64,000 nucleotides of DNA from Candidatus Bathyarchaeota archaeon (GTDB taxonomy: Archaea > Thermoproteota > Bathyarchaeia > Bathyarchaeales > Bathycorpusculaceae), in contig OY969706.1 in the NCBI GenBank assembly GCA_963702095.1, positions 2,873,367 through 2,937,366 on the forward strand, in the 5' to 3' direction. A model generated the notes under the pieces. It was not told the DNA's origin, ran no database searches, and was given only the letters and a program-made list of their open reading frames with translations. The position numbers were made by a program, and so were the translations under genes. Below are positions 1-64,000 of the stretch, one piece after another (positions within the stretch are counted from its first letter, which is position 1; each line of letters opens with the position of its first letter).

Positions 1-1
1 C

Positions 2-334
2 CTGCGAGGAAGGCCACAACCGTTCGGGGTCGATTAGGTGGGGTGCGCCGCGTAGGTGCACGATGACTTTGGCGTTTGGCAGCGACTTGAGTAATGTGCC
101 TGCTCCGCCGCCGTGGTCAAGGTGAACATGGGTAACCGCCACGTACTGGACTAATTCAGGTTTAATATTTAGTTCCTGCAGGGCACTGAGGAGCCGCGGC
201 ACCGAATTGGTCTGCCTAGACTCCACAAGCAAAGGGGTTTCGCCGCACAGGATGTAGCTGCATATGAGTTGTTTGATGCCGCCTGTTTCAAGTTCAACTT
301 GGTAGAGGTTTCTTCCAATTTGCTTGGTATGCAT
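2..334 (-). CDS. MBL-fold metallo-hydrolase (5' part; runs off the window edge)
   Basis: Own translation from ATG 334: MHTKQIGRNLYQVELETGG...VAVTHVHLDHGGGAG; HxHxDH metal motif; frame open to window start. Confidence 0.85.
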   Translation of the reverse strand, partial: MHTKQIGRNLYQVELETGGIKQLICSYILCGETPLLVESRQTNSVPRLLSALQELNIKPELVQYVAVTHVHLDHGGGAGTLLKSLPNAKVIVHLRGAPHLIDPERLWPSSQ

Positions 335-466
335 AATGGTTCGCCAGAATAATGGTGAAAGAGTATTTTGAAGCATAAACTTTTCCACCAAAAATCCACA
401 AAAAAGATCTCTAAATTTCCCAAAGTTGCTGAGTCGGTTTACCTAATGCCTGACTGTTGAAGGTAA

Positions 467-1021
467 TTATTCTGCTTCTTGAGATAGCCCTTCTTTTTCG
501 GAAAGTGAAATCGGCGGAATTCCTTTATTGACCGGAATTTCCTTTAGAGTCATAGAGGCTGCTTTTTTGGTTTGTGCGTTTGCCCACAAATCAAGAGCCA
601 ACATGATTAAGTAGGGAATGGCTAAGTATAATCCTGCCAAAAAGGGGTTACTTAAAAATGCTACAACAGTGAACAACTGCGTAATGTCAAATTGAGTGTA
701 GGTCAAAAGTAAGCCCTGTATTGAAAGCGCCAAAACAGCCAATATCAAGCAAACCGTGTATTGGACTAAAATGCTTCTCTTTTTGCCCAAAAGCAACGCG
801 GGAATAACAGAAGATAAAACAAAGATCCAAGTAAAGGCGTAAATAAAAACAATCAAGTCGATGTTTTGGCTGATCCATAATGCTACGGTTGGAGAGACAT
901 AGTTAACGTAGACTGCTACGGTTTTAACGGCGGTATCAGTAAATAATTGGTAAGTTACGGTTAATATCCATGAAATAGATAAATACACGGGAGTCAAAAC
1001 ACCCGCTTTAATTTCAAGCAC
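467..1021 (-). CDS. Hypothetical multi-pass membrane protein
   Basis: 184-aa ORF with about 4 hydrophobic segments. Confidence 0.7.
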   Translation of the reverse strand: MLEIKAGVLTPVYLSISWILTVTYQLFTDTAVKTVAVYVNYVSPTVALWISQNIDLIVFIYAFTWIFVLSSVIPALLLGKKRSILVQYTVCLILAVLALSIQGLLLTYTQFDITQLFTVVAFLSNPFLAGLYLAIPYLIMLALDLWANAQTKKAASMTLKEIPVNKGIPPISLSEKEGLSQEAE

Positions 1022-1168
1022 TCTCCTAGGGATACTTACTTAAAACCGAGTGATAGTATTCTTATCAATCTGGCACTTAATAACATATGTGACTACTCAC
1101 CAACTACAACAGAAGGCTGTATTTCATTCAGTAAGTAGCCATGATAGTTTAATTTAAAGTATTCACGT

Positions 1169-2370
1169 CTAAACTACGCAATTGTTGGCTGCTGGGTCAT
1201 CCGCTTTTGGCTCTTGAACAGCTTTTCTTCCAGCAACAAAAGGAATGATTAGAGAAACAATTAACGTCGCAACAATCACTAAAGAGAAACCCGCCTCACT
1301 CAAGAAACCTTCGCTTAAAGCTACCGTTGCGATAACTATGCCGATGGCACCTTTCCCCCCAAGAATACCCGCCAACTGTTTAGGAACCAAATCCACCTTA
1401 GATAAGACTCTTTTTGAGGTAAGATAAGTCAAAGAAACCCCCACACCCAACGCTATTGCTATGAGCAAAGCCATGCCGACATAGAAAAGGTAGTCTATCC
1501 CAGACAACATCACTTCAACCCCTGCAAAACCAAAGAAGAGGGGAACAAAGAAAATACTATTCATGGTGGAAAGCGTCTGAGAAATTCTGTCACAAGCTTT
1601 TCTTCCAATCAAGCCATCATGTAAAAATAACCCTGCAAAGAAAGCGCCTAAAATATAGCTCAGACCAATGTTTTGGAAGACAGCTGAAATGAGTAGGGCA
1701 ATAACGATTAGTAAGGCAAACGCAAAGTCTTGTCTCTTGAAAAATTTTCCCGCTCGGGCTAAAAATTTTTGGAATAATTCTGGTTTTCGATTTAACAAGA
1801 AATCTGAGACAGCATAGAAGCCTATGAAAAGGCAAACTTCAAGTGAAATTTTCTATTGGTCTTAAAATTCCTGCAAGGAAAATAAACGCTAACACATCCG
1901 ATATAGTGACAGGCGCAAGCATAATTTGTCCAGCGGTTGTTTTGATCAGGTTATACTGCCAAATAAGAACGGAAACTATGGAAAGTGAAGGCACAGCAAT
2001 TGCCAGGGCAAGGACAAAAATCTCTGAAGTGCCGAAAGGAAAGATAAGCAGCGCTATAAGCACCATCAAAACCAGTGGAATCAAAAAACTGGTAATTGAG
2101 ATCAAAGAGGCAACTCGGAGTCTTCCCTGTATCATTTGTGTTTTCATTTCAAAGCCGATATGAAATATTATGAAGAACAAAGCGATTGATGAGATGGCTC
2201 TTAAGGGGTCGTCGGCAACGACTAAGCCAAGCAGAGAGGGACCAATTATCATTCCGCTTAGGATTTCTCCAACAACCGAGGGAAGGCGAAAACGCTCGAA
2301 AAGTTCACCCAATAAGATTGCGGCGGCTAGAACAATGAGGATATCGGTTATAATGCTAACGGTTCCACGT
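1169..2370 (-). CDS. CPA2/Kef-type cation:proton antiporter, split by a frameshift near 1838 (start approximate)
   Basis: ORFs 1839-2312 (LPSVVGEILSGMIIGPS) and 1169-1798 (LGAFFAGL, FFVPLFF) are the N- and C-halves of one Na/H exchanger. Confidence 0.8.
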
Positions 2371-2501
2371 GAATCGTTATTACTCTGGTAAAGGGCTATT
2401 TCTTATTTGTGACCGTAAATACAGGCATTATTTGATCTGAACGTAAGAATTAATTTATACACCTACGGAACCTTAGTAATGAAAACTGTGGGTAGAATAT
2501 T

Positions 2502-2849
2502 ATGGCTGTCTTTTCAGTATCAACCTATGTTGTTAAACCCGACAAGCGCAAAGAGCATACAGCTTGGGGCAAGGCTCTTGTTGCATCCATGAAGGAGCAA
2601 CCTGGACTGTTTAAGGAAGTTAGGAGCCTTCGTGTGCTTAGCCAAAAAGACGGCGACACCAGAAGATACCTTGCCATCTGGGAATTCAAAAACCAAGCAG
2701 ACCTCAAAAACTGGCGCAAGAAGCTTCAAAAACTCAAGGAAGGAACTGATTTAACCTCCGATTTCCCGTCTCTGATAGAGCCCGACACTTTTTCAAACAA
2801 CACATGGAAACCTGTCAAGTCAATGCGGAGAGTGCACCCTTCCCAGTAG
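2502..2849 (+). CDS. Small dimeric alpha/beta-barrel (ABM/NIPSNAP-like) protein
   Basis: 115 aa; pattern YVVKPDK...YLAIWEF. Confidence 0.55.
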   Translation: MAVFSVSTYVVKPDKRKEHTAWGKALVASMKEQPGLFKEVRSLRVLSQKDGDTRRYLAIWEFKNQADLKNWRKKLQKLKEGTDLTSDFPSLIEPDTFSNNTWKPVKSMRRVHPSQ

Positions 2850-2933
2850 CAAGACCCAGAAGAAACAGTGCAGACAACAAACCTTAATTATCAAATCCTT
2901 TCTAAAACAAGCAATTAACAGGTGAAAAATTAA

Positions 2934-3587
2934 GTGAAAGCTATTATCTTTGGTGCGCCAGGCGCGGGGAAAGGCACGTATTCCTCGAGGCTGCAGGCTA
3001 AGCTTGGCGTCGACGTTATCGCCATGGGAGACATTTTCCGTGAATCCGTTAAACAGGACTCTGCTTTGGGCAGAAAAGTCAAAAGCTACGTTGAAAAGGG
3101 CGCTTTGGTCCCAGACGACGTAGTCGTGGAAGTCCTAAAAGACCGCTTGGCAAAAGTGCCCAAGGGCAAAGGTTTTATCCTCGACGGGTTCCCACGCACC
3201 ATCGAACAAGCCAAAACCTTGGAAGGCATCACCAAAATCGACGTTATCCTGCAACTCGACGTCCCAGACGAAATCATCATCCAACGCCTCAGCTCCAGAC
3301 GCATTTGCAAGAAATGCGGCGAAGTCTACAACATCCGCTTCTTAAAACCCAAAGTGGAAGGCGTCTGCGACAAATGCGGAGGCGAACTCTACCAACGTGC
3401 AGACGACAACCCTGAAGTCATCAAAAATCGCTTACAAGTCTACAAGGACCAGACTGAACCGTTGATCGAATACTACAAGGAAAAGAATGTTCCCTTCGTC
3501 GTCAGCGGCACTAAAACGCTGGATTCGCCGCCTGACCCAATGGTCGCCAAGATGCTAGATGACCTAAAGAAATTGGGCATCAGCTAA
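2934..3587 (+). CDS. adk: Adenylate kinase
   Basis: GAPGAGKGT P-loop, ILDGFPRT, Zn lid CKKC...CDKC, QRADD. Confidence 0.97.
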   Translation: MKAIIFGAPGAGKGTYSSRLQAKLGVDVIAMGDIFRESVKQDSALGRKVKSYVEKGALVPDDVVVEVLKDRLAKVPKGKGFILDGFPRTIEQAKTLEGITKIDVILQLDVPDEIIIQRLSSRRICKKCGEVYNIRFLKPKVEGVCDKCGGELYQRADDNPEVIKNRLQVYKDQTEPLIEYYKEKNVPFVVSGTKTLDSPPDPMVAKMLDDLKKLGIS

Positions 3588-4051
3588 ATATCAAGGATAA
3601 ACTCCAAGATCACCCGTTCGGGTTCGCGAATAACAACCATAAGGTGGTAGGTTACCGCTTTCACCCCGACTTTTTGAGGGTGTTTTTTGGGGTCAAACTT
3701 TTCTCCCCACACCTTCGCTTTGAACTTGAAGGTTTCAGCGGTTTCTTTCCAATCGCTAATTCCAAATCGACTGTAGAGCATGCCTTCGGTTTCAAATTTT
3801 ACCAACAGAGCCTCAAGCCAATTGTAGAGCAAAGCATACTGATCTTCAGCTTCTACCTCTAAGGACTCCTCGGTGGTCTGGGCGATTTCGGTGCTGTCCG
3901 TCATCGTTTCAAACATGGCCAAAGCCGCGTTCTGGTAGGCTTCTTCCATATTAACTCCATGCGCACGAACGTAGACGTCGGCGGTGTGCTCCAGAAACTC
4001 AAATTTACCCGCAAATTTGTCGGGTTGCGTTTTTTTGTCCTGTTTGCTCAT
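3584..4051 (-). CDS. Archease
   Basis: FEFLEHTAD and VKAVTYH motifs, C-terminal ILDI; likely start ATG 4051. Confidence 0.93.
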   Translation of the reverse strand: MSKQDKKTQPDKFAGKFEFLEHTADVYVRAHGVNMEEAYQNAALAMFETMTDSTEIAQTTEESLEVEAEDQYALLYNWLEALLVKFETEGMLYSRFGISDWKETAETFKFKAKVWGEKFDPKKHPQKVGVKAVTYHLMVVIREPERVILEFILDI

Positions 4052-4115
4052 GCCCAGTAACCTGCTTAAGAACAAGAGGAGTGCGAGGTAAAAACAGTTT
4101 CCCCCAAAAAAACGG

Positions 4116-4577
4116 TTAGAGCCTGCTAATCTTTTCGAGTGCAAGGTAGCTTTCTACTACCGAGCAGATCAGTTTATGGCAAACTTTTTCGAACGCCTTG
4201 TTTTCACGTGCCTTGGCCGCCTGCGCTGGATCAGATAAGTCATATCCAAAGAGGTCTCCACACATTACGGTGCCATGCTGCTTCTCAAACTGCTTAAACA
4301 GGGCCTTAGCAGCGGCGTAAGCCTCTGCACGTTTCTCAACGCCAACCTCGTTGGTGCCATATTTTATGCCGACTGCCATTAATCCGCCTGTTAATGCACC
4401 GCAGACTGAACCACACCTTCCTATGCCGCCGCCAAACCCAGTGGCAATCTTGGGTATAAGCTCATTTTTGCTTTGGGGATCAATGTGCTCTGCCAATGTT
4501 AACAGGACACTCTGTGCGCAGTTGTAGCCGCCTCGAAAGTAAGTCACGGCTTTTTGGCATAGCTCTTCGTTTGACAT
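4116..4577 (-). CDS. C_GCAxxG_C_C family redox-active protein
   Basis: YNCAQS, GFGGGIG, CGALTGG, later conserved Cys residues. Confidence 0.9.
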   Translation of the reverse strand: MSNEELCQKAVTYFRGGYNCAQSVLLTLAEHIDPQSKNELIPKIATGFGGGIGRCGSVCGALTGGLMAVGIKYGTNEVGVEKRAEAYAAAKALFKQFEKQHGTVMCGDLFGYDLSDPAQAAKARENKAFEKVCHKLICSVVESYLALEKISRL

Positions 4578-4590
4578 GGTTTTGGCTTCG

Positions 4591-5634
4591 CTAGAAGTAT
4601 TTGGTGGCTTTCTCTATGGCTGTAGCGGTGAGTTTGGCGCAGTTTTCGATGTCTTTTAAGTTTAGGATGCCGACGGGGCTGTGAATGTAGCGGGTGGGGA
4701 TGGAGATGTTTCCGCTTGGAATCCCCTGCCTTGTGAGGCTTATGCGTGCGGCGTCAGTGCTGCCCAATAAGCCAGATTCGATTTGGAACGGAATCTTTTC
4801 TTTTTCCGCCGTTTCGGTGAGCCACCGCAAAATTTTGGGGTGAGTAATCAAGCCGGAGTCGCTAATGGTGAGTGCCGGTCCCTTGCCCATTTTTACGCTT
4901 GTATCGTATTCCCGTACGCCTGGCACGTCGCCTGCGATGGTTACGTCCAACGCAATTGCTAAGTCGGGGTCAACGCCGAAAGCCGCCACAGCTGCCCCAC
5001 GCAACCCCACCTCTTCCTGCACAGTGCCCACAGCGCAGACAGTGCACTCGGTTTTTTGCAGCAGTTTCATGGCTTCAACCATGACTACGCATCCAGCGCG
5101 GTTATCAAACGCTTTACCCATCGCCACATCGCCGCCCAACTTGGCATATTGGACGTTAAACGCGATTGGGTCGCCGACTGCCACACCCATTTTGACCGCG
5201 TCTTCTTTGCTTTCTGCGCCGATGTCTATGAAGAGGTCGTCGAAGGTGATGATTTTTTTGCGTTCCTCCTCTTTCTGGATATGTGGAGGCTTGGAGCCGA
5301 TGACACCCTGGTACGCGGTTTCTCTGGTGTAGACAACGACCCTCTGTGCGGGTAAGATGCGGTCGTCGATGCCGCCCATTTTGCTGAATTGTATGAAGCC
5401 TTCTTTGGTTAGGGTTTTCACCATTAACCCGACTTCATCCATATGTGCCGCCAACATGATTTTGGGGGCTTTAGCTGCGCCTTTTTTGATGGCTATGACG
5501 TTTTCCATTCGGTCAAATTGGATTTCGTCTGCGTAGGGCTTTAGCATTTCTGCGAGGAGGTCTCGGACTTGGGTTTCTCTGCCCGTGACTCCGCAGGCGT
5601 TTGAAAGTTTCTCTAAGTTCTGGTTCAACGACAA
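4591..5634 (-). CDS. M42 family metallo-aminopeptidase (TET/FrvX-like)
   Basis: AHMDEVG, GGID, KAFDNRAG, QEEVGLRGA, RYIHSP. Confidence 0.95.
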   Translation of the reverse strand: MSLNQNLEKLSNACGVTGRETQVRDLLAEMLKPYADEIQFDRMENVIAIKKGAAKAPKIMLAAHMDEVGLMVKTLTKEGFIQFSKMGGIDDRILPAQRVVVYTRETAYQGVIGSKPPHIQKEEERKKIITFDDLFIDIGAESKEDAVKMGVAVGDPIAFNVQYAKLGGDVAMGKAFDNRAGCVVMVEAMKLLQKTECTVCAVGTVQEEVGLRGAAVAAFGVDPDLAIALDVTIAGDVPGVREYDTSVKMGKGPALTISDSGLITHPKILRWLTETAEKEKIPFQIESGLLGSTDAARISLTRQGIPSGNISIPTRYIHSPVGILNLKDIENCAKLTATAIEKATKYF

Positions 5635-5977
5635 ATCCGTGTGCCTTCTGTTTGTGTGGGGTAAGGTGAGAGATGTTAATTATTAAACGGTTACGGTTGG
5701 GTCATCATAGGCGGAGAGTGCAACATGCGCTTGTAGTTTACTCCACATCTAGACCGCAATACGTTTCCGTTGCAGAACGCAAAACAAAGCCGTCCGCCAA
5801 GTCCGCTGGTAGATGATGAGTAAGGGGCGCTCTGCCTTCATCTAACAATAGAACAACTAAAAGCTCGAAATTTTGATCCGCTGTTATAGGACATAGCGAG
5901 ATTGCGCCTAAATTAGGCTGTGGTAAAGTTAAATAGCACATATCCCCAGTTAGAGAATTAACCCACAGTGACCCCAA

Positions 5978-7267
5978 ATGTTAGATATCAAGCTTATCCG
6001 CGAAAACCCCGCGCTTGTCAGAGAAAACTTGGCGAAACGCAACAGCCCCGAATGCCTCCAAATGCTCGACGACCTAATCGCCCTCGACAAAGATTGGCGC
6101 CTAAACAACACCAAACTAAACGACCTCCGACACGACCGCAAACAATGCACCATAGAAATCGCTAAACTAAAAAAAGCCGGCAAAGAAGCCGACGACGAAG
6201 TCTACAAGGCACAGGATATCGACCAAAAAATCAAATTGATAGAGAAACAAGTCAGCGCGCAAGAAACAAAAATCCGCACTTATCTGCTCACCTTGCCCAA
6301 CCTCCTTGACCCCACAGTGCCCTATGGCAAAGACTCAAACGACAACGTCACAGTCAAAAAATGGGGCACCATCCCCCAGTTCACCTTCCCAGTGAAAAAC
6401 CACATTGACCTCGCCATTGCGCTTGATCAAGTGGACATGGAGCGGGCGGGCAAAGTGGCTGGTGCACGGTTTTTCTACCTCAAAAACGACGTAGCCAGAC
6501 TTGACATGGCACTCATGTGTTTCGCCATCGACGAACTCTCCAAGAAAGGCTACAGTGCAATAGTTCCGCCCTACCTTATGACGCGGGAAGCTTATGAAGG
6601 CGTGACTTCACTGGCGGATTTCGCAGATGTCCTCTACAAGGTGGAAGGCGAAGACCTCTACTTAATCGCCACCAGCGAGCACCCGATGGCAGCCATGTAC
6701 ATGAATGAAACCCTCAAACAAAACGACCTCCCAATCAAGTTGGCGGGGGTAAGCACCTGTTTCCGCAAAGAAGCAGGTGCACACGGAAAAGACACCCGTG
6801 GCATCTTCCGCACCCACCAATTCAACAAGATCGAGCAATTCATTTTCTGCATGCCTGAGGACTCTGTTGGGCTGCATGAGGAACTGCTTGAAAACGCCGA
6901 GGGCATAGTCCAGAAACTCGGATTGGCTTACAGGGTGGTTAACGTCTGCACAGGCGACATAGGCACTGTAGCAGCCAAAAAATACGACATAGAAGCTTGG
7001 ATGCCGGCGCAGGGAGATTACCGCGAAGTGGTCTCCTGCAGCAACTGCACCGACTACCAGGCACGCCGCTTAAACATCAAATACCGCCTAAAAGAAGGCG
7101 CACCCCCGCTGGGCCCAGTCCATACGCTGAACTCAACCGCTGTGGCAACTGGCAGAACCATCGTAGCTATCTTGGAAAACAACCAGAATGAGGATGGCTC
7201 CGTAACTGTTCCTGAAGTGCTAAGAAAATACATGAGCAACATCGAGAAGATAACAGCTAAACACTAA
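5978..7267 (+). CDS. serS: Seryl-tRNA synthetase
   Basis: MLDIKLIR, ATSEHP, CFRKEAGAHGKDTRGIFRTHQF, SCSNCTDYQARR, HTLNST. Confidence 0.98.
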   Translation: MLDIKLIRENPALVRENLAKRNSPECLQMLDDLIALDKDWRLNNTKLNDLRHDRKQCTIEIAKLKKAGKEADDEVYKAQDIDQKIKLIEKQVSAQETKIRTYLLTLPNLLDPTVPYGKDSNDNVTVKKWGTIPQFTFPVKNHIDLAIALDQVDMERAGKVAGARFFYLKNDVARLDMALMCFAIDELSKKGYSAIVPPYLMTREAYEGVTSLADFADVLYKVEGEDLYLIATSEHPMAAMYMNETLKQNDLPIKLAGVSTCFRKEAGAHGKDTRGIFRTHQFNKIEQFIFCMPEDSVGLHEELLENAEGIVQKLGLAYRVVNVCTGDIGTVAAKKYDIEAWMPAQGDYREVVSCSNCTDYQARRLNIKYRLKEGAPPLGPVHTLNSTAVATGRTIVAILENNQNEDGSVTVPEVLRKYMSNIEKITAKH

Positions 7268-7299
7268 ACCCTCTCTGTTGCATCAGTAAATCGACCGCT

Positions 7300-7433
7300 G
7301 GTTTGTTTTTCTTTAGTTGTTGTTGACGAAAACCCTCTATACACAACAACAACCAGCAGGCTGCCCTACAAGTTGCTTTTTGTTTAGTGCCAAAGCCTCT
7401 GGCTGCAGGCTGGTTGTGGAGCAAACCTCAAGC
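7300..7433. repeat. Dispersed ~134-bp palindromic repeat, copy A
   Basis: Matches 23338-23472: TTAGTTGTTGTTG-N18-CAACAACAACC at left and TGCAGGCTGGTTGTGGAGCAAACCwCAAGC at right. Confidence 0.8.
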
Positions 7434-7470
7434 AGAACAGACCCTTTAAGCAATAAAAACAACGAATGTC

Positions 7471-9078
7471 TTAATGCCTGCGCATCCTGAAGTAAACCAG
7501 CAAACCCGCGCCTATGACTACCGCTAATGCAATACCAACGGCTACAACTGTGGCTGTCGGAAAAGGCTCTTGTATGGTAAACGTCTGTGTTTCTGAGATA
7601 CCCATGTTTCCATAGGTATCATTAGCATAGACTACAATGCTGTGCGAGCCTGCTGAGAGCCCAGTTAACGTGGTGTTACCTGTTATGGTGACGTTTTGCT
7701 GCCCATCAAGACTGTAGCCTGTCCAGTTGAGTGGTTTGTTTCCGGTGAATGTTATCGAGATATTGCTTTCAGTGTTTGTCTTGACTGACAGTGGTGAAAC
7801 ATGAATTTCGGGCGGGGTATTTTGTAGCAGATATGTGCCAGTAGTGAATGGTTGCATAAGTGGGTACCTGTCTACGTTCTTTAGGTCGAGTTGATGATAC
7901 CATGTTTTTAGCACGTAGGGGGTGTTGACTATTCCTGTGTTGTCTATTTCAGTAGCGTTGGGATACCTATCGCAGTAATCGCTCCAGTAGTTACCCCCAA
8001 ATGGATAGCCGTCATCCCAAACGTTAACTGGCTCGGCTGAATCAATGGTTGCGGTTTCAGCTTGGACGTCGTTGTTGATGAAATTGTTGTGGTAGATGGT
8101 GTTGTTCGAAACACCCCATATCATTACTCCCTTAGAATTCCCTTCAATTTGATTTCTCGTAATGACATTATTTTGGCCCGCAAAGAAATCTATACCTATA
8201 TCGTTATTCGTCAGGTTATTTCCAGTTACTACGTTTGAATTTCCAGAAATACCGATCCCGGCGCTTGGTGAGCTAAGAGAGTAAAAGTTGTTGCCCGTTT
8301 GAGTTATCGTGTTATTAGCGATAACATTAAACTTTCCGCCAACTATTATACCAAACCAGCCGCCCACAATTGTAAGGTCTGTTACAGTTACATTTGATGC
8401 TTCACTTAATGAAAGTGTATAGACATTTCCTGGGCTGCTTCCACCATAAACTAGAGAATAGCCATTCCCTTTGAGCACTATGTTATCTTTATTCACTGTT
8501 ATTCTTCCTGTTATGTTGTTTGTCAAAGAATAGATGTTGCCGTTTTGTTGGATGGATACGTTTGAGGGGTTTATGCTTTCATCGGCGTTGATGGTGATTT
8601 CAAGCGGAGGCGTATAAGGGGTTTGGGGCATGGTGTTGGGATTGGGAATAACTGTATATGTTGTTTGGGTTTCAGAAGGAAGATAGGTTACTCCATTTTC
8701 AAATGTTTTGCCAAGAAATCTTGCCTTAAGCGTCCATGTGCCCACTGCCGAAGTTAAGTCAGTGTATAAGCCGCCAGTTCTATTGCCGCCGGGGCTGAAA
8801 TTAACTGCAATATTTTTTTCGGTGCCGTCAGGCTGTATGGCGGTGAAGGCAAAGTTGGTGAAGTAATCATGCTCATTTGGTGGAGCAGGGTTTATTGCCA
8901 AGCCAACGTTCGCTATAGTGCCGACAGCAACAGAATTTGTACCGAATGATAAAATAGTTAACGATATGGACGTTTTTACGTACGATTGAGCGCCAACAGA
9001 TGCAGGAGCAATTATTATTAGAACTAAATTTAGAACTAACAGAATGATTAGGACCGGGAGGGGAACATTTTTTTTCAT
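7471..9078 (-). CDS. Secreted right-handed beta-helix (NosD/CASH-like) surface protein with C-terminal TM anchor
   Basis: Signal peptide, NNxI repeats, NTIYHNNFINN, GGNYWSDY, Ig-like tail, TM plus basic end. Confidence 0.85.
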   Translation of the reverse strand: MKKNVPLPVLIILLVLNLVLIIIAPASVGAQSYVKTSISLTILSFGTNSVAVGTIANVGLAINPAPPNEHDYFTNFAFTAIQPDGTEKNIAVNFSPGGNRTGGLYTDLTSAVGTWTLKARFLGKTFENGVTYLPSETQTTYTVIPNPNTMPQTPYTPPLEITINADESINPSNVSIQQNGNIYSLTNNITGRITVNKDNIVLKGNGYSLVYGGSSPGNVYTLSLSEASNVTVTDLTIVGGWFGIIVGGKFNVIANNTITQTGNNFYSLSSPSAGIGISGNSNVVTGNNLTNNDIGIDFFAGQNNVITRNQIEGNSKGVMIWGVSNNTIYHNNFINNDVQAETATIDSAEPVNVWDDGYPFGGNYWSDYCDRYPNATEIDNTGIVNTPYVLKTWYHQLDLKNVDRYPLMQPFTTGTYLLQNTPPEIHVSPLSVKTNTESNISITFTGNKPLNWTGYSLDGQQNVTITGNTTLTGLSAGSHSIVVYANDTYGNMGISETQTFTIQEPFPTATVVAVGIALAVVIGAGLLVYFRMRRH

Positions 9079-9286
9079 GCTATCAACCTCTTAACTAATG
9101 CGTATACTGAAAAGTTTGTTTAAGCTTGCGTATCTCCCTCATGTTTGTTACTTCATTCAGGTCTATGGTATTCAAGGGTTTTTCAAGGAGCATTTTTGAG
9201 AGACCTCATCGAAATTCTTCTTTTTTAGTGAAACTGACGGTATAAAAATAAAAAAGGGAAAATTTTAGCCTAGTCAGCGATCGCAT

Positions 9287-12113
9287 TTACCATACCAAAT
9301 TGTAGTATGCAGTTAGTATTTTGGGGGAAGTGACGGGTATTGATTGACCGTTGTAGTAGTAATTTCCATTTTGGTCTATGAAACAGCTAAAGACAGCATA
9401 CATGGTAGGCATGCCCGGAAGCTGAAATGAATTTGTGACGGTCACTATATGGCTGCCAGAAGTTACGGCGATACTAATAGGGGCTGTTCCAACCGGATTT
9501 GGATTGTCAACCCAAACATAAGGATTCAGTTGAATCCAGCCACCGAGAGTAGCCTGTACGCTTAATGTGTTCCCGATAGTTACATATGTTGAGCTGTCAC
9601 GGGTTAACCCAGTACTGCTATGTGCCCTAGCTGTAACCGTATAAACGTTTGGTGAGGTATACGTGTGAGTAGTTGCTGGCGTCCAACCCGAATCGTCGCC
9701 GTAATTAAACTCAAAACTTAAGCTATGGCCACAGGGGTCTATAGAAGGAGATGCTGAGAATTGGTATTCATGGTATGTAACGCCGGGATAAGGTACGTTG
9801 TGACTTATGGATGGTGTGCTAATGTAATCGGGGCTGCCTAGATCTTAGGCGTATGTTACCATTTCCATAAACAGCCATTCTGCTTGCTATTCTTGTCCCG
9901 TTGATGCTGTCCAGATATGGCCAATGTGCGACAAATCCAACACAGAGGGCCGTATCTCTAAACAGTTGAGTGTTAAAGCAATCCTGTGAGGCAGAATTTA
10001 AGGCCGAATTCACCGTTTCGTGACAATCAAGGGCATGGTAATAGAAAGCATGAACAAAGTCGTAGTAGGTTGCAGTTGTATTAGACCAAAAGTTGTCTAT
10101 CGGTAATGCTAGAGCTGGAGAACCCCAAGGAAAGCCGATGTAACAATATCCGCTAGTCTCGTCTGGATTTTTATAGCCCTCGTTAGGTATACCTGTTGCG
10201 TTATGAGTCCAAGCATAAGGCATACCTATAGGTGCACCAGAATTCGGGTAAGGATTTGCACCATATTGTCCGTTGCCGATAAGGTGTGGCGGTGGCTCGT
10301 TCGGAGGAGGATCAAGATTTTGTAGATCGGTCTTACCTGACATGCATGCACTTATGAATGAGAAGTAGTTGTTGCTTGTTGAAGTTGCGGCATATATTTG
10401 GTAGTCAAACACATCATTGATTGGATCATTCTCGCCTGCTGTAGCCCCGCAGAGCATAAAGTGAAACTCGGTCGGATAGTTTTGCCAGTTTGGTATCTGT
10501 AGGTTTTGACTCAGCGGTGGTTGACTTACATTATTTGGTAATCCTATTCCGTGGTCAAACCAGATTGTAGCAGTACCTATATGGGTTTGTTCGTGGGATT
10601 GGGTGGATGATAAAACAGCACTTGGGGTAGTACCGCTTGAGGGTTGATGGTTATAGTGGTCATATCCATGATTATAGAACCTGCTATCAATGTATGCACT
10701 AAGGTCACGTTGAGCGTCAATTTCTCCTTGTGTATGAGGGTTAGGATATGAAGGTGAGATCGCTGGGTGCGTGTCAGCCCATATATCAACACTTCCGTCC
10801 GTTGCACTAGCTGTCGCGGCTGTTGATGCTAAAGCTAATATTGCCGCTATGAATAGCAAAAGGCAAAACGCTAATCCGCTGCTTTTACGCATTTTGGGTA
10901 TAGTTAAAGAATGACGAAGCCAAGGTTTCTCTTGAGTCAACAAGAACAGAATAGCGATAACTATAAACGTCATCGAAACGGCTGGTATCCATATGTCTGA
11001 AAAACCGTTCGCCGTACTGGATACTTGAATGTCCATCTTAGAGCTTTCAGCGATTGTAGCGACCTTTGCGTTTGCTGGCAGAGGTAAAGTGGAATATACT
11101 TCCTGTCTGTCTCTGACTTGTCCAGTATCAGCCCAGACACCTACATGAATTCCGTAAACTTTTCCGGGGTAATACTTGTCTAAGCCAACTCCGATACTCC
11201 AAATTGGATATAGTGTTAAGGGATTGCTGTTTCGTGCATTAGAAGCATTGCCTGCTTTTTCGAAGAATAGGTTAGCAACGATCGGTTCTGTTACGTTAAA
11301 ATTATTGATTAAAGATTGTTGGCTATCCGTGCCCACTTTCCAAGAGAAGGTTTTCGCATTTTGTATAGCTATGGCTTCGGCTTGGTGTTTAGAAAGCTTT
11401 ACAGTAGTGCTACCTATCGGGTATAGATTCCAATTATCAATGAAACCTTTTAAGAAGCCATCCTTGTAACTCAAGGATACGCATTTACAATCAGCGTCAA
11501 TTCCATCGGACGTGTATGACCAAGTAAACGTTGTGATGTTATCTATGGTTGAATTGCCTGTAAGTGCTTCAATTTTAAAGTGCATGTTGCCAATAGTAGT
11601 TGTTGAATTCTTGGTCGCGTCAATCCCCTTCAATGTTGAGACAAGTTGACCATAGAATGGGTCTGCTGAATATTCTTGATAGTTAAGTAGGAAAAATATA
11701 GCCTTCTGGACTGACATCACTGATATTAAGGATTCGTCAAATGTTGAAGCAACTTTTGATGGTAACGCCTGTATCTTATCCCAGCGAGAGTCTTCAAGTA
11801 CACTCATAATCTGCAATGATCCCTGGGTAAAAGTTGCTTGAATTTCTGCAGTGTCTCCAAGACAAAAAAGGCTATAACGAACATTTTCTGTTGGCAAAAT
11901 TCCCAGATATGTATCGCTTGGGTTTACGGTTGTAATGGCATTATATTGTGTTAGGTTAAAGCCAGCCACTTTATCAATCATGCTCAGCCCTTTTTCTACA
12001 GAATCTGTTGGTTTTGCTTGCGCGCTTGGCGTAATGGTATAGATACTAGAAATCGCCAGAATTATTAAGCAAATTGTTAGGAGTAAAAGCTTTCGCCTAA
12101 AATTCCTTACCAT
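9287..12113 (-). CDS. Large secreted/membrane protein with putative clan-CD-like peptidase domain and PKD domain; frameshift near 9832
   Basis: ORF 9819-12113 plus an open frame 9829-9287 encoding FNYGDDSGWTPATTHTYTSPNVYTVT (PKD-like); SD GGAG upstream. Confidence 0.65.
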
Positions 12114-12528
12114 TTTTTATTTTCTCCTTTTTTTATATGTGCAGCTCTTATCTTCTTTACCGCCTTACCAGTAGGTTGTATTTACTTATCAAATATTACA
12201 TATTTGATTATTTAAAAACGAAACTAAGATTTGCGCAAAAATGGGTGAAAAATGTCATTTTATAAAAATATGGTGATTAAATTAGTCGAATAGTTGCGAT
12301 TCTATTACTACTTTTTAACATTTTTATGCATGATTTTATGAAAAGAGTCCTGTAGAGCGTCTTGTATCAGCCAAGAGGCTTGATAAATCTAATCAGCGGA
12401 GATGGTTCCATTAGCTGTTCCTGAAGTTTTGAGCAAATACATGCGGCTACAGAGAGAAAATAGCCAAGAAACGCTAAAAGTTTTAATATGGGCTTGAGAA
12501 TCTTCTGGGTCGTCTCGGAGAAATAAGT

Positions 12529-13206
12529 TTGTCAACAAAATCCGCCAAGCACATACGCGACAAATGGCGCGCTAAATCATGGTACATGGTAGTTGCGCCT
12601 TCGTTTTTCGGCAACATAGAGTTAGGCAGCATTCCAGCTCAAGACGAAAAAATGTTAATCGGCAGAGTCGTAGAAGCAACCCTCTATGACATAACAGGTG
12701 ACTTTTCACATCATTACCTCAAAATGTTCTTCCAAATCAACATCATAGAAGGCAAAACCGCCCGAACCCTCTTCAAAGGACACGAATACTCTCGTGACTA
12801 CCTAAGAAGCCTCGTGCGCAGAAGAACCACAAAGGTAGATGGCTTATTCAACCTCACAACAAAAGACGGCTACAAACTCCGAATATCCGTTTCAGCCCTG
12901 ACACTCTCACGCATAAAGACTTCACAGGAAAAAATCATCCGCGACATGATGGAAAAAATCATCCGCGACAAAGCCGCAGCCCTCACACTCGACCAGTTCG
13001 TACAGGAAATGGTGTTGGGCAAAATCGCCTCAGACATCTACAACCAAGCCAAACTCATAGCGCCACTACGCCACGTCGGCATACGCAAATCCAAACTCAT
13101 CAAAGCCCCAGAAGGCGCCGCCAATGTAGCACCAATACCACTCGCCCCAGTCGAAGAGGCAGTTGAGGAAGAAGTCGAAGAAGAAGAGCCAGCCCCAGTA
13201 GAATAA
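12529..13206 (+). CDS. rps3ae: 30S ribosomal protein S3Ae (eS1)
   Basis: RDKWRAKSWY, GRVVEATLYDITGD, DYLRSLVRRRT. Confidence 0.96.
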   Translation: MSTKSAKHIRDKWRAKSWYMVVAPSFFGNIELGSIPAQDEKMLIGRVVEATLYDITGDFSHHYLKMFFQINIIEGKTARTLFKGHEYSRDYLRSLVRRRTTKVDGLFNLTTKDGYKLRISVSALTLSRIKTSQEKIIRDMMEKIIRDKAAALTLDQFVQEMVLGKIASDIYNQAKLIAPLRHVGIRKSKLIKAPEGAANVAPIPLAPVEEAVEEEVEEEEPAPVE

Positions 13207-13286
13207 ACAACCTTTTCCACTCTTCATTTTTGGTGCAAAAGGTTTATTCTTATTTCATCCAGTTTACATACGGGAGAGCGGTGACT

Positions 13287-14208
13287 TTGAAAGTTACGGC
13301 GTTAGCAGGCGGAGTAGGCGCAGCCAGATTCTTAACAGGCCGTCACACGTTTAATCAAAGAAGACGACCTCACAGTAGTCGTTAACACAGGCGACGACAT
13401 AGAACTCTTCGGTTTACACATCTCCCCAGACATCGACATAGTCACCTACACGTTGGCGGGCATCGTGGATGAAGAGAAAGGCTGGGGCATCAGAGGCGAC
13501 ACCTTCCACTGCCTCAGCATGCTAAAAACCCGAGGCGCCGACACATGGTTTAACCTTGGCGACCGCGACTTAGCCACCCACATCTACCGAACCGACCGCC
13601 TAAGACAAGGCTTCACGCTCTCAGAGGTTACAGCTGAAATCGCCAAAGCAGTGGGGCTAAAAGCCAAGATACTGCCGATGAGCAACAACAAATTCGTAAC
13701 AAGAATAACCACAAAAGACGGCTCCATGCATTTTGAAGAATACTTTGTGAAGCGGCAGTATAGAGACGAAGTTTTAGGCATAGACCTCGTGGGTGCAGAA
13801 ACCGCTAAGCCTTCCCCGGGTGTTTTGGAGGCGGTTTTTGATGCGGATTTGGTAATTGTTTGTCCAAGCAACCCCGTAGTCAGCGTCGGCACCATCCTCT
13901 CAGTCAGCGGCGTCAGAGACGTGCTTAGGCGGACGGATGCACGGGTGGTGGCGGTCAGCCCGATTGTGGCGGGGTCTCCGCTTAAGGGTCCAGCGGATAA
14001 GATGATGCGGTGGCCGGGCGTTGAAGTTTCAGCTTTCGGCGTTGCTGGTCTCTACTCGGATTTCATCGATGCTATAGTGATCGATTCTAAAGATGCTGCT
14101 TGCAAGGATCGAATTGAAAAGCTGGGTTTGAGGGTCGCCGTAACTAATACGGTGATGGCTACTTTGGAGGATAAGGTTTCTTTGGCTAAGGCTGTCTTGG
14201 AAAGCTAA
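13287..14208 (+). CDS. cofD: 2-phospho-L-lactate transferase (F420 biosynthesis), frameshift near 13340
   Basis: TTG 13287 gives MKVTALAGGVGAARFL; after a shift VVNTGDD, SPDID, LGDRDLATH, HFEEYFV, PSNPVVS, LKGPADKMM. Confidence 0.9.
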
Positions 14209-14612
14209 CGGTTCAATATAGAATAAGGTGGCATCTATAGATTATATGGGTACAATAAATAGGGCAGACAGGGGCTTCTTTATTTAACGTGCAACGGACA
14301 TGCCAAACAAGAAAATAAAGAAACGGCGTGCAAAAGTTGAAGTTGAAACAGCATGGTACTTCAACCATGTTTAAACAGGTAGAGTGAGGGGAAAGTATGT
14401 TGAAACAGGAAACGGGTAGTAGTAAGCAAGCGAAAGCTAAGGACTCAGACCTTATCGATTGGGTTTTAGCTATAGATGCCTGCATCAAATAAACAAGGTA
14501 GAATACCGCCAAAAAGGTCAAAGAACAGAGTATTCCTTCTCCGAGTGTACAATTATTAAAGATAAGGGTTATATCTTCAAGCTTAATATTGGATTATTAA
14601 ACCGGAGCTGGT

Positions 14613-15284
14613 ATGATGGAGAAAAAAAGTTACGACTGGTTTGAACAACGCCGAAAAACCAGAGGCTTAGAACTCGCTCATGAACAAATAACAAAAGCAT
14701 TCGACACAGTGACTTTACTACAGAAAGCAACCAAATCCTTCGCAGACAAAAACTATAAAGAAACCAAAAAATACATTGAAAACCTCTACAAAGCCGAAGA
14801 AGAAGTCGACCAACTTCGAACAGACACCTTCATGGAACTATCTAAAGGTGCAGCGCTTGTTTCAGATTACAGAGAAGACCTTCTGCACCTGGTTAAACGG
14901 TTAGACACCTTAGCAGACCATGCGAAGGATGCTGCCCGATGCCTCGAAATGCTAGGAGAAACCGAGATTCCGACAGAACTTTCCGATAAAACCGTATTCA
15001 TGGCTTCTAAACTCGTTGAAACCGCCCAGACCCTGCGGAACAGCATTGAGAAAATCTCTTCAGCACCCAATGAAGCCATCCGTGAAGCCAAGAAAGTCGG
15101 CGAAATAGAACACTCCATCGATGTAGAATACCTCAAAGTCAAAAGCTTATTCGTCAAATACGGCGTGGGCATGAACTGTGGAGCCATGGTCATATTCGAC
15201 GACCTAATAGAGTTCATCGAGCAAGCCGCAGACATGTGTGCGGATACAGCAGACTACATTTTGGTTCTCTCAAACAGAGAATAA
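14613..15284 (+). CDS. DUF47/PhoU-like phosphate transport regulator
   Basis: EEEVDQLR, REDLLHLVKRLD, EHSID, EQAADMCAD. Confidence 0.88.
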   Translation: MMEKKSYDWFEQRRKTRGLELAHEQITKAFDTVTLLQKATKSFADKNYKETKKYIENLYKAEEEVDQLRTDTFMELSKGAALVSDYREDLLHLVKRLDTLADHAKDAARCLEMLGETEIPTELSDKTVFMASKLVETAQTLRNSIEKISSAPNEAIREAKKVGEIEHSIDVEYLKVKSLFVKYGVGMNCGAMVIFDDLIEFIEQAADMCADTADYILVLSNRE

Positions 15285-15361
15285 ACTTTCTTTTCTTCTC
15301 ACTTTTTGGGCACCCTAAGGTTTGCTGTTCATATTTTCGTAAATTTAATATTGAATGAAAC

Positions 15362-17751
15362 ATGGGATTGCTTGTAAGGATAGAGATGAAAACTGCACCC
15401 GCACTTCTAGTGGTTCTGCTCTTCTCAGTAACGCTATCACTCACTCTACCAGCCGCTTCTGCCAGTACCAACACAAGCGTAGGTTGGCCTATGTTTCGCC
15501 ATGACCTCTCAAATAGCGGTTACACAAACAGTAGCCTTCAAGCCAACTCCGCTGAACTCCTCTGGCGTTTCCCCACAAGCGCCTCAGTCCTATCTTCGCC
15601 TGCAATAAGCGACGGCTTAGTATTCTTCGGTTGCAAAGACTGCCACATCTACTGCGTCAATGCTACCACAGGCGAACTGTCGTGGCGTTTTCCAACAGGG
15701 CACGAAGTTAACTCTTCGCCTGCAGTCTACGAGGGCTGTGTCTATGTGGGCTGTGATGATGGCTGGGTTTACTGCATGAACATCTCTACTGGGATGCCGG
15801 TTTGGATTATGTGGGCTGGGGGGTATGTGCGGTCGTCTCCTGCAGTGGTGGACGGTCGGGTTTTCATCGGTTCAGGTAGCCATGATGTCCTCTGCTACAA
15901 TGCCTCAGATGGAGCCCTTATCTGGCGGTACCCCACCTCGTTGCGGGTGGATTCTTCGCCGGCAGTTGTAGACGGCGTGGTGTATGTTGCATGCGACGAC
16001 TATCACCTCTACGCCCTCAACGCTTCCACGGGAGAAAAAATCTGGAGCCAATACACCGGCAGCAACCAAAACTCCCCCTGCATAAGTAACGGGTACATCT
16101 ACATCGGAGCCTACAACGGCTGGGTTACCTGCGTAGATGCCTCCACTGGCACGCGGGTTTGGACAACCCAAACAGGCGACACCGTGGGCTCTTCCGCCGC
16201 TGCGGCTTATGGGCGAATCTACGTGGGCTCAGAAGATGGCAGCATCTACTGCCTAAATGCATCTGACGGCGCTAAGCTTTGGCAGACCAAAACCGGCTAT
16301 TGGGTGTGGTCTTCGCCCGCAGTCGCCAACGGCTACCTATTCGTGGGCTCCCAAGACTACCATCTCTATTGCCTCGACGCATACACTGGAGCAGAAAAAT
16401 GGAATTACCGTGCCGACTGCATCATCGACTCCTCCCCCAGCATTGTGGGAGACACACTTTATTTTGGCTCCCACGACTATCACCTCTACGCATTCCGCCT
16501 AACCGCTACAGCCTCTCAGCAAACAGCAGTTAATAATCCATTAGCTTGGTCCACAATCGTCTTTGACATACTCTTCTGTGCGGTTTGGGCAGCTGTCCTC
16601 TTATTTCTCATCCGTTACCTCTACGCCAACCGCAGAGTGCTTCAAACAATACGGCCTATAACTGGGCGTTGCTCGATTGAACAATGGTTCTCAGCCAACA
16701 TTAACCTACTCGCTGGTTTAGTCATCATTGTTTTCATCGTTGTTTGCTATTTGAACCTCAATGGTGCGCCGCTCTGGGCTGCAGACGAAAAAACCTACAG
16801 CCAAATCGCCTATCATACCGTTAGAAGCGGAGACTATTTTATCCCATGGGTTAACGGGGAACCCGCGGTTTGGGTTGGCAAGCCGCCGCTTCTACTGTGG
16901 CTGATATCGGTGTCCTATCAGGCGTTGGGCGTTAACACTTTTTCCACTCGAGTTTGGCTTCCACTGTTTGGAGCAGGCGCATTGGCGGTAACATATTTTT
17001 TGGGCAAAAAACTCTACAACGCCAAAGTCGGGTTGCTTTCCATGGTGGTTTTGGGCACTTTCACCACTTTCTATGCGTTTGCAACCCATGCCATGACCGA
17101 TGTCCCTTTGATTTTCTTTATGCTGGCAAGCATCTACTGCATGCTCCAAAGCCGAGAAAAAACAAATCACACTTTCAGATATGCTATTTTGGGAGGGGCC
17201 TTTTTGGGTTGGCGTTGATGACAAAGCAGCTTGAAGCCCTGCTGATTCCGATGATACTGCTACTCTACTTTGTCTTTGCTAAACAGGTACGGTTTGTATT
17301 CTCCAAGCAGGTGGGTGCTTCTTTGGGTACAGCTGCAGCCATATTTGTTCCATGGGTGGTCTACATGAACTATCTTTCCAAGGACTTCTGGAACTGCTAC
17401 TTCGTATATAACAACCTCTCAAGACTAACCAACCCCATTGAAGGTCACACCCAAGGCTACCTCTTCTATTTCCAGTATCTGTTGACTAATGAGACTGTTT
17501 GGGCACTGCTTTTGCCCTTTGCACTTGGACTATGCATCTATATGGCTGCGGTTAAACGTTCCAAGCCTGATATGCTGGTGCTGGTTTGGGCGACAATTGT
17601 GCTGGTGGCATTTACGTTGGCGCAAACCAAAATCTACTGGTACATATTGCCCGCGTTACCTGCTTTCGCATTTGCCATAGCCAACTTGCTCTATTACACT
17701 GCAACAAGAATCCACCTGCACAGAACCAAAGAAAAGAATGCATCACCCTGA
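15362..17751 (+). CDS. PQQ/BamB-like beta-propeller fused to GT-C (PMT/ArnT-type) glycosyltransferase; frameshift near 17205
   Basis: WPMFRHD, repeated SSPAV/G..W blades; then WAADEKTY, KPPLLLW, TDVP; ORF 16954-17751 supplies GLALMTK, PW and WYILP. Confidence 0.8.
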
Positions 17752-18121
17752 ATTTCTCGCTAATCCCTCTCGTAGGTTAAAAGCAGAAGGTTTGTTGCTC
17801 TGCCGCATCCTCTCTTCCCCTATAAAAGGGCAAAATCGGCTTTGTCTCTTTATGTGGGTGTGGCGGTTTATAGGGTGCCACAAGAAGGCAGGTGGGGGCG
17901 GTTGCTTTTTGGGTTTGCATTGTTTTTTGGTGCCTGTTTCGGTGTGGGATATGCGTTTTCTTCCACACGCGGTACATGGCTCTATGTTGAAGCGGGTTGT
18001 ATATGGATGTGAAGCAACATACAGAACCAAAAAAACAAACACACTTTCACTGATATTTGGATTGAATCGGTAAACCCTTTTGTTTTAATTAAAATATTTG
18101 AGCTGTCCAATTAGGTAACGT

Positions 18122-18973
18122 ATGTTTGATTTCCTAGTCTACGTCGCCGCCGTTGCCTCCCTCATCGCCGCATTAGTTTACATCCGCTCGATGTTTAGGG
18201 GGCAGACTAAACCCAACAGGGTAACCTGGTTCATGTGGTGTGTTGCCCCGTTTGTGGCGACTGCAGCCTCTCTATCCAGCGGTGCAAGCCTAGCCGCCCT
18301 GCCTGTCTTCATGTCGGGGTTTGGTCCATTACTCATATTTACCGCGTCGTTTTTTAGCAAAAAAGCATACTGGAAACTTTCATCCTTCGACTATGCCTGC
18401 GGCGCCTTCTCTGGATTAGCCCTTATTCTATGGTACATAACCAGCAACCCAAATGTGGCAATCGGTTTTGCTATAGTAAGCGACGCATCTGCGGCTATCC
18501 CCACCCTAATCAAGGCATGGCGTAACCCCGAATCAGAATCTATCTGGCCCTACCTCGTCGGCTTATTTGCTCCGATGACAAGCTTTCTTGTTGCACCTGC
18601 CTGGTTTTTCTCGGCATTGGCGTTCCCCGTCTATCTGGTAGCGATAAATGTGTTGCTTGTTGCTTCAGTATCTAAAGGACGATTAGCTCATAATAGTTTG
18701 AAAAGAAACTCCGCCAATAAACCAACCAAAATAGCAACAACCACAACCGCAATAACGAAACGTGGCCCCGCCGCTTTGACGCTCTGTATGAGTCGAAGCC
18801 CAATAGCCACAAACAAGGAAAGAACAACCCCTGCCAAAATGGACGTAGTTATGGGTACTTCAGGATACAAGATTACGCCGACAAGCGGCACTATCAAAAC
18901 AGGCAGAATTAAGCTGGGCATAATCAAAGACCACTTGCCTGTCCATAGCATCCCAACACCACAGGTCTGTTAA
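18122..18973 (+). CDS. Hypothetical membrane protein (true 3' end probably near 18690)
   Basis: TKPNRVTW...PTLIKAW.NP.SE pattern over the first ~185 aa; the tail overlaps a convergent ORF. Confidence 0.7.
   Translation: MFDFLVYVAAVASLIAALVYIRSMFRGQTKPNRVTWFMWCVAPFVATAASLSSGASLAALPVFMSGFGPLLIFTASFFSKKAYWKLSSFDYACGAFSGLALILWYITSNPNVAIGFAIVSDASAAIPTLIKAWRNPESESIWPYLVGLFAPMTSFLVAPAWFFSALAFPVYLVAINVLLVASVSKGRLAHNSLKRNSANKPTKIATTTTAITKRGPAALTLCMSRSPIATNKERTTPAKMDVVMGTSGYKITPTSGTIKTGRIKLGIIKDHLPVHSIPTPQVC
18688..18951 (-). CDS. Small membrane protein
   Basis: 3 hydrophobic segments; directly follows 18970-19944. Confidence 0.55.
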   Translation of the reverse strand: MLWTGKWSLIMPSLILPVLIVPLVGVILYPEVPITTSILAGVVLSLFVAIGLRLIQSVKAAGPRFVIAVVVVAILVGLLAEFLFKLL

Positions 18974-19944
18974 CCCTCTTTATTCTTAAGGGTTTCCAGA
19001 ATAGGAGGTTTATGCTTGAAGAGCAGCGGCAAACCCACCGTTGGAATCGACAGCACCCATAAGTTAAGGTTTCCTAGGAACCACAAGTACCAGTAGCTCC
19101 ACGTTTCATCTTTTCCAAAGAAAATCCATGTGAGGTAATTGATAAGGTGGAGCAAGCCCAATGCGGTAATGATGGCGCCGACTGTTTGAACATTTAGTTT
19201 TTCTATGTTTTCTGTTCCAATGGATTTTTTGGTGAAGTAAGCAGTAAAGATGGTTAATGCAAGCATTCCAAACGCTGTTAGAGCGAAACTGAACAGGTTT
19301 TCTGGGTAAGCCAAATACTGGGTTCCCTGCCGCAGTATGGTTGATACCCAAATGGCAGTGCTGGTAAGCCAAAACACCAAAATGTAAACCGTGCCCGCAA
19401 TCAACCCCCATTTTATTGCTCCCTTCACTGGTTTGTTGGGGCCCAATTCGTGGGATAGCTTGAACAAAGCAATGGGGATAACAATGGATTCTATCAGAAG
19501 AGGCAAGGCGTAGATTAAAATGGAATTAAAAATTGGCAGCGTCGAGATGTGACCGTTGACACGCCAAATGGTGAAGCCAACCGTGGAAGATAACGTCAGA
19601 ACGGCGGTAGTTAGCAGCCCCAGCCAGTAAAAGGCTTCCCCAATCAAAACCAGCCTTAAAAGCTTCTTTACCCTCTGAGTTGAAAGCCCCTTCCTTACTA
19701 AGTAGAGTATGGCTCCTCCAAAGGCGATGGCGCTGGCAACGAGTCTGGCGGCGACTCCGATGGCTGCCGAAACGTCTTCAGCAAAAATAATTTGCCGCAG
19801 GGAGCCGCCGAAGGATTCCCATTCGCCAACCCACGAAAGGTTAAACATGGCGTGGACGGTTAATAGGAAATAAGCAGTGGCGACTATGAGGAACCCAATG
19901 TTGAGCGGTGAGTAGACGTTTGGCTTTGTCATTGTGCTTAGCAA
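18970..19944 (-). CDS. Hypothetical multi-pass membrane protein
   Basis: 324 aa, about 8 TM segments. Confidence 0.75.
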   Translation of the reverse strand: MLSTMTKPNVYSPLNIGFLIVATAYFLLTVHAMFNLSWVGEWESFGGSLRQIIFAEDVSAAIGVAARLVASAIAFGGAILYLVRKGLSTQRVKKLLRLVLIGEAFYWLGLLTTAVLTLSSTVGFTIWRVNGHISTLPIFNSILIYALPLLIESIVIPIALFKLSHELGPNKPVKGAIKWGLIAGTVYILVFWLTSTAIWVSTILRQGTQYLAYPENLFSFALTAFGMLALTIFTAYFTKKSIGTENIEKLNVQTVGAIITALGLLHLINYLTWIFFGKDETWSYWYLWFLGNLNLWVLSIPTVGLPLLFKHKPPILETLKNKEG

Positions 19945-19984
19945 GCATTTAGAAGCTAAGTGCTTTTATTTTTTTGGTTGGGGA

Positions 19985-20063
19985 TGGCGGGCCCGGAGGG
20001 ATTTGAACCCTCGATCTCCGGCTCCGCAGGCCGGTGTAATAATCCGTACTATACAACAGGCCC
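19985..20063 (-). tRNA. tRNA-Arg(GCG), intronless, encoded CCA
   Basis: Reverse complement: acceptor GGGCCTG/CGGGCCC, anticodon arm CCGGC-CTGCGGA-GCCGG, T arm GAGGG-TTCAAAT-CCCTC, 3' GCCA. Confidence 0.96.
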
Positions 20064-20263
20064 ACCTGTCTTTTGCCCCAAAAAATTTGAGGCAGAAATA
20101 GGTAATACGGTGCTTGAACTTAAGAATAGTGGTACATAAAAAACAGAGCTAACTCCACAAGGTTAGAAACGCCGTTTAGACTTCAAGTAAATTATATTAG
20201 CCAACAAACAGTAGCCTACTTGGTGAAGTTGAACTGGCATATGGTATACGCACGAGAAAGCCA

Positions 20264-21640
20264 GTGCTGTTCTCCATCGTTTTAGTGGTTCTTCTGCTGG
20301 CTACTCAACCTCCGCCGGCGACTTCTGCGCAAATCTGGAACTCCGACAGCAACGGCAGCAACAATTCCGCCTACGATGGCAATGGCACTATCCAAATCGA
20401 CGCTCCAAAAGGTACCTGGTCCATGTATTACACTGCACTGCCGCAGAATTGGCGAAGCTTCAATGTATCCGTAGATGTTAACGCTCAGGACCTGCAGGGC
20501 TTCTACGTTATCGCTAAGGGCGATCTTCCTCTTGTCGGCGAAACCGATGATTTAACCTGCGGCATAGGTCCCTATTCTGATGATGGAGGAGGCGCACTCT
20601 CGACTTCTGCAACATTTGGAAATCATACAAGCGCCGCACACTTGAACTTTGATTTGATTCAAACAAACACTTGGTATACTCTTGTTATCAGTTTAGACTT
20701 GCAGCAGAATTTCTTCAGGCTTATAATGTTTAACGCAAGCGGCACTTACCTGGGCGGTTCTTCAGGTGGAATAGATCCTGAAATTCTTGCGTCAATCAGT
20801 CAACTGAAGTATGTCGGGTTTGGCGCTGGCTTAAACGGCGGCAGCTACACCGTCCGCAACGTAAAATTAGTAACTGATCCGCCCCTGCCTGAAACCGATC
20901 CATCAAACGTGCTATTGACGTCAATGCTTTCGTTTTCTTGCCAAAGCTCGGTGATCAATAGTTCACAGTTCAAAGTGGACGTTAAAGGTAACATAACTCT
21001 AGATGGAGTACCGCTATCCAACGCTCAAATTCTCTTCTCCTACAGTATCGGCAACGGAACCGTATGGAACGACATAGCCTCAGTGTACTCGGATGCAATG
21101 GGCAACTATTCCTTGATGTGGCTGCCTACTGAAGCGGGAACTTACCTGCTGCGGGGCACCTACAACGGAAACGCAACAGTACCAGCGGCAAGCAAAACGG
21201 TCAGTTTCGCCCTCTTGCCCTATGAACATAAAAGCATATTCTCCGTAACCTCAAACTCAACCATCTCTAGCTTCGCCTTCAACTCCACGGCCAACCAGAT
21301 AAGCCTCTCAGTAACGGGTCCCAACGGAACCCAAGGCTATACAGAAATAACCATACCCAAGTCTATGCTGCTTGATGCTTCAAACCTCCAAGTAAGCCTC
21401 GACGGTGCAGAGGTGAGCTATACAGTTCAAGAGCAAGGGGACATATGGGTAATCTCCTTAAACTATCACCATAGCTCTCACCAAATAACTGTAGCTTTGA
21501 ACTCGGAGAGCTCAAATCGCATCGAAGGACTCCCACCCCAACTAGTCTACATAGTACTGGCTTTAGTAGTGATTGCAACTGCTACAGCATTGGCAGTTCT
21601 GTTTGTTATGACCCGCAGAAAAAACAGCGGTGGGCTTTAG
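20264..21640 (+). CDS. Surface protein with Ig-like domains and C-terminal TM anchor
   Basis: Signal peptide; SVTSNSTISS...GYTEITIPKS...YHHSSH domain; TM plus RRK. Confidence 0.8.
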   Translation: MLFSIVLVVLLLATQPPPATSAQIWNSDSNGSNNSAYDGNGTIQIDAPKGTWSMYYTALPQNWRSFNVSVDVNAQDLQGFYVIAKGDLPLVGETDDLTCGIGPYSDDGGGALSTSATFGNHTSAAHLNFDLIQTNTWYTLVISLDLQQNFFRLIMFNASGTYLGGSSGGIDPEILASISQLKYVGFGAGLNGGSYTVRNVKLVTDPPLPETDPSNVLLTSMLSFSCQSSVINSSQFKVDVKGNITLDGVPLSNAQILFSYSIGNGTVWNDIASVYSDAMGNYSLMWLPTEAGTYLLRGTYNGNATVPAASKTVSFALLPYEHKSIFSVTSNSTISSFAFNSTANQISLSVTGPNGTQGYTEITIPKSMLLDASNLQVSLDGAEVSYTVQEQGDIWVISLNYHHSSHQITVALNSESSNRIEGLPPQLVYIVLALVVIATATALAVLFVMTRRKNSGGL

Positions 21641-23259
21641 GTTTGGCTTTTGTTTAGCACCCTCTCAAGAGCTGCAATCACGTTGTCTTTGCCCATGGCT
21701 AAAACGTATGGTCCCAGCTTTGGACCCTGCGGCGCACCCATCAACACTGAATAGAGCACTCTAAAGAAGGCGCCGGGTTTGATGCCGTTGTTTTTGGCTG
21801 CTTGGAAGATGGCGTTTTGGATTTTGTCTGGGTCATCCTCTGTTTTCAGTTGCGTAACCAGCTCCAAGATGGCTTTGCGTTCTTCCACGGATAGTTCCAC
21901 GTTGGTTTCTTTGATATCCTCAAAGTCCCTTGTCCAATTTTGGGCGAACTGTATGCGTTGCTGTAGGGCGGCGTCGATGACTTGGCCTTTTTGGAGGTAG
22001 CCGTAGCTTTGCAGTTTCTCTGCGACGTAGTCGTTTATGCATTCTTTGGGCGCCATTTTAACCAGGAACGCCATGAGGTTGTAGGGGGTGTGGATGCTGG
22101 GTTTAGAGGGCGGTTTCATGACATAGCAGTATTGGTAGATTCCTTTGAGGCGGATGGCTTCTTTTTCGCTGGGCTGTTTCTTGCCAAAGTAGACGTCTTC
22201 GAGGTCGTCTAGTTCATTCATGTACGAGGGGATGTCGGAGACGTCGAGTGAACGTGTGCCTACAAACCGTTTAAGCATAAGAAGCAAAAGCGACTGCGGC
22301 GAACCATAGTTGAACCAGACCTGCGGCGTGAACACGTTGCCCGCGGACTTGCTGATTTTTTTGCCGCCCTTATCGAGGAACATTTCGTATTTGGCGTGGC
22401 TGGGCGGTTCGAACTGGAGGACTTCGCGGCAGATGCGGTCGTTTATGCGCACGGAGTCGGCGATGTCTTTGCCGTAGGCTTCAAAGCGGATGTCGAGTGC
22501 TTTCCAGCGGGCGGCGAATTCGCTTTTCCATGTTAGTTTGCCCTGTCCGCTTTTGATGTCTACTTCGCCTTCGTAGCCGCAGCCGGGGATTAGTTTGCCC
22601 CTGATTTCGAGTCCTTCGCATTTGTATGTGACTTTGTCGGTTTTGGGGTCGAATTTGTAGGCGCGGGTCGTGTAGAGATGACCGCAGTTTTCGCAGACAG
22701 CAAAAAACGGCAGAACTTCACTGTAGGTTTCCTGTCCCACCTCCTCTTTGATGATTTCGCCGACCTGTTTGGCGTTGGTTAGGAGGGTTCTGATTTCGTT
22801 TAGCAGCAACCCCTTTTTGTAAACTTCGTTAGCGGAATAGTACTTGTATTCGATGCCGCATTTGTCCAGCGCCTCAAGCAGTAGGCTGCTCATGTGTTTG
22901 CCGTAGCTTTCGTGGCAGCCGAACGGGTCAGGGATTGTGGAGACGGAGTAACCGAGGTATTTTTCTAAACCTTGAGCGATGTCGGCTGGTAAGCCTGCGG
23001 GGACTTTGCGTAAGCCGTCTTTGTCGTCGCAGAAGGCAACCAACTCTGAGTTGCAACCTAGGTTTTTAAGCGCCAAAGTAACCGCGTAGCTGCGGCTGGC
23101 GTCGCCTAAGCTGCCGATGTGCGGAAAACCTGAGGCGCCCAAACCCATTTCCGTGCGGACTCTGCTCATGTCTCGCTTCAGCGATTGTTCCCGCTCGATG
23201 ACTTTTTTTGCCATCATGTCGTACCATGTGCCTAAACCGACGATAGTTTCATCGCTCAT
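21637..23259 (-). CDS. lysS: Class I lysyl-tRNA synthetase
   Basis: ASGFPHIGS (HIGH-like), DGLRKVP, KISKSAGN (KMSKS-like), QGPKLG. Confidence 0.97.
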   Translation of the reverse strand: MSDETIVGLGTWYDMMAKKVIEREQSLKRDMSRVRTEMGLGASGFPHIGSLGDASRSYAVTLALKNLGCNSELVAFCDDKDGLRKVPAGLPADIAQGLEKYLGYSVSTIPDPFGCHESYGKHMSSLLLEALDKCGIEYKYYSANEVYKKGLLLNEIRTLLTNAKQVGEIIKEEVGQETYSEVLPFFAVCENCGHLYTTRAYKFDPKTDKVTYKCEGLEIRGKLIPGCGYEGEVDIKSGQGKLTWKSEFAARWKALDIRFEAYGKDIADSVRINDRICREVLQFEPPSHAKYEMFLDKGGKKISKSAGNVFTPQVWFNYGSPQSLLLLMLKRFVGTRSLDVSDIPSYMNELDDLEDVYFGKKQPSEKEAIRLKGIYQYCYVMKPPSKPSIHTPYNLMAFLVKMAPKECINDYVAEKLQSYGYLQKGQVIDAALQQRIQFAQNWTRDFEDIKETNVELSVEERKAILELVTQLKTEDDPDKIQNAIFQAAKNNGIKPGAFFRVLYSVLMGAPQGPKLGPYVLAMGKDNVIAALERVLNKSQT

Positions 23260-23337
23260 AACAGGTTGCCTTCTGCCAAATGACTATGCGAGGGTATAGA
23301 AAAATGTTTAGAACCAAAAGCTTCTGGTGACTTAAGA

Positions 23338-23472
23338 GGTTGGTTTTTTCGTTAGTTGTTGTTGGCATAAACCGCCTATACTCAACAACAACCTGCGGGT
23401 TTTGAGGCAGCGCCTGTTTTGAGGGCGGGTTGTAGGGTGGATTGCAGGCTGGTTGTGGAGCAAACCACAAGC
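23338..23472. repeat. Dispersed ~135-bp palindromic repeat, copy B
   Basis: Matches 7300-7433 at both arms. Confidence 0.8.
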
Positions 23473-23545
23473 TCGGTGGTGGTCTATAGTTGCGTTAGAC
23501 TCTTATTCTACACACATGCTAACATGACTGTGTAGGTGGGGGTCT

Positions 23546-23842
23546 ATGGGTACACAAAATAGCGCTGCCATTCAAGCCATTAGACTTTGGAAAATAGAAA
23601 AAGAAACCCTGCGAGAAATGGCTAAATCTAAAGTGGATTTAGAGGCACGGCTCCAGAACTGGATTAGTTCAGACATTTCTATAATATCACCCGACTTCCT
23701 CCTATCGGTCGAGAAGTCCCCACTGACTTTGGAGGATACATCGATATTCTTTGCATGCATGAGAACGGCACATCGGAAAAAATGGCTTGCTATTGCCTCA
23801 GCTTATGTTTTGCCTCACTTGAAGTTGGCAGAAAATTATTAA
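23546..23842 (+). pseudogene. Truncated NucS/DUF91-like endonuclease remnant
   Basis: LEARLQNWI..DISII then, after a shift, IGREVPTDFGGYIDILC; the expected ExK motif is absent. Confidence 0.6.
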
Positions 23843-23875
23843 GTGCGACCCTGCATTAGTGTGACTGTGGTTTAG

Positions 23876-24097
23876 TTGTCCCGTGCACGGATTAAACGTA
23901 AATGCCAAGTCACCATCCCCCAAGAACTCCGCAAAGAATTCGGATTAGAAGAAGGCACAATCATAGAATTCACCAAAGAAGACGACAAAATAGTAATCAA
24001 GCCACTGCCACCCTTAGAACCCGGCGAAGCCGTCGGCGAAGAAGAATTCAAAAAAATCCTATCTGAACTCGACGAGCGCCGGAGAAATTGGCGTTGA
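23876..24097 (+). CDS. vapB: AbrB/MazE-type antitoxin (VapB)
   Basis: QVTIPQELRKEFGLEEG; overlaps the PIN gene. Confidence 0.9.
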   Translation: MSRARIKRKCQVTIPQELRKEFGLEEGTIIEFTKEDDKIVIKPLPPLEPGEAVGEEEFKKILSELDERRRNWR

Positions 24098-24492
24098 CAG
24101 GCGTAGCTGACACTCGCCTCCTGTTTTTTATGGAATTGCCTTCCACCCCCGAAATGGGAAGAAAAACCAGAGACTTCTTTGAAAAGGAACTCAGATCAAC
24201 CCTTTTAGTTCCCACCGTTGTGTTAGCTGAATTCATAGAGATCGCTGGAGCAAGAATCGGCGAAGAAGCAGCCAAAACACGGATACGCTCGCTAAAAGAA
24301 CGCGGACTACGAATCGTACCCTTCGATGAACCGCATGCCCTCAAAACTGGGAACCTACTTCTCTCAAACAAAAAAGTACCCCTCGCCGACGCCATAATCG
24401 CATCATACGTTAAAAACGGCGAAGCGGACTATGTACTAAGCGATGACCAGCACTTCAAAACCCTAAATGTAAAAACTAAATGGATAACCTAA
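24088..24492 (+). CDS. vapC: PIN-domain toxin (VapC)
   Basis: VADT, VLAEF, LADAII, SDDQHF acidic motifs. Confidence 0.9.
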   Translation: MALTGVADTRLLFFMELPSTPEMGRKTRDFFEKELRSTLLVPTVVLAEFIEIAGARIGEEAAKTRIRSLKERGLRIVPFDEPHALKTGNLLLSNKKVPLADAIIASYVKNGEADYVLSDDQHFKTLNVKTKWIT

Positions 24493-24528
24493 AACGGCTC
24501 AAAAGATAGGGAAGAAAAGAAAAAGGAG

Positions 24529-24867
24529 CTATTTGCGTTGGAGTGCCGCTGCAATCGCCAATGCGGCGACAACCAGCAGTATCACCACGACTGAGTAGAG
24601 CCAATTGAAGCTAAACAGGAACCATGCTCCACCCACCGCAACCGCGACCAGTCCCAACGCCATGGTGCTAAACGGGCTGCGCTCATACATGCCGACTTTG
24701 CCCATCCGAATCAAACCCAACACCACGAACCAGAGCCCGTTGAGCAGGAAAATCACTGGCACAATCAGCGTCCAATCCATCAGCCCCGCCACGTAGAGCA
24801 GCACAGCTACTACTATGGTGAGGAAGAAGACGCCGATTGTAAGCAGTTGTCGATTGCTATCATTCAT
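24529..24867 (-). CDS. Small 4-TM membrane protein
   Basis: Likely start ATG 24867 (MNDSNRQLL), just downstream of the SPFH gene. Confidence 0.75.
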   Translation of the reverse strand: MNDSNRQLLTIGVFFLTIVVAVLLYVAGLMDWTLIVPVIFLLNGLWFVVLGLIRMGKVGMYERSPFSTMALGLVAVAVGGAWFLFSFNWLYSVVVILLVVAALAIAAALQRK

Positions 24868-24878
24868 TGCTGGTGGTC

Positions 24879-25859
24879 CTAAGCGATTTTTTCTCCGCAT
24901 TCTGGGCAGAACTTGCTGTTGGCGGGGATGGATTTGCCGCATTTGGGGCATGTCATGGCTTGCTGGCTTGGCGGGGTAAGGTTGGTTCCGCAGTTGGGGC
25001 AGAATTTGCTGGTCGCTGGCACTTTTTCTCCGCATTTGGGGCAGATCACTAGTGCCGCTGCTGGAGCTGCTTGGGGTGCGCCCATTTGGTTCATGACCTG
25101 TGGGATAAGCACCATGCCTGCGCCGAGTGCGCCTGCGCCGCCTCCACCTTGTCCGAGGCTTGCCGCTGCGCTCTTGACTGTTTCCATGCGTAGCACGTCG
25201 CCGGCTGGGGTTTGGCCTGTTTTGAGCCAGAAGAGGCGTTCACGGTACTCGGGTGTGGTGTCGATGCCTTCGAATCTTAGGTCGGTTAGTTCGATGCCGA
25301 CGCGTTTGAAGTAGTCGATGAGTGTGTTTTTGACGATTATGCTGGTTTCGTCTAGGCGTGTGAAGACGGTGACGAGGTCGTAGTGGCTGAGTTCGTCGAT
25401 GATTTTCTCGTTTAGGAAGCCGCGGAGGAAGTCGTTGACGTCCTGGGTGGTGTAGGCTTGTTGTCCGCCGATGACTTCGTTGACAAACAGGGTGGCGTCT
25501 TTTACTTTAAACCAGAACTGCCCATAAACCTGCAGCGGAGCGAGTTCGGTGGTTTGTGCACGTGTGCCCCATTTTCCCGCGAAGATTTTAGTGCTGATAA
25601 ACAATACGGTGGCTTTGAACGGTTTGTTGCCACCGTAGCCTGCCAGTCGGGTGAGTAGGCTTGTAAGCAGGGGGAGGTTGAGGGTGGTTAGGGTGTGTCT
25701 TCCAGCTTCGAATATGTCGTAGGCTTTGCCGTCGCGGAAGAACACGGCTATCTGGTATTCGCGGACAATCAACTGGGCACCCCATGTGATGTCTTCGTTG
25801 GGGTACCGCCAAACTATATCTTCTGGGCCTGCAGTGGGCCATTCAATTACTTGCGGCAT
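24879..25859 (-). CDS. SPFH/Band-7 (YdjI-like) protein with double zinc ribbon
   Basis: IVWRYP, QLIVREYQ.AVF..DGK, GRHTLTT.NLP; C-terminal CPKC/FCPNCG/CPKC/FCPECG. Confidence 0.9.
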   Translation of the reverse strand: MPQVIEWPTAGPEDIVWRYPNEDITWGAQLIVREYQIAVFFRDGKAYDIFEAGRHTLTTLNLPLLTSLLTRLAGYGGNKPFKATVLFISTKIFAGKWGTRAQTTELAPLQVYGQFWFKVKDATLFVNEVIGGQQAYTTQDVNDFLRGFLNEKIIDELSHYDLVTVFTRLDETSIIVKNTLIDYFKRVGIELTDLRFEGIDTTPEYRERLFWLKTGQTPAGDVLRMETVKSAAASLGQGGGGAGALGAGMVLIPQVMNQMGAPQAAPAAALVICPKCGEKVPATSKFCPNCGTNLTPPSQQAMTCPKCGKSIPANSKFCPECGEKIA

Positions 25860-26398
25860 TACGCTGTCACTCCTAAGATTGCTTCTTGCCTTTTATCAAA
25901 CGTATCCTCAAGCATGTCCACTTTGTCGTTTACGCCTTGGACTTTGTCTTTGAGGTTTGAGTAGTCACCGCCTACCAGCTGGGTTTTTAGGCTATCCACT
26001 GCGTCGGTGAGTGTGTTGACGCCGTCGAGGAGCCCGTTGTCGTAGGCTATCATGCGGTCAAGGTTTTCCTCTTTGATTTTAACTATGTCAAAGAAGCCGC
26101 TGTACCCGTAGGAGGCATGGTTAACTTTTTCTGTTATGCGGTCCATCTTAGCCACTAAGCGGTCAACGTTGGTTAATACGTCGAAGTAACGTTTATCCGC
26201 TATTCTCTGAGAAATCAACCTGACGTTGTCTTTATCTCTGGAGAGTTTGAGGTAAAGATGGTTGCGGATTAGTTTGTCTGATTCACGGCGGAGTTCCTTC
26301 TCTTTGTAGCCTCGGAACCCTGGAAGTGCAGCCGCGATGCGTTCTGAAAGCCTCATTTGGCTTTTCGCTTGGGCATATACATCTTTATTTTCGCTCAT
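25859..26398 (-). CDS. Conserved helical hypothetical protein
   Basis: PGFRGYKEKELRRESDKLIR, GYSGFFD; coupled to the SPFH gene. Confidence 0.75.
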   Translation of the reverse strand: MSENKDVYAQAKSQMRLSERIAAALPGFRGYKEKELRRESDKLIRNHLYLKLSRDKDNVRLISQRIADKRYFDVLTNVDRLVAKMDRITEKVNHASYGYSGFFDIVKIKEENLDRMIAYDNGLLDGVNTLTDAVDSLKTQLVGGDYSNLKDKVQGVNDKVDMLEDTFDKRQEAILGVTA

Positions 26399-26467
26399 TT
26401 CCCGTTTCCTCCAATATTTGCATTCCGTTATAAAAAGGGGCTTGCTATTAAACGTTTTTAAAGCAGT

Positions 26468-27211
26468 TTAGAACTTGGAATTGGGGATGTCGCCCCGAAG
26501 AACCATGCCCGCTGAGCCGTCAACCAGCATCTGGTAATTGTTGCCCTTGTACTCATACTTGATGAACCACACAGGCGCATGCAAATACACCATCTGCTTA
26601 AGGTCCACAGTCGTGGTTTCCTCAATAATGCGATCAATGTCCTGCTGCAACAGGAACCGGTGATGCTCCTCAATCTGTTGTCTAGCCAACTCCAACGCTT
26701 GATCCCGCTCCATTTCACTGTTGAGCAGTTTAGCGAAGCCTTCGATTTTGCGGAAGTCATAGGGAACCTTGCCCGCCAACGGAACATCATAGGCTCGGGT
26801 GGGAAAATCAGAAGCCTGCCTAGCCAGCACCAGCCAATTGTACTCTTTTTTGATCTGGCCTTCTTTGGTGATGGCGGGGGTAATACGTTCAAAGATGCCC
26901 TTGTACTGGGTTGTGGCTTCAACAGTGACCACCCAAAACGGCAGATACATCAGGGTTTTCTCGGTGACCTTAGCTTTTTTGGCGAGGTCGCCTGGTTTCA
27001 TGAAGCCTGAACGCATCCAATCACGGATCAACCCCTCGATCTGCTCGGGGCTGTAGCGGTTTAGGAGCACGGAATGCTCGAAGTTGAAGGCTTGACCGGT
27101 TTCGATGACGGTTGTGAAGCCGCAGTACTTGCAGGTTGCTATGAGTTCGCCTGGCTTAAACTCTACAGGAGCCCCACAATGCGAACACCGAATATTTTCA
27201 GCCACAGCCAT
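26468..27211 (-). CDS. Zinc-ribbon protein (YdjG-like)
   Basis: CSHCGAP...CKYCG; YLPFW; PVW..KY.YKG..Y...VDG. Confidence 0.8.
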   Translation of the reverse strand: MAVAENIRCSHCGAPVEFKPGELIATCKYCGFTTVIETGQAFNFEHSVLLNRYSPEQIEGLIRDWMRSGFMKPGDLAKKAKVTEKTLMYLPFWVVTVEATTQYKGIFERITPAITKEGQIKKEYNWLVLARQASDFPTRAYDVPLAGKVPYDFRKIEGFAKLLNSEMERDQALELARQQIEEHHRFLLQQDIDRIIEETTTVDLKQMVYLHAPVWFIKYEYKGNNYQMLVDGSAGMVLRGDIPNSKF

Positions 27212-27215
27212 AGGG

Positions 27216-28601
27216 TTATGCCTTCAACGGTTTCTCTCGTTTGAGGATTTCTCTGGCAACAATGACGCCTGAAGCGGAGGCTTGGATTAAGCCGCGGGTG
27301 ACGCCTGCGCCATCCCCGATTGTAAACATGTTCTGAACCTTGGTTTCCAACGCATTGTTTAGTTGTAAATGGCTGCTGTAGAATTTGACTTCCACGCCAT
27401 AGAGCAAGGTTTCAGGTGAAGCCACTCCCGGAGAGATCTTGTCGAGTGCCTCAAGCATCTCGCGGATGTCAACTAAGTAGCGGTAGGGCAAAACGAAGCT
27501 CAAATCACCAGGAGTAGCGTTTCTGAGGGTGGGCGTCAATACGCTGTGGGATATGCGTTCAGGTGTGCTGCGTCTGCCATGGTTGAGGTCGCCTAGCCGC
27601 TGCACCATGACGCCGCCGCTGAGCAAGTTACTGAGGCGGGCGATGTATTTGCCATAGGCGATTGGTTCTTTGAAGGGTTCAGTGAACTGGGTGCTGACAA
27701 GTATTGCGAAGTTGGTGTTGTGGGTTTTGGTTTCTGCTTGGCTGCCGCCGTTGACGGTTAAGACGCCGTCGTAGGATTCTGTTGTGACTTCACCGTATGG
27801 CGAGACACAGAAAGTGCGGACTTGGTCGTCAAATGACCGTGAGAAATAAACGAGTTTAGGCTCGTAGAGGATTTTGGTAAGTTTCTCCATAACTGACGCC
27901 AGCAACTCGACGCGGACACCTATGTCGACGGGGTTGTTGACGGTTTTTAACCCGCGGATTTGGGCTTCGGTTTGCAGCCATTCGGCGCCGCCTCTGCCGG
28001 GGGCGATGATGACGTATTTGCCCATGATTTTTTCGCCGCTGACCGTTTCGACGCCTTGGATGATGTGGTCTTCGGCGATGAGTCCTTTTACTTCGGTTTT
28101 GGGCAGAAAAGTGATTTTACCCTCAAGGTATTTGCGCATCTCTTTGAGAACGTCGAGGCAGCGGTCAGTTCCCATGTGGCGGACTTCTTGCTTGATAAGT
28201 TTGAGCCCCGCCAATGAAGCTTGACGCTCAATTTCGTCGACTTCTGCGTTTTCGCCGCCGTAGACTTCTTTGCTGGCGCCGAATTTTATGTAGACATCGT
28301 CGCAGTACTTGACGAGTTTTTCGAGTTCTTTGGTTGAGATGTACTGGTTTAGCCAGCCGCCTACTTCTGTGGATAGGGTTAGTTTGCCGTCGCTGTAGGC
28401 GCCTGCTCCGCCCCAGCCGGATAGTACCGCGCATGGTTCGCAGTGGAGGCATTCAAAACCCCGTTTGCTGGGGCATTTGCGTTTGTCTATGTCTGCGCCT
28501 CGGTCGATGACTAGTACGTTGAGGTTTGCGTTTTCGGTTAGTTCTAGTGCTGAGAAGATGCCTGCTGGACCTGCGCCCACGATGATAACGTCGTATTTCA
28601 A
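27216..28601 (-). CDS. NAD(P)/FAD-dependent oxidoreductase (uncharacterized family)
   Basis: VGAGPAG, GWGGAGAYSDGKL, IGVRVE, GDGAGVTRG. Confidence 0.9.
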   Translation of the reverse strand: MKYDVIIVGAGPAGIFSALELTENANLNVLVIDRGADIDKRKCPSKRGFECLHCEPCAVLSGWGGAGAYSDGKLTLSTEVGGWLNQYISTKELEKLVKYCDDVYIKFGASKEVYGGENAEVDEIERQASLAGLKLIKQEVRHMGTDRCLDVLKEMRKYLEGKITFLPKTEVKGLIAEDHIIQGVETVSGEKIMGKYVIIAPGRGGAEWLQTEAQIRGLKTVNNPVDIGVRVELLASVMEKLTKILYEPKLVYFSRSFDDQVRTFCVSPYGEVTTESYDGVLTVNGGSQAETKTHNTNFAILVSTQFTEPFKEPIAYGKYIARLSNLLSGGVMVQRLGDLNHGRRSTPERISHSVLTPTLRNATPGDLSFVLPYRYLVDIREMLEALDKISPGVASPETLLYGVEVKFYSSHLQLNNALETKVQNMFTIGDGAGVTRGLIQASASGVIVAREILKREKPLKA

Positions 28602-28758
28602 AGGAACTTTCCCCTCTGGAACCCAGAATTACATGCAAAGGGTTGGATATATTTGTTGGTGCCTTTTGCTTGGAAGAAACGGTTTATGCATATGTATCCT
28701 GCAGATATATCTTAAAAACATTTAATACCCTAAAGCATCCACATACAAAAGACGCAAC

Positions 28759-29229
28759 ATGGCAACACCCCAAAACAGCCAAAACATGGACAACCTCATC
28801 AGCGACTTCAGCCGCTTCTACATCCTAACCATACTCTATGAAGGACCCACCCACGGCTACAGCATCATAAGCCAATTCAAACGCCGAGTCAAAAAAGAAA
28901 TCAGCCCCAGCCTTGTCTATCCTTTTCTGCAGAAACTCGAAGAAAAAGGCTACGTCAAACACACAGTGGAACCCGTCGGCGAGAAGGAACGCAAAATCTT
29001 CGAGTTAACCGACCAAGGCAAAGCCCTCTGCACCCGCCTGTTTAAGCGGTTCGCAGAACTCGTCTCCATCGCCATCCAACCAAGCCTCGACGTGTGTGCC
29101 CACTGCGGCTGCAAAGTCTATGAAGGCGCATACCGCGAAGTCATCGACGGAGTGGCAATGGCGTTCTGCTGCACCCACTGCGCAGCCTCATACAGACAAT
29201 GCAAAACGTCCGGTGCGCCTGCAACTTAG
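28759..29229 (+). CDS. PadR-family regulator with C-terminal Cys-rich metal-binding (TRASH-like) domain
   Basis: PTHGYSII, VYPFLQKLEEKG; CAHCGC...FCCTHCA. Confidence 0.88.
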   Translation: MATPQNSQNMDNLISDFSRFYILTILYEGPTHGYSIISQFKRRVKKEISPSLVYPFLQKLEEKGYVKHTVEPVGEKERKIFELTDQGKALCTRLFKRFAELVSIAIQPSLDVCAHCGCKVYEGAYREVIDGVAMAFCCTHCAASYRQCKTSGAPAT

Positions 29230-29380
29230 ATTAGAAATCGGCTGGGTTACTAACGCTGCTACTGAAATAGGTAACCGATTAAATTCGTTTATTTGCGATA
29301 TTATTTTCTTTAATTCCTGAAGAATTAGGGTAAACCCTTAAGTTGTAAAGATATTTCTCTTAAACGCCTAGTGAAAATAA

Positions 29381-30193
29381 ATGTTCCACGATGAGGACAT
29401 TAAGGCTTTAACCTTCTTGGGGCTAACAAACCTTCAGGCAAGAGTTTACCTTTCCCTAGTTAACGGAACAACTGTAACAGCAAAGAAAATCGCAAATAAT
29501 GCTGAGGTTGCTCGTCAGGATGTCTACCGAATAGTAGCGGAGCTGGAGTCCCTGAGCTTAATAGAAAAGGTAATCTCTATTCCAACCAAGTACAGAGCTG
29601 TTCCGATGGAAGATGCGGTAGATATTTTGCTTGGCCGTAAACAAAAAGAAAGCCTTGAATTGATGCTTAAGGCAGCTCAATTAAATAACCGCTATAAAAC
29701 TGGCAAAACAGACTCATCGCATGAAGATGACACCCACTATGTTTTGATACCTCCAAAAGAGTCATTTATAAAAAAATCCAAAGATTTCTATGATAATTCT
29801 ACCAACTATATAGAGATCTTTACAACTGTTGAAAGGATGCGCGCCGCTATTAGGATTTTTCAAGATGACTACGAAAAGGCTTTTCAGAGAGGGGTGACGG
29901 TAAGGTGCCTAATCGGAAGAGCAATGGACCAGCAAACAATCGACGAACAAGATTTACCTCATAATCCACATTTTAGCTGTAATTTCATTACGGTTCCACC
30001 TAAGCTCTTAACACCCTTTACAATTTGGGACCGAAAAGAATTATTTGTCGTGACAACAGAAAAAGAAAAAATCTACCAATCACAAAATCTATGGACGAAT
30101 AATTGTCTCTTAATAGAGGTATTTCTCAATTACTTTGAAATGCTATGGAAAACTCGATCACACTTTAATCAGCCCCCGCATCAAAAGGGTTAA
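29381..30193 (+). CDS. TrmB-family transcriptional regulator
   Basis: LGLTNLQARVYLSL, ARQDVYRIV, LIEK, P.KYRA; C-terminal FEMLW. Confidence 0.9.
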   Translation: MFHDEDIKALTFLGLTNLQARVYLSLVNGTTVTAKKIANNAEVARQDVYRIVAELESLSLIEKVISIPTKYRAVPMEDAVDILLGRKQKESLELMLKAAQLNNRYKTGKTDSSHEDDTHYVLIPPKESFIKKSKDFYDNSTNYIEIFTTVERMRAAIRIFQDDYEKAFQRGVTVRCLIGRAMDQQTIDEQDLPHNPHFSCNFITVPPKLLTPFTIWDRKELFVVTTEKEKIYQSQNLWTNNCLLIEVFLNYFEMLWKTRSHFNQPPHQKG

Positions 30194-30422
30194 CTGACAA
30201 CCGATTTTTGCCTGGATTGTTGCTTCATGACGCATTTTAAAGTGAAAGCTTAATTCCTTGCTGCCTTAGATGGAAACCGATAAACCACCAAACTGAGTTC
30301 TTGCTTACTGTCGTCTTTTTCGCTTAAGTATCTAGCTTACCTGTCAGCAACTCAACTTACGACTAGCCTTTAAATCCCATTTCAGTCGCATTGTCGTCTT
30401 ACATATAATGGAGAAAATAAAA

Positions 30423-33126
30423 ATGCAAACAAAATTTAACTCAAAAACTACCGTAATTGCAATGCTAGCTTTACTGATGATTTCTATGTTACCCTTTGCT
30501 TTCGCTCAGGTTCCTGTTCCGGCTGATTCCCATGTGCCATCATATCCATACCTTAACGTTGCCCCTAACCCCGCAGGCGTTGGCCAAACAGTCACCCTCA
30601 ACATGTTCCTTGCCGTACCACAACTAAGCAGCGAACCCGCAACGAACTTCACCATAATAGAAACAACACCCCACGGAGAGACTAAGACTTTAGGCCCATT
30701 CAAATCTGATGCCACCGGCGGCACCTACACAACAATCGTTCCCGATACAACCGGCAACTACACGTTCCAATTCTTCTACGGCGGACAAACCCTAACCGGC
30801 GTCGCGGAACAAGGTGCAAGCTCCCGATCACAGTATGCAGGCGTCATCGTTGACCCAAGCCACACTGATGTAAAAACACTCGTTGTACAGGAAGAAGCTA
30901 TACCATCCAGTTCATACCCTATAACTCCGCTGCCAAACAACTACTGGGAAACACCAATTACCGCTGAGAACGTTCAAAACTGGTACGCTATTGGCGGACC
31001 TTGGCTCGGATACGGCTCAGTTACTTTCGCTTCAACTGGCGGCTATAACGCTACTGGCAACTACAACCCATACACCCAATCTGTGATGTCTGGCCACGTT
31101 CTCTGGACAAAAGTCTGGGCAAGCGGCGGCGCAACAGGCGGCGACCTCGGCGGAACTGAGAGCAGCAACTACTGGTCAACTTCACAGTACTGGCCAAAGT
31201 ACGCACCAGTTATCATGAACGGCATAATGTACTCCACCCATTACACTGAAACTACAGGATACTCAGCAGGCATTGATGCAGTCAACTTATACACTGGAGA
31301 AACGTTGTGGACCATAAACACTACTAGCATACTGCGCGGCGGCATGAATGTTCAATGGAAAACACTAAACGCCTACGGTGCAATCGGACCATACATTTGG
31401 ACCACTGGCAATCTACCTGCATCTGACACTGGCGGAACAGCATATAATACCATACCTCGTTCAACACAATTCAACATGTACTCAGCCTTAACCGGACAGT
31501 ACGTGGAGAGTGTTGTTAACGGAACTAACCCAACCTTTACCACTGACGAAAACGGCAACATGATCGGCTACTATATCAACAGCACAGTCGGCACAATGAA
31601 CACCTGGGGACCAGTCGAAGTAGACGGCACCCAACACTCCAGAGGCGCAGTAGCCATCACTGCAACTCAACCTGTCTTATGCTGCTTTAACATGTCGCAG
31701 GCAATTAGCATCATTAATCCAACTACACAAGCTCGCAGCAACAGTTGGGGCTGGGCTCCAGCACTAAACACTGCAATCGACTTCGGCCGCGGTGTTATGT
31801 GGGCAGTACCAGTGTTCAACAACATCTCAGACGCAATAATCAGTCCAGCACTTGCAATCAACGGCATAACTGACAACGCAGTAGTCCTGACTGGAGGTTT
31901 CACCGTCGGACAAGGCTCCGGAGGAGAAACAAACGGCTGGCTAGTTGTTGGCGCACAAGATGCAACCACAGGCGCACAATTATGGTGCAAGAACTTCACC
32001 TCCCAAGACACATCAACTTTGCTGCCCTTCACAAGAACACAAATGCAAATCCAAGACGGATACTGGATTAACGCTAACATGTACAACTGGGATATCGTTG
32101 CCATTAACGCACGCTCAGGCACTCAAGCATGGACCGCAAACCTCGCAGGCGACAACGGTGCAGAACCAAACCACTACGACATATTCAACCTCAAAACCTG
32201 GAATGGCCCCGGCATAATCTACTTTGAAGGCTTCGGTGGAGACATCTGGGCTTTCGACTCAAGCAACGGACACCAATTATGGTACACTAATACAACCAAA
32301 CTCTTCGGTGACCCAGGAACAGAAACTCCCTATGGCATATGGCCACTATGGGTGTTTAACTGCGCATGTGCATCCAACGATGTATCATACTGGGCTGTTG
32401 GCCACGAATACAACCCACCGCTATTCCACGGCGCACAACTATTCGGATTAAACAACACTGACGGCTCACTAGTTTGGAGCACACTCGACATGTCCGTGAC
32501 TTCCACATCAATCGCATACGGAGTCATGCTATCACTCAACGCATATGACAACCAACTCTACGCTTTCGGCAGAGGACCAAGCGCTATGACAGTCGATGCT
32601 CCTAGTGTCGGTGTTTCCACAGCTACTCCAATAGTTATCTCAGGTACAATCACTGATGTCTCTGCAGGCGCTTCTCAGAGTGTAGTCGCTAAGAACTTCC
32701 CCAACGGTTTGCCATGTGTCTCAGATGAGAGTCAGAGCCACTTTATGGAAGCCGTGTACCAGCAGCAGCCAATGCCATACGACACTACCGGTGTTCCAGT
32801 TACCATAAACGTCGTTGACAGCAACGGAAACTATCGTGAAATCGGCCAAACCACTTCAGTCGACGGAACATTCGCCTACACTTGGACTCCTGACATTCCA
32901 GGCAGCTATGAAGTCGTTGCTAGCTTTGCAGGTTCCAACTCGTACTATCCATCCTCAGCTATTGGCGCACTTCTATGCCAGTGATGCAGTAACACCGCAA
33001 CCGACAACTGAGGGCGCAACGGGCTTTGCTACTACTAGTGACTTGATGATGTATATTGCAGCAGCAGTCGTTGCTATCATTATTGCAGTTGCAGTCGCTA
33101 CAGTGCTTATCTTAAGAAAACACTAA
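30423..33126 (+). CDS. Large PQQ-like beta-propeller surface protein 1 (frameshift near 32965 separates the TM anchor)
   Basis: SD GGAG 30410, signal peptide, PNPAGVGQ, TPLPNNYW, HVLWTK, PCVSDESQ, WTPDIPG; ORF 32815-33126 supplies HFYASD...TM-RKH. Confidence 0.85.
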
Positions 33127-33142
33127 ACAGTAAACAAACAAT

Positions 33143-33162
33143 CTTTCCCTTTTCCTTTTTTT
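33143..33162 (+). terminator. Pyrimidine/T-rich archaeal terminator
   Basis: CTTTCCCTTTTCCTTTTTTT just after stop 33126; similar tracts follow the other two paralogues (39380-39396, 42641-42653). Confidence 0.6.
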
Positions 33163-33185
33163 GGAAAACAAAACACTGGAAAAAT

Positions 33186-33287
33186 GGGCTGAGTGGGCTC
33201 TGGAATAAAACTAACATAGTCGCGGATAAGAATGGTTACGTGCATTTCCATTCTTTTCTCCCTAAGCTTTCCAGAGCCCCAGCAAAC
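33186..33287 (+). ncRNA. Candidate structured ncRNA, copy 1
   Basis: GCTG-AGT-GGGCTCTGGAA pairs with TTCCAGAGCCC-CAGC; inner AAGAATGG/CCATTCTT; homologous to 39427 and 42717; strand inferred. Confidence 0.65.
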
Positions 33288-33423
33288 TCATTGCAAGAAA
33301 TGTTTAAGCTAAACTTGCTTTTCAGCTAAGAGTATTATACCTTCATATAGAAAAGACTTAAAAACGATCACTCTCAAAATATGTAAACTTCACATTCGGG
33401 ATACTGCTCAAGGAGAGAGACTA

Positions 33424-33882
33424 ATGAACGAAAAAAAACTATCTTTAATGCTGCTGCTTATTTTAATAACGGTTGCTCTAACCCTATCCTTAACCGCTTA
33501 CGCAGCCACACAAACTACGCTTTCTGCGAGCGTTCCCTCTTCAGGAGCGATTAAAAAAAGCGTAAATCTTGAACTCTACACCGATAGCGCTTGCAAAAAC
33601 GTCCTCAACAACATCGCCTGGGGCGACTTTACCCCCGGTTCAAATGCAACTCAAACAATCTACATAAAAAATACTGGTAGTCATGCTTTTTTAACGTTAA
33701 CTATGTCTACTTATGATTGGACTCCACGGAGTACTAATGCGGTAATTACTGTATCGTGGAACCAAGAAGGCACAAGACTATCTCCCGGACAAGTAGTTGC
33801 GGCTGTAATTACCACATCGGTTTCCTCAAACATCATGGATACTTCAGACTTCAGTTTTATACTATGCATAAACGGTGCCTAA
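33424..33882 (+). CDS. Small secreted protein
   Basis: N-terminal hydrophobic helix; YTDSAC...I.WG...PG...YIKNTG. Confidence 0.75.
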   Translation: MNEKKLSLMLLLILITVALTLSLTAYAATQTTLSASVPSSGAIKKSVNLELYTDSACKNVLNNIAWGDFTPGSNATQTIYIKNTGSHAFLTLTMSTYDWTPRSTNAVITVSWNQEGTRLSPGQVVAAVITTSVSSNIMDTSDFSFILCINGA

Positions 33883-34228
33883 ACAGCCTTCATAGTCAGG
33901 ATGTTTAATTAGTTTCACAGGTGACAAATCCCTGTTAACACTCGGGGTTATCCCGACCTGACTGAAGTCCACTGCACAATATCAACAAACAATCGACTAG
34001 TCTTTTATGGCTTCTATGAAGTTAAAGTGGCAAAATCTCCCGCTTCCCCTTTTTTCGTATTAGTTATCAGTAACCTATCATTCGGGGGAACATGCCCTAT
34101 TTTGTGATGTCACCCGCATACCTTCTCTTTATTAATGCTTAACAAGATAGTTTAGAAATTTTTCAAGAGCCTCAGCAAACCCTTTGGCTAAAATGCTATA
34201 TACTAGCTGGGTTTAAAAGGGCAAGATA

Positions 34229-35458
34229 ATGAATTCAGAGAATCGTTTAGAACACAAGGCTTACAAGGTGCAACTGCTACTTCCCACATTAATCCTCAGT
34301 TCGTTTCTGGAATTCACTGGTACTGTTCTTCTTAGTACGCTCTTAGTAGACATAGCATCGTCATTGAAGGTTCCAATCGGAACAGCAAGCCAACTTGCCC
34401 TTGTTTGCAGTTTCTTGTTTCTCATAATGGGCTTAGTCATGAGCGCCTTAAGCATCAGGTTCAGACATAAATCGCTATTCCTTTTGGGAGTGGCAATCAT
34501 AAGCATTGGGTCATTAGTCTTTTTCTTGGCCCCAAACCTCGCCACGGCGCTGCTGTCACAACTACTCATGGGAACAGGTAGCGTAATTCACGCCATCATG
34601 ACTTTTTCCTTAGTCGGGGACCTCCTGCCCTTGGAAAAGAGGGGATGGGCAATCGGGTTGATAATTTCCACTCAGTTTTTAGCATTTGCCTTTTTTGCAC
34701 CATTATCTGGCTTTATTGGGGGTATCGCAGGGTGGCGCTCCGTGCTACTCTTTTTCATTTTTCCCCTTTCCATTACCTGCTTCGTTTTAGGCTTAATTGT
34801 TATTCCCTCAAAGTCGCACCAAGACCCGAGTCCCCCAATCTCTGAATATTCAAAAGCTTTTAAGAAAATCTTCTCTAACAAATCCGCAGTAGGTTGCCTT
34901 GCAGGGACGACCCTTTTATTGATTTTAGATGCAATTACTTTTTACGCAGTGTCATTTTACAGAATAACCTTTTCGCTTCCTCCCATAATGGGTGGCATGT
35001 TCTCATCTGCTGCAGCAGTCGGAGGGATATTCGGAGCGATAGGCGGTGGTAAATTAATTAATAGCTGGGGCAGAAAACCTCTTGCTATCACAGCAGCATT
35101 CATTGCAGGAGTCTTGACTATAGCGTTCACCTTTATACCGGATATTAGAGTTTCCGTAGCCTTTTGGGAGCTATCAGCGTTTTCAGTAGCAGTAGCAGGT
35201 ACGTCACTTACAAGCTTAACTCTTGAGCAAGTTCCAGAGTTCAGGGCATCGATGATGTCTATTTCCAGGGCGTTCGCGGGCTTAGGTGCTGTTTTGAGTT
35301 TTACTATCGGCGGGTTGGTGCTAAACCTTTCCGCTAACAACTTTCAACTCTTGATGACTATTATCGGCGCCTCGGGCGTAACTTTAGCAATAGTTCTCCT
35401 TTTATTTTCGAGGGACACGCCGAAAAAGCTGCAGCATACTAAAAATTCGGTTCATTAG
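34229..35458 (+). CDS. MFS transporter
   Basis: About 12 TMs, RGWAIG, GWRSV, GRKP. Confidence 0.92.
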   Translation: MNSENRLEHKAYKVQLLLPTLILSSFLEFTGTVLLSTLLVDIASSLKVPIGTASQLALVCSFLFLIMGLVMSALSIRFRHKSLFLLGVAIISIGSLVFFLAPNLATALLSQLLMGTGSVIHAIMTFSLVGDLLPLEKRGWAIGLIISTQFLAFAFFAPLSGFIGGIAGWRSVLLFFIFPLSITCFVLGLIVIPSKSHQDPSPPISEYSKAFKKIFSNKSAVGCLAGTTLLLILDAITFYAVSFYRITFSLPPIMGGMFSSAAAVGGIFGAIGGGKLINSWGRKPLAITAAFIAGVLTIAFTFIPDIRVSVAFWELSAFSVAVAGTSLTSLTLEQVPEFRASMMSISRAFAGLGAVLSFTIGGLVLNLSANNFQLLMTIIGASGVTLAIVLLLFSRDTPKKLQHTKNSVH

Positions 35459-35533
35459 TCACTTACTTTCAGGGATAAAAATGCAAACCTTCGTCCGATA
35501 CGATCAATTATTTTGAAAAACTTTTTCCTTGTT

Positions 35534-36514
35534 CTATATCGTTGAACTCCAATACTGCCTAAAAGGGAAAATGCATTCTGAAATGCCAGTTAACCGCATA
35601 TCTAATTTCCCAAAGTCAGGTAGATCTACTATATTCTTTTGAATTGCAAGGAAATGTTCAATGTCTCTCACGAAGGCAAAAAGGTGTAGATCATAGTCTC
35701 CAGAGGTTGCAGTCATGAAATAAATGTCCGGAACTTGTGCGAGAATATTCATTGCTTCAATTGAATCCCTTGTCGATTTTAGTCTGATTCGAGTTTCCAT
35801 CTGGCAGGTGTAACCTAGTTTTTTTGGATTTATTTGAATTAACGTATTAATAGTGCCGCTTTTTTTAAGCTCTCTGTACCTTCTTATAACGGTGTCTGTA
35901 GCAACTCCAATTTCTTTGGCAATAGTACTGAAAGGCACACGACTGTTCTGACTTAGTTTATCAATTATCTGAGTATCTATTTCATCAAGTTCACTCCGGC
36001 ATGTGCCGCTCGTTGAGAGTGATTGCTTCTTGCAAACATTATCTTTCAAACCTGCGAAAATTCCAAACGATAAGTTCCACGGGATACTTTTTACGGCACC
36101 AGTCCAAATGTATGACCTTAGTCTTCCGGCAGTAAGTTTCGCCAACAGCATTTTTAATTCTTCTATTTCCGACAGGTTCCTCATTGCAACAAAAACTTCA
36201 ATATCGCCCTTATCGGGATGATTAAATATGGCCTGAAACCTATGCGCTTGGTTCTTTAACCGTTCGTGCATTAAGTCGCTATCTATATAATAGTCCGCTA
36301 GTAAAAACTCAGTAAAGGCTTGAAACCCTTGATGGCGACGTTCAACTTGGGTTGTTGCACCGACAATAATTCCCTCTCTTTTCATTTCTCCATAACGCTT
36401 TTGAACTGCGTTCCTTGAGATTCCAATCTCGCATGCAATATCAGAGAAATCTTTTCGACCATCTCTTAACAAGTCGTGAAGTATCTTTGCATCAATTTCA
36501 TCAATCGTTCGCAT
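35534..36514 (-). CDS. Tandem (double) Lrp/AsnC regulator
   Basis: Two repeats: IDEIDAKIL..L..DGR and LDEIDTQII..LSQNSR, each with HTH. Confidence 0.9.
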   Translation of the reverse strand: MRTIDEIDAKILHDLLRDGRKDFSDIACEIGISRNAVQKRYGEMKREGIIVGATTQVERRHQGFQAFTEFLLADYYIDSDLMHERLKNQAHRFQAIFNHPDKGDIEVFVAMRNLSEIEELKMLLAKLTAGRLRSYIWTGAVKSIPWNLSFGIFAGLKDNVCKKQSLSTSGTCRSELDEIDTQIIDKLSQNSRVPFSTIAKEIGVATDTVIRRYRELKKSGTINTLIQINPKKLGYTCQMETRIRLKSTRDSIEAMNILAQVPDIYFMTATSGDYDLHLFAFVRDIEHFLAIQKNIVDLPDFGKLDMRLTGISECIFPFRQYWSSTI

Positions 36515-36851
36515 AAAGGCGCACGTATTCCCTGCGTTTGCTTATTATATGTTTTCCTAAAGGTAATGCAGCCTCTATTTAAGACCTACGTCACAATTAA
36601 TTCCCAGTTATCACGGAAACATCCTGTTAAAAAGTTCGGGCCATTCTCGAAAGTCAGAAAGAACATAGGGTGTCAAAAAACTCGTCCTTTTGATACGTAG
36701 TACAAAAAACCTTTTTTTCGTTAATTGTAATTTTTTTTTAGTTAATAGGGCTCATTTTTCGATTAAATTCAGTGAATTCCAAAAATTTTATATACACGGT
36801 AAAAAGCTACAGTATTCTTCACGCAAAAAACACAAAAAGGAAAAAACAAAA

Positions 36852-39366
36852 ATGTTATCAACTCTACCTATAAGATCCGACAAAAAAAGCAGAACTGACA
36901 ATTTACACAAGCTCTCAGTGACCACGTTAATTCTATTATTAAGCGTCTCTATGCCTAGCGATGATGCCGATCAGTAATGCTACAGATTATACATCATCTT
37001 ACCCATCGTACACGTACATAGATGTCGAGCCAAAACTAGTAGGTGTCGGCCAGACTCTTACCGTCGCTTACTGGCTTGCAGATGCACCGCCATCGCCTTT
37101 TAGATACGAAGGAATTACAATAGTTGTAACTAAACCTGACAATTCAACCGAAAAAATATCAACTACACAAACAGACACCGTTGGCGCAGGCTACATACAA
37201 TATACACCTAAAACAACCGGCACCTACACATTCAAAGCAATCTTCCCCGGACAAGAAATGAACATAACCACAACCACATACAGCCTCCCACCCGGTTTTT
37301 ACTACTTTGAACCATCCGAAAGCAGCACAAGATCAGCGACAGTACAAGAAGACCAAGTTCAATCAAGCCCAGAAACACCCCTTCCATCAAACTACTGGAC
37401 AAACCCAATTAGTGCCGAAAACAGGGCCTGGTCACAAATATCCGGCGACTGGCTCCAAGCGCCATTCATGCCTGGCTCATCAAATTTCAACCTTTACACT
37501 GCAGCTCCGGACTCAGCACACATAATGTGGACGAAATCAGTAACTCAAGGCGGAATAGCAGACGGATCATTAGGCTGGGGCGAAGCTTACTACACCGGAA
37601 TTCCCTATGAAAACCCCTTAAGCCCCCCAGTGATCATAAGCGGACGACTATACTACAATGAATTTTCATCGAACTCGCTAACCGGCGTTATATGCGTAGA
37701 CCTAAGAACAGGAGAAGAAATATGGCGAAACGATTCTATGCCTCGAATATCGCGCGGCCAAGTGTTCAATTTCGACGGAGATAGCCACCACGGCGCTTCG
37801 GCATACTTATGGAGCGTAGGTACAACCAGTTGGCAATTGTCTGATGCCTTCTCAGGGAGACAACTAGCCACTTTAGTAAACACCACTTCACAGACGGCAT
37901 CATACGGTGCCATATCTGCTGGATCAGGAACCTTTGCATATGGTCCAAATGGAGAACTACTGATGTACATTCTTGATGGTCAAAACGACAGACTAACCAT
38001 GTGGAATTCGACGTTAGTTTTCTACACTGATGCCTCAAACTGGCGTATCTATGGAACATATGACTGGACCAAAGGAATACAATGGAGCGTAACCATACCT
38101 CATGTGACTGGACAAACGTTAAGCCACCTTGACTATAATACCGGAGTGATACTTGCCGAATCATCAGTTGCTTCCCCAACTTTCACACACATAGGATACA
38201 GTACGGAAACAGGTGAACGCATATGGATTCAAAACAGGACAGGATATGATTACGGCTTTGGCGGACCAGACATACCTGGACTCCTAACAAATTTTGCTCC
38301 ATGCCACACACTAGCTGACGGAGTATACGTCGTCTTCCACAAGCAAACTGCAACGTTCGTAGCCTTCGACGCCAAAACTGGAAACTACCTCTGGACCACA
38401 GATTCTCTGATGGAATATACCGACAGTGACTACACATCGTACGATTGGTCTCCAAAAATTGCATACGGAACCCTTTACGTTACAGGATTCAGTGGCAGTG
38501 TATATGCATTTAACCTTACAACTGGAGCGAATATATGGAGCTTTAATCAACCAAGCAGCGGATTCGATACACCTTACGGAAGCTGGAACTGCATTGACGG
38601 AGTCATGATAGCCGACAATAAAGTATATGTACCCTGCATGGAACACACACCCGCGCCGCCCTATTACAAAGGTTACAAAATATGGTGTTTAGACGCTGGA
38701 ACTGGTGATTATCTATGGTCTCAAAATGGATTATTCACCTCGATAGGAGTATCAAATGGCTACTTGATCGGAGTAAACGGCTATGATAACCAAATCTACT
38801 GCTTCGGAAAAGGACCTTCTGCTATCACAGTTAATGCTCCTAGCGTGGGAGTGGCAACTTCTACACCAATAACTATCTCAGGCACTATTACGGATATTTC
38901 TGGTGGGACTTCTCAAGACAGAATAGCCAAAAACTTCCCAAATGGACTACCATGCGTATCTGACGACAGCCAAAGCGAATGGATGGCATCCATCTACCAA
39001 CAACAATCAATGCCAACAAACGTAACCGGTGTTCCAGTTGAACTCAGTGTTATAGACTCCAACGGCAACTATAGACAAATCGGTGCTACGACAAGCGACG
39101 CCAGCGGCACGTTTGCATTCAATTGGACCCCTGATATATCTGGCAATTACACTTTGATCGCCAACTTTGCAGGCTCAAACTCGTATTATTCGTCCACCGC
39201 TGTAGCACACTTCTATGCTGGCGAAGCAGCAACTCCAGCACCAACAGCACTGCCTTTACAACCAGTTGACAATACCATGCCTATCTTAGGTTCCACAGTA
39301 GCAATAATCATCGCAATCGCCATCGTCGGCATAGTCCTTGCAACAATCGTCAAAAAACGACCATAA
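36852..39366 (+). CDS. Large PQQ-like beta-propeller surface protein 2 (frameshift near 36955 within the signal peptide)
   Basis: ATG 36852 starts a signal peptide continuing into ORF 36961-39366; VGVGQ, TPLPSNYW, HIMWTK, PCVSDDSQ, WTPDISG, TM-KKRP. Confidence 0.85.
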
Positions 39367-39426
39367 GCACAAAAAACAATTTTCCCTTTCTTTTTTGGGA
39401 TCAATAAATGCATTGGAAAAAACTGT

Positions 39427-39533
39427 GGGCTGAGTGGGCCCTGGATAGAAGAATAGCCAGTCGCGGTTGAAGGATGGTTTAGTTGCATTTTCCATTCTTT
39501 TCTCCTTAAAGTTGTTCCAGAGCCCCAGCAAAC
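39427..39533 (+). ncRNA. Candidate structured ncRNA, copy 2
   Basis: GGGCTGAGTGGGCCCTGGA...GTCGCGG..AAGGATGG..TTGCATTTTCCATTCTTTTCTCC...TCCAGAGCCCCAGCAAAC. Confidence 0.65.
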
Positions 39534-39912
39534 CCTCATTGTTTAAATTCAGATGGTGCATGTTACTCGAGCTTTAGGCTTTTTCTTTGGGTTTTTTGGG
39601 TTTGGTTCGGATTTTTTTGTGGATCTTGGATAAAGCGGTTGAATGTTGCTGAGAGATGGGCAAGCGCGCTCGGAACCGCACGCTCATGTCTTGTATAGGC
39701 ATTCAAACCTATGCAATTCATGAAATCAAGGATTTGTTCGTATTCTTAGATATTGTAGGCCTTTTCCTTCAATTTTAATAGAAATTCCTTTTGGTCGCGC
39801 AGTAGATGCAACTTTTTGTGCACTCACGACAGGTGAGTAAGTTTTATTAGTGTTAGCTCCGAGATAGAGAAATCTGCCTTAAAAAGGCATATACTCAAAG
39901 GGAAAATGAAAA

Positions 39913-42617
39913 ATGAAAAATGAAGAAAACAAATTACGAACATTATTTGCTATATTCTTGATGCTTTCAATTTCAGCTTCAATGATACTATCGACACCTG
40001 TAAATGCAGTAACATTACCTATGGGTGGTTCATTGCCGGAAGGAACTGTAATTCCAAGCTATCTCTACCTTAGCATTGCTCCGAATCCTGCCGGTGTTGG
40101 TCAAACAGTCTTCGTCAACTGCTTCTTGGGAGCGACGTTAATAGACGGTGAGGCACCTGTAAACATGAGTGTCCAAATCACGTTTCCAAATGGCAACACT
40201 CAGACACAACCCATAAAAGCGGACCAAACTGGCGGAGGATACTTCAACTTTGTTCCAGCCTCAGTTGGCACATATAAATTCCAAGGCTTCTACGAAGGAC
40301 AACCATATGCAACGCCAGCCTATGTAGGTCTTATAGAGGGTCCTAGCCAAACAGATGTTGTTTCGCTTACAGTACAGGAAGAGCAAGTAACTCAACGTGC
40401 CTACCCACTCACACCGCTGCCTACAAACTATTGGGAGACTCCGGTATCAGCTCAGAATACGCAGTATTGGTACTCAATCATGGGGCCAACCATATTTCCA
40501 GCCAAATACAACACTACTACATCTTGCAATCCCTACACTCAATCGGTACTTTCAGGCCACGTTCTTTGGACGAAACCCTGGGGTACGGGTGGTGTAGTTG
40601 GTGGCGACGCAGGCCATCAGAAACTACTGGACAGTACTGGACAGCAAGGCAATACAAAAACCAATTTAGTCCAATCATTATTAGCGGCAAATTGTATGCT
40701 CAATATTACCCAGAAACCACCTCATACTCAAATGGCATTGTCTGCGTAGACTTATACACTGGGCAAACTTTGTTTACGATAAATACCACTTCCACATTGA
40801 TGTGCGGCATGGTAACCCAATATCAGACGCTTAACGATTACGGCGCTATCGGTCCGTACATTATTACTTCTGGATCTCTGAGTCCGGACGAAACTGGCGG
40901 AAAACTTGTCTATAGCAAAGGATCACAATTCAACATATATTCTGCTACAACTGGAAAGTACGTCATGAGCATCGTTAACGGTACAAACCTGAGTGGATTG
41001 CACGCGGATACCTCTGGGCACCTCATTGGTTACTACATAAACAGCACCGTTGGCACTATGTCTCTCTGGAACCCATCATCGTGGAATTCAATGCCTCCTC
41101 CTCCTATGGGTCCTGCGCAGGGTCCGCAGTATCCAACCCTTAAATCCACTGTAAACATCACTGCTGGTAATCCTTTACTGTGCATGTTCAACCTTACACA
41201 AGCCCTATGGGACGTTCCCGGCAATAACTGGGAGTGGGGACCAGCTGAGAATACTGTCATTGACTTTGGCTTAGGAGTCATGTGGACAGCCCCAGTACCT
41301 ACAACCGTTAACGGCGTACCCATAACTCCATCTCTTAGCCTTAGTACTTATACAGGCAACGAGATAATGCTCACTTCAATGCTGTGGCCAATCTTCTTCG
41401 TCCAAAGCGGATGGGAGGTACTGGCTGCAATGGATGCAAATACTGGTGCAGTCAAATGGGTGAAGAACTTTTCATATCCCGAAATCCAAGCGCTACAGCC
41501 TTTTACACGCTTTACTCAAGGCGGAATGTACTGTGATGGAAACTATATGTGGTATAACCTCCACAACAACGTAATCACTGCAATCGATTGCGCCACTGGC
41601 AACCTAGCATGGACAAGCAGCGTCAAAACACCTTACGGTGATGGACAGCCAAACTACTACAATGAATTAGCAGCCAGCATTCCCACGAACCTAAACGGTA
41701 ATGGCAGGTTTGTCATTATGGGTTTTGGCGGTGACATCTGGAGCGTGAACGCAACGAATGGAAGCACAATCTGGTATACGAATACTACAACACTGCTGGG
41801 TGATCCTGGCCTTGAAACGCCTTACGGCATCTGGCCCTTATGGACTTTTGGCGGTTCTCAATGCATGAGCAACGACGTACTCTATGTTGCTGTTGGACAC
41901 GCTTATAACCCACCGATGTTCCACGGCGCACAGTTATTAGCCATAAACATGACCAACGGACAACTAGTTTGGAGTGAACTGGACTTTCCAGTTATAAATC
42001 AACAAATCGCATACGGCATTCTAACATCGCTGAATTGTTATGACAACCAAGTGTACGCTTTTGGCAGGGGACCAACTGCAACGACCATTAATTCCCCCAA
42101 CATTGGAGTGACGATCGATACGCCGATAACGATTACAGGTACTGTGATGGATGTTTCAGCTGGCATTGCGCAGTCTGAGGTTGCGAAGAACTTCCCGAAT
42201 GGTCTTCCATGCGTTTCTGACGAGAGCCAAAGCAAGTGGATGGAACACGTCTACCAGGACCAACCTTGCCCAGCCAACGTCACAGGAGTTGAGGTCACGC
42301 TGAGCGTTCTCGATTCTAACGGCAACTACAGAGGCATCGGCACAACTACAACTTCTGCAACGGGCGTCTACACGTTCTCTTGGACACCTGATATTCCGGG
42401 AACATACTCTCTCTATGCAAGCTTCGACGGCTCTAACTCTTACTATGGTTCATCAGCCGAAACCGCTTTCACCGCTACAGAAGTTATAGTGGCGCCTTCT
42501 CCCGCATATCCGCAGCCTGTTGACACTATAAACTTGCAATATGGCATACTTGGCGGCGTTGTCGCTTCAATCGTCATTGGGTTAGCTGCGCTTTTCCTTA
42601 GCCTCAAAAAGAAGTAA
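39913..42617 (+). CDS. Large PQQ-like beta-propeller surface protein 3 (frameshift near 40615)
   Basis: ORFs 39913-40749 and 40431-42617 join at GGDAG/PSETTG; same conserved blocks as paralogues 1 and 2; TM-KKK end. Confidence 0.85.
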
Positions 42618-42716
42618 GCACAAAGGAAACTAAATCCAACTTTCCCCTTTTTTAGTTAAAAAAATAAAACAAGTCCATAAAATAGAAGTGACAAAAATCC
42701 AGATAGAAAAACAGAA

Positions 42717-42820
42717 GGGCTGAGTGGGCTTTGGATGAAGTTAACCGGTCGCGGTTGAAGGATGGTTTAGTTGCATTTTCCATTCTTTTCTCCTTTAATT
42801 GTTCCAGAGCCACAGCAAAC
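42717..42820 (+). ncRNA. Candidate structured ncRNA, copy 3
   Basis: GGGCTGAGTGGGCTTTGGA...GTCGCGG..AAGGATGG..TTGCATTTTCCATTCTTTTCTCC...TCCAGAGCCACAGCAAAC. Confidence 0.65.
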
Positions 42821-42975
42821 CTTTACTCTGTAAGCTATCGAGTGAGCGCAAATTTTATTTCCTTGAACAGTCATAAGACATAATGTTGTCTTGTTTTGTG
42901 TTGTCTTGAGTGTTATCTCGCTTTGTTGTCTTTTTTCCATGTTGTTGGAGTATAAACCTGTAGGCGTTCGTACTC

Positions 42976-43272
42976 TTGGGTGAACCTGAAGCTAAAACCA
43001 AAAAGAAACCATCATCAAACCGCTCGGCAAAAGAGCGCAGAAACACCCTATTTCGCGTTTTAGACGGCGTATTGAGCCTGTCCCACCAAAAAATTCATGC
43101 AGGCGGTAACAGCGACAAAGCTAAGCAAGGTTGGGCGAGAGTTTTAGTTTCAGCAGTCTCAGCCTACGGTCCCTTGCTAAAAGACGAGGAGTTGGAGCTT
43201 CGGGTGTTAACACTAGAGGAGAAGCTCAAAAACAGCATACTAATACCAAAACCCGAGGATAAAAAGAAATGA
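42976..43272 (+). CDS. Small hypothetical viral-type protein
   Basis: 98 aa with C-terminal coiled coil DEELELRVLTLEEKL; 4-nt overlap with next ORF. Confidence 0.6.
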   Translation: MGEPEAKTKKKPSSNRSAKERRNTLFRVLDGVLSLSHQKIHAGGNSDKAKQGWARVLVSAVSAYGPLLKDEELELRVLTLEEKLKNSILIPKPEDKKK

Positions 43273-44045
43273 ACCTCTTAAGCAAGAAACTGCATGCATT
43301 AGAAAAAAATGTGTTACCTGAACCAGAAGAGGGCACAACTAAAATAACATGGGAAAATGGCGATGTAGAGTTAGATCGAGCAGAAAACGAATTACATAGA
43401 CGAGCAACTCAAATCCTTGAGGCTCACATGCAAGACATGCAGCGGGCGGAGGAGCGGGGAGAAACCACTTATACGCCGCTGTCGCCAAGCGACCGGGAAA
43501 TCGTGGATGCAGCTAACCATCGCCTAATGGCTAGGATACTGGATATTTTTCAAGTCTTCACAGATACTTTTGTAACATTAAAAGACCCTGTGGCTAACTG
43601 GGTATTCTACACGCAATTCTATTGGCTAATTGAGGAAACCCGCAAGTTCAAAGAGCAATTTGACGCCGAAGTAGCAGTCTTTAACGTGCCTGGTTATTGG
43701 GAACTTTGCGAAGGCGAACAAAAAAGGCGTTTAGCCCCCGTTTATGCGGCTTGGAACCATGACTTATTTACTACAGAGAGTTTTCAACGCTACTGCGAAC
43801 AACACCACGTTTTCAAAACCACAGAGGAGATTCAGCAGTTGAACGCCAACCGCACGCCAGAACAAGCCAGGCAAGAAGCGTTAGAAGAGCAACAAGAAGA
43901 AAACGAGGAAAAAGCAGCCGCTGAAAGAAACGCCCGTTATCTAAGAGAGAAATGTCCTAAATGTGTAGAAAAGTGCGATTGGTTTTGGAAAACGCAAAGT
44001 GACCAATTTTGCCAATTAACGTTTAGGGAGATTTTGAAAGTATGA
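43269..44045 (+). CDS. Hypothetical protein with C-terminal Cys cluster
   Basis: 258 aa, coupled overlaps at both ends, CPKC...C. Confidence 0.7.
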   Translation: MNLLSKKLHALEKNVLPEPEEGTTKITWENGDVELDRAENELHRRATQILEAHMQDMQRAEERGETTYTPLSPSDREIVDAANHRLMARILDIFQVFTDTFVTLKDPVANWVFYTQFYWLIEETRKFKEQFDAEVAVFNVPGYWELCEGEQKRRLAPVYAAWNHDLFTTESFQRYCEQHHVFKTTEEIQQLNANRTPEQARQEALEEQQEENEEKAAAERNARYLREKCPKCVEKCDWFWKTQSDQFCQLTFREILKV

Positions 44046-44599
44046 GCGAACCAGTGGAAAACGAAATTCCCATTCCTATGTCGGAGCGCGTGAAAATCAG
44101 CGACCTCAAGTTTGACCAGGACAATCCCAACCGGATGACCCTAGCGCAGCTCGAACGCCTGAAAGCTTCAATCAGAAGGTGGGGCGACATCGTTCCCGTC
44201 GTAACCAACAGTGAGCTGTTAGTCGCCGATGGACAGCAGCGCGTCACCGCAATGAAGGAACTTGGCATGATTGAGTGCAGCGTCATACGCCTGCCCGTTA
44301 AAGATGTTGATCGGCGATTGCTACGGCAGGTGCTCAACAAGCTCAGAGGCAAGCATAACAAGGAGATGGATAGCGCCGAGTACCTGCGCATCATCAGTGA
44401 GGGAGAAAAAGAGGAATTGCAGTTGTTTCTTCAATCTGTGGGCGAGAAGCTCCCCCTAGAGGTAGACGGTCGCGAGGTTTCTTTTTCGGTCCCTGAAACC
44501 TACGAGTTAATCGTTGAGTGCAGAGATGAGGCTGACCAGAAAGCCAAGTATGAGAAGCTAAAGTTGGAGGGGTATAAGCTACGGATTTTGACATTATAA
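44042..44599 (+). CDS. ParB/Srx N-terminal domain protein
   Basis: DNPNRM...LKASIRRWG..VPVV...VADGQQRV.A. Confidence 0.88.
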   Translation: MSEPVENEIPIPMSERVKISDLKFDQDNPNRMTLAQLERLKASIRRWGDIVPVVTNSELLVADGQQRVTAMKELGMIECSVIRLPVKDVDRRLLRQVLNKLRGKHNKEMDSAEYLRIISEGEKEELQLFLQSVGEKLPLEVDGREVSFSVPETYELIVECRDEADQKAKYEKLKLEGYKLRILTL

Positions 44600-45261
44600 A
44601 ACGCTGGGAAGAATCTGATAGCTTTCGAGCGCAGAGCGTGGTTGGCAGCTACACCCTAAACGATGTCAAGCTGGAGAAGCACTTTAAGGGCTCCTTACCG
44701 CTGGAAAATTTTGATTGGCAAGTCGGCGTCATCGTGGGGCGCAGCGGCTCAGGCAAAACCAGCATAGCCAAACAGCTATTTCCCGGCGCATACATCCGAG
44801 ATTTTGAGTACTTAAGCAAATGTGTCTTAGATGACTTTCCAGCAGGGCTTGAAACATCAGAAATAACTCGGATGTTGTGCAGTGTGGGGTTTGCTTCTCC
44901 GCCGGATTGGCTCAAAGCCTATGATTGCCTCAGCCAAGGGGAAAAGATGCGGGTGGACATCGCACGTGCACTTTGCCTAGAAAAGCCTTTGGTGGTTTTC
45001 GACGAGTTTACCTCTGTTGTGGATAGAGAGATTGCTAAAGTCAGCGCGTTCGCCATCAGTAAGGCTGTTCGCAGAAGCTCCAAGAAGTTCATAGCCGTTA
45101 CCTGCCACTATGATGTAGTTGATTGGTTAGAACCTGACTGGGTTTTCTGCACTGACACTATGGAGTTTAGCCGAAAAAAAGGAGTCTGCCGCCCGTTGAA
45201 CTCCAAGTCCATCGGTGCGGCAAACAACTATGGCAGATGTTTCGGCCATATCATTATCTAA
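44581..45261 (+). CDS. ABC-type ATPase of a phage-type DNA-modification module (start uncertain: ACG 44581 or GTG 44638)
   Basis: GRSGSGKT, LSQGEKMR, VVFDEFTSVVDR, VTCHYD. Confidence 0.85.
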   Translation, partial: TDFDIIKRWEESDSFRAQSVVGSYTLNDVKLEKHFKGSLPLENFDWQVGVIVGRSGSGKTSIAKQLFPGAYIRDFEYLSKCVLDDFPAGLETSEITRMLCSVGFASPPDWLKAYDCLSQGEKMRVDIARALCLEKPLVVFDEFTSVVDREIAKVSAFAISKAVRRSSKKFIAVTCHYDVVDWLEPDWVFCTDTMEFSRKKGVCRPLNSKSIGAANNYGRCFGHIII

Positions 45262-45641
45262 ACAGCACACTTGGAGCAGGCGTTCGATGCTACACAGCAG
45301 TATACCAAAACAAACCCATAGCCTTCATCGCAATAGCAAGCGTTAAAATGAAATCAAGCTATCACCGGGTGAGCCGGCTTGTTGTCCTACCAGACTACCA
45401 AGGGCTTGGCATAGGAAAGCGATTATTGAACCTAATAGCTGAGCGTTATACTTCCCAGACAAAGATGCCTTTCTATATTTTAACTAGTAATCCTCAGGTT
45501 ATTAGGGGGGGCTTGAAGGGTTGGAAAATAACCCGTTTTGGGCATGCAAGCAGAGGCAAAGGAGACACAAGAATCAACAATGAAATTAGAAGTAGCTTAA
45601 GTCGAAAACGAATCACCGTTTCTCTTCAATATGCACCTTAA
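45171..45641 (+). CDS. GNAT (Mom-like) acetyltransferase, probably fused to the ATPase by a -1 shift
   Basis: Frame open from 45171 (first ATG 45237): WQMFRPYHYL, SRLVVLPDYQGLGIG acetyl-CoA motif A. Confidence 0.8.
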   Translation, partial: PKKRSLPPVELQVHRCGKQLWQMFRPYHYLNSTLGAGVRCYTAVYQNKPIAFIAIASVKMKSSYHRVSRLVVLPDYQGLGIGKRLLNLIAERYTSQTKMPFYILTSNPQVIRGGLKGWKITRFGHASRGKGDTRINNEIRSSLSRKRITVSLQYAP

Positions 45642-45711
45642 AACTAAGTTAAGGGCAACTATCCTTTCAATGCATTTATAGTACATTGGCTTTCGCTCTT
45701 TTATCGAGATT

Positions 45712-46812
45712 CTAGTCTAGTTCTTTGGCCAGCTCTTCCAGAAGGGCACTTTGGCGCTGAGTTAGCTTTTTGGGGACAACCACATTCACACGGACGCGCA
45801 GATCGCCTCTGCCATATCCACCCATTCTCGGCATGCCCCTGCCTCTGACTATTAGAATCTGTCCGGGTTGTGTTCCAGGATGAATTCTCAGTGTAGCTTT
45901 CCCTTCAATTGCAGGTATGGTGACTTCCGCACCTAATGATGCTTGCGTAATGCTGATGTATAGATTGTATAAGAGATCGTCGCCTTCTCTTTTGAAGTAT
46001 TGATGAGGCATCAGGTGAATCATTATGTATAAATCTCCTGAGGGGCCTCCGTCCTGGGCTGCGTCTCCTTGTCCTTCAAGCCTAAGCTGGTTTCCTTCAG
46101 TTATTCCAACGGGTATCTTAACCGTGATTTTTCTTTCCCTCTTTATGAGTCCTTTTCCGTTGCAGTTTCTACATGGGGAAATAATTTTTTGGCCTGTGCC
46201 GTTGCAAGCAGAGCACGGTGCGATTTGCATAAACGTGCCAGACCTTTTTTTTATTGTGTTTTGGACTTTTCCAGAACCTCTGCATACTGGGCAAGTTTGC
46301 ACTGAAGAACCTGGAGTAGCTCCAGAACCCCCACAAACTGGGCAACGCTCAATTCTCGGGACCTCAATTTCTTTTTCAACACCGCGCTCTGCTTCCTCAA
46401 GGGTTATGTATACTTCGTAGCCCAAATCTCGTCCACGGATTGCTCTTTGTCTTCCTTCAAAGTCTCTGCCCCCAAAGAAAACACTGAAAAGATCATCAAA
46501 GCCGGAGCTGACACCCATGTCGCGAAATATCGAGTCAAAGTCGGCACCTCGGAAAATGTCCTCTCGACTATACCTTTGATCAAATCCATTACTACCCAAA
46601 TTGTCATACTGTTGGCGTTTCTCATCATCTGACAGCACTGCGTAGGCTTCAGATATTTCTTTGAACTTCTCTTCAGCTCCAGGAGACTTGTTTCTGTCTG
46701 GATGATATTGCATGGCTAGTTTTCTGTAGGCGTCTTTTATCGCGTCTTTGGATGCATCCTTTGGAATGCCTAAAATCTCGTAGTAATTCTTTTTTTCAGT
46801 CATTGATTCCAA
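45712..46812 (-). CDS. dnaJ: Molecular chaperone DnaJ (class A)
   Basis: J domain with HPD, G/F region, four CxxCxGxG repeats, C-terminal domain. Confidence 0.96.
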   Translation of the reverse strand: MESMTEKKNYYEILGIPKDASKDAIKDAYRKLAMQYHPDRNKSPGAEEKFKEISEAYAVLSDDEKRQQYDNLGSNGFDQRYSREDIFRGADFDSIFRDMGVSSGFDDLFSVFFGGRDFEGRQRAIRGRDLGYEVYITLEEAERGVEKEIEVPRIERCPVCGGSGATPGSSVQTCPVCRGSGKVQNTIKKRSGTFMQIAPCSACNGTGQKIISPCRNCNGKGLIKRERKITVKIPVGITEGNQLRLEGQGDAAQDGGPSGDLYIMIHLMPHQYFKREGDDLLYNLYISITQASLGAEVTIPAIEGKATLRIHPGTQPGQILIVRGRGMPRMGGYGRGDLRVRVNVVVPKKLTQRQSALLEELAKELD

Positions 46813-47069
46813 CTTCGTATCCTGTATGGCAAGTGTGCGTTCCCTAAATAGATTAGTTCAGCGACCTAGAAATAACCTACTGCGTAATGATATATGAAAA
46901 ACTGGAAAATAACCTGTTAGGGATACGCAAGCAAAGCGGCAACACAAAAATAAATAATGAAATCCGAAACAACCTAAGCCGCAAACGCATAACCATTTCC
47001 CTACAGTACCTCAGGTTTTCGTTTCAAGAAAAAATCAAAACAGAATGTCTGAACTAAAGGTTATTGTTC

Positions 47070-47201
47070 TTAAGTCTGCCTTGACTTTTGTCTTTCCAGT
47101 CTGGCAGACTTTTTATCCTTACGTTTAGCAGCTCTATCTTTCTGCTTCTGAGGCTGAGGTTTTGACCGGTCTTGTTCTCCTGTTTCTCCTCTCTTACTCA
47201 T
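47070..47201 (-). CDS. 43-aa highly basic small protein
   Basis: SD GAGGTGA 7 nt before ATG; MSKRGETGEQDRSKPQPQKQKDRAAKRKDKKSARLERQKSRQT. Confidence 0.55.
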   Translation of the reverse strand: MSKRGETGEQDRSKPQPQKQKDRAAKRKDKKSARLERQKSRQT

Positions 47202-47420
47202 CTTGCTATCACCTCATAGTAAAAAATAGCTCAGTCTCTTTCGTTTGACTGTTCTTAGCCATGATAGAGTTAATTCAAGAGCTTTTATGATTTTCGGAGA
47301 GAAACATGGAATTAAGGAGTTGAGGTGATGGACGTATTGGCTGTTCTTTGAGAATAAAGAGAAAGCTAAGAGTGGGCTCGACCTGAAGTAAAGTTTAATT
47401 AAAGATTTTACAACCATTTG

Positions 47421-47615
47421 TACACTTCCCAAATAAAAATGCCCTTCTACATCCTAACGAGCAACCCTCAAATAATAAGAGGCAACTTGGCAAACTGGAA
47501 GTAACACGTTTGGGTTCACGCCAGCAAAGGAAGAGGAGACACTAGGCTAAACAATGAAATACAGAAGCAGTCTTTAGCCGAAAACGGGTTACTGTCTCTA
47601 TGCAGTTTTGTTCCA
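47421..47615 (+). pseudogene. Degraded second copy of the GNAT C-terminus
   Basis: YTSQIKMPFYILTSNPQIIRG...HASKGRGDTRLNNEI...SRKRVTVS with several indels; matches 45450-45641. Confidence 0.85.
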
Positions 47616-47694
47616 CTAAAAAGAGTTTTTCCCCATTAAGAAAGACTTGCAGGACAAGTGTTCAATACTCCATTACATTTACGCGCTTAAACAC

Positions 47695-47740
47695 ATATGC
47701 TTATAAGCACGTATGTACTTATATGCTTATATGAATAAGC
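47695..47740. promoter_or_regulatory. Putative RHH operator array
   Basis: Palindrome TGCTTATAAGCA (47698-47709), direct repeat ATATGCTTATA (47695, 47721), GCTTAT-N4-ATAAGC (47725-47740). Confidence 0.55.
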
Positions 47741-47777
47741 GACCTCAAAGCGAACAAAAAGTAAAGAAGTGACTAAA

Positions 47778-47918
47778 ATGGGCCGAATTAACGTTGACCT
47801 CCCAGACGAATTAGAAAAACAGCTAAGGTTAAAAACCGTGGAGCAATTCGGAGGCAAAAAAGGCGACTTGTCCAAAGCAATTCAAGAAGCAGTAAATACA
47901 TGGATCAACTCCAAATAA
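47778..47918 (+). CDS. 46-aa ribbon-helix-helix (CopG-like) protein
   Basis: MGRINVDLPDELEKQLRLKTVEQFGGKKGDLSKAIQEAVNTWINSK. Confidence 0.85.
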   Translation: MGRINVDLPDELEKQLRLKTVEQFGGKKGDLSKAIQEAVNTWINSK

Positions 47919-48127
47919 AGTCGCCTCCAGAAAATACTGATAACTATCTTATAAGAAGCCTATGTAAAAGGCAAGGGCAAGCCAGTTAGCCTGGAACATC
48001 CTCGTATGAGGGTTATGGGCAATCTAGCTGGAGAGTTCCCTTTGTAAAATAGTTCAAGCAAAGATGTAACATATTGATAGCCAGCTCAGAAAGAAAATTC
48101 GAGAATGTTATCGCAGTTTAAAATAAA

Positions 48128-49120
48128 TTGGATGGAGTCAGAAAAATGAGTATAACCCAAATGAGCATGATAAAAGAAGTCCCAATAATTAATTCGCGCT
48201 TAGTTGATAAGTGCCCTGAATGTTCAAGCAATAATCTCGTTCACGACAATGACACCGGCGAAACCATCTGTGGTGACTGCGGTTTAGTTGTTTTTGAAAA
48301 AATGGTGGATAAAGGTCCTGAGTGGCGCGCTTTTACTTCAGAAGAAAAAGCATCAAGATGTCGCGTTGGCATGCCAACGTCATATTCGATTCATGATAAA
48401 GGATTATCTACGGTCATAAGTCAAGTTGACAGAGACGCATTTGGAAGAAAACTACCGATATCCACTAGACTGCAGATGTGGCGCCTTAGGAAATGGCAAA
48501 TACGTAGTCGAGTGCATTCATCCACTGATCGGAACCTCGCTCAAGCCATGAGTGAACTTGAACGTTTATCCAGTATGGTTTCTATCTCACCGCCAATAAA
48601 AGAAAAAGCCGCTGTCACTTACAGAAAAGCACTTGAAAAAGGCTTGGTCCGGGGAAGATCGATTAACGCAATCGCTGCAGCTTCACTTTATGCTGCTTGC
48701 CGCAAAAGCGGGTCACCCAGAACTCTTAGCGAAATAGCTAAAGCAAGTCTTGTCGAAAAGAAGGACGTTGCAAGGTGCTATAGGCTATTGCTGCAAGAGC
48801 TTGATTTTCATATGCCAGTTTCTGAGCCACTGACATATGTTTCAAAAATTGCAGAAAAAACAGGAATCTCGGGCAAAACACAAGGCGCAGCTATAGCGTT
48901 ACTCAGAGAAGCTAGAGATAAACGGTTTTCAGCAGGAAAAGACCCAATGGGCTTAGCTGCAGCCGCACTCTATATCGCATGCCTGCAGAACGCTGAAAAA
49001 ACCACACAAAAAGACATCTCGGAAGCAGCTGGAGTCACCGAAGTTACAGTCAGAAACAGATACAAAACCCTAGTGAAACAGCTTAATATAGAAACACCTG
49101 ACCGAAAAACTTGTTCCTAA
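48128..49120 (+). CDS. tfb: Transcription initiation factor IIB paralogue
   Basis: CPEC...CGDCG Zn ribbon, GPEWRAF, LVRGRS, GKDPMGLAAAALY, GVTEVTVRNRY. Confidence 0.97.
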   Translation: MDGVRKMSITQMSMIKEVPIINSRLVDKCPECSSNNLVHDNDTGETICGDCGLVVFEKMVDKGPEWRAFTSEEKASRCRVGMPTSYSIHDKGLSTVISQVDRDAFGRKLPISTRLQMWRLRKWQIRSRVHSSTDRNLAQAMSELERLSSMVSISPPIKEKAAVTYRKALEKGLVRGRSINAIAAASLYAACRKSGSPRTLSEIAKASLVEKKDVARCYRLLLQELDFHMPVSEPLTYVSKIAEKTGISGKTQGAAIALLREARDKRFSAGKDPMGLAAAALYIACLQNAEKTTQKDISEAAGVTEVTVRNRYKTLVKQLNIETPDRKTCS

Positions 49121-49628
49121 GTTTTTTCATTTTTATTTTTAAATATCCGATTATTAATGTCCATAACGTCACAATTCGCAGTTGAGTGTTTATTTTTGTT
49201 TGGACTTAGGTATTATGTGACTTAGTTTGCCGTCTTTATAGTACTCCATAAACTTATTTTCGCAGCTACAACAAACATACTGCTTAACATGAAAAGCCCC
49301 ATACTCGCACTCTTTACCTGTGAGTTGTCTAAAACTGCTTAAGGAGGAACCTGAAACATATTTTTGCTAGAGCTATTTGGCTACTGGCTTTCAAAGGCTC
49401 TTTGCAATCTACTTTGAAGTAGCTCCAACCACCATTCCTATAAGAAAATTCAACTATTGCCTCAGAATTACTTTTGAACGCTCATTACATAACAAAAGCA
49501 CAGTTGGAAGTTCTGAGACACTTTCACTCTACCCTCTACTACTTCGCTGGGTCCTTTCGACCATTGCTTTATATTCAAAATAGGCGAATGCCTAAGCCCC
49601 ACGTGATTTTCGAAGGTGATGGGTTCAG

Positions 49629-51917
49629 ATGGATTGTTTGGAGGGATAGCCAGTCAGAGGATGGATATTTGATGTTTACCCCGCAGACGAAGGCGAAATG
49701 GTAGTCTGGATTATAAGCGAGAACGGGGAGCGCATCCGCTTAATCGATAGTTTCCATCCTCAAATCTATGTTTCAGGAGCAAGGAGAGAACTCGAAGAGT
49801 GCATAAGCAAACTCTACCATAACAAAGACATAATCGATTGGCGCTTCACACAGAAATACGCTAAACCCACAGACCCACAAAAGAGCCGCATTCTTGAATT
49901 AACCCTAAAAGACTACCGAAAAGCCTTCTACCTAACAAAGCAAATCCTGCGGTTGGGCGATTACTCCAGGCTTGATGTGCACAATGCCGATCTGCATGCT
50001 GATAGGGCTTATTTGTTTAGCCACGACCTTTTTCCGCTGGGACTGGTTGACATTAAGAGACAAGATGGAAAGCTGGCCTACACCCTAAGGGATGATGTGG
50101 CGAGTACTGATTATTCGGTTCCACCCCTAACGACGCTCAGGCTGGAGTTAGAGATCGCAAAGAGCGGTAAGATAGCTCAATTTAGCGACCCCATAAAACA
50201 GATTACACTAACACACGACAAAACAAGCATAACCATTAAAGAATCCGATGAAGCCCAAAACCTTCTCGAGTTGTCAAAAGCTGTGGCTGAGATTGATCCC
50301 GATTTTCTGCTCACCAAAGGCGGCGACACATACCTATTTCCCTATTTGGCACAGCGAGCAGCGGAAAACCAAATCACAGACCAATTTACGCTGAGCCGAG
50401 ACCCCACACCACTATCGAACAATAAAGCCTCAGGCAACACCTACTTCTCATATGGCCGAACATTCTACCGCGCATCTATTCAGCGCCTCTATGGCAGAGT
50501 ACACGTAGATTACTCTAATACATTTGTTATCTCGGAAGCCGACTTGGACGGCTTAATTGAGATAGCCCGAACTTGCCGAGTACCTCTGCATACGGCAGCT
50601 CGTAACTCTATCGGCTCAAGCATGACCTCGATGCAGCTCTACCAAGCCATAAAAGACGAGGTTTTAATCCCCCGAAACAAAAGCATAGCTGAAGCCTTCA
50701 AATCTGCTTACGAGTTGCTTGTAGCTGATCGGGGCGGGTTTGTTTTTGAGCCAAGGGTAGGAGTCCACGACGACATTGGCGAGTTGGACTTCAGCAGCAT
50801 GTATCCCATAATAATGGTTAACAACAACATCTCTGCTGAAACGGTTCTTTGCAAATGCTGCCCCGATTCCCCCATTCGGATTCCTGAGCTAAACTATCAC
50901 ATCTGTACCAAACGCAGAGGCATCGTTCCAAAAACTGTTGAATTAGCAGTAAGAAAGAGATTGTACTACAAGAAAATGAAAGACGAATCACCCGATCCAG
51001 TGTTAAGGGAGATTTATGATAAAAGGCAGATTGCGCTGAAATGGATACTTGTCACCTGTTTCGGTTACTTGGGTTTTAAAAACTCAAAATTCGGTACAAT
51101 TGATGGTCACATTGGAGTGTGCGCTTTTGGAAGAGAAGCCCTGCTTAAAGCCGCTCACACCGCAGAAGAATTTGGGTTTGAAGTAATGCATGGCATAGTG
51201 GATTCTCTATGGCTCAAAAAACCCAACACGCCAGTACAAGAGTACAAAGCACTTTGCCAAAAAATCACCGAACAAACCAAGATACCCCTAAATTTTGAGG
51301 GCAAATACAAATGGATAGTCTTCCTACCCTCCAAAATGCATCCAAACATAGGAGTACTAAACCGCTACTACGGCGTTATGGAAAGCGGCAAAATCAAAGT
51401 TCGAGGGATAGAAATTAGACGCCGAGACACCCCAAAATTCATCTTCGACGCCCAAACCGACATGATTAAAGAATTATCAGCAGCAAACAACGTCTCGGAA
51501 CTCTACGAAAAAATCCCAAAAGCACTCAACGTTGTTCGGGTTTATCGGCAAAGACTGCTCGATGGCAAAATTCCTATTTGGGATCTAATTATAACGAAGC
51601 ATTTGTCAAAGGAGCCGGCGAATTATCGACAGCAAGTCAGCCAAGTGATTGCGGCAAAGCAACTCATCAAAGAAGGCGACGGGGTGAATGCCGGACAAAG
51701 CCTTAGGTTCTTGTTTACTGACACAAAAAACAAAAAGCCTTCCAAAAGAATAAAGGCACACCAACTAATTGACGAAACGACCAATCCGGACCTAAGACAA
51801 TACCTAAAGATACTCTATGACTCCTCAGCAAACCTACTAAGCTTCGCCGGCTTCACTTCAAAGTCAATATTTGAAGCGGTCAGCCAAGAAAGACAAACTC
51901 GATTAAGTAATTATTAA
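49629..51917 (+). CDS. polB2: Family B DNA polymerase, PolB2 type (in-frame TAG at codon 7; ORF from 49698 intact)
   Basis: DFSSMYP, KWILVTCFGYLG, HGIVDSLW, NRYYG, KVRGIEIRRRD; degenerate exonuclease motifs. Confidence 0.9.
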
Positions 51918-51990
51918 AAGATTACCAAAGAAAATTTTCGATAAAGTGCTTATGTATAGGTAGACGAGGCAACTCTCTCTGCCCATTTAG

Positions 51991-52266
51991 TTAAGGTATA
52001 ATATTCTTTGTGAATTTCCGCTCCAAGGCTAAAGCATAATCCCTGTCGAACTTGGATAACATGTCATCTAGCTCTTTTATGGAATGAGCCTCTTTGATGC
52101 CAAGCCTCAAATCAGGACTTGACAACACAGATCTAAAGCAGCAGGGCCATCGTATCTCATCATGCTCCTTAAGAGCTTTAATAACCTCGGCCTCGCCTAG
52201 ACTGTAGAATCGGCCACATAAGGGGCACTTGTAGTCGCTTAATTCTTCCACGTAAGGCTCATCCAT
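51991..52266 (-). CDS. Small Cys-containing hypothetical protein
   Basis: 91 aa, CPLC...CC. Confidence 0.55.
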   Translation of the reverse strand: MDEPYVEELSDYKCPLCGRFYSLGEAEVIKALKEHDEIRWPCCFRSVLSSPDLRLGIKEAHSIKELDDMLSKFDRDYALALERKFTKNIIP

Positions 52267-52698
52267 TGGCGTAGCTCCTAGTAGCCACTTGTTTTAGTCT
52301 CTATTTAACGATGCTATTCCCTTGTTGACTCGTATAATTATCGGTTCTTTTTGGAATTTCTAAAAATCGCTTCTTCGCTAAGAGAACCTGCTGGAAGCTA
52401 GACGTAATTGCGTAATTGTCTTGTTGTTGTAATAATGTAACGGCATCTGTTTTTGTATGATGTCATGAAAGTAGAATTAGCGGAATACGGTGGCTGATTT
52501 GGCTGATAGGGTTTGAAAGCCTGTCATATATTCTCCCCTCTCTCTTCCAATTTTCGGCTTTCTTTCCTTACCACACGGCTAGATCAGCTAACTCTATTTT
52601 TTATCTCATGTGTAAAGTATATTTACAGTTTTGCAAGCAGTAACGTGCTAAAAACTTTTAAATAAAAACGCTAATCAGTTAGCTATGTTGGCGATTGG

Positions 52699-53118
52699 AT
52701 GGTTAATCTGCAAGAGTTCGCTAAAGACTTGAGAAACTACTTTATTTGCTGTCCTGTTTGCTTTTCTTCAGCCAAGGGAACATTCTCGGCACACATTACA
52801 AATGGCGAGCAAGACACGCTAACCTGCAAAATGTGCGGAGCAAAATGGAACCTCTATATTGTGCCATTACGTGGCTTAGAATGGGCTGAACTCATATCTA
52901 CGGCAGAAGATGGCAAAGGCATTGAGCTTCTCGGAAAACGCTTAACTAAAAAACAAATCCGCTCAATGACTCAAGACGATTTTGACGAACATGAAAAGGC
53001 GGTTACAAAGGAAATAATCAGAGAAAAAGAGGTTATTACAAGAGTCGTTTGTCCATATTTCCACTCACCATTCGACGAAACCTTAGAAAAATGCCCCACC
53101 TGTGGAGCGAAGAACTAA
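52699..53118 (+). CDS. Zinc-ribbon hypothetical protein
   Basis: CPVC...CKMC; C-terminal KEIIREKEVI.RV.C...CPTCGA. Confidence 0.7.
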   Translation: MVNLQEFAKDLRNYFICCPVCFSSAKGTFSAHITNGEQDTLTCKMCGAKWNLYIVPLRGLEWAELISTAEDGKGIELLGKRLTKKQIRSMTQDDFDEHEKAVTKEIIREKEVITRVVCPYFHSPFDETLEKCPTCGAKN

Positions 53119-53166
53119 TTATCCACCTATGTCAGCGGCTATTAAACCAGTCTTCTTATGGATTAG

Positions 53167-53488
53167 AATATCTACGAGGATCTTCGGTTAGTTAGCGCCG
53201 AGTATACAGTGGATGGGGAAACTCAGGAGCTTTCAATTAAGTTGGAGCTCGGTAGAGAGGCGCCAATGCTGGCGGATTATATGTATGCACTGCGTTCGAA
53301 GGTAGAAAAGGTTAACAGAGTTAAGGCCGCCAATTGATGCGGGTGTTAATGATTCGCCTAAAGCAATGTGCTTAAAAAAAGCTTTGGTTAATGGTGGGTA
53401 CTTTTTGGGTTTAGCTCTTGGCGCCATTAAGCAACTGAATGCAAGAGTTGAGGCGTTAGAAAAAGAGTTAAAGAAAATGTGCTCCTGA
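53167..53488 (+). pseudogene. Two fragments resembling C-termini of virion tail/tail-fibre genes
   Basis: 53167-53337 EYTVDGETQELSIKLELGREAPMLADYMYALRSK; 53333-53488 LGLALGAIKQLNARVEALEKEL (S74 chaperone-like coiled coil). Confidence 0.45.
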
Positions 53489-53547
53489 TATTGATTAACC
53501 GCTCGGATCGGTAATCTTGGGCTTGAATGCGAGCTTACCAATGTGCT

Positions 53548-53976
53548 TTATCTACGAAGTTGATTGATTCTTATACTGGTCCTTGTCTCGAGGGATTTCT
53601 TAATCTTCATTACTAATTTGTCAACCTCTGTCAACTCATGTTCCCAAAATCGAATTACCATCCAGCCTTCAGATTCTAATTCCTTAGTTTTCGCTTTATC
53701 TCTTAGTTGGTTTTTCTCTAATTTAGCCTTCCAGTAAGGTTCGTTAGTTCCAATCTTATGAGAATGCATCGGGCAAACATGCCAGAAACAGCCATCTACA
53801 AAGACTGCTATTTTCTTTTCAGTAAAAGCAATGTCAATTTTCTCCGAACCATAATTTGTCTCGAAATTAAACCCTTGGGCGTGTAAGGCATCCCTTAAGA
53901 TTATTTCTGGCTTAGTATCTTTTGAGTGAATGGACGACATTACTTTGGAACGTTTTTCTTTCGAAAGATTATCCAA
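53548..53976 (-). CDS. vsr: Very-short-patch repair endonuclease
   Basis: D.LSKEKRSKVMSSI.SKDTKPE, FVDGCFWH, YW..KL..N..RD, RFWEH. Confidence 0.95.
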   Translation of the reverse strand: MDNLSKEKRSKVMSSIHSKDTKPEIILRDALHAQGFNFETNYGSEKIDIAFTEKKIAVFVDGCFWHVCPMHSHKIGTNEPYWKAKLEKNQLRDKAKTKELESEGWMVIRFWEHELTEVDKLVMKIKKSLETRTSIRINQLRR

Positions 53977-54085
53977 GCTAATCGATGCTACTAAGGTGTT
54001 TCCAGTGTATTAGTATTCTCTGGAATTTTTAGCATTATCCAATCGTTCATAAATCTTATGTAGAAGAAAGTATTAATAACCCAGC

Positions 54086-55303
54086 ATGCAAGCCAACAAT
54101 CGTCCAGCTTACTACATAGACCTCTTTGCCGGGTGCGGAGGTATTTCACTTGGCTTATATAATTCGGGTTGGCGAGGGCTTTTTGCAATAGAAAAGAGCC
54201 CCATGGCATTTTCGACATTAAAACATAATTTAATAGACAAAAAAAACCATTTTGATTGGCCCTCTTGGTTGCCTCTAACCGCTCATGACATTACGGAAGT
54301 CCTTGAAAAATACAGCAAAGAATTATCAAATTTGAGAGGAAACGTGGACTTAGTTGTCGGAGGACCGCCTTGTCAAGGCTTTTCGCTTGCAGGGCGGAGG
54401 GATGAGAACGATAAACGTAACCGACTAGCCGAATCATACGTGAAGTTCGTTGCACTCGTTAAGCCCAAAATGCTATTTTTTGAAAATGTTACTGGGTTCA
54501 CGATTGGTTTTAAGAATAATCACGGAAGAGGAAAAGGTTATTCTGAGCGAGTTGAACAAAAACTAGATTCAATAGGCTACAACGTTAAGCATTGCATAAT
54601 AGATTTTTCAGAGTACGGAATACCGCAAAGAAGAAAACGATTTATACTTATTGGTGTCCAGAAGGAATTAAGCGATCTGTCACCTGAAGATTTTTTCAAC
54701 GCTATAGCGAAAGAAAGAGACCCGTTCTTAGCTAGAAAAGGTCTGATGCAAACTGTCTCACTATACGAAGCGCTTTCAGACCTTGAGCGAAAAAATGGTG
54801 AAAGACCTTGCTTAGAAAGTATGCACTTCAAACAAGGCGATTATGGAGAGGCATTAAGTAATTATCAAAAACTAATGCGTCATGAGCTGCAATCAAAATT
54901 ACCTGACAGCCACAGATTCGCAAGACATAACAAAAAAACTATCGCCCGTTGGACAGATGTTCTCGCTAATTGCCCCAAGGACGTTTTGTTGTCGCCGGAA
55001 TGGAAAGAAAAGTTCGGTCTGAAAAAGAAGAGTATAACCCCACTTGAATGTAAATCAACGTGCCCTACGCTAACAACATTACCGGACGATTATATTCATT
55101 ATTCAGAACCAAGAATTTTAACAGTCCGAGAATACGCAAGAATACAATCATTCCCAGACTGGTTTGAGTTCAAAGATAAGTACACAACCGGCGGTAGGAG
55201 ACGGAAAGTTGATGTTCCCAGATATACTCAAGTTGGTAACGCAGTTCCACCACTTTTTGCTGAACTTTGCGGTAAAGTTTTGGAGAATATATTAATTGAC
55301 TGA
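54086..55303 (+). CDS. dcm: DNA cytosine-5 methyltransferase
   Basis: DLFAGCGG, GGPPCQGFS, ENV, PQRRKR, TVREYARIQSFPD, GNAVPP. Confidence 0.96.
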   Translation: MQANNRPAYYIDLFAGCGGISLGLYNSGWRGLFAIEKSPMAFSTLKHNLIDKKNHFDWPSWLPLTAHDITEVLEKYSKELSNLRGNVDLVVGGPPCQGFSLAGRRDENDKRNRLAESYVKFVALVKPKMLFFENVTGFTIGFKNNHGRGKGYSERVEQKLDSIGYNVKHCIIDFSEYGIPQRRKRFILIGVQKELSDLSPEDFFNAIAKERDPFLARKGLMQTVSLYEALSDLERKNGERPCLESMHFKQGDYGEALSNYQKLMRHELQSKLPDSHRFARHNKKTIARWTDVLANCPKDVLLSPEWKEKFGLKKKSITPLECKSTCPTLTTLPDDYIHYSEPRILTVREYARIQSFPDWFEFKDKYTTGGRRRKVDVPRYTQVGNAVPPLFAELCGKVLENILID

Positions 55304-57581
55304 AGGAAAATTACAATTTAGAGTGAGTTCAGAGCTTAAAAATATCATTGGTAGAGACCTTATCACCGATGATTTTATCGCTATCTATGAGCTTGTTAAG
55401 AATTCATACGATGCAAACGCAAGTTCGGTCGAAATTATTTTTAAGCGGGTTAAAACAAACGAAAAAAATGCGAAGATTTTTATCAAAGATGATGGGGATG
55501 GCATGTCATATACCGATCTCCTTGAAAAATGGTTATTAGTAGGGTATTCAAGGAAACGGGAAAACGAAAAAGAACTTGATTCATCTGATTATCGGGATAG
55601 AATTACTAAAAAACGAGCGTTGGCAGGAGCCAAAGGTATCGGTCGGTTTTCGTGTGATAGGCTTGGAACAAAGTTAGCGCTTTACACCAAACCGGCAGAT
55701 GAAACTTGCTTTAACTGCGTAAAAATGGACTGGGACAAATTTGAGCAAGACCCCACAAAGGAATTCCAGACTGTTGATGTAGACTATCAGCAAAAAAAAG
55801 AATTGAGCATTGAAATAGAAATAACTAAATTTAAAAAGGGAACTATTCTTGAGATTTCCTGCCTTAGAGAGCTTTGGGACAGAGACAAACTAATTAAACT
55901 TAAGACTCATCTCCAGCGCTTGATAAATCCCGAAGCTATCGATGAAAAGAATGGGTTCAAAATCATCATAACTGCAGATGAATTCCTGAGTGACGACGCC
56001 AAGTATACTCAATACTTCGACTTAGTTAATGGTGAAATAAAAAATATTTTGTTCGAGAAACTTGGGATAAAAACTACGCATATGAAGTGTACAATAGATG
56101 AAAAAGGAGAAAAAATAGAAACCGAACTTACTGATAAGGGCATTTTTATCTATCGAATAATTGAGGATAATAAATACAGACTTTTGCATAATGTAACGAT
56201 TAATCTATTTTACTTGAACGTTCAGGCTAAGAGCGCTTTCACGAAAGCGATGGGAATAGAACCAGTAAACTATGGCTCAGTGTTCTTTTACAAAAACGGT
56301 ATAAAGATCAATCCTTGTGGAAATGTTGGCGATGATTGGCTAGGTCTAGACAAACGTAAGACACAGGGGACAAGGCGAAATTTCGGAAACAGAGAAGTCA
56401 TGGGACGTATTGAAGTGAAGGGCTATCAACCCAACTTTAGAGAAGTCTCAAGTCGAGACGGCGGAGTTGTGAGAACTCTTGAAGCCATCCAACTTAACGA
56501 GTTCTTTAAAGAAAAAGCGCTCATTAGACTTGAAAAGTACGTTGTTGAGGGAATTAGCTGGGATTCTGAAAATAACCCAAAGAGTTCTGAAGACATTAAA
56601 ACCGATACGTTTAAACTAGTGACAAAATTAGTTGAAGGAACTGGAAGCAGCGGGCAGAGTATCTCCTTCAACAAGAACTTGCTTGAAATATATTCACAAA
56701 AGCAAATTGAACGAACACCTGAGATTGTAAAAAATATAGAAACATTAAAGGCTTTTATTAAGTCTGAAGAAGCTCAGGACTTCCTTGACTTACAAGCAAA
56801 GAACGCCTTATCTTCTTTCAGGGCCCTTAAGAGAAAACAACAAGACCTCGAAAGAGAGCTTAGACTAAAAGAAGACCAATCCCTTTTCTTGGAGAAAGTG
56901 GCTGGTGAAGATAAGAAAGAGATTCTTGCAGTGGAACATCAAATCGGTCTTGGTGCATTGCTTATTAGAAAATATCTCTTACCGCTTAGGGGCAGAATAG
57001 TAAGGGGCGAACAGATTCCTAAAGATGATTTATTGATGCGTGTAGAAAGTGTCCTGCTTCAAACACAAATTATGGCTGCCATGTCAAAATCACAATTTAT
57101 ATCAAAAGCAAAGTTTAAACTTACGTCAGAAGAATTAAACGATAACATAGCTTTGTACATTCAACAGTATATCGAAAGGGTGTATATACCCTTTAACAAC
57201 AAAGACCTCGATGAAAAAAGTGTTACTATCAAGGTAAATAGACCTTCTAACGTTAATTTTGTTCGGATTTTCGATCCAATGAAGATTGTTGTTGTTATTG
57301 ATAATCTTATTAGTAACTCGGTTAAAGCAAACAGCAAGAATATTGAAGTGAGTATGTTCTTGCCTGATGAGCATTCTTTGCAAATTACCTTCAAAGATGA
57401 TGGGAAAGGCATTCCTGATTCCGACATGAAAGATATTTTCAAATTTGGGTTTACAACAAGCGGTGGAACAGGCATTGGTTTGTATCATATTAAGAAGATT
57501 ATGGACGAATACGGCTCTATAATAGTAAACAATCAGGTAAAAGAAGGGGTTGAATTTACTCTTAAGGTGAATAAGACTTGA
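55296..57581 (+). CDS. MORC-like GHKL ATPase fused to a histidine kinase
   Basis: N-terminal ELVKNSYDA, DDGDGM, GAKGIGRFS, GT; C-terminal H-box EHQI, N-box DNLISNS, DDGKGI, GGTGIGL. Confidence 0.88.
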   Translation: MTEGKLQFRVSSELKNIIGRDLITDDFIAIYELVKNSYDANASSVEIIFKRVKTNEKNAKIFIKDDGDGMSYTDLLEKWLLVGYSRKRENEKELDSSDYRDRITKKRALAGAKGIGRFSCDRLGTKLALYTKPADETCFNCVKMDWDKFEQDPTKEFQTVDVDYQQKKELSIEIEITKFKKGTILEISCLRELWDRDKLIKLKTHLQRLINPEAIDEKNGFKIIITADEFLSDDAKYTQYFDLVNGEIKNILFEKLGIKTTHMKCTIDEKGEKIETELTDKGIFIYRIIEDNKYRLLHNVTINLFYLNVQAKSAFTKAMGIEPVNYGSVFFYKNGIKINPCGNVGDDWLGLDKRKTQGTRRNFGNREVMGRIEVKGYQPNFREVSSRDGGVVRTLEAIQLNEFFKEKALIRLEKYVVEGISWDSENNPKSSEDIKTDTFKLVTKLVEGTGSSGQSISFNKNLLEIYSQKQIERTPEIVKNIETLKAFIKSEEAQDFLDLQAKNALSSFRALKRKQQDLERELRLKEDQSLFLEKVAGEDKKEILAVEHQIGLGALLIRKYLLPLRGRIVRGEQIPKDDLLMRVESVLLQTQIMAAMSKSQFISKAKFKLTSEELNDNIALYIQQYIERVYIPFNNKDLDEKSVTIKVNRPSNVNFVRIFDPMKIVVVIDNLISNSVKANSKNIEVSMFLPDEHSLQITFKDDGKGIPDSDMKDIFKFGFTTSGGTGIGLYHIKKIMDEYGSIIVNNQVKEGVEFTLKVNKT

Positions 57582-58462
57582 TATTCGAATACATTATACT
57601 TTGGTTTGAAAACAATGACCAATTCTATGACCTTTCAAAACCAAGCATAGAAAGTATTCTTACAAAATTAGGGTTTAATCCAGTCTTTATCCATGAAAAA
57701 GATAGCGCGCATCTGACAGACTTAATTGCCCGAAAAGATTTTGACCTTGTTTTAATGGATCAAAATTTACGTTTCAAGGTGTGCGGAGATGATGTCGTCA
57801 GAACATTTAGAGGTAACGGTATTTTTACCAACATTGTTATGTATTCTCAATATCGAGATTATGAGGATAAATTGAAGGGAAGGCTAGACGGGGTTTATTT
57901 CACTGATAGAGAACATTTAGAGGAAAAAGCAAATAACGTAATAAATGAGACCCTTAGAAGAGATTTAGATATTAGCAATATTCGAGGATCTTTTATCGCG
58001 GAAACCATTTATGCAGCAAGCCAGATGGAAGAAGTTATTGCTAAAATGCTAAAGCTCAAAGACCCTGAATTATCTTTCCTTATTGATCAAATGCAGGACG
58101 AGCATTTTAATGATATATTAAAGTACAAAATAATTAGGCGTTTCTTGGGTGACGAAATCAAAGTAGCGAACGTTAATATCGCTTCAGCAGGGAAAAAACC
58201 TGACCCTGCGTTAGTGGCAAGAAGAGATAAGTTAAAAGAAATCAACGATGTTTTTGGCAAGTTTCAAACAGAGATTATTGAATTTAGAAATACGTTAGCC
58301 CATGCAAAGAAATGCGAGGGGAAGAAAAACGTGCTTATGGTTAAAAATGATAACAATCATAAGCTCAAGGAACAACCTTTTGATGCTGATTATTGTACTG
58401 GGGTTAGGACTCTGTTTAAAAAGCACTCAAAGGCATTGGAGGATTTATCTGCGCTATTATGA
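57578..58462 (+). CDS. Receiver (REC) domain protein with C-terminal HEPN-like domain
   Basis: ILWFEN, FDLVLMD (phospho-Asp), MYS; C-terminal RNTLAH (RxxxxH). Confidence 0.7.
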   Translation: MIFEYIILWFENNDQFYDLSKPSIESILTKLGFNPVFIHEKDSAHLTDLIARKDFDLVLMDQNLRFKVCGDDVVRTFRGNGIFTNIVMYSQYRDYEDKLKGRLDGVYFTDREHLEEKANNVINETLRRDLDISNIRGSFIAETIYAASQMEEVIAKMLKLKDPELSFLIDQMQDEHFNDILKYKIIRRFLGDEIKVANVNIASAGKKPDPALVARRDKLKEINDVFGKFQTEIIEFRNTLAHAKKCEGKKNVLMVKNDNNHKLKEQPFDADYCTGVRTLFKKHSKALEDLSALL

Positions 58463-58696
58463 TTAATTCACGACGGTTTATAAGGCTAAAATCTCGAAAA
58501 TACCGATTTCGCAACGCGTTGATTGCCTGTGGCCTAACCTGCATTCATGGGGTAAATTTAAGGGGTTTCTACCATAAGCAATGCCTGTATTGTTGAGGAG
58601 GACCAAGCACTTGATTGCCTCCCCCAAGTTTTGTAGTCATTGATTATTAGGAAAGTCTTTTTTCTTATCGGCTTAAACATAAAGGGAGGGGTCACT

Positions 58697-59401
58697 CTGG
58701 AAAAGAAAGATGTAATATCTGAAGTATTAGGGGCAACTGGATTCGCCTTAGATGAGGCTATGCTTATCAAGAATCAAACTGTTTTTTCCGATGACGAAAT
58801 TAAGGATAATTGCGCAATGTGCGGCACAGAACTCCAAGACCTTTATAATCGTGGCACAAGCATTTTTGATCTGCTTGTTCTTCAATGTCCCAAATGCAGC
58901 GCAGTCTATGCCTATTTAATTGATGAAAGCAGAGAAGACCTAGGTTGGCATGATGATATTATTGAACCGATGAATGACCATTCAGCGCCACTAAAAAAAA
59001 CCTGCATAAAAATCAAGGGCGTCAAGAAAAGAACACTTCCAAAGAAATGCGCCACGGCTTACTCAAAAAGTGTCAAAGCCCAAGAGCAAAGAACCCAAGA
59101 GATTGACCAGTTAATCCAAAGCAAACTACCCGAACTCTACAAGGCTGGCTTGAGTCTTGCTACCATAAACTTCGCAAGGTCAGAAGCGATAAGAAGAATA
59201 AACCGCGCCCAAACAACAAGGAAAAGAACAACATTGCTTGCAGCAGTCATCTACGTTAAAGCCAACGGAATAACTACAGATAGAGGATTATGGGCGCATA
59301 AGGGCGAAGGCATAACAGAAAGGCAACTTGAGAGCATATTTGGCGTTTCTAGAAAGACAATAAGAAAATGGGTGCAAATTCTCCAGAAACATAATTGTTA
59401 G
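58697..59401 (+). CDS. Zn-ribbon plus TFB-like cyclin/HTH protein (probable CTG start)
   Basis: SD GGAGGGG before in-frame CTG 58697; CAMC...CPKC; LLAAVIY...ITERQLESIFGVSRKTIRKW. Confidence 0.6.
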   Translation: MEKKDVISEVLGATGFALDEAMLIKNQTVFSDDEIKDNCAMCGTELQDLYNRGTSIFDLLVLQCPKCSAVYAYLIDESREDLGWHDDIIEPMNDHSAPLKKTCIKIKGVKKRTLPKKCATAYSKSVKAQEQRTQEIDQLIQSKLPELYKAGLSLATINFARSEAIRRINRAQTTRKRTTLLAAVIYVKANGITTDRGLWAHKGEGITERQLESIFGVSRKTIRKWVQILQKHNC

Positions 59402-59418
59402 AAAGCGTCAAAGCGGGT

Positions 59419-60102
59419 TTAACTGTCAGATTGTTCAATTCGACTCTTTAGTTGTCTGTAATTTTCTAAATCATCTTCACGAAACTTTATGTCTTCATTT
59501 AACAGGGCAAGAAGTATCTTCTTTATACGCGGGTAATTGCCAACTATGGATAAAATCGTTGCAGCCGAATGTGGAAAAATCATCATAGCCGATATAGTCG
59601 CTTCAAAAAACGTCTCGTCGATAATGTCAATAGGGCCAAAATCAAAGGCTAAACCCATAAAAGAGCCTGTAGGTTTGAAAGTTAAATTGTAGCCGATCTG
59701 TGAATTTACCTGCTCTTCGGTTTTTTTATCATTGAGATCACCTATGAATTTCATCCATTCAAGTACATGGGGGTTAAGAAGATGCTGCCATTTTTCAACT
59801 ATGACAATTTTCTCTTTCCAAGTTGGCAGATCAAAGATCGTTTGGTAAATACCTTTTGCTGTAAGACCGTATATAGTGGTCAATGCCCTCTTGACGTTTT
59901 TAGTTCGGGATTTAAGTCTTATGAATCCTTCTGTTTGTAAGGATTGTATTGAGACATGGGTCGTTGAATAAGTTATTTCACATTCTTCAGAAATCGAATA
60001 AATGTTTGAATTGCCGGTTTGGGCGATATAGTGAAGGATTTCTTTCTTTTTTGGGGCAAGTTGTGGAACGTTGTTGTCCTTATTCCTAACGGTTTGTCGC
60101 AT
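59419..60102 (-). CDS. Winged-helix regulator of the element
   Basis: NIYSISEE...YSTTHVSIQSLQTEGFI...YGLTAKG; likely start ATG 60102. Confidence 0.75.
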   Translation of the reverse strand: MRQTVRNKDNNVPQLAPKKKEILHYIAQTGNSNIYSISEECEITYSTTHVSIQSLQTEGFIRLKSRTKNVKRALTTIYGLTAKGIYQTIFDLPTWKEKIVIVEKWQHLLNPHVLEWMKFIGDLNDKKTEEQVNSQIGYNLTFKPTGSFMGLAFDFGPIDIIDETFFEATISAMMIFPHSAATILSIVGNYPRIKKILLALLNEDIKFREDDLENYRQLKSRIEQSDS

Positions 60103-60143
60103 ACTATCATACCCAGTACTATCAGTATTGATAGATACTATCA
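60102..60143. promoter_or_regulatory. Putative operator repeats between divergent genes
   Basis: TACTATCA at 60102, 60117, 60136; inverted CTATCA-N4-TGATAG 60119-60134; TATATAAG at 60155. Confidence 0.55.
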
Positions 60144-60273
60144 TGCTATATTGGTATATAAGAGTTCAAGCGATAATAAGACTGGATAGAAATCAGTCGC
60201 CATTGACTAAAGATCGCAACCCCTGAGTCTCCCTTCCTAATAACAAGAAGCTTAAGAAAAGGTGTAAGAAAAG

Positions 60274-60498
60274 ATGGCTATTCCCTCGTCTAAAAAGACT
60301 CCTATAATAGAACTAATCGACAGTCTGCAGAAAATCTCAGTGACACATGGGTTAGTGCTAAGAGGGCCGCAGGTTGACTTTTTGCGTCTTCTAAGAACCC
60401 TCGAGCAAGAGCTCCCTGACCTTTATGTCGTCTACCAGACAAGCAGTACAGGGCGTCTCTGGATTAAACGCGGCGAAGAACCGGAGGCTGGGCAATGA
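60274..60498 (+). CDS. Small hypothetical protein
   Basis: SD AGGTG; 4-nt overlap with the helicase-like gene. Confidence 0.65.
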   Translation: MAIPSSKKTPIIELIDSLQKISVTHGLVLRGPQVDFLRLLRTLEQELPDLYVVYQTSSTGRLWIKRGEEPEAGQ

Positions 60499-62444
60499 CT
60501 CAAGAAAAGCCTCCGACTGAGTCGGCAAACAACATAATCTTAGATCCATTCAAAACAGTTTACGATGTTACTCCTCAAACACCTGTTGATGACATTCCCC
60601 AAGAGTATTGGAAGGGATGCAAACAGCAGCTACGGGATGAGCGAGAAGAGGCAGAGCGGCTAAAAGCGGCTGTTGAAGCCTTCAGCGTTAATCCAGACAA
60701 TGAAGAACTATTACTAGAGCAAGCACATACAACGATTAGCCGCTTTGACGATCACATCATAAGAGCTGTGTTCCACACAGGGTTATCAGCGTATTATAAG
60801 CCGCTTAATTTGGGGTTGAAAGCTGAATCCGGCAGCGGCAAAACCTACAGTACCGTCGAAACAATAAAGTTTCTGCCAGATGAGGATGTGCAGTTTATCG
60901 GCAGCCAATCACCCAAAGTTATAAGTCACAAAAATGGAATACGGAAATCCAAGGGCGGCAAAATTTTAGAAAAGGAGAACGAGCCTAAGAAGCCCAAGAA
61001 AAGCGATTATCAGGATCCAGTTTATGGTGAGGGAGACGCTGAGCGTAAACAGTATGACGAGGACTTGAAGCTCTACAAACAGCAGAAAGCACAATGGGAT
61101 GCAGACTGTAAAGAAAGTTTTTATGAAGTGGACCTTAGAAACAAAACTGTGCTGTTTTTGGAATCAATCAACCCTGAAACCTTCAGGATGATTAAATCCA
61201 CCATGAGCCATGACCATGATTACATTGACCACGAATGGGTTGATGATAAAGGAAAAGTCCATGTGACTCGGCTAATAGGCGCTCCAGCAATAATTTTTTG
61301 CACTGTCGATAACGGCGAATACATTGATGAGCAAGCTACCCGCACCTTAACAGCTACTCCCAGCACCCGAGCGGAGAAAATCGAAGATTCTATGAGGATA
61401 AGCAACAGGAAGAGCGCCTACCCATGGCTGTACAATCAGGAGCCATTCCACCGGCGAGTTATCAAGGAATATGTTCGAAGTATCAAGCGGTTTATGGCGA
61501 TTGGTAAAATCCAAGTAGCTACACCCTTTGATGAAGACATTATTGAGGGATTCAGTAAAGACGCAGTCAGAGACATGCGGGATTTCAACAAATTCCTTGA
61601 ACTTCTGCCCAGCTACGCCATTTTTAAGCTGTTTAAGCGGCCCATAGTAATGATTCAGGGGAAACGCTACCTTATCCCCACTATCCAAGACGCCATAAAT
61701 GCAAAAGTAGCCTTTGACAGCATTATAGAAACCACGAAAACAAGCACAGACTACAGAATAATAGAGTTCTACAATACCACAGTTATCGGCACTAGCGGAT
61801 TGACAGCGGAGGATCTAACTGATATTTACAATAAGGGTAAGAAGCGCCAAATAACTGTTAAGACTATACGAAAATGGCTCAGGCGATTGGAGGCACTGGA
61901 CTATGTGGACATACGCGGGGCTAAACACGAAAACGCTAAGGGCTACATCGACGACCGATTTAATGCCTATTACCCACTGAAGAAAAATGCGCCCATTGAG
62001 TCCTTTTCAGATAAGAGCGCAGATTTCGAGTCTATTCTGAAAAAAGCTTTTGAAAAATGGTTAAAAAATACGCCCTTTCAAACCGATGTTCCCCCGATAA
62101 TTTTGAAAATTGATGGAACTGCAAGGGAAATAACTCAAGAAGAAATGAAGAAAATTATTTTAGGAGAATCTCTTTTCGAGGGCGCATTTTCTACGCTTAA
62201 ACAAACCCTAAAAGAAGAAAGCTCCCCAGCTTATACGTTCTTTTCAGAAGAGAGCGCAAAGAGCACATTTTCACGTTATGCTGAATATAGTCGTATTTCC
62301 AGAAAACCCGGCGTACTTTGTTCAGCCATAAAGCAGGGCTGTGAGTGCGGGTTTGAGGCTGAATGGAGCATTAACGGTAACTTATACTGTGACAGCTGCT
62401 TCAGAGAACAGGCAAGTTTCTCCAGGATAATGATACAGGATTAA
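60495..62444 (+). CDS. AAA+/P-loop ATPase (putative replicative helicase) with wHTH and C-terminal Zn finger
   Basis: AESGSGKT Walker A, VLFLE Walker B, RDMRD sensor-like, TIRKWLRRLE HTH, CEC...CDSC. Confidence 0.75.
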   Translation: MTQEKPPTESANNIILDPFKTVYDVTPQTPVDDIPQEYWKGCKQQLRDEREEAERLKAAVEAFSVNPDNEELLLEQAHTTISRFDDHIIRAVFHTGLSAYYKPLNLGLKAESGSGKTYSTVETIKFLPDEDVQFIGSQSPKVISHKNGIRKSKGGKILEKENEPKKPKKSDYQDPVYGEGDAERKQYDEDLKLYKQQKAQWDADCKESFYEVDLRNKTVLFLESINPETFRMIKSTMSHDHDYIDHEWVDDKGKVHVTRLIGAPAIIFCTVDNGEYIDEQATRTLTATPSTRAEKIEDSMRISNRKSAYPWLYNQEPFHRRVIKEYVRSIKRFMAIGKIQVATPFDEDIIEGFSKDAVRDMRDFNKFLELLPSYAIFKLFKRPIVMIQGKRYLIPTIQDAINAKVAFDSIIETTKTSTDYRIIEFYNTTVIGTSGLTAEDLTDIYNKGKKRQITVKTIRKWLRRLEALDYVDIRGAKHENAKGYIDDRFNAYYPLKKNAPIESFSDKSADFESILKKAFEKWLKNTPFQTDVPPIILKIDGTAREITQEEMKKIILGESLFEGAFSTLKQTLKEESSPAYTFFSEESAKSTFSRYAEYSRISRKPGVLCSAIKQGCECGFEAEWSINGNLYCDSCFREQASFSRIMIQD

Positions 62445-62464
62445 AGCCCAAGGAGGAATCCTAA

Positions 62465-62674
62465 ATGTTGAAGGCTCTTGTTATTTCTCCTAACGAAAAA
62501 ACGGTTGATGTGGGTTGTTTGTTGGCTGTTGCTCGTGCGCAGGCTTGCCGTAGGGAGCATACGTCGGTGAATCCGGTGGTGAGGGCTTTGGTGTTTGTGG
62601 CTGAGGTCGGGGTGTATGTGGCGGTTTACGAAGCCCCGGAAAAGAGTGTTGATGAGCAGAAGAGCAGTGGGTGA
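62465..62674 (+). CDS. Small hypothetical protein
   Basis: SD GGAGG upstream; 69 aa between helicase and integrase. Confidence 0.5.
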   Translation: MLKALVISPNEKTVDVGCLLAVARAQACRREHTSVNPVVRALVFVAEVGVYVAVYEAPEKSVDEQKSSG

Positions 62675-62681
62675 TGTGTAG

Positions 62682-63983
62682 TTGGTTGGGGGAAAGGTTG
62701 GCTTGCATGGTTTTGATTCGGGCGTTCTTGGCAGAACGCAAGAGTCATATGAAAAGTCGGTTGATAGCCGCTTGCACCAACCCCCTACACAACCAACCAA
62801 TGAATGCCCCCAATGCTATTCGCAAAGACTCTACAAAGGCGGATTTAGGTACCTATTTGATGGCACACCGGTCCAAAGATGGCTTTGCCGCGACTGCAAC
62901 TACCGCTTCAGCCCACCAGACAAGAGAAGAAAACCCCTCAGAACTTCAACCTACCCCATAAATACAACATCAGTCCTAAGAGTTAATCGCCAAGAACGCA
63001 GTGAATCCCATCGGGGACGAGCATCGACCCTCCTGGCAGGAGGATTAACCTTGGTCACAAGTCAAACCCAACAAAACGCCCAGCGGGAGGGCACAACGCA
63101 GACAGCCGACAAAACAGCAAAAATCGTCGAGTTCCTCTGGAACCTCAGCCAAAACGGAGTCAAAGGCAACACACTCGGCAGTTACAGCGCAGTCCTACGA
63201 AAACTCGCAAAAAACACAGACCTAACACCTGAAAGCGTCAAGACATACTTAGCTAAAACCCAAGAGTGGAACGAAGCCACAAAACAAATGGTCGTCATAG
63301 TCTACGGCAGCTACCTAAAATTCAACGACCTATCATGGCAACCGCCAAAATACAAACCAGTCGATAATGCACCCTACATACCGACAGAAGCTGAGATTGA
63401 TGCATTAATCTCGGGAAGCGGCAGAGTACTCGCAACATTTCTGCTATTCCTTAAAGAGACCGGTGCAAGAAGCGGCGAAGCAGCAAGACTAAGATGGAGA
63501 GACGTAGACTCGGAAAGGAAAATAGCAACGATTACCCCTGAGAAAGGAAGCAGAGCACGCATCTTACCCATAAGCCAAAAGCTCATCGACATGCTAAACT
63601 GCCAACCCAAGAAAACAGAGAAAATCTTTGCAACTGCCTACAGCCTAAAATCCAACTATTACAAAACAAGAAAAAGCATCGCATTCAAACTACAAAACCC
63701 ACGCCTCAAAGAAATAGGCTTGCATACCTTCAGACACTGGAAAGCAACCATGGAATACCACAAAACAAGAGACATACTCCACGTCCAGCAACTACTCGGA
63801 CACCGAGACCTAAGAAATACGCTAATCTACATCAACCTCGAAAAAGCAATATTTCAAAACGCAGACGAAGAATATCACGTTAAAGTTGCAGAAACCTTAG
63901 ATGAGGCTTGCAAACTGCTAGAAGTAGGCTTTGAATACGTTACTGATCTAAACGGCGCTAAGCTATTCAGGAAAAGAAAGTAG
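62682..63983 (+). CDS. Tyrosine recombinase/integrase with N-terminal Zn ribbon (start uncertain)
   Basis: TGARSGE (R), EKG (K), HTFRH, LGH, LIY catalytic set; CPQC...CRDC. Confidence 0.93.
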   Translation: MVGGKVGLHGFDSGVLGRTQESYEKSVDSRLHQPPTQPTNECPQCYSQRLYKGGFRYLFDGTPVQRWLCRDCNYRFSPPDKRRKPLRTSTYPINTTSVLRVNRQERSESHRGRASTLLAGGLTLVTSQTQQNAQREGTTQTADKTAKIVEFLWNLSQNGVKGNTLGSYSAVLRKLAKNTDLTPESVKTYLAKTQEWNEATKQMVVIVYGSYLKFNDLSWQPPKYKPVDNAPYIPTEAEIDALISGSGRVLATFLLFLKETGARSGEAARLRWRDVDSERKIATITPEKGSRARILPISQKLIDMLNCQPKKTEKIFATAYSLKSNYYKTRKSIAFKLQNPRLKEIGLHTFRHWKATMEYHKTRDILHVQQLLGHRDLRNTLIYINLEKAIFQNADEEYHVKVAETLDEACKLLEVGFEYVTDLNGAKLFRKRK

Positions 63984-64000
63984 TCTGATATACTCTAAAT

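Follow-up and report, generated by a model that had tools for sequence, protein, structure and literature searches.

An element of about 100 nt, of which this Bathyarchaeia genome has about 25 full copies, lies behind surface-protein genes and carries, inside an outer stem (P1), the mirror image (reverse complement) of the start region of the same gene family: the Shine-Dalgarno (SD) sequence, the spacer, the AUG and the next few bases. Taking the sequence comparisons together, we put at about even the chances that it works as an antisense RNA module against start sites ("anti-start-site") and represses translation of its surface-protein family.

Surface-protein genes and the element behind them

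In the 64,000-nucleotide stretch of DNA analysed (the window), three paralogues of the family are each followed by a copy of the element (Table 1). The ORFs of paralogue 1 include a second in-frame ATG, upstream at 30408. The main frame of this gene ends at 32984 and a different frame encodes the C-terminal membrane anchor (to 33126), hence the gene is frameshifted. In paralogue 2 the signal-peptide ORF (36853-36976) and the main ORF (36961-39366) do not share a frame, and paralogue 3 is split by a frameshift into 39913-40749 and 40431-42617. Many genes of the family are frameshifted, and some paralogues stand in tandem arrays.

Table 1. Coordinates of family genes, T-tracts and element features in the window
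Feature	Position	Strand	Basis or remark
Start region AAAGGAGAAAATAAAAAATG of gene 9819-12113	12111..12130	-	11-nt complement to anti-SD
Paralogue 1, PQQ_2 beta-propeller + Big_3_5 surface protein	30408..33126	+	ORFs, Pfam
Paralogue 1 start region GGAGAAAATAAAAATGCAA	30410..30428	+	SD-like GGAGAAAA at 30410-30417, spacer, ATG at 30423, then CAA
T7 tract between paralogue 1 stop and copy 1	33156..33162	+	resembles archaeal terminator
Element copy 1	33186..33288	+	CM score 88.6 bits
Copy 1 mirror start region GTGCATTTCCATTCTTTTCTCC	33240-33261		
Paralogue 2	36853..39366	+	ORFs, Pfam; start region AAAAAGGAAAAAACAAAAATG at 36853
T6 tract 3' of paralogue 2 stop codon	39391..39396	+	sequence
Element copy 2	39427..39534	+	CM score 103.5 bits
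Copy 2 P1 arms	5' 39427-39445; 3' 39516-39529	+	fold/alignment
Copy 2 inner hairpin	39470-39477 / 39492-39499	+	minimum-energy fold
Copy 2 loop holding TTGCATTTT	39478-39491	+	minimum-energy fold
Copy 2 anti-SD TTTTCTCC	39498-39505	+	sequence
Copy 2 tail AAACC	39530-39534	+	sequence
Paralogue 3	39913..42617	+	ORFs, Pfam; start region AAAGGGAAAATGAAAAATG at 39913
T6 tract 3' of paralogue 3 stop codon	42648..42653	+	sequence
Element copy 3	42717..42821	+	CM score 100.6 bits
Copy 3 mirror start region TTGCATTTTCCATTCTTTTCTCC	42771-42793		

Typically, the element is on the same strand as the gene, 30-60 nt past the stop codon and a T-tract, and the genes 5' of it are paralogues encoding PQQ-propeller, membrane-anchored surface proteins. 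A membrane-anchor tail of the family type, with an RK(R/K/H)(P/A) end, or a remnant of it, followed by the T-tract, precedes 20 of the 25 copies in this genome. In a set of one copy per genome drawn from 37 other genomes, the same tail ends the upstream ORF in 27, and by eye it was found in another frame in 4 more. A MITE or other mobile repeat, which would be expected at many unrelated insertion sites, was discarded on the strength of these associations with the anchor tail of a single family. Integron attC sites are imperfect palindromes with conserved core sites at their borders, found 3' of diverse cassettes in arrays beside an integrase; the element, by contrast, follows one gene family.

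With nhmmer, 33 matches were obtained in this genome at E<0.01. The covariance model R1 detected the element in 99 of the 120 genomes searched in the genus (this genome counted); when an order-wide sample was scanned, it was detected in 39/151 genomes and 8/63 genera. In this genome, six full-length members of the family lack the element. A motif present in several hundred copies over about 100 genomes and attached to one surface-protein family offers a concrete, testable handle on surface control in the Bathyarchaeia, a group of abundant and so far uncultured archaea.

Conservation of the element has sharp borders, at GGGCTGAG and CAGCAAACC. A leader run of at least 5 T precedes 31 of the 37 one-per-genome copies; such a run within 30 nt downstream was seen in only 9/37 copies, and in 0/21 of this genome. 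A T6-T7 tract is the usual archaeal terminator and it sits between gene and element, thus co-transcription with the gene would need read-through. Inspection for an own promoter covered a TATA-like box, the T-run and a comparison with the upstream region of a tRNA-Arg; the distance between T-run and P1 varies from 18 to 38 nt.

The three window copies matched no family of Rfam release 15 at the gathering score. A scan at E<=1 of four loci, with copies from four genomes of three genera, likewise gave nothing meaningful, the sole match being a plant microRNA model (E=0.18, 24.9 bits versus a gathering score of 100).

Complementarity to the family start regions

The preliminary description had noticed that copies 2 and 3 are complementary to the SD and AUG of paralogue 1, and all sequences quoted there were recovered at their positions. 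In paralogue 1, GGAGAAAA-TA-AAAATGCAA (30410-30428) is complementary over 8 + 9 nt to TTGCATTTT-CCATTC-TTTTCTCC of the two copies. The 23-nt sequence TTGCATTTTCCATTCTTTTCTCC occurs exactly twice in the window (39483-39505 and 42771-42793; 0 expected from 100 shuffles) and its reverse complement reads GGAGAAAA-GAATGG-AAAATGCAA, so both stretches of exact complementarity hold, separated in the duplex by an internal loop of 6 versus 2 nt. Two further details reported there were also found: an 11-nt complement, AAAGGAGAAAA, located 6 nt upstream of the ATG start of gene 9819-12113 on the minus strand, which is secreted-looking and outside the surface-protein family, and the A-rich, more weakly pairing starts of paralogues 2 and 3.

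In duplex energy these individual pairs do not stand out. The RNAduplex energy of the paralogue 1 start with copy 2 was -16.5 kcal/mol, and 423 of 2657 other genes were equal or better. The corresponding values were -9.6 kcal/mol for paralogue 2 (1965 of 2657 genes as good), -14.2 kcal/mol for paralogue 3 (806 of 2657) and -15.1 kcal/mol for the gene ending at 12113 (630 of 2657). The longest exact complement of paralogue 1 is 9 nt, a length that 62/2657 non-family genes also reach. Taken singly, the pair of paralogue 1 and the element exceeds chance only moderately.

When the whole family was considered, with gene starts assigned by simple in-house rules, an exact complement of at least 8 nt was found in 14 of the 23 family start regions of this genome, versus 154 of 2657 other genes. 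Surface-protein starts are thus enriched against shuffled controls as well: when the query was shuffled 200 times by mononucleotide, 14 family starts were reached in 4 cases, the mean being 5.3/23. By energy the enrichment of family start regions is moderate (RNAduplex medians -13.9 kcal/mol for the family versus -10.5 kcal/mol for the others; AUC 0.21). A general start style of the secretome was examined and dropped, signal-peptide-like N-termini being not enriched among the best non-family matches (20/62 versus 901/2657).

The mirror retains the layout of a start region. In the reverse complement of the copies an ATG stands 5-14 nt after GGAG in 67/77 cases, and in the remaining 10/77 the mirror ATG was missing from the interval examined. 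Of the 37 one-per-genome copies, 35 contain CTCC and 34 contain CAT; in this genome CTCC is kept in only 12 of 21 copies. In 917 own-lineage pairs, complementarity extends from about -17 to about +7, counted from the start codon, and other positions show it in about 1% of pairs.

Loop and target were found to co-vary across genomes, the mirror changing along with the family start regions from lineage to lineage. Family starts of G040 read GAAGGTGAAAAAATGAAAAAA or GAAGGAATAAAAAATG, and G040 elements contain the exact reverse complement of both; in G211 GGAGAAAAAAA, and in the g18 genomes CTAAAGGAGAATAGAAGAAT, is common to starts and elements. In G040 and g18 the lineage-specific identity spans 20-22 nt, spacer and AUG included. 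After double-centring, the own-lineage excess amounted to +0.9 nt and -2.1 kcal/mol, values reached by 0 of 2000 label permutations, a test that overstates independence because the start regions of one lineage are paralogues. The G040 20-mer, at no more than 3 mismatches, has 18 matches (control 5), of which 9 are in elements, all mirror-oriented, 4 in family start regions and 5 elsewhere. In three g18 genomes the 20-mer gave 16 matches (control 1): 11 element mirrors, 1 exact family start and 4 unclassified.

The preliminary description had conceded that low complexity makes chance matches plausible. This caution is justified for the single pair in the window; the lineage-specific 20-mers and the restricted footprint show, however, that chance or low complexity is not the whole story.

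Fold, strand and alternative readings

The outer stem P1 consists of 4 bp, a 3-nt bulge and then 9-10 bp, is conserved in sequence (in copy 1 its arms are GGGCTGAGTGGGCTCTGGA and TCCAGAGCCCCAGC) and encloses a 60-80 nt loop with variable small hairpins and a pyrimidine-rich stretch. Pairing in P1 is 95% across 40 sequences, with five pairs changed on both sides, and its covariation score was reached by 0 of 500 shuffles. The same stem was found unaided by RNAalifold on the 37 one-per-genome copies, among which the pair adjacent to the bulge shows G-C/A-U exchange. Of the alignments, A5 was fitted to the model, so that its counts lean towards structure, and A4 is a plain MAFFT alignment. K-turn, C/D-box and H/ACA readings of P1 were dropped by eye, their defining boxes or G·A pairs being absent.

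On the gene strand, G·U/U·G outnumber A·C/C·A cells of P1 by 24:1 in the one-per-genome set and by 20:14 in the set made up mostly of copies from this genome. This excess makes the sense strand the likely RNA, and transcription from the minus strand only, which would have spoken against the antisense interpretation, is not favoured. As judged from the alignments, the element has the general marks of a structured non-coding RNA, namely a conserved fold, compensatory changes and strand-specific wobbles, and its functional RNA is likely the plus (gene-sense) strand.

According to the preliminary description, the anti-AUG part lies in an apical loop. Copies 2 and 3 agree with this, since their minimum-energy folds place TTGCATTTT in the apical loop of the hairpin AAGGATGG/CCATTCTT, and the arrangement holds in the clade of this genome; other lineages have the anti-AUG directly adjoining the anti-SD. 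Predicted accessibility of the anti-AUG is no higher than the average of the interior (unpaired probability 0.52 versus 0.51). For the anti-SD the mean is 0.76, with values above 0.5 in 31/39 copies. The 30-nt stretch preceding P1 contains a GGAG in 20 of the 37 one-per-genome copies, compared with only 1 of 21 in this genome. A pseudoknot between leader and anti-SD was considered and discarded, the leader GGAG motifs being not colinear with the antisense part.

A sense-strand structured RNA could also have a different job, such as 3'-end stabiliser, back-up terminator, processing or protein-binding site, or signal for localising the mRNA to the membrane, its likeness to start regions being a by-product of a U/C-rich single strand. 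We regard this as unlikely, although several observations fit it: between families of the order not only the pairing of P1 but also its sequence is conserved, as is often the case for protein-binding or processing sites, the element comes after the terminator of surface-protein genes, the duplex energies with start regions are not extreme, and shuffled U/C-rich queries partly match the purine-rich family starts (mean 5.3/23, see above). Composition would leave unexplained, however, the 20-22 nt of lineage-specific identity with spacer and AUG, the retention of an ATG behind GGAG in 67/77 copies and the restriction of the footprint to -17..+7.

Function of the minus strand, as a real ribosome-binding site and start codon for a short unconstrained ORF or as an antisense transcript running into the gene 3' end, seems improbable. 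The resemblance of GGAG, 5-14 nt and ATG to a genuine start region, and an SD type that tracks the lineage, are what such a function would predict. Against it, the ORFs behind the mirror ATG vary from 1-96 codons and, relative to P1, use all three frames (one is merely ATG-TAA), indels among copies are not multiples of three, and the wobbles of P1 point 24:1 to the plus strand. Moreover, a conserved minus-strand promoter was not seen, since conservation stops sharply at CAGCAAACC, and the G040 20-mer is found almost only at family starts and in elements and is not a start style of the genome at large. With ORFs of such variable length and frame, and 10/77 copies without ATG, a minus-strand small protein gene was rejected for want of a conserved ORF.

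A site acting as DNA, be it an operator, present at both ends of each gene, for a family-specific DNA-binding protein or one of a pair of inverted recombination (inversion) sites, with P1 as cruciform or hairpin, is equally improbable in our judgement. Three observations would suit such a site: family genes have one and the same 20-22 nt sequence at their 5' end and, in inverted orientation, at their 3' end; the palindrome formed by the element is imperfect, carries a bulge and stands 3' of each gene; and frameshifts break many family genes, as in some variable surface-gene systems. The conserved letters, however, are SD, spacer length and AUG, unlike those of a typical operator, the orientation is inverted in every case, and the asymmetry of G·U over A·C together with the G-C/A-U exchanges fits single-stranded RNA; in an unsystematic look at the loci examined, no gene inverted between its two sites was seen.

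Proposed function and comparison with known systems

The presence in the element of the reverse complement of the start region points to translation shut-off by base pairing as its probable role. Transcription, pairing in vivo and repression by pairing are steps that we infer from the sequences. The pyrimidine-rich stretch would base-pair with start regions of the family mRNAs, and the paired stretch would compete with the 3' end of 16S rRNA and with the 30S subunit. The family as a whole would be translated less, which would amount to negative feedback or dosage control. The module could act in cis, by 3'-to-5' fold-back of transcripts that read through the T-tract, or in trans, as a small RNA that is either released or transcribed separately.

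Of the earlier interpretation, the antisense image of the family SD/AUG and its enrichment have stood, and the mutually exclusive expression deduced from it has not. Energies for pairing of the element with own and other family starts of the same genome were, in four lineages, -14.5/-14.5, -17.8/-18.3, -18.4/-18.5 and -21.0/-21.5 kcal/mol; in the pooled data the observed value was reached by 1351 of 2000 permutations. Own and sister starts were thus indistinguishable and specificity of the element for its own gene was not found in these lineages, so an expressed locus would silence itself as much as its sisters. Exclusive expression, in which the RNA of each expressed locus silences the sisters and spares itself, is very improbable: start complementarity is family-wide and paralogues are many, some in tandem arrays, but own pairing equals sister pairing with no visible mechanism of self-escape, the antisense part is nearly identical among elements of one genome, and six paralogues have no element.

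Translational repression of the family by the antisense module can be extended to a broader picture, which we hold more tentatively, at somewhat below even chances. In a large group of uncultured archaea, each expansion of the family may have carried its own antisense regulator, a clamped loop that imitates the anti-SD of 16S rRNA plus an anti-start-codon and co-evolves with the ribosome-binding sites, so that about 25 genes per genome would be joined in one translational feedback network, possibly switched by terminator read-through. If the pairing is real, the regulator would have been duplicated with its target gene and would have tracked the ribosome-binding site of the target through evolution. 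Such a co-evolving system of start site and anti-start site, if true, is not known to have been described in archaea or bacteria.

The primary study of sRNA41 of Methanosarcina mazei is reportedly that of Buddeweg et al. 2017. As summarised in a review excerpt (PMC5867862), sRNA41 is an archaeal trans-acting sRNA that masks ribosome-binding sites; it comes from a single intergenic gene and its sites are inside polycistronic mRNAs. As far as the excerpt describes sRNA41, the element would resemble it in being archaeal and in having several related mRNAs as proposed targets, whose translation would be repressed by pairing at the ribosome-binding sites (PMC5867862); complementarity of the element to the ribosome-binding sites of its putative targets was indeed found. 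Measured against the same excerpt, it differs in being multi-copy (about 25 per genome), attached 3' of the genes that it mirrors and clamped by a stem, in including an anti-AUG and in co-varying with its putative targets across genera.

In the excerpted account of the bacterial type I toxin system hok (PMC9841398), the 3' fbi of the hok mRNA pairs with the 5' tac, a separate upstream box sequesters the SD, and 3' processing is the activating step. The features that the module would share with hok, within that account, are a 3' end pairing with the 5' region of its mRNA, a full-length mRNA kept untranslated and the involvement of an anti-SD (PMC9841398). In contrast to hok as described there, the 3' element studied here is itself the complement of SD and AUG, has no own-gene specificity, is separated from the gene by a terminator-like T-tract and belongs to surface-protein genes. 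A hok-type match specific to the 5' region of the element's own gene was rejected on the pooled permutations from the four lineages (1351/2000).

Regulatory sRNAs derived from 3'-UTRs exist in bacteria, and a functional 5'-3' UTR interaction has been reported for haloarchaeal mRNAs. The element would share with these the gene 3' end as regulatory site and the cross-talk with initiation, but the cases known to us are single genes or single sRNAs. We know of no repeated module that is co-duplicated with a paralogous family and complementary to the start regions of that family. None of the papers that our literature searches listed dealt with sRNA or RNA regulation in Bathyarchaeia and, judged from titles and abstract openings, none of those listed on archaeal anti-Shine-Dalgarno or UTR sRNAs described a comparable element. 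Should the pairing be real, archaea would possess with this element a counterpart to the anti-SD sRNAs of bacteria, and also to control by 5'-3' fold-back. As an annotation marker, the motif can be used to locate the 3' ends of family genes, frameshifted members included.

A repeated element in the 3' flank of surface-protein genes

The element, a repeat of about 100 nt, follows genes of a family of membrane-anchored PQQ-propeller surface proteins; paralogues 1, 2 and 3 of the window lie upstream of copies 1, 2 and 3, respectively. The window's genome (G000) is a single contig of 2.94 Mb with 46.8% G+C. A 19-nt pattern of the 5' arm had 21 sites in it (control 0), and motif and profile searches yielded about 25 full copies and 33 matches at E<0.01, the alignment of the copies being sharply bounded by GGGCTGAG (5') and CAGCAAACC (3'). 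Twenty of the 25 copies were located 30-60 nt past the stop codon of a family paralogue or paralogue remnant, and a T-tract of the TTTCCCTTTTTTTGGG type separates this stop codon from the element. The family proteins terminate in a linker, a membrane helix and RK(R/K/H)(P/A). Using phmmer, 47 family ORF pieces were found in the genome, many of which are parts of genes broken by frameshifts; six full-length members possess family-type start regions and the T-tract and have no element downstream. All three paralogues of the window are frameshifted, with either the signal peptide, the central part of the gene or the membrane anchor in a different frame, for which assembly error, pseudogenes or phase variation could be the cause.

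A covariance model (R1), made from 40 copies with the outer stem as the sole structure given, found the element in 99/120 genomes searched of the genus, the window's genome counted (more than 800 matches), in 59/73 high-quality genomes of the genus, in 39/151 genomes and 8/63 genera of a sample drawn evenly across the order, and in 17/19 genomes of one genus from another family, the E-values being rough and the samples made up of related genomes. In a set containing a single copy from each of 37 other genomes (the one-per-genome set), the upstream ORF ended in the family's membrane-anchor tail in 27 cases and, by eye and in another frame, in four more, and a run of at least five Ts preceded 31 copies. 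Because the copies sit behind family genes across genomes, a mobile repeat inserted at random sites was rejected; the element is a regular constituent of these genes' 3' flank.

The outer stem (P1) is built of 4 bp, a 3-nt bulge (AGU or AGA) and 9-10 bp. It was 95% paired in a MAFFT alignment of 40 sequences, with two-sided changes at five pairs and a covariation score that none of 500 shuffles reached, and only 26-48% of cells paired in slid controls. With the 37 one-per-genome copies RNAalifold returned the same 13 pairs without guidance, and the pair beside the bulge was A-U in 23, G-C in 7 and G-U in 7 copies, counts which lean towards the stem because this alignment had been made to fit the model. 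G·U and U·G cells, which can pair on the plus strand alone, outnumbered A·C and C·A cells, which could pair on the minus strand alone; the ratio was 24 to 1 for the one-per-genome copies and 20 to 14 in a set dominated by copies of the window's genome; this excess makes an RNA in the sense of the upstream gene the most likely structured molecule. P1 and the 3' tail CAGCAAACC have a near-invariant sequence, besides the conserved pairing, in several of the order's families, a hint that a protein may bind or processing may occur there. Inspection of P1 by eye revealed no signature of a K-turn, C/D or H/ACA RNA.

Features of the window and of its genome (G000). Energies are for pairing with the element; fractions are other genes pairing as well or better.
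Feature	Position	Remarks
Paralogue 1 start region	30410-30428	19 bases, GGAGAAAATAAAAATGCAA; -16.5 kcal/mol, 423/2657
Paralogue 2 start region		-9.6 kcal/mol, 1965/2657
Paralogue 3 start region		-14.2 kcal/mol, 806/2657
Start region of 12113 gene		-15.1 kcal/mol, 630/2657
Paralogue 1 frame pieces	32815-33126 vs 30408-32984	
Paralogue 2 frame pieces	36853-36976 vs 36961-39366	
Paralogue 3 frame pieces	39913-40749 vs 40431-42617	
Element copy 1	33186-33288	
Element copy 2	39427-39534	
P1 arms, copy 2 (example)	39427-39445 and 39516-39534	
Element copy 3	42717-42821	
Leader between T-tract and P1 (examples)	39397-39426	also loci L084-L107
Element-less family genes	317565-320201; 1409729-1407030; 1460395-1457690; 1720210-1717556; 2054272-2051702; 2393736-2391112	genome positions
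Examples of GGAG and GGAAG/GGAA classes	1297692; 2283217; 2291494	genome positions; loci L030, L035, L037

Likeness of the element's interior to family start regions

The interior of P1 is variable, with small hairpins that differ from lineage to lineage. Its constants are a U/C-rich stretch ending in CUCC (35/37 one-per-genome copies) and, some bases upstream, CAU (34/37). On the other strand 67 of 77 copies read GGAG, 5-14 nt (mostly 6-7 or 9-10) and ATG, which is a textbook start region; we refer to it as the mirror, and to its parts as anti-SD and anti-AUG. The anti-SD is predicted to be mostly unpaired (probability 0.76), and the anti-AUG (0.52) is average for the interior (0.51).

In the preliminary description the inner arm was claimed to be antisense to the SD/AUG region of surface-protein genes. 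For paralogue 1, whose 858-residue product has PQQ_2 beta-propeller and Ig-like matches, the 8 + 9 nt complementarity to copies 2 and 3 proved real, with a 6-versus-2 nt internal loop, since TTGCATTTTCCATTCTTTTCTCC, occurring exactly twice in the window (39483-39505 and 42771-42793; 0 expected), has the reverse complement GGAGAAAA-GAATGG-AAAATGCAA. Copy 1 carries a slightly different version (33240-33261). It was also correct that AAAGGAGAAAA sits before the ATG of gene 9819-12113 (minus strand; the 12113 gene of the Table), and that the TTGCATTTT part lies in a hairpin's apical loop, as it does when copies 2 and 3 are folded at minimum energy. By energy, the window's own pairs are ordinary (Table).

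Twenty-three hand-curated family starts of this genome, resembling AAAGGAGAAWAAAAA-ATG-(C/A)AA, were compared with 2657 further genes derived from ORFs; we called gene starts by our own simple rules, and each of the others was given its best-SD start, a conservative choice. A preference for the family emerged: an exact complement of at least 8 nt to the inner arm was present at 14/23 family starts vs 154/2657 others, and mononucleotide-shuffled queries matched a mean of 5.3/23, 4 of 200 shuffles reaching 14. Median RNAduplex energies were -13.9 (family) vs -10.5 kcal/mol (others; AUC 0.21). The best non-family matches were mixed, with no enrichment of signal-peptide-like proteins (20/62 vs 901/2657). 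Elements and family starts of G000 each divide into GGAG and GGAAG/GGAA classes (CUCC vs CUUCC in the element), CTCC being kept in only 12/21 copies, and the classes showed no overall gene-by-gene match in this genome.

The antisense relation extended to other genomes. From family genes and elements of four other lineages 59 loci were parsed, giving 30 accepted start regions and 53 elements; L121, L125, L132, L143, L159 and L171, which are not family N-termini, were left out, as were ORFs <800 codons and loci with an unparsable element or start. The mirror follows the local family start regions. In G040 the starts are GAAGGTGAAAAA-ATG-AAAAAA or GAAGGAATAAAAA-ATG and the element reverse complements GAAGGTGAAAAAATGAAAAAACC or GAAGGAATGAAAAAATGAAAAAACC; starts and elements alike have GGAGAAAAAAA in G211, of the same genus, and CTAAAGGAGAATAGAAGAAT in the g18 genomes. 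G248 has AUGAAR in starts and UUUCAU in elements, in contrast to the window's genome, with AUGCAA in part of the starts and UUGCAU in elements. With row and column effects removed, own-lineage pairs had 0.9 nt more exact match and were 2.1 kcal/mol stronger, an excess reached by none of 2000 label permutations, although the start regions within a lineage, being paralogues, are not independent. Genome-wide searches with 20-mers (<=3 mismatches) gave 18 matches in G040 (control 5), namely 9 in elements, all in mirror orientation, 4 at family starts and 5 elsewhere; a 20-mer search of three g18 genomes gave 16 (control 1), namely 11 element mirrors, 1 exact family start and 4 unclassified. The 20-mers are not a general start style of these genomes. 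Among 917 own-lineage pairs the complementary stretch extended from about -17 to +7 of the start codon, which is the SD, spacer and start codon; elsewhere between -45 and +45 complementarity occurred in about 1% of pairs.

Possible roles of the element

The reading with most support, to which we give an even chance, is that the element is a sense-strand RNA module that lowers translation of the family: the loop clamped by P1 would present an antisense copy of the family start region and could thereby occlude the SD and AUG of family mRNAs. It is classed as a putative antisense control of translation initiation, a known kind. Among archaea its nearest analogue is M. mazei sRNA41, for which masking of ribosome-binding sites has been proposed (PMC5867862), and its nearest 3'-to-5' analogue is the tac/fbi fold-back of hok mRNA (PMC9841398). 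Unlike these two, as far as the papers describe them, the element is a multi-copy module fixed to the 3' end of the mirrored genes, includes the start codon besides the SD, varies between genera in step with its presumed targets and lacks own-gene specificity. Rfam 15 contained no family matching the element, and our literature search found no publication on Bathyarchaeia sRNAs.

A structured 3'-flank RNA with some other function, only incidentally resembling start regions, seems unlikely; pure chance is excluded because the 20-mers are lineage-specific. A functional start site on the minus strand, or an antisense transcript, is decidedly improbable. The mirror ATG was rejected as a gene start: the ORFs behind it have 1-96 codons (one is ATG-TAA) and occupy every frame relative to P1, and the lengths of indels among copies are not divisible by three. 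Similarly improbable is a site common to both gene ends that acts at the DNA level, as an operator or in recombination. The least credible reading, one of those from the preliminary description, is that an expressed locus silences its sisters and spares itself: own and sister starts pair equally well, which leaves no basis for such mutual exclusion. Within each of four lineages the element paired no better with its own gene (own vs sister, kcal/mol: this genome, -14.5 vs -14.5, n=17 pairs; G248, -17.8 vs -18.3, n=8; G040, -18.4 vs -18.5, n=11; g18, -21.0 vs -21.5, n=7), and in the pooled data 1351 of 2000 permutations did as well.

For the translation-lowering module, equal pairing is compatible with action in cis and is no proof of action in trans. 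Co-transcription with the gene would need read-through, as the T-tract lies between them; judging by A/T-rich boxes in the leader, the element may possess its own promoter. Against this, the distance of the T-run from P1 is not constant (18 to 38 nt), and a downstream T-run was present in only 9/37 one-per-genome copies and 0/21 of the window's genome.

Minor observations

A sense-strand GGAG (often GCAATGGAGAAAAGAA) stood within 30 nt before P1 in 20/37 one-per-genome copies and in only 1/21 of the window's genome, and an ATG ended 0-2 nt ahead of P1 in 11/37 and 8/21, respectively. These could be a promoter part, a decoy for the anti-SD (pseudoknot) or a relic.

Downstream of a small secreted-looking gene (33424-33882), 35 nt (34159-34193; …AGAGCCTCAGCAAACCC…) have 71% identity to the 3' arm and tail of the element; this stretch, for which nhmmer gave no match at E<=1, may be what is left of a fourth copy. 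Another intergenic repeat, unrelated to the element, occurs in two copies at 7306-7360/23345-23399 and 7404-7433/23443-23472 (identities 84% and 97%; spacing 16039 nt in both pairs) and includes the inverted repeat GTTGTTGTTG...CAACAACAAC.
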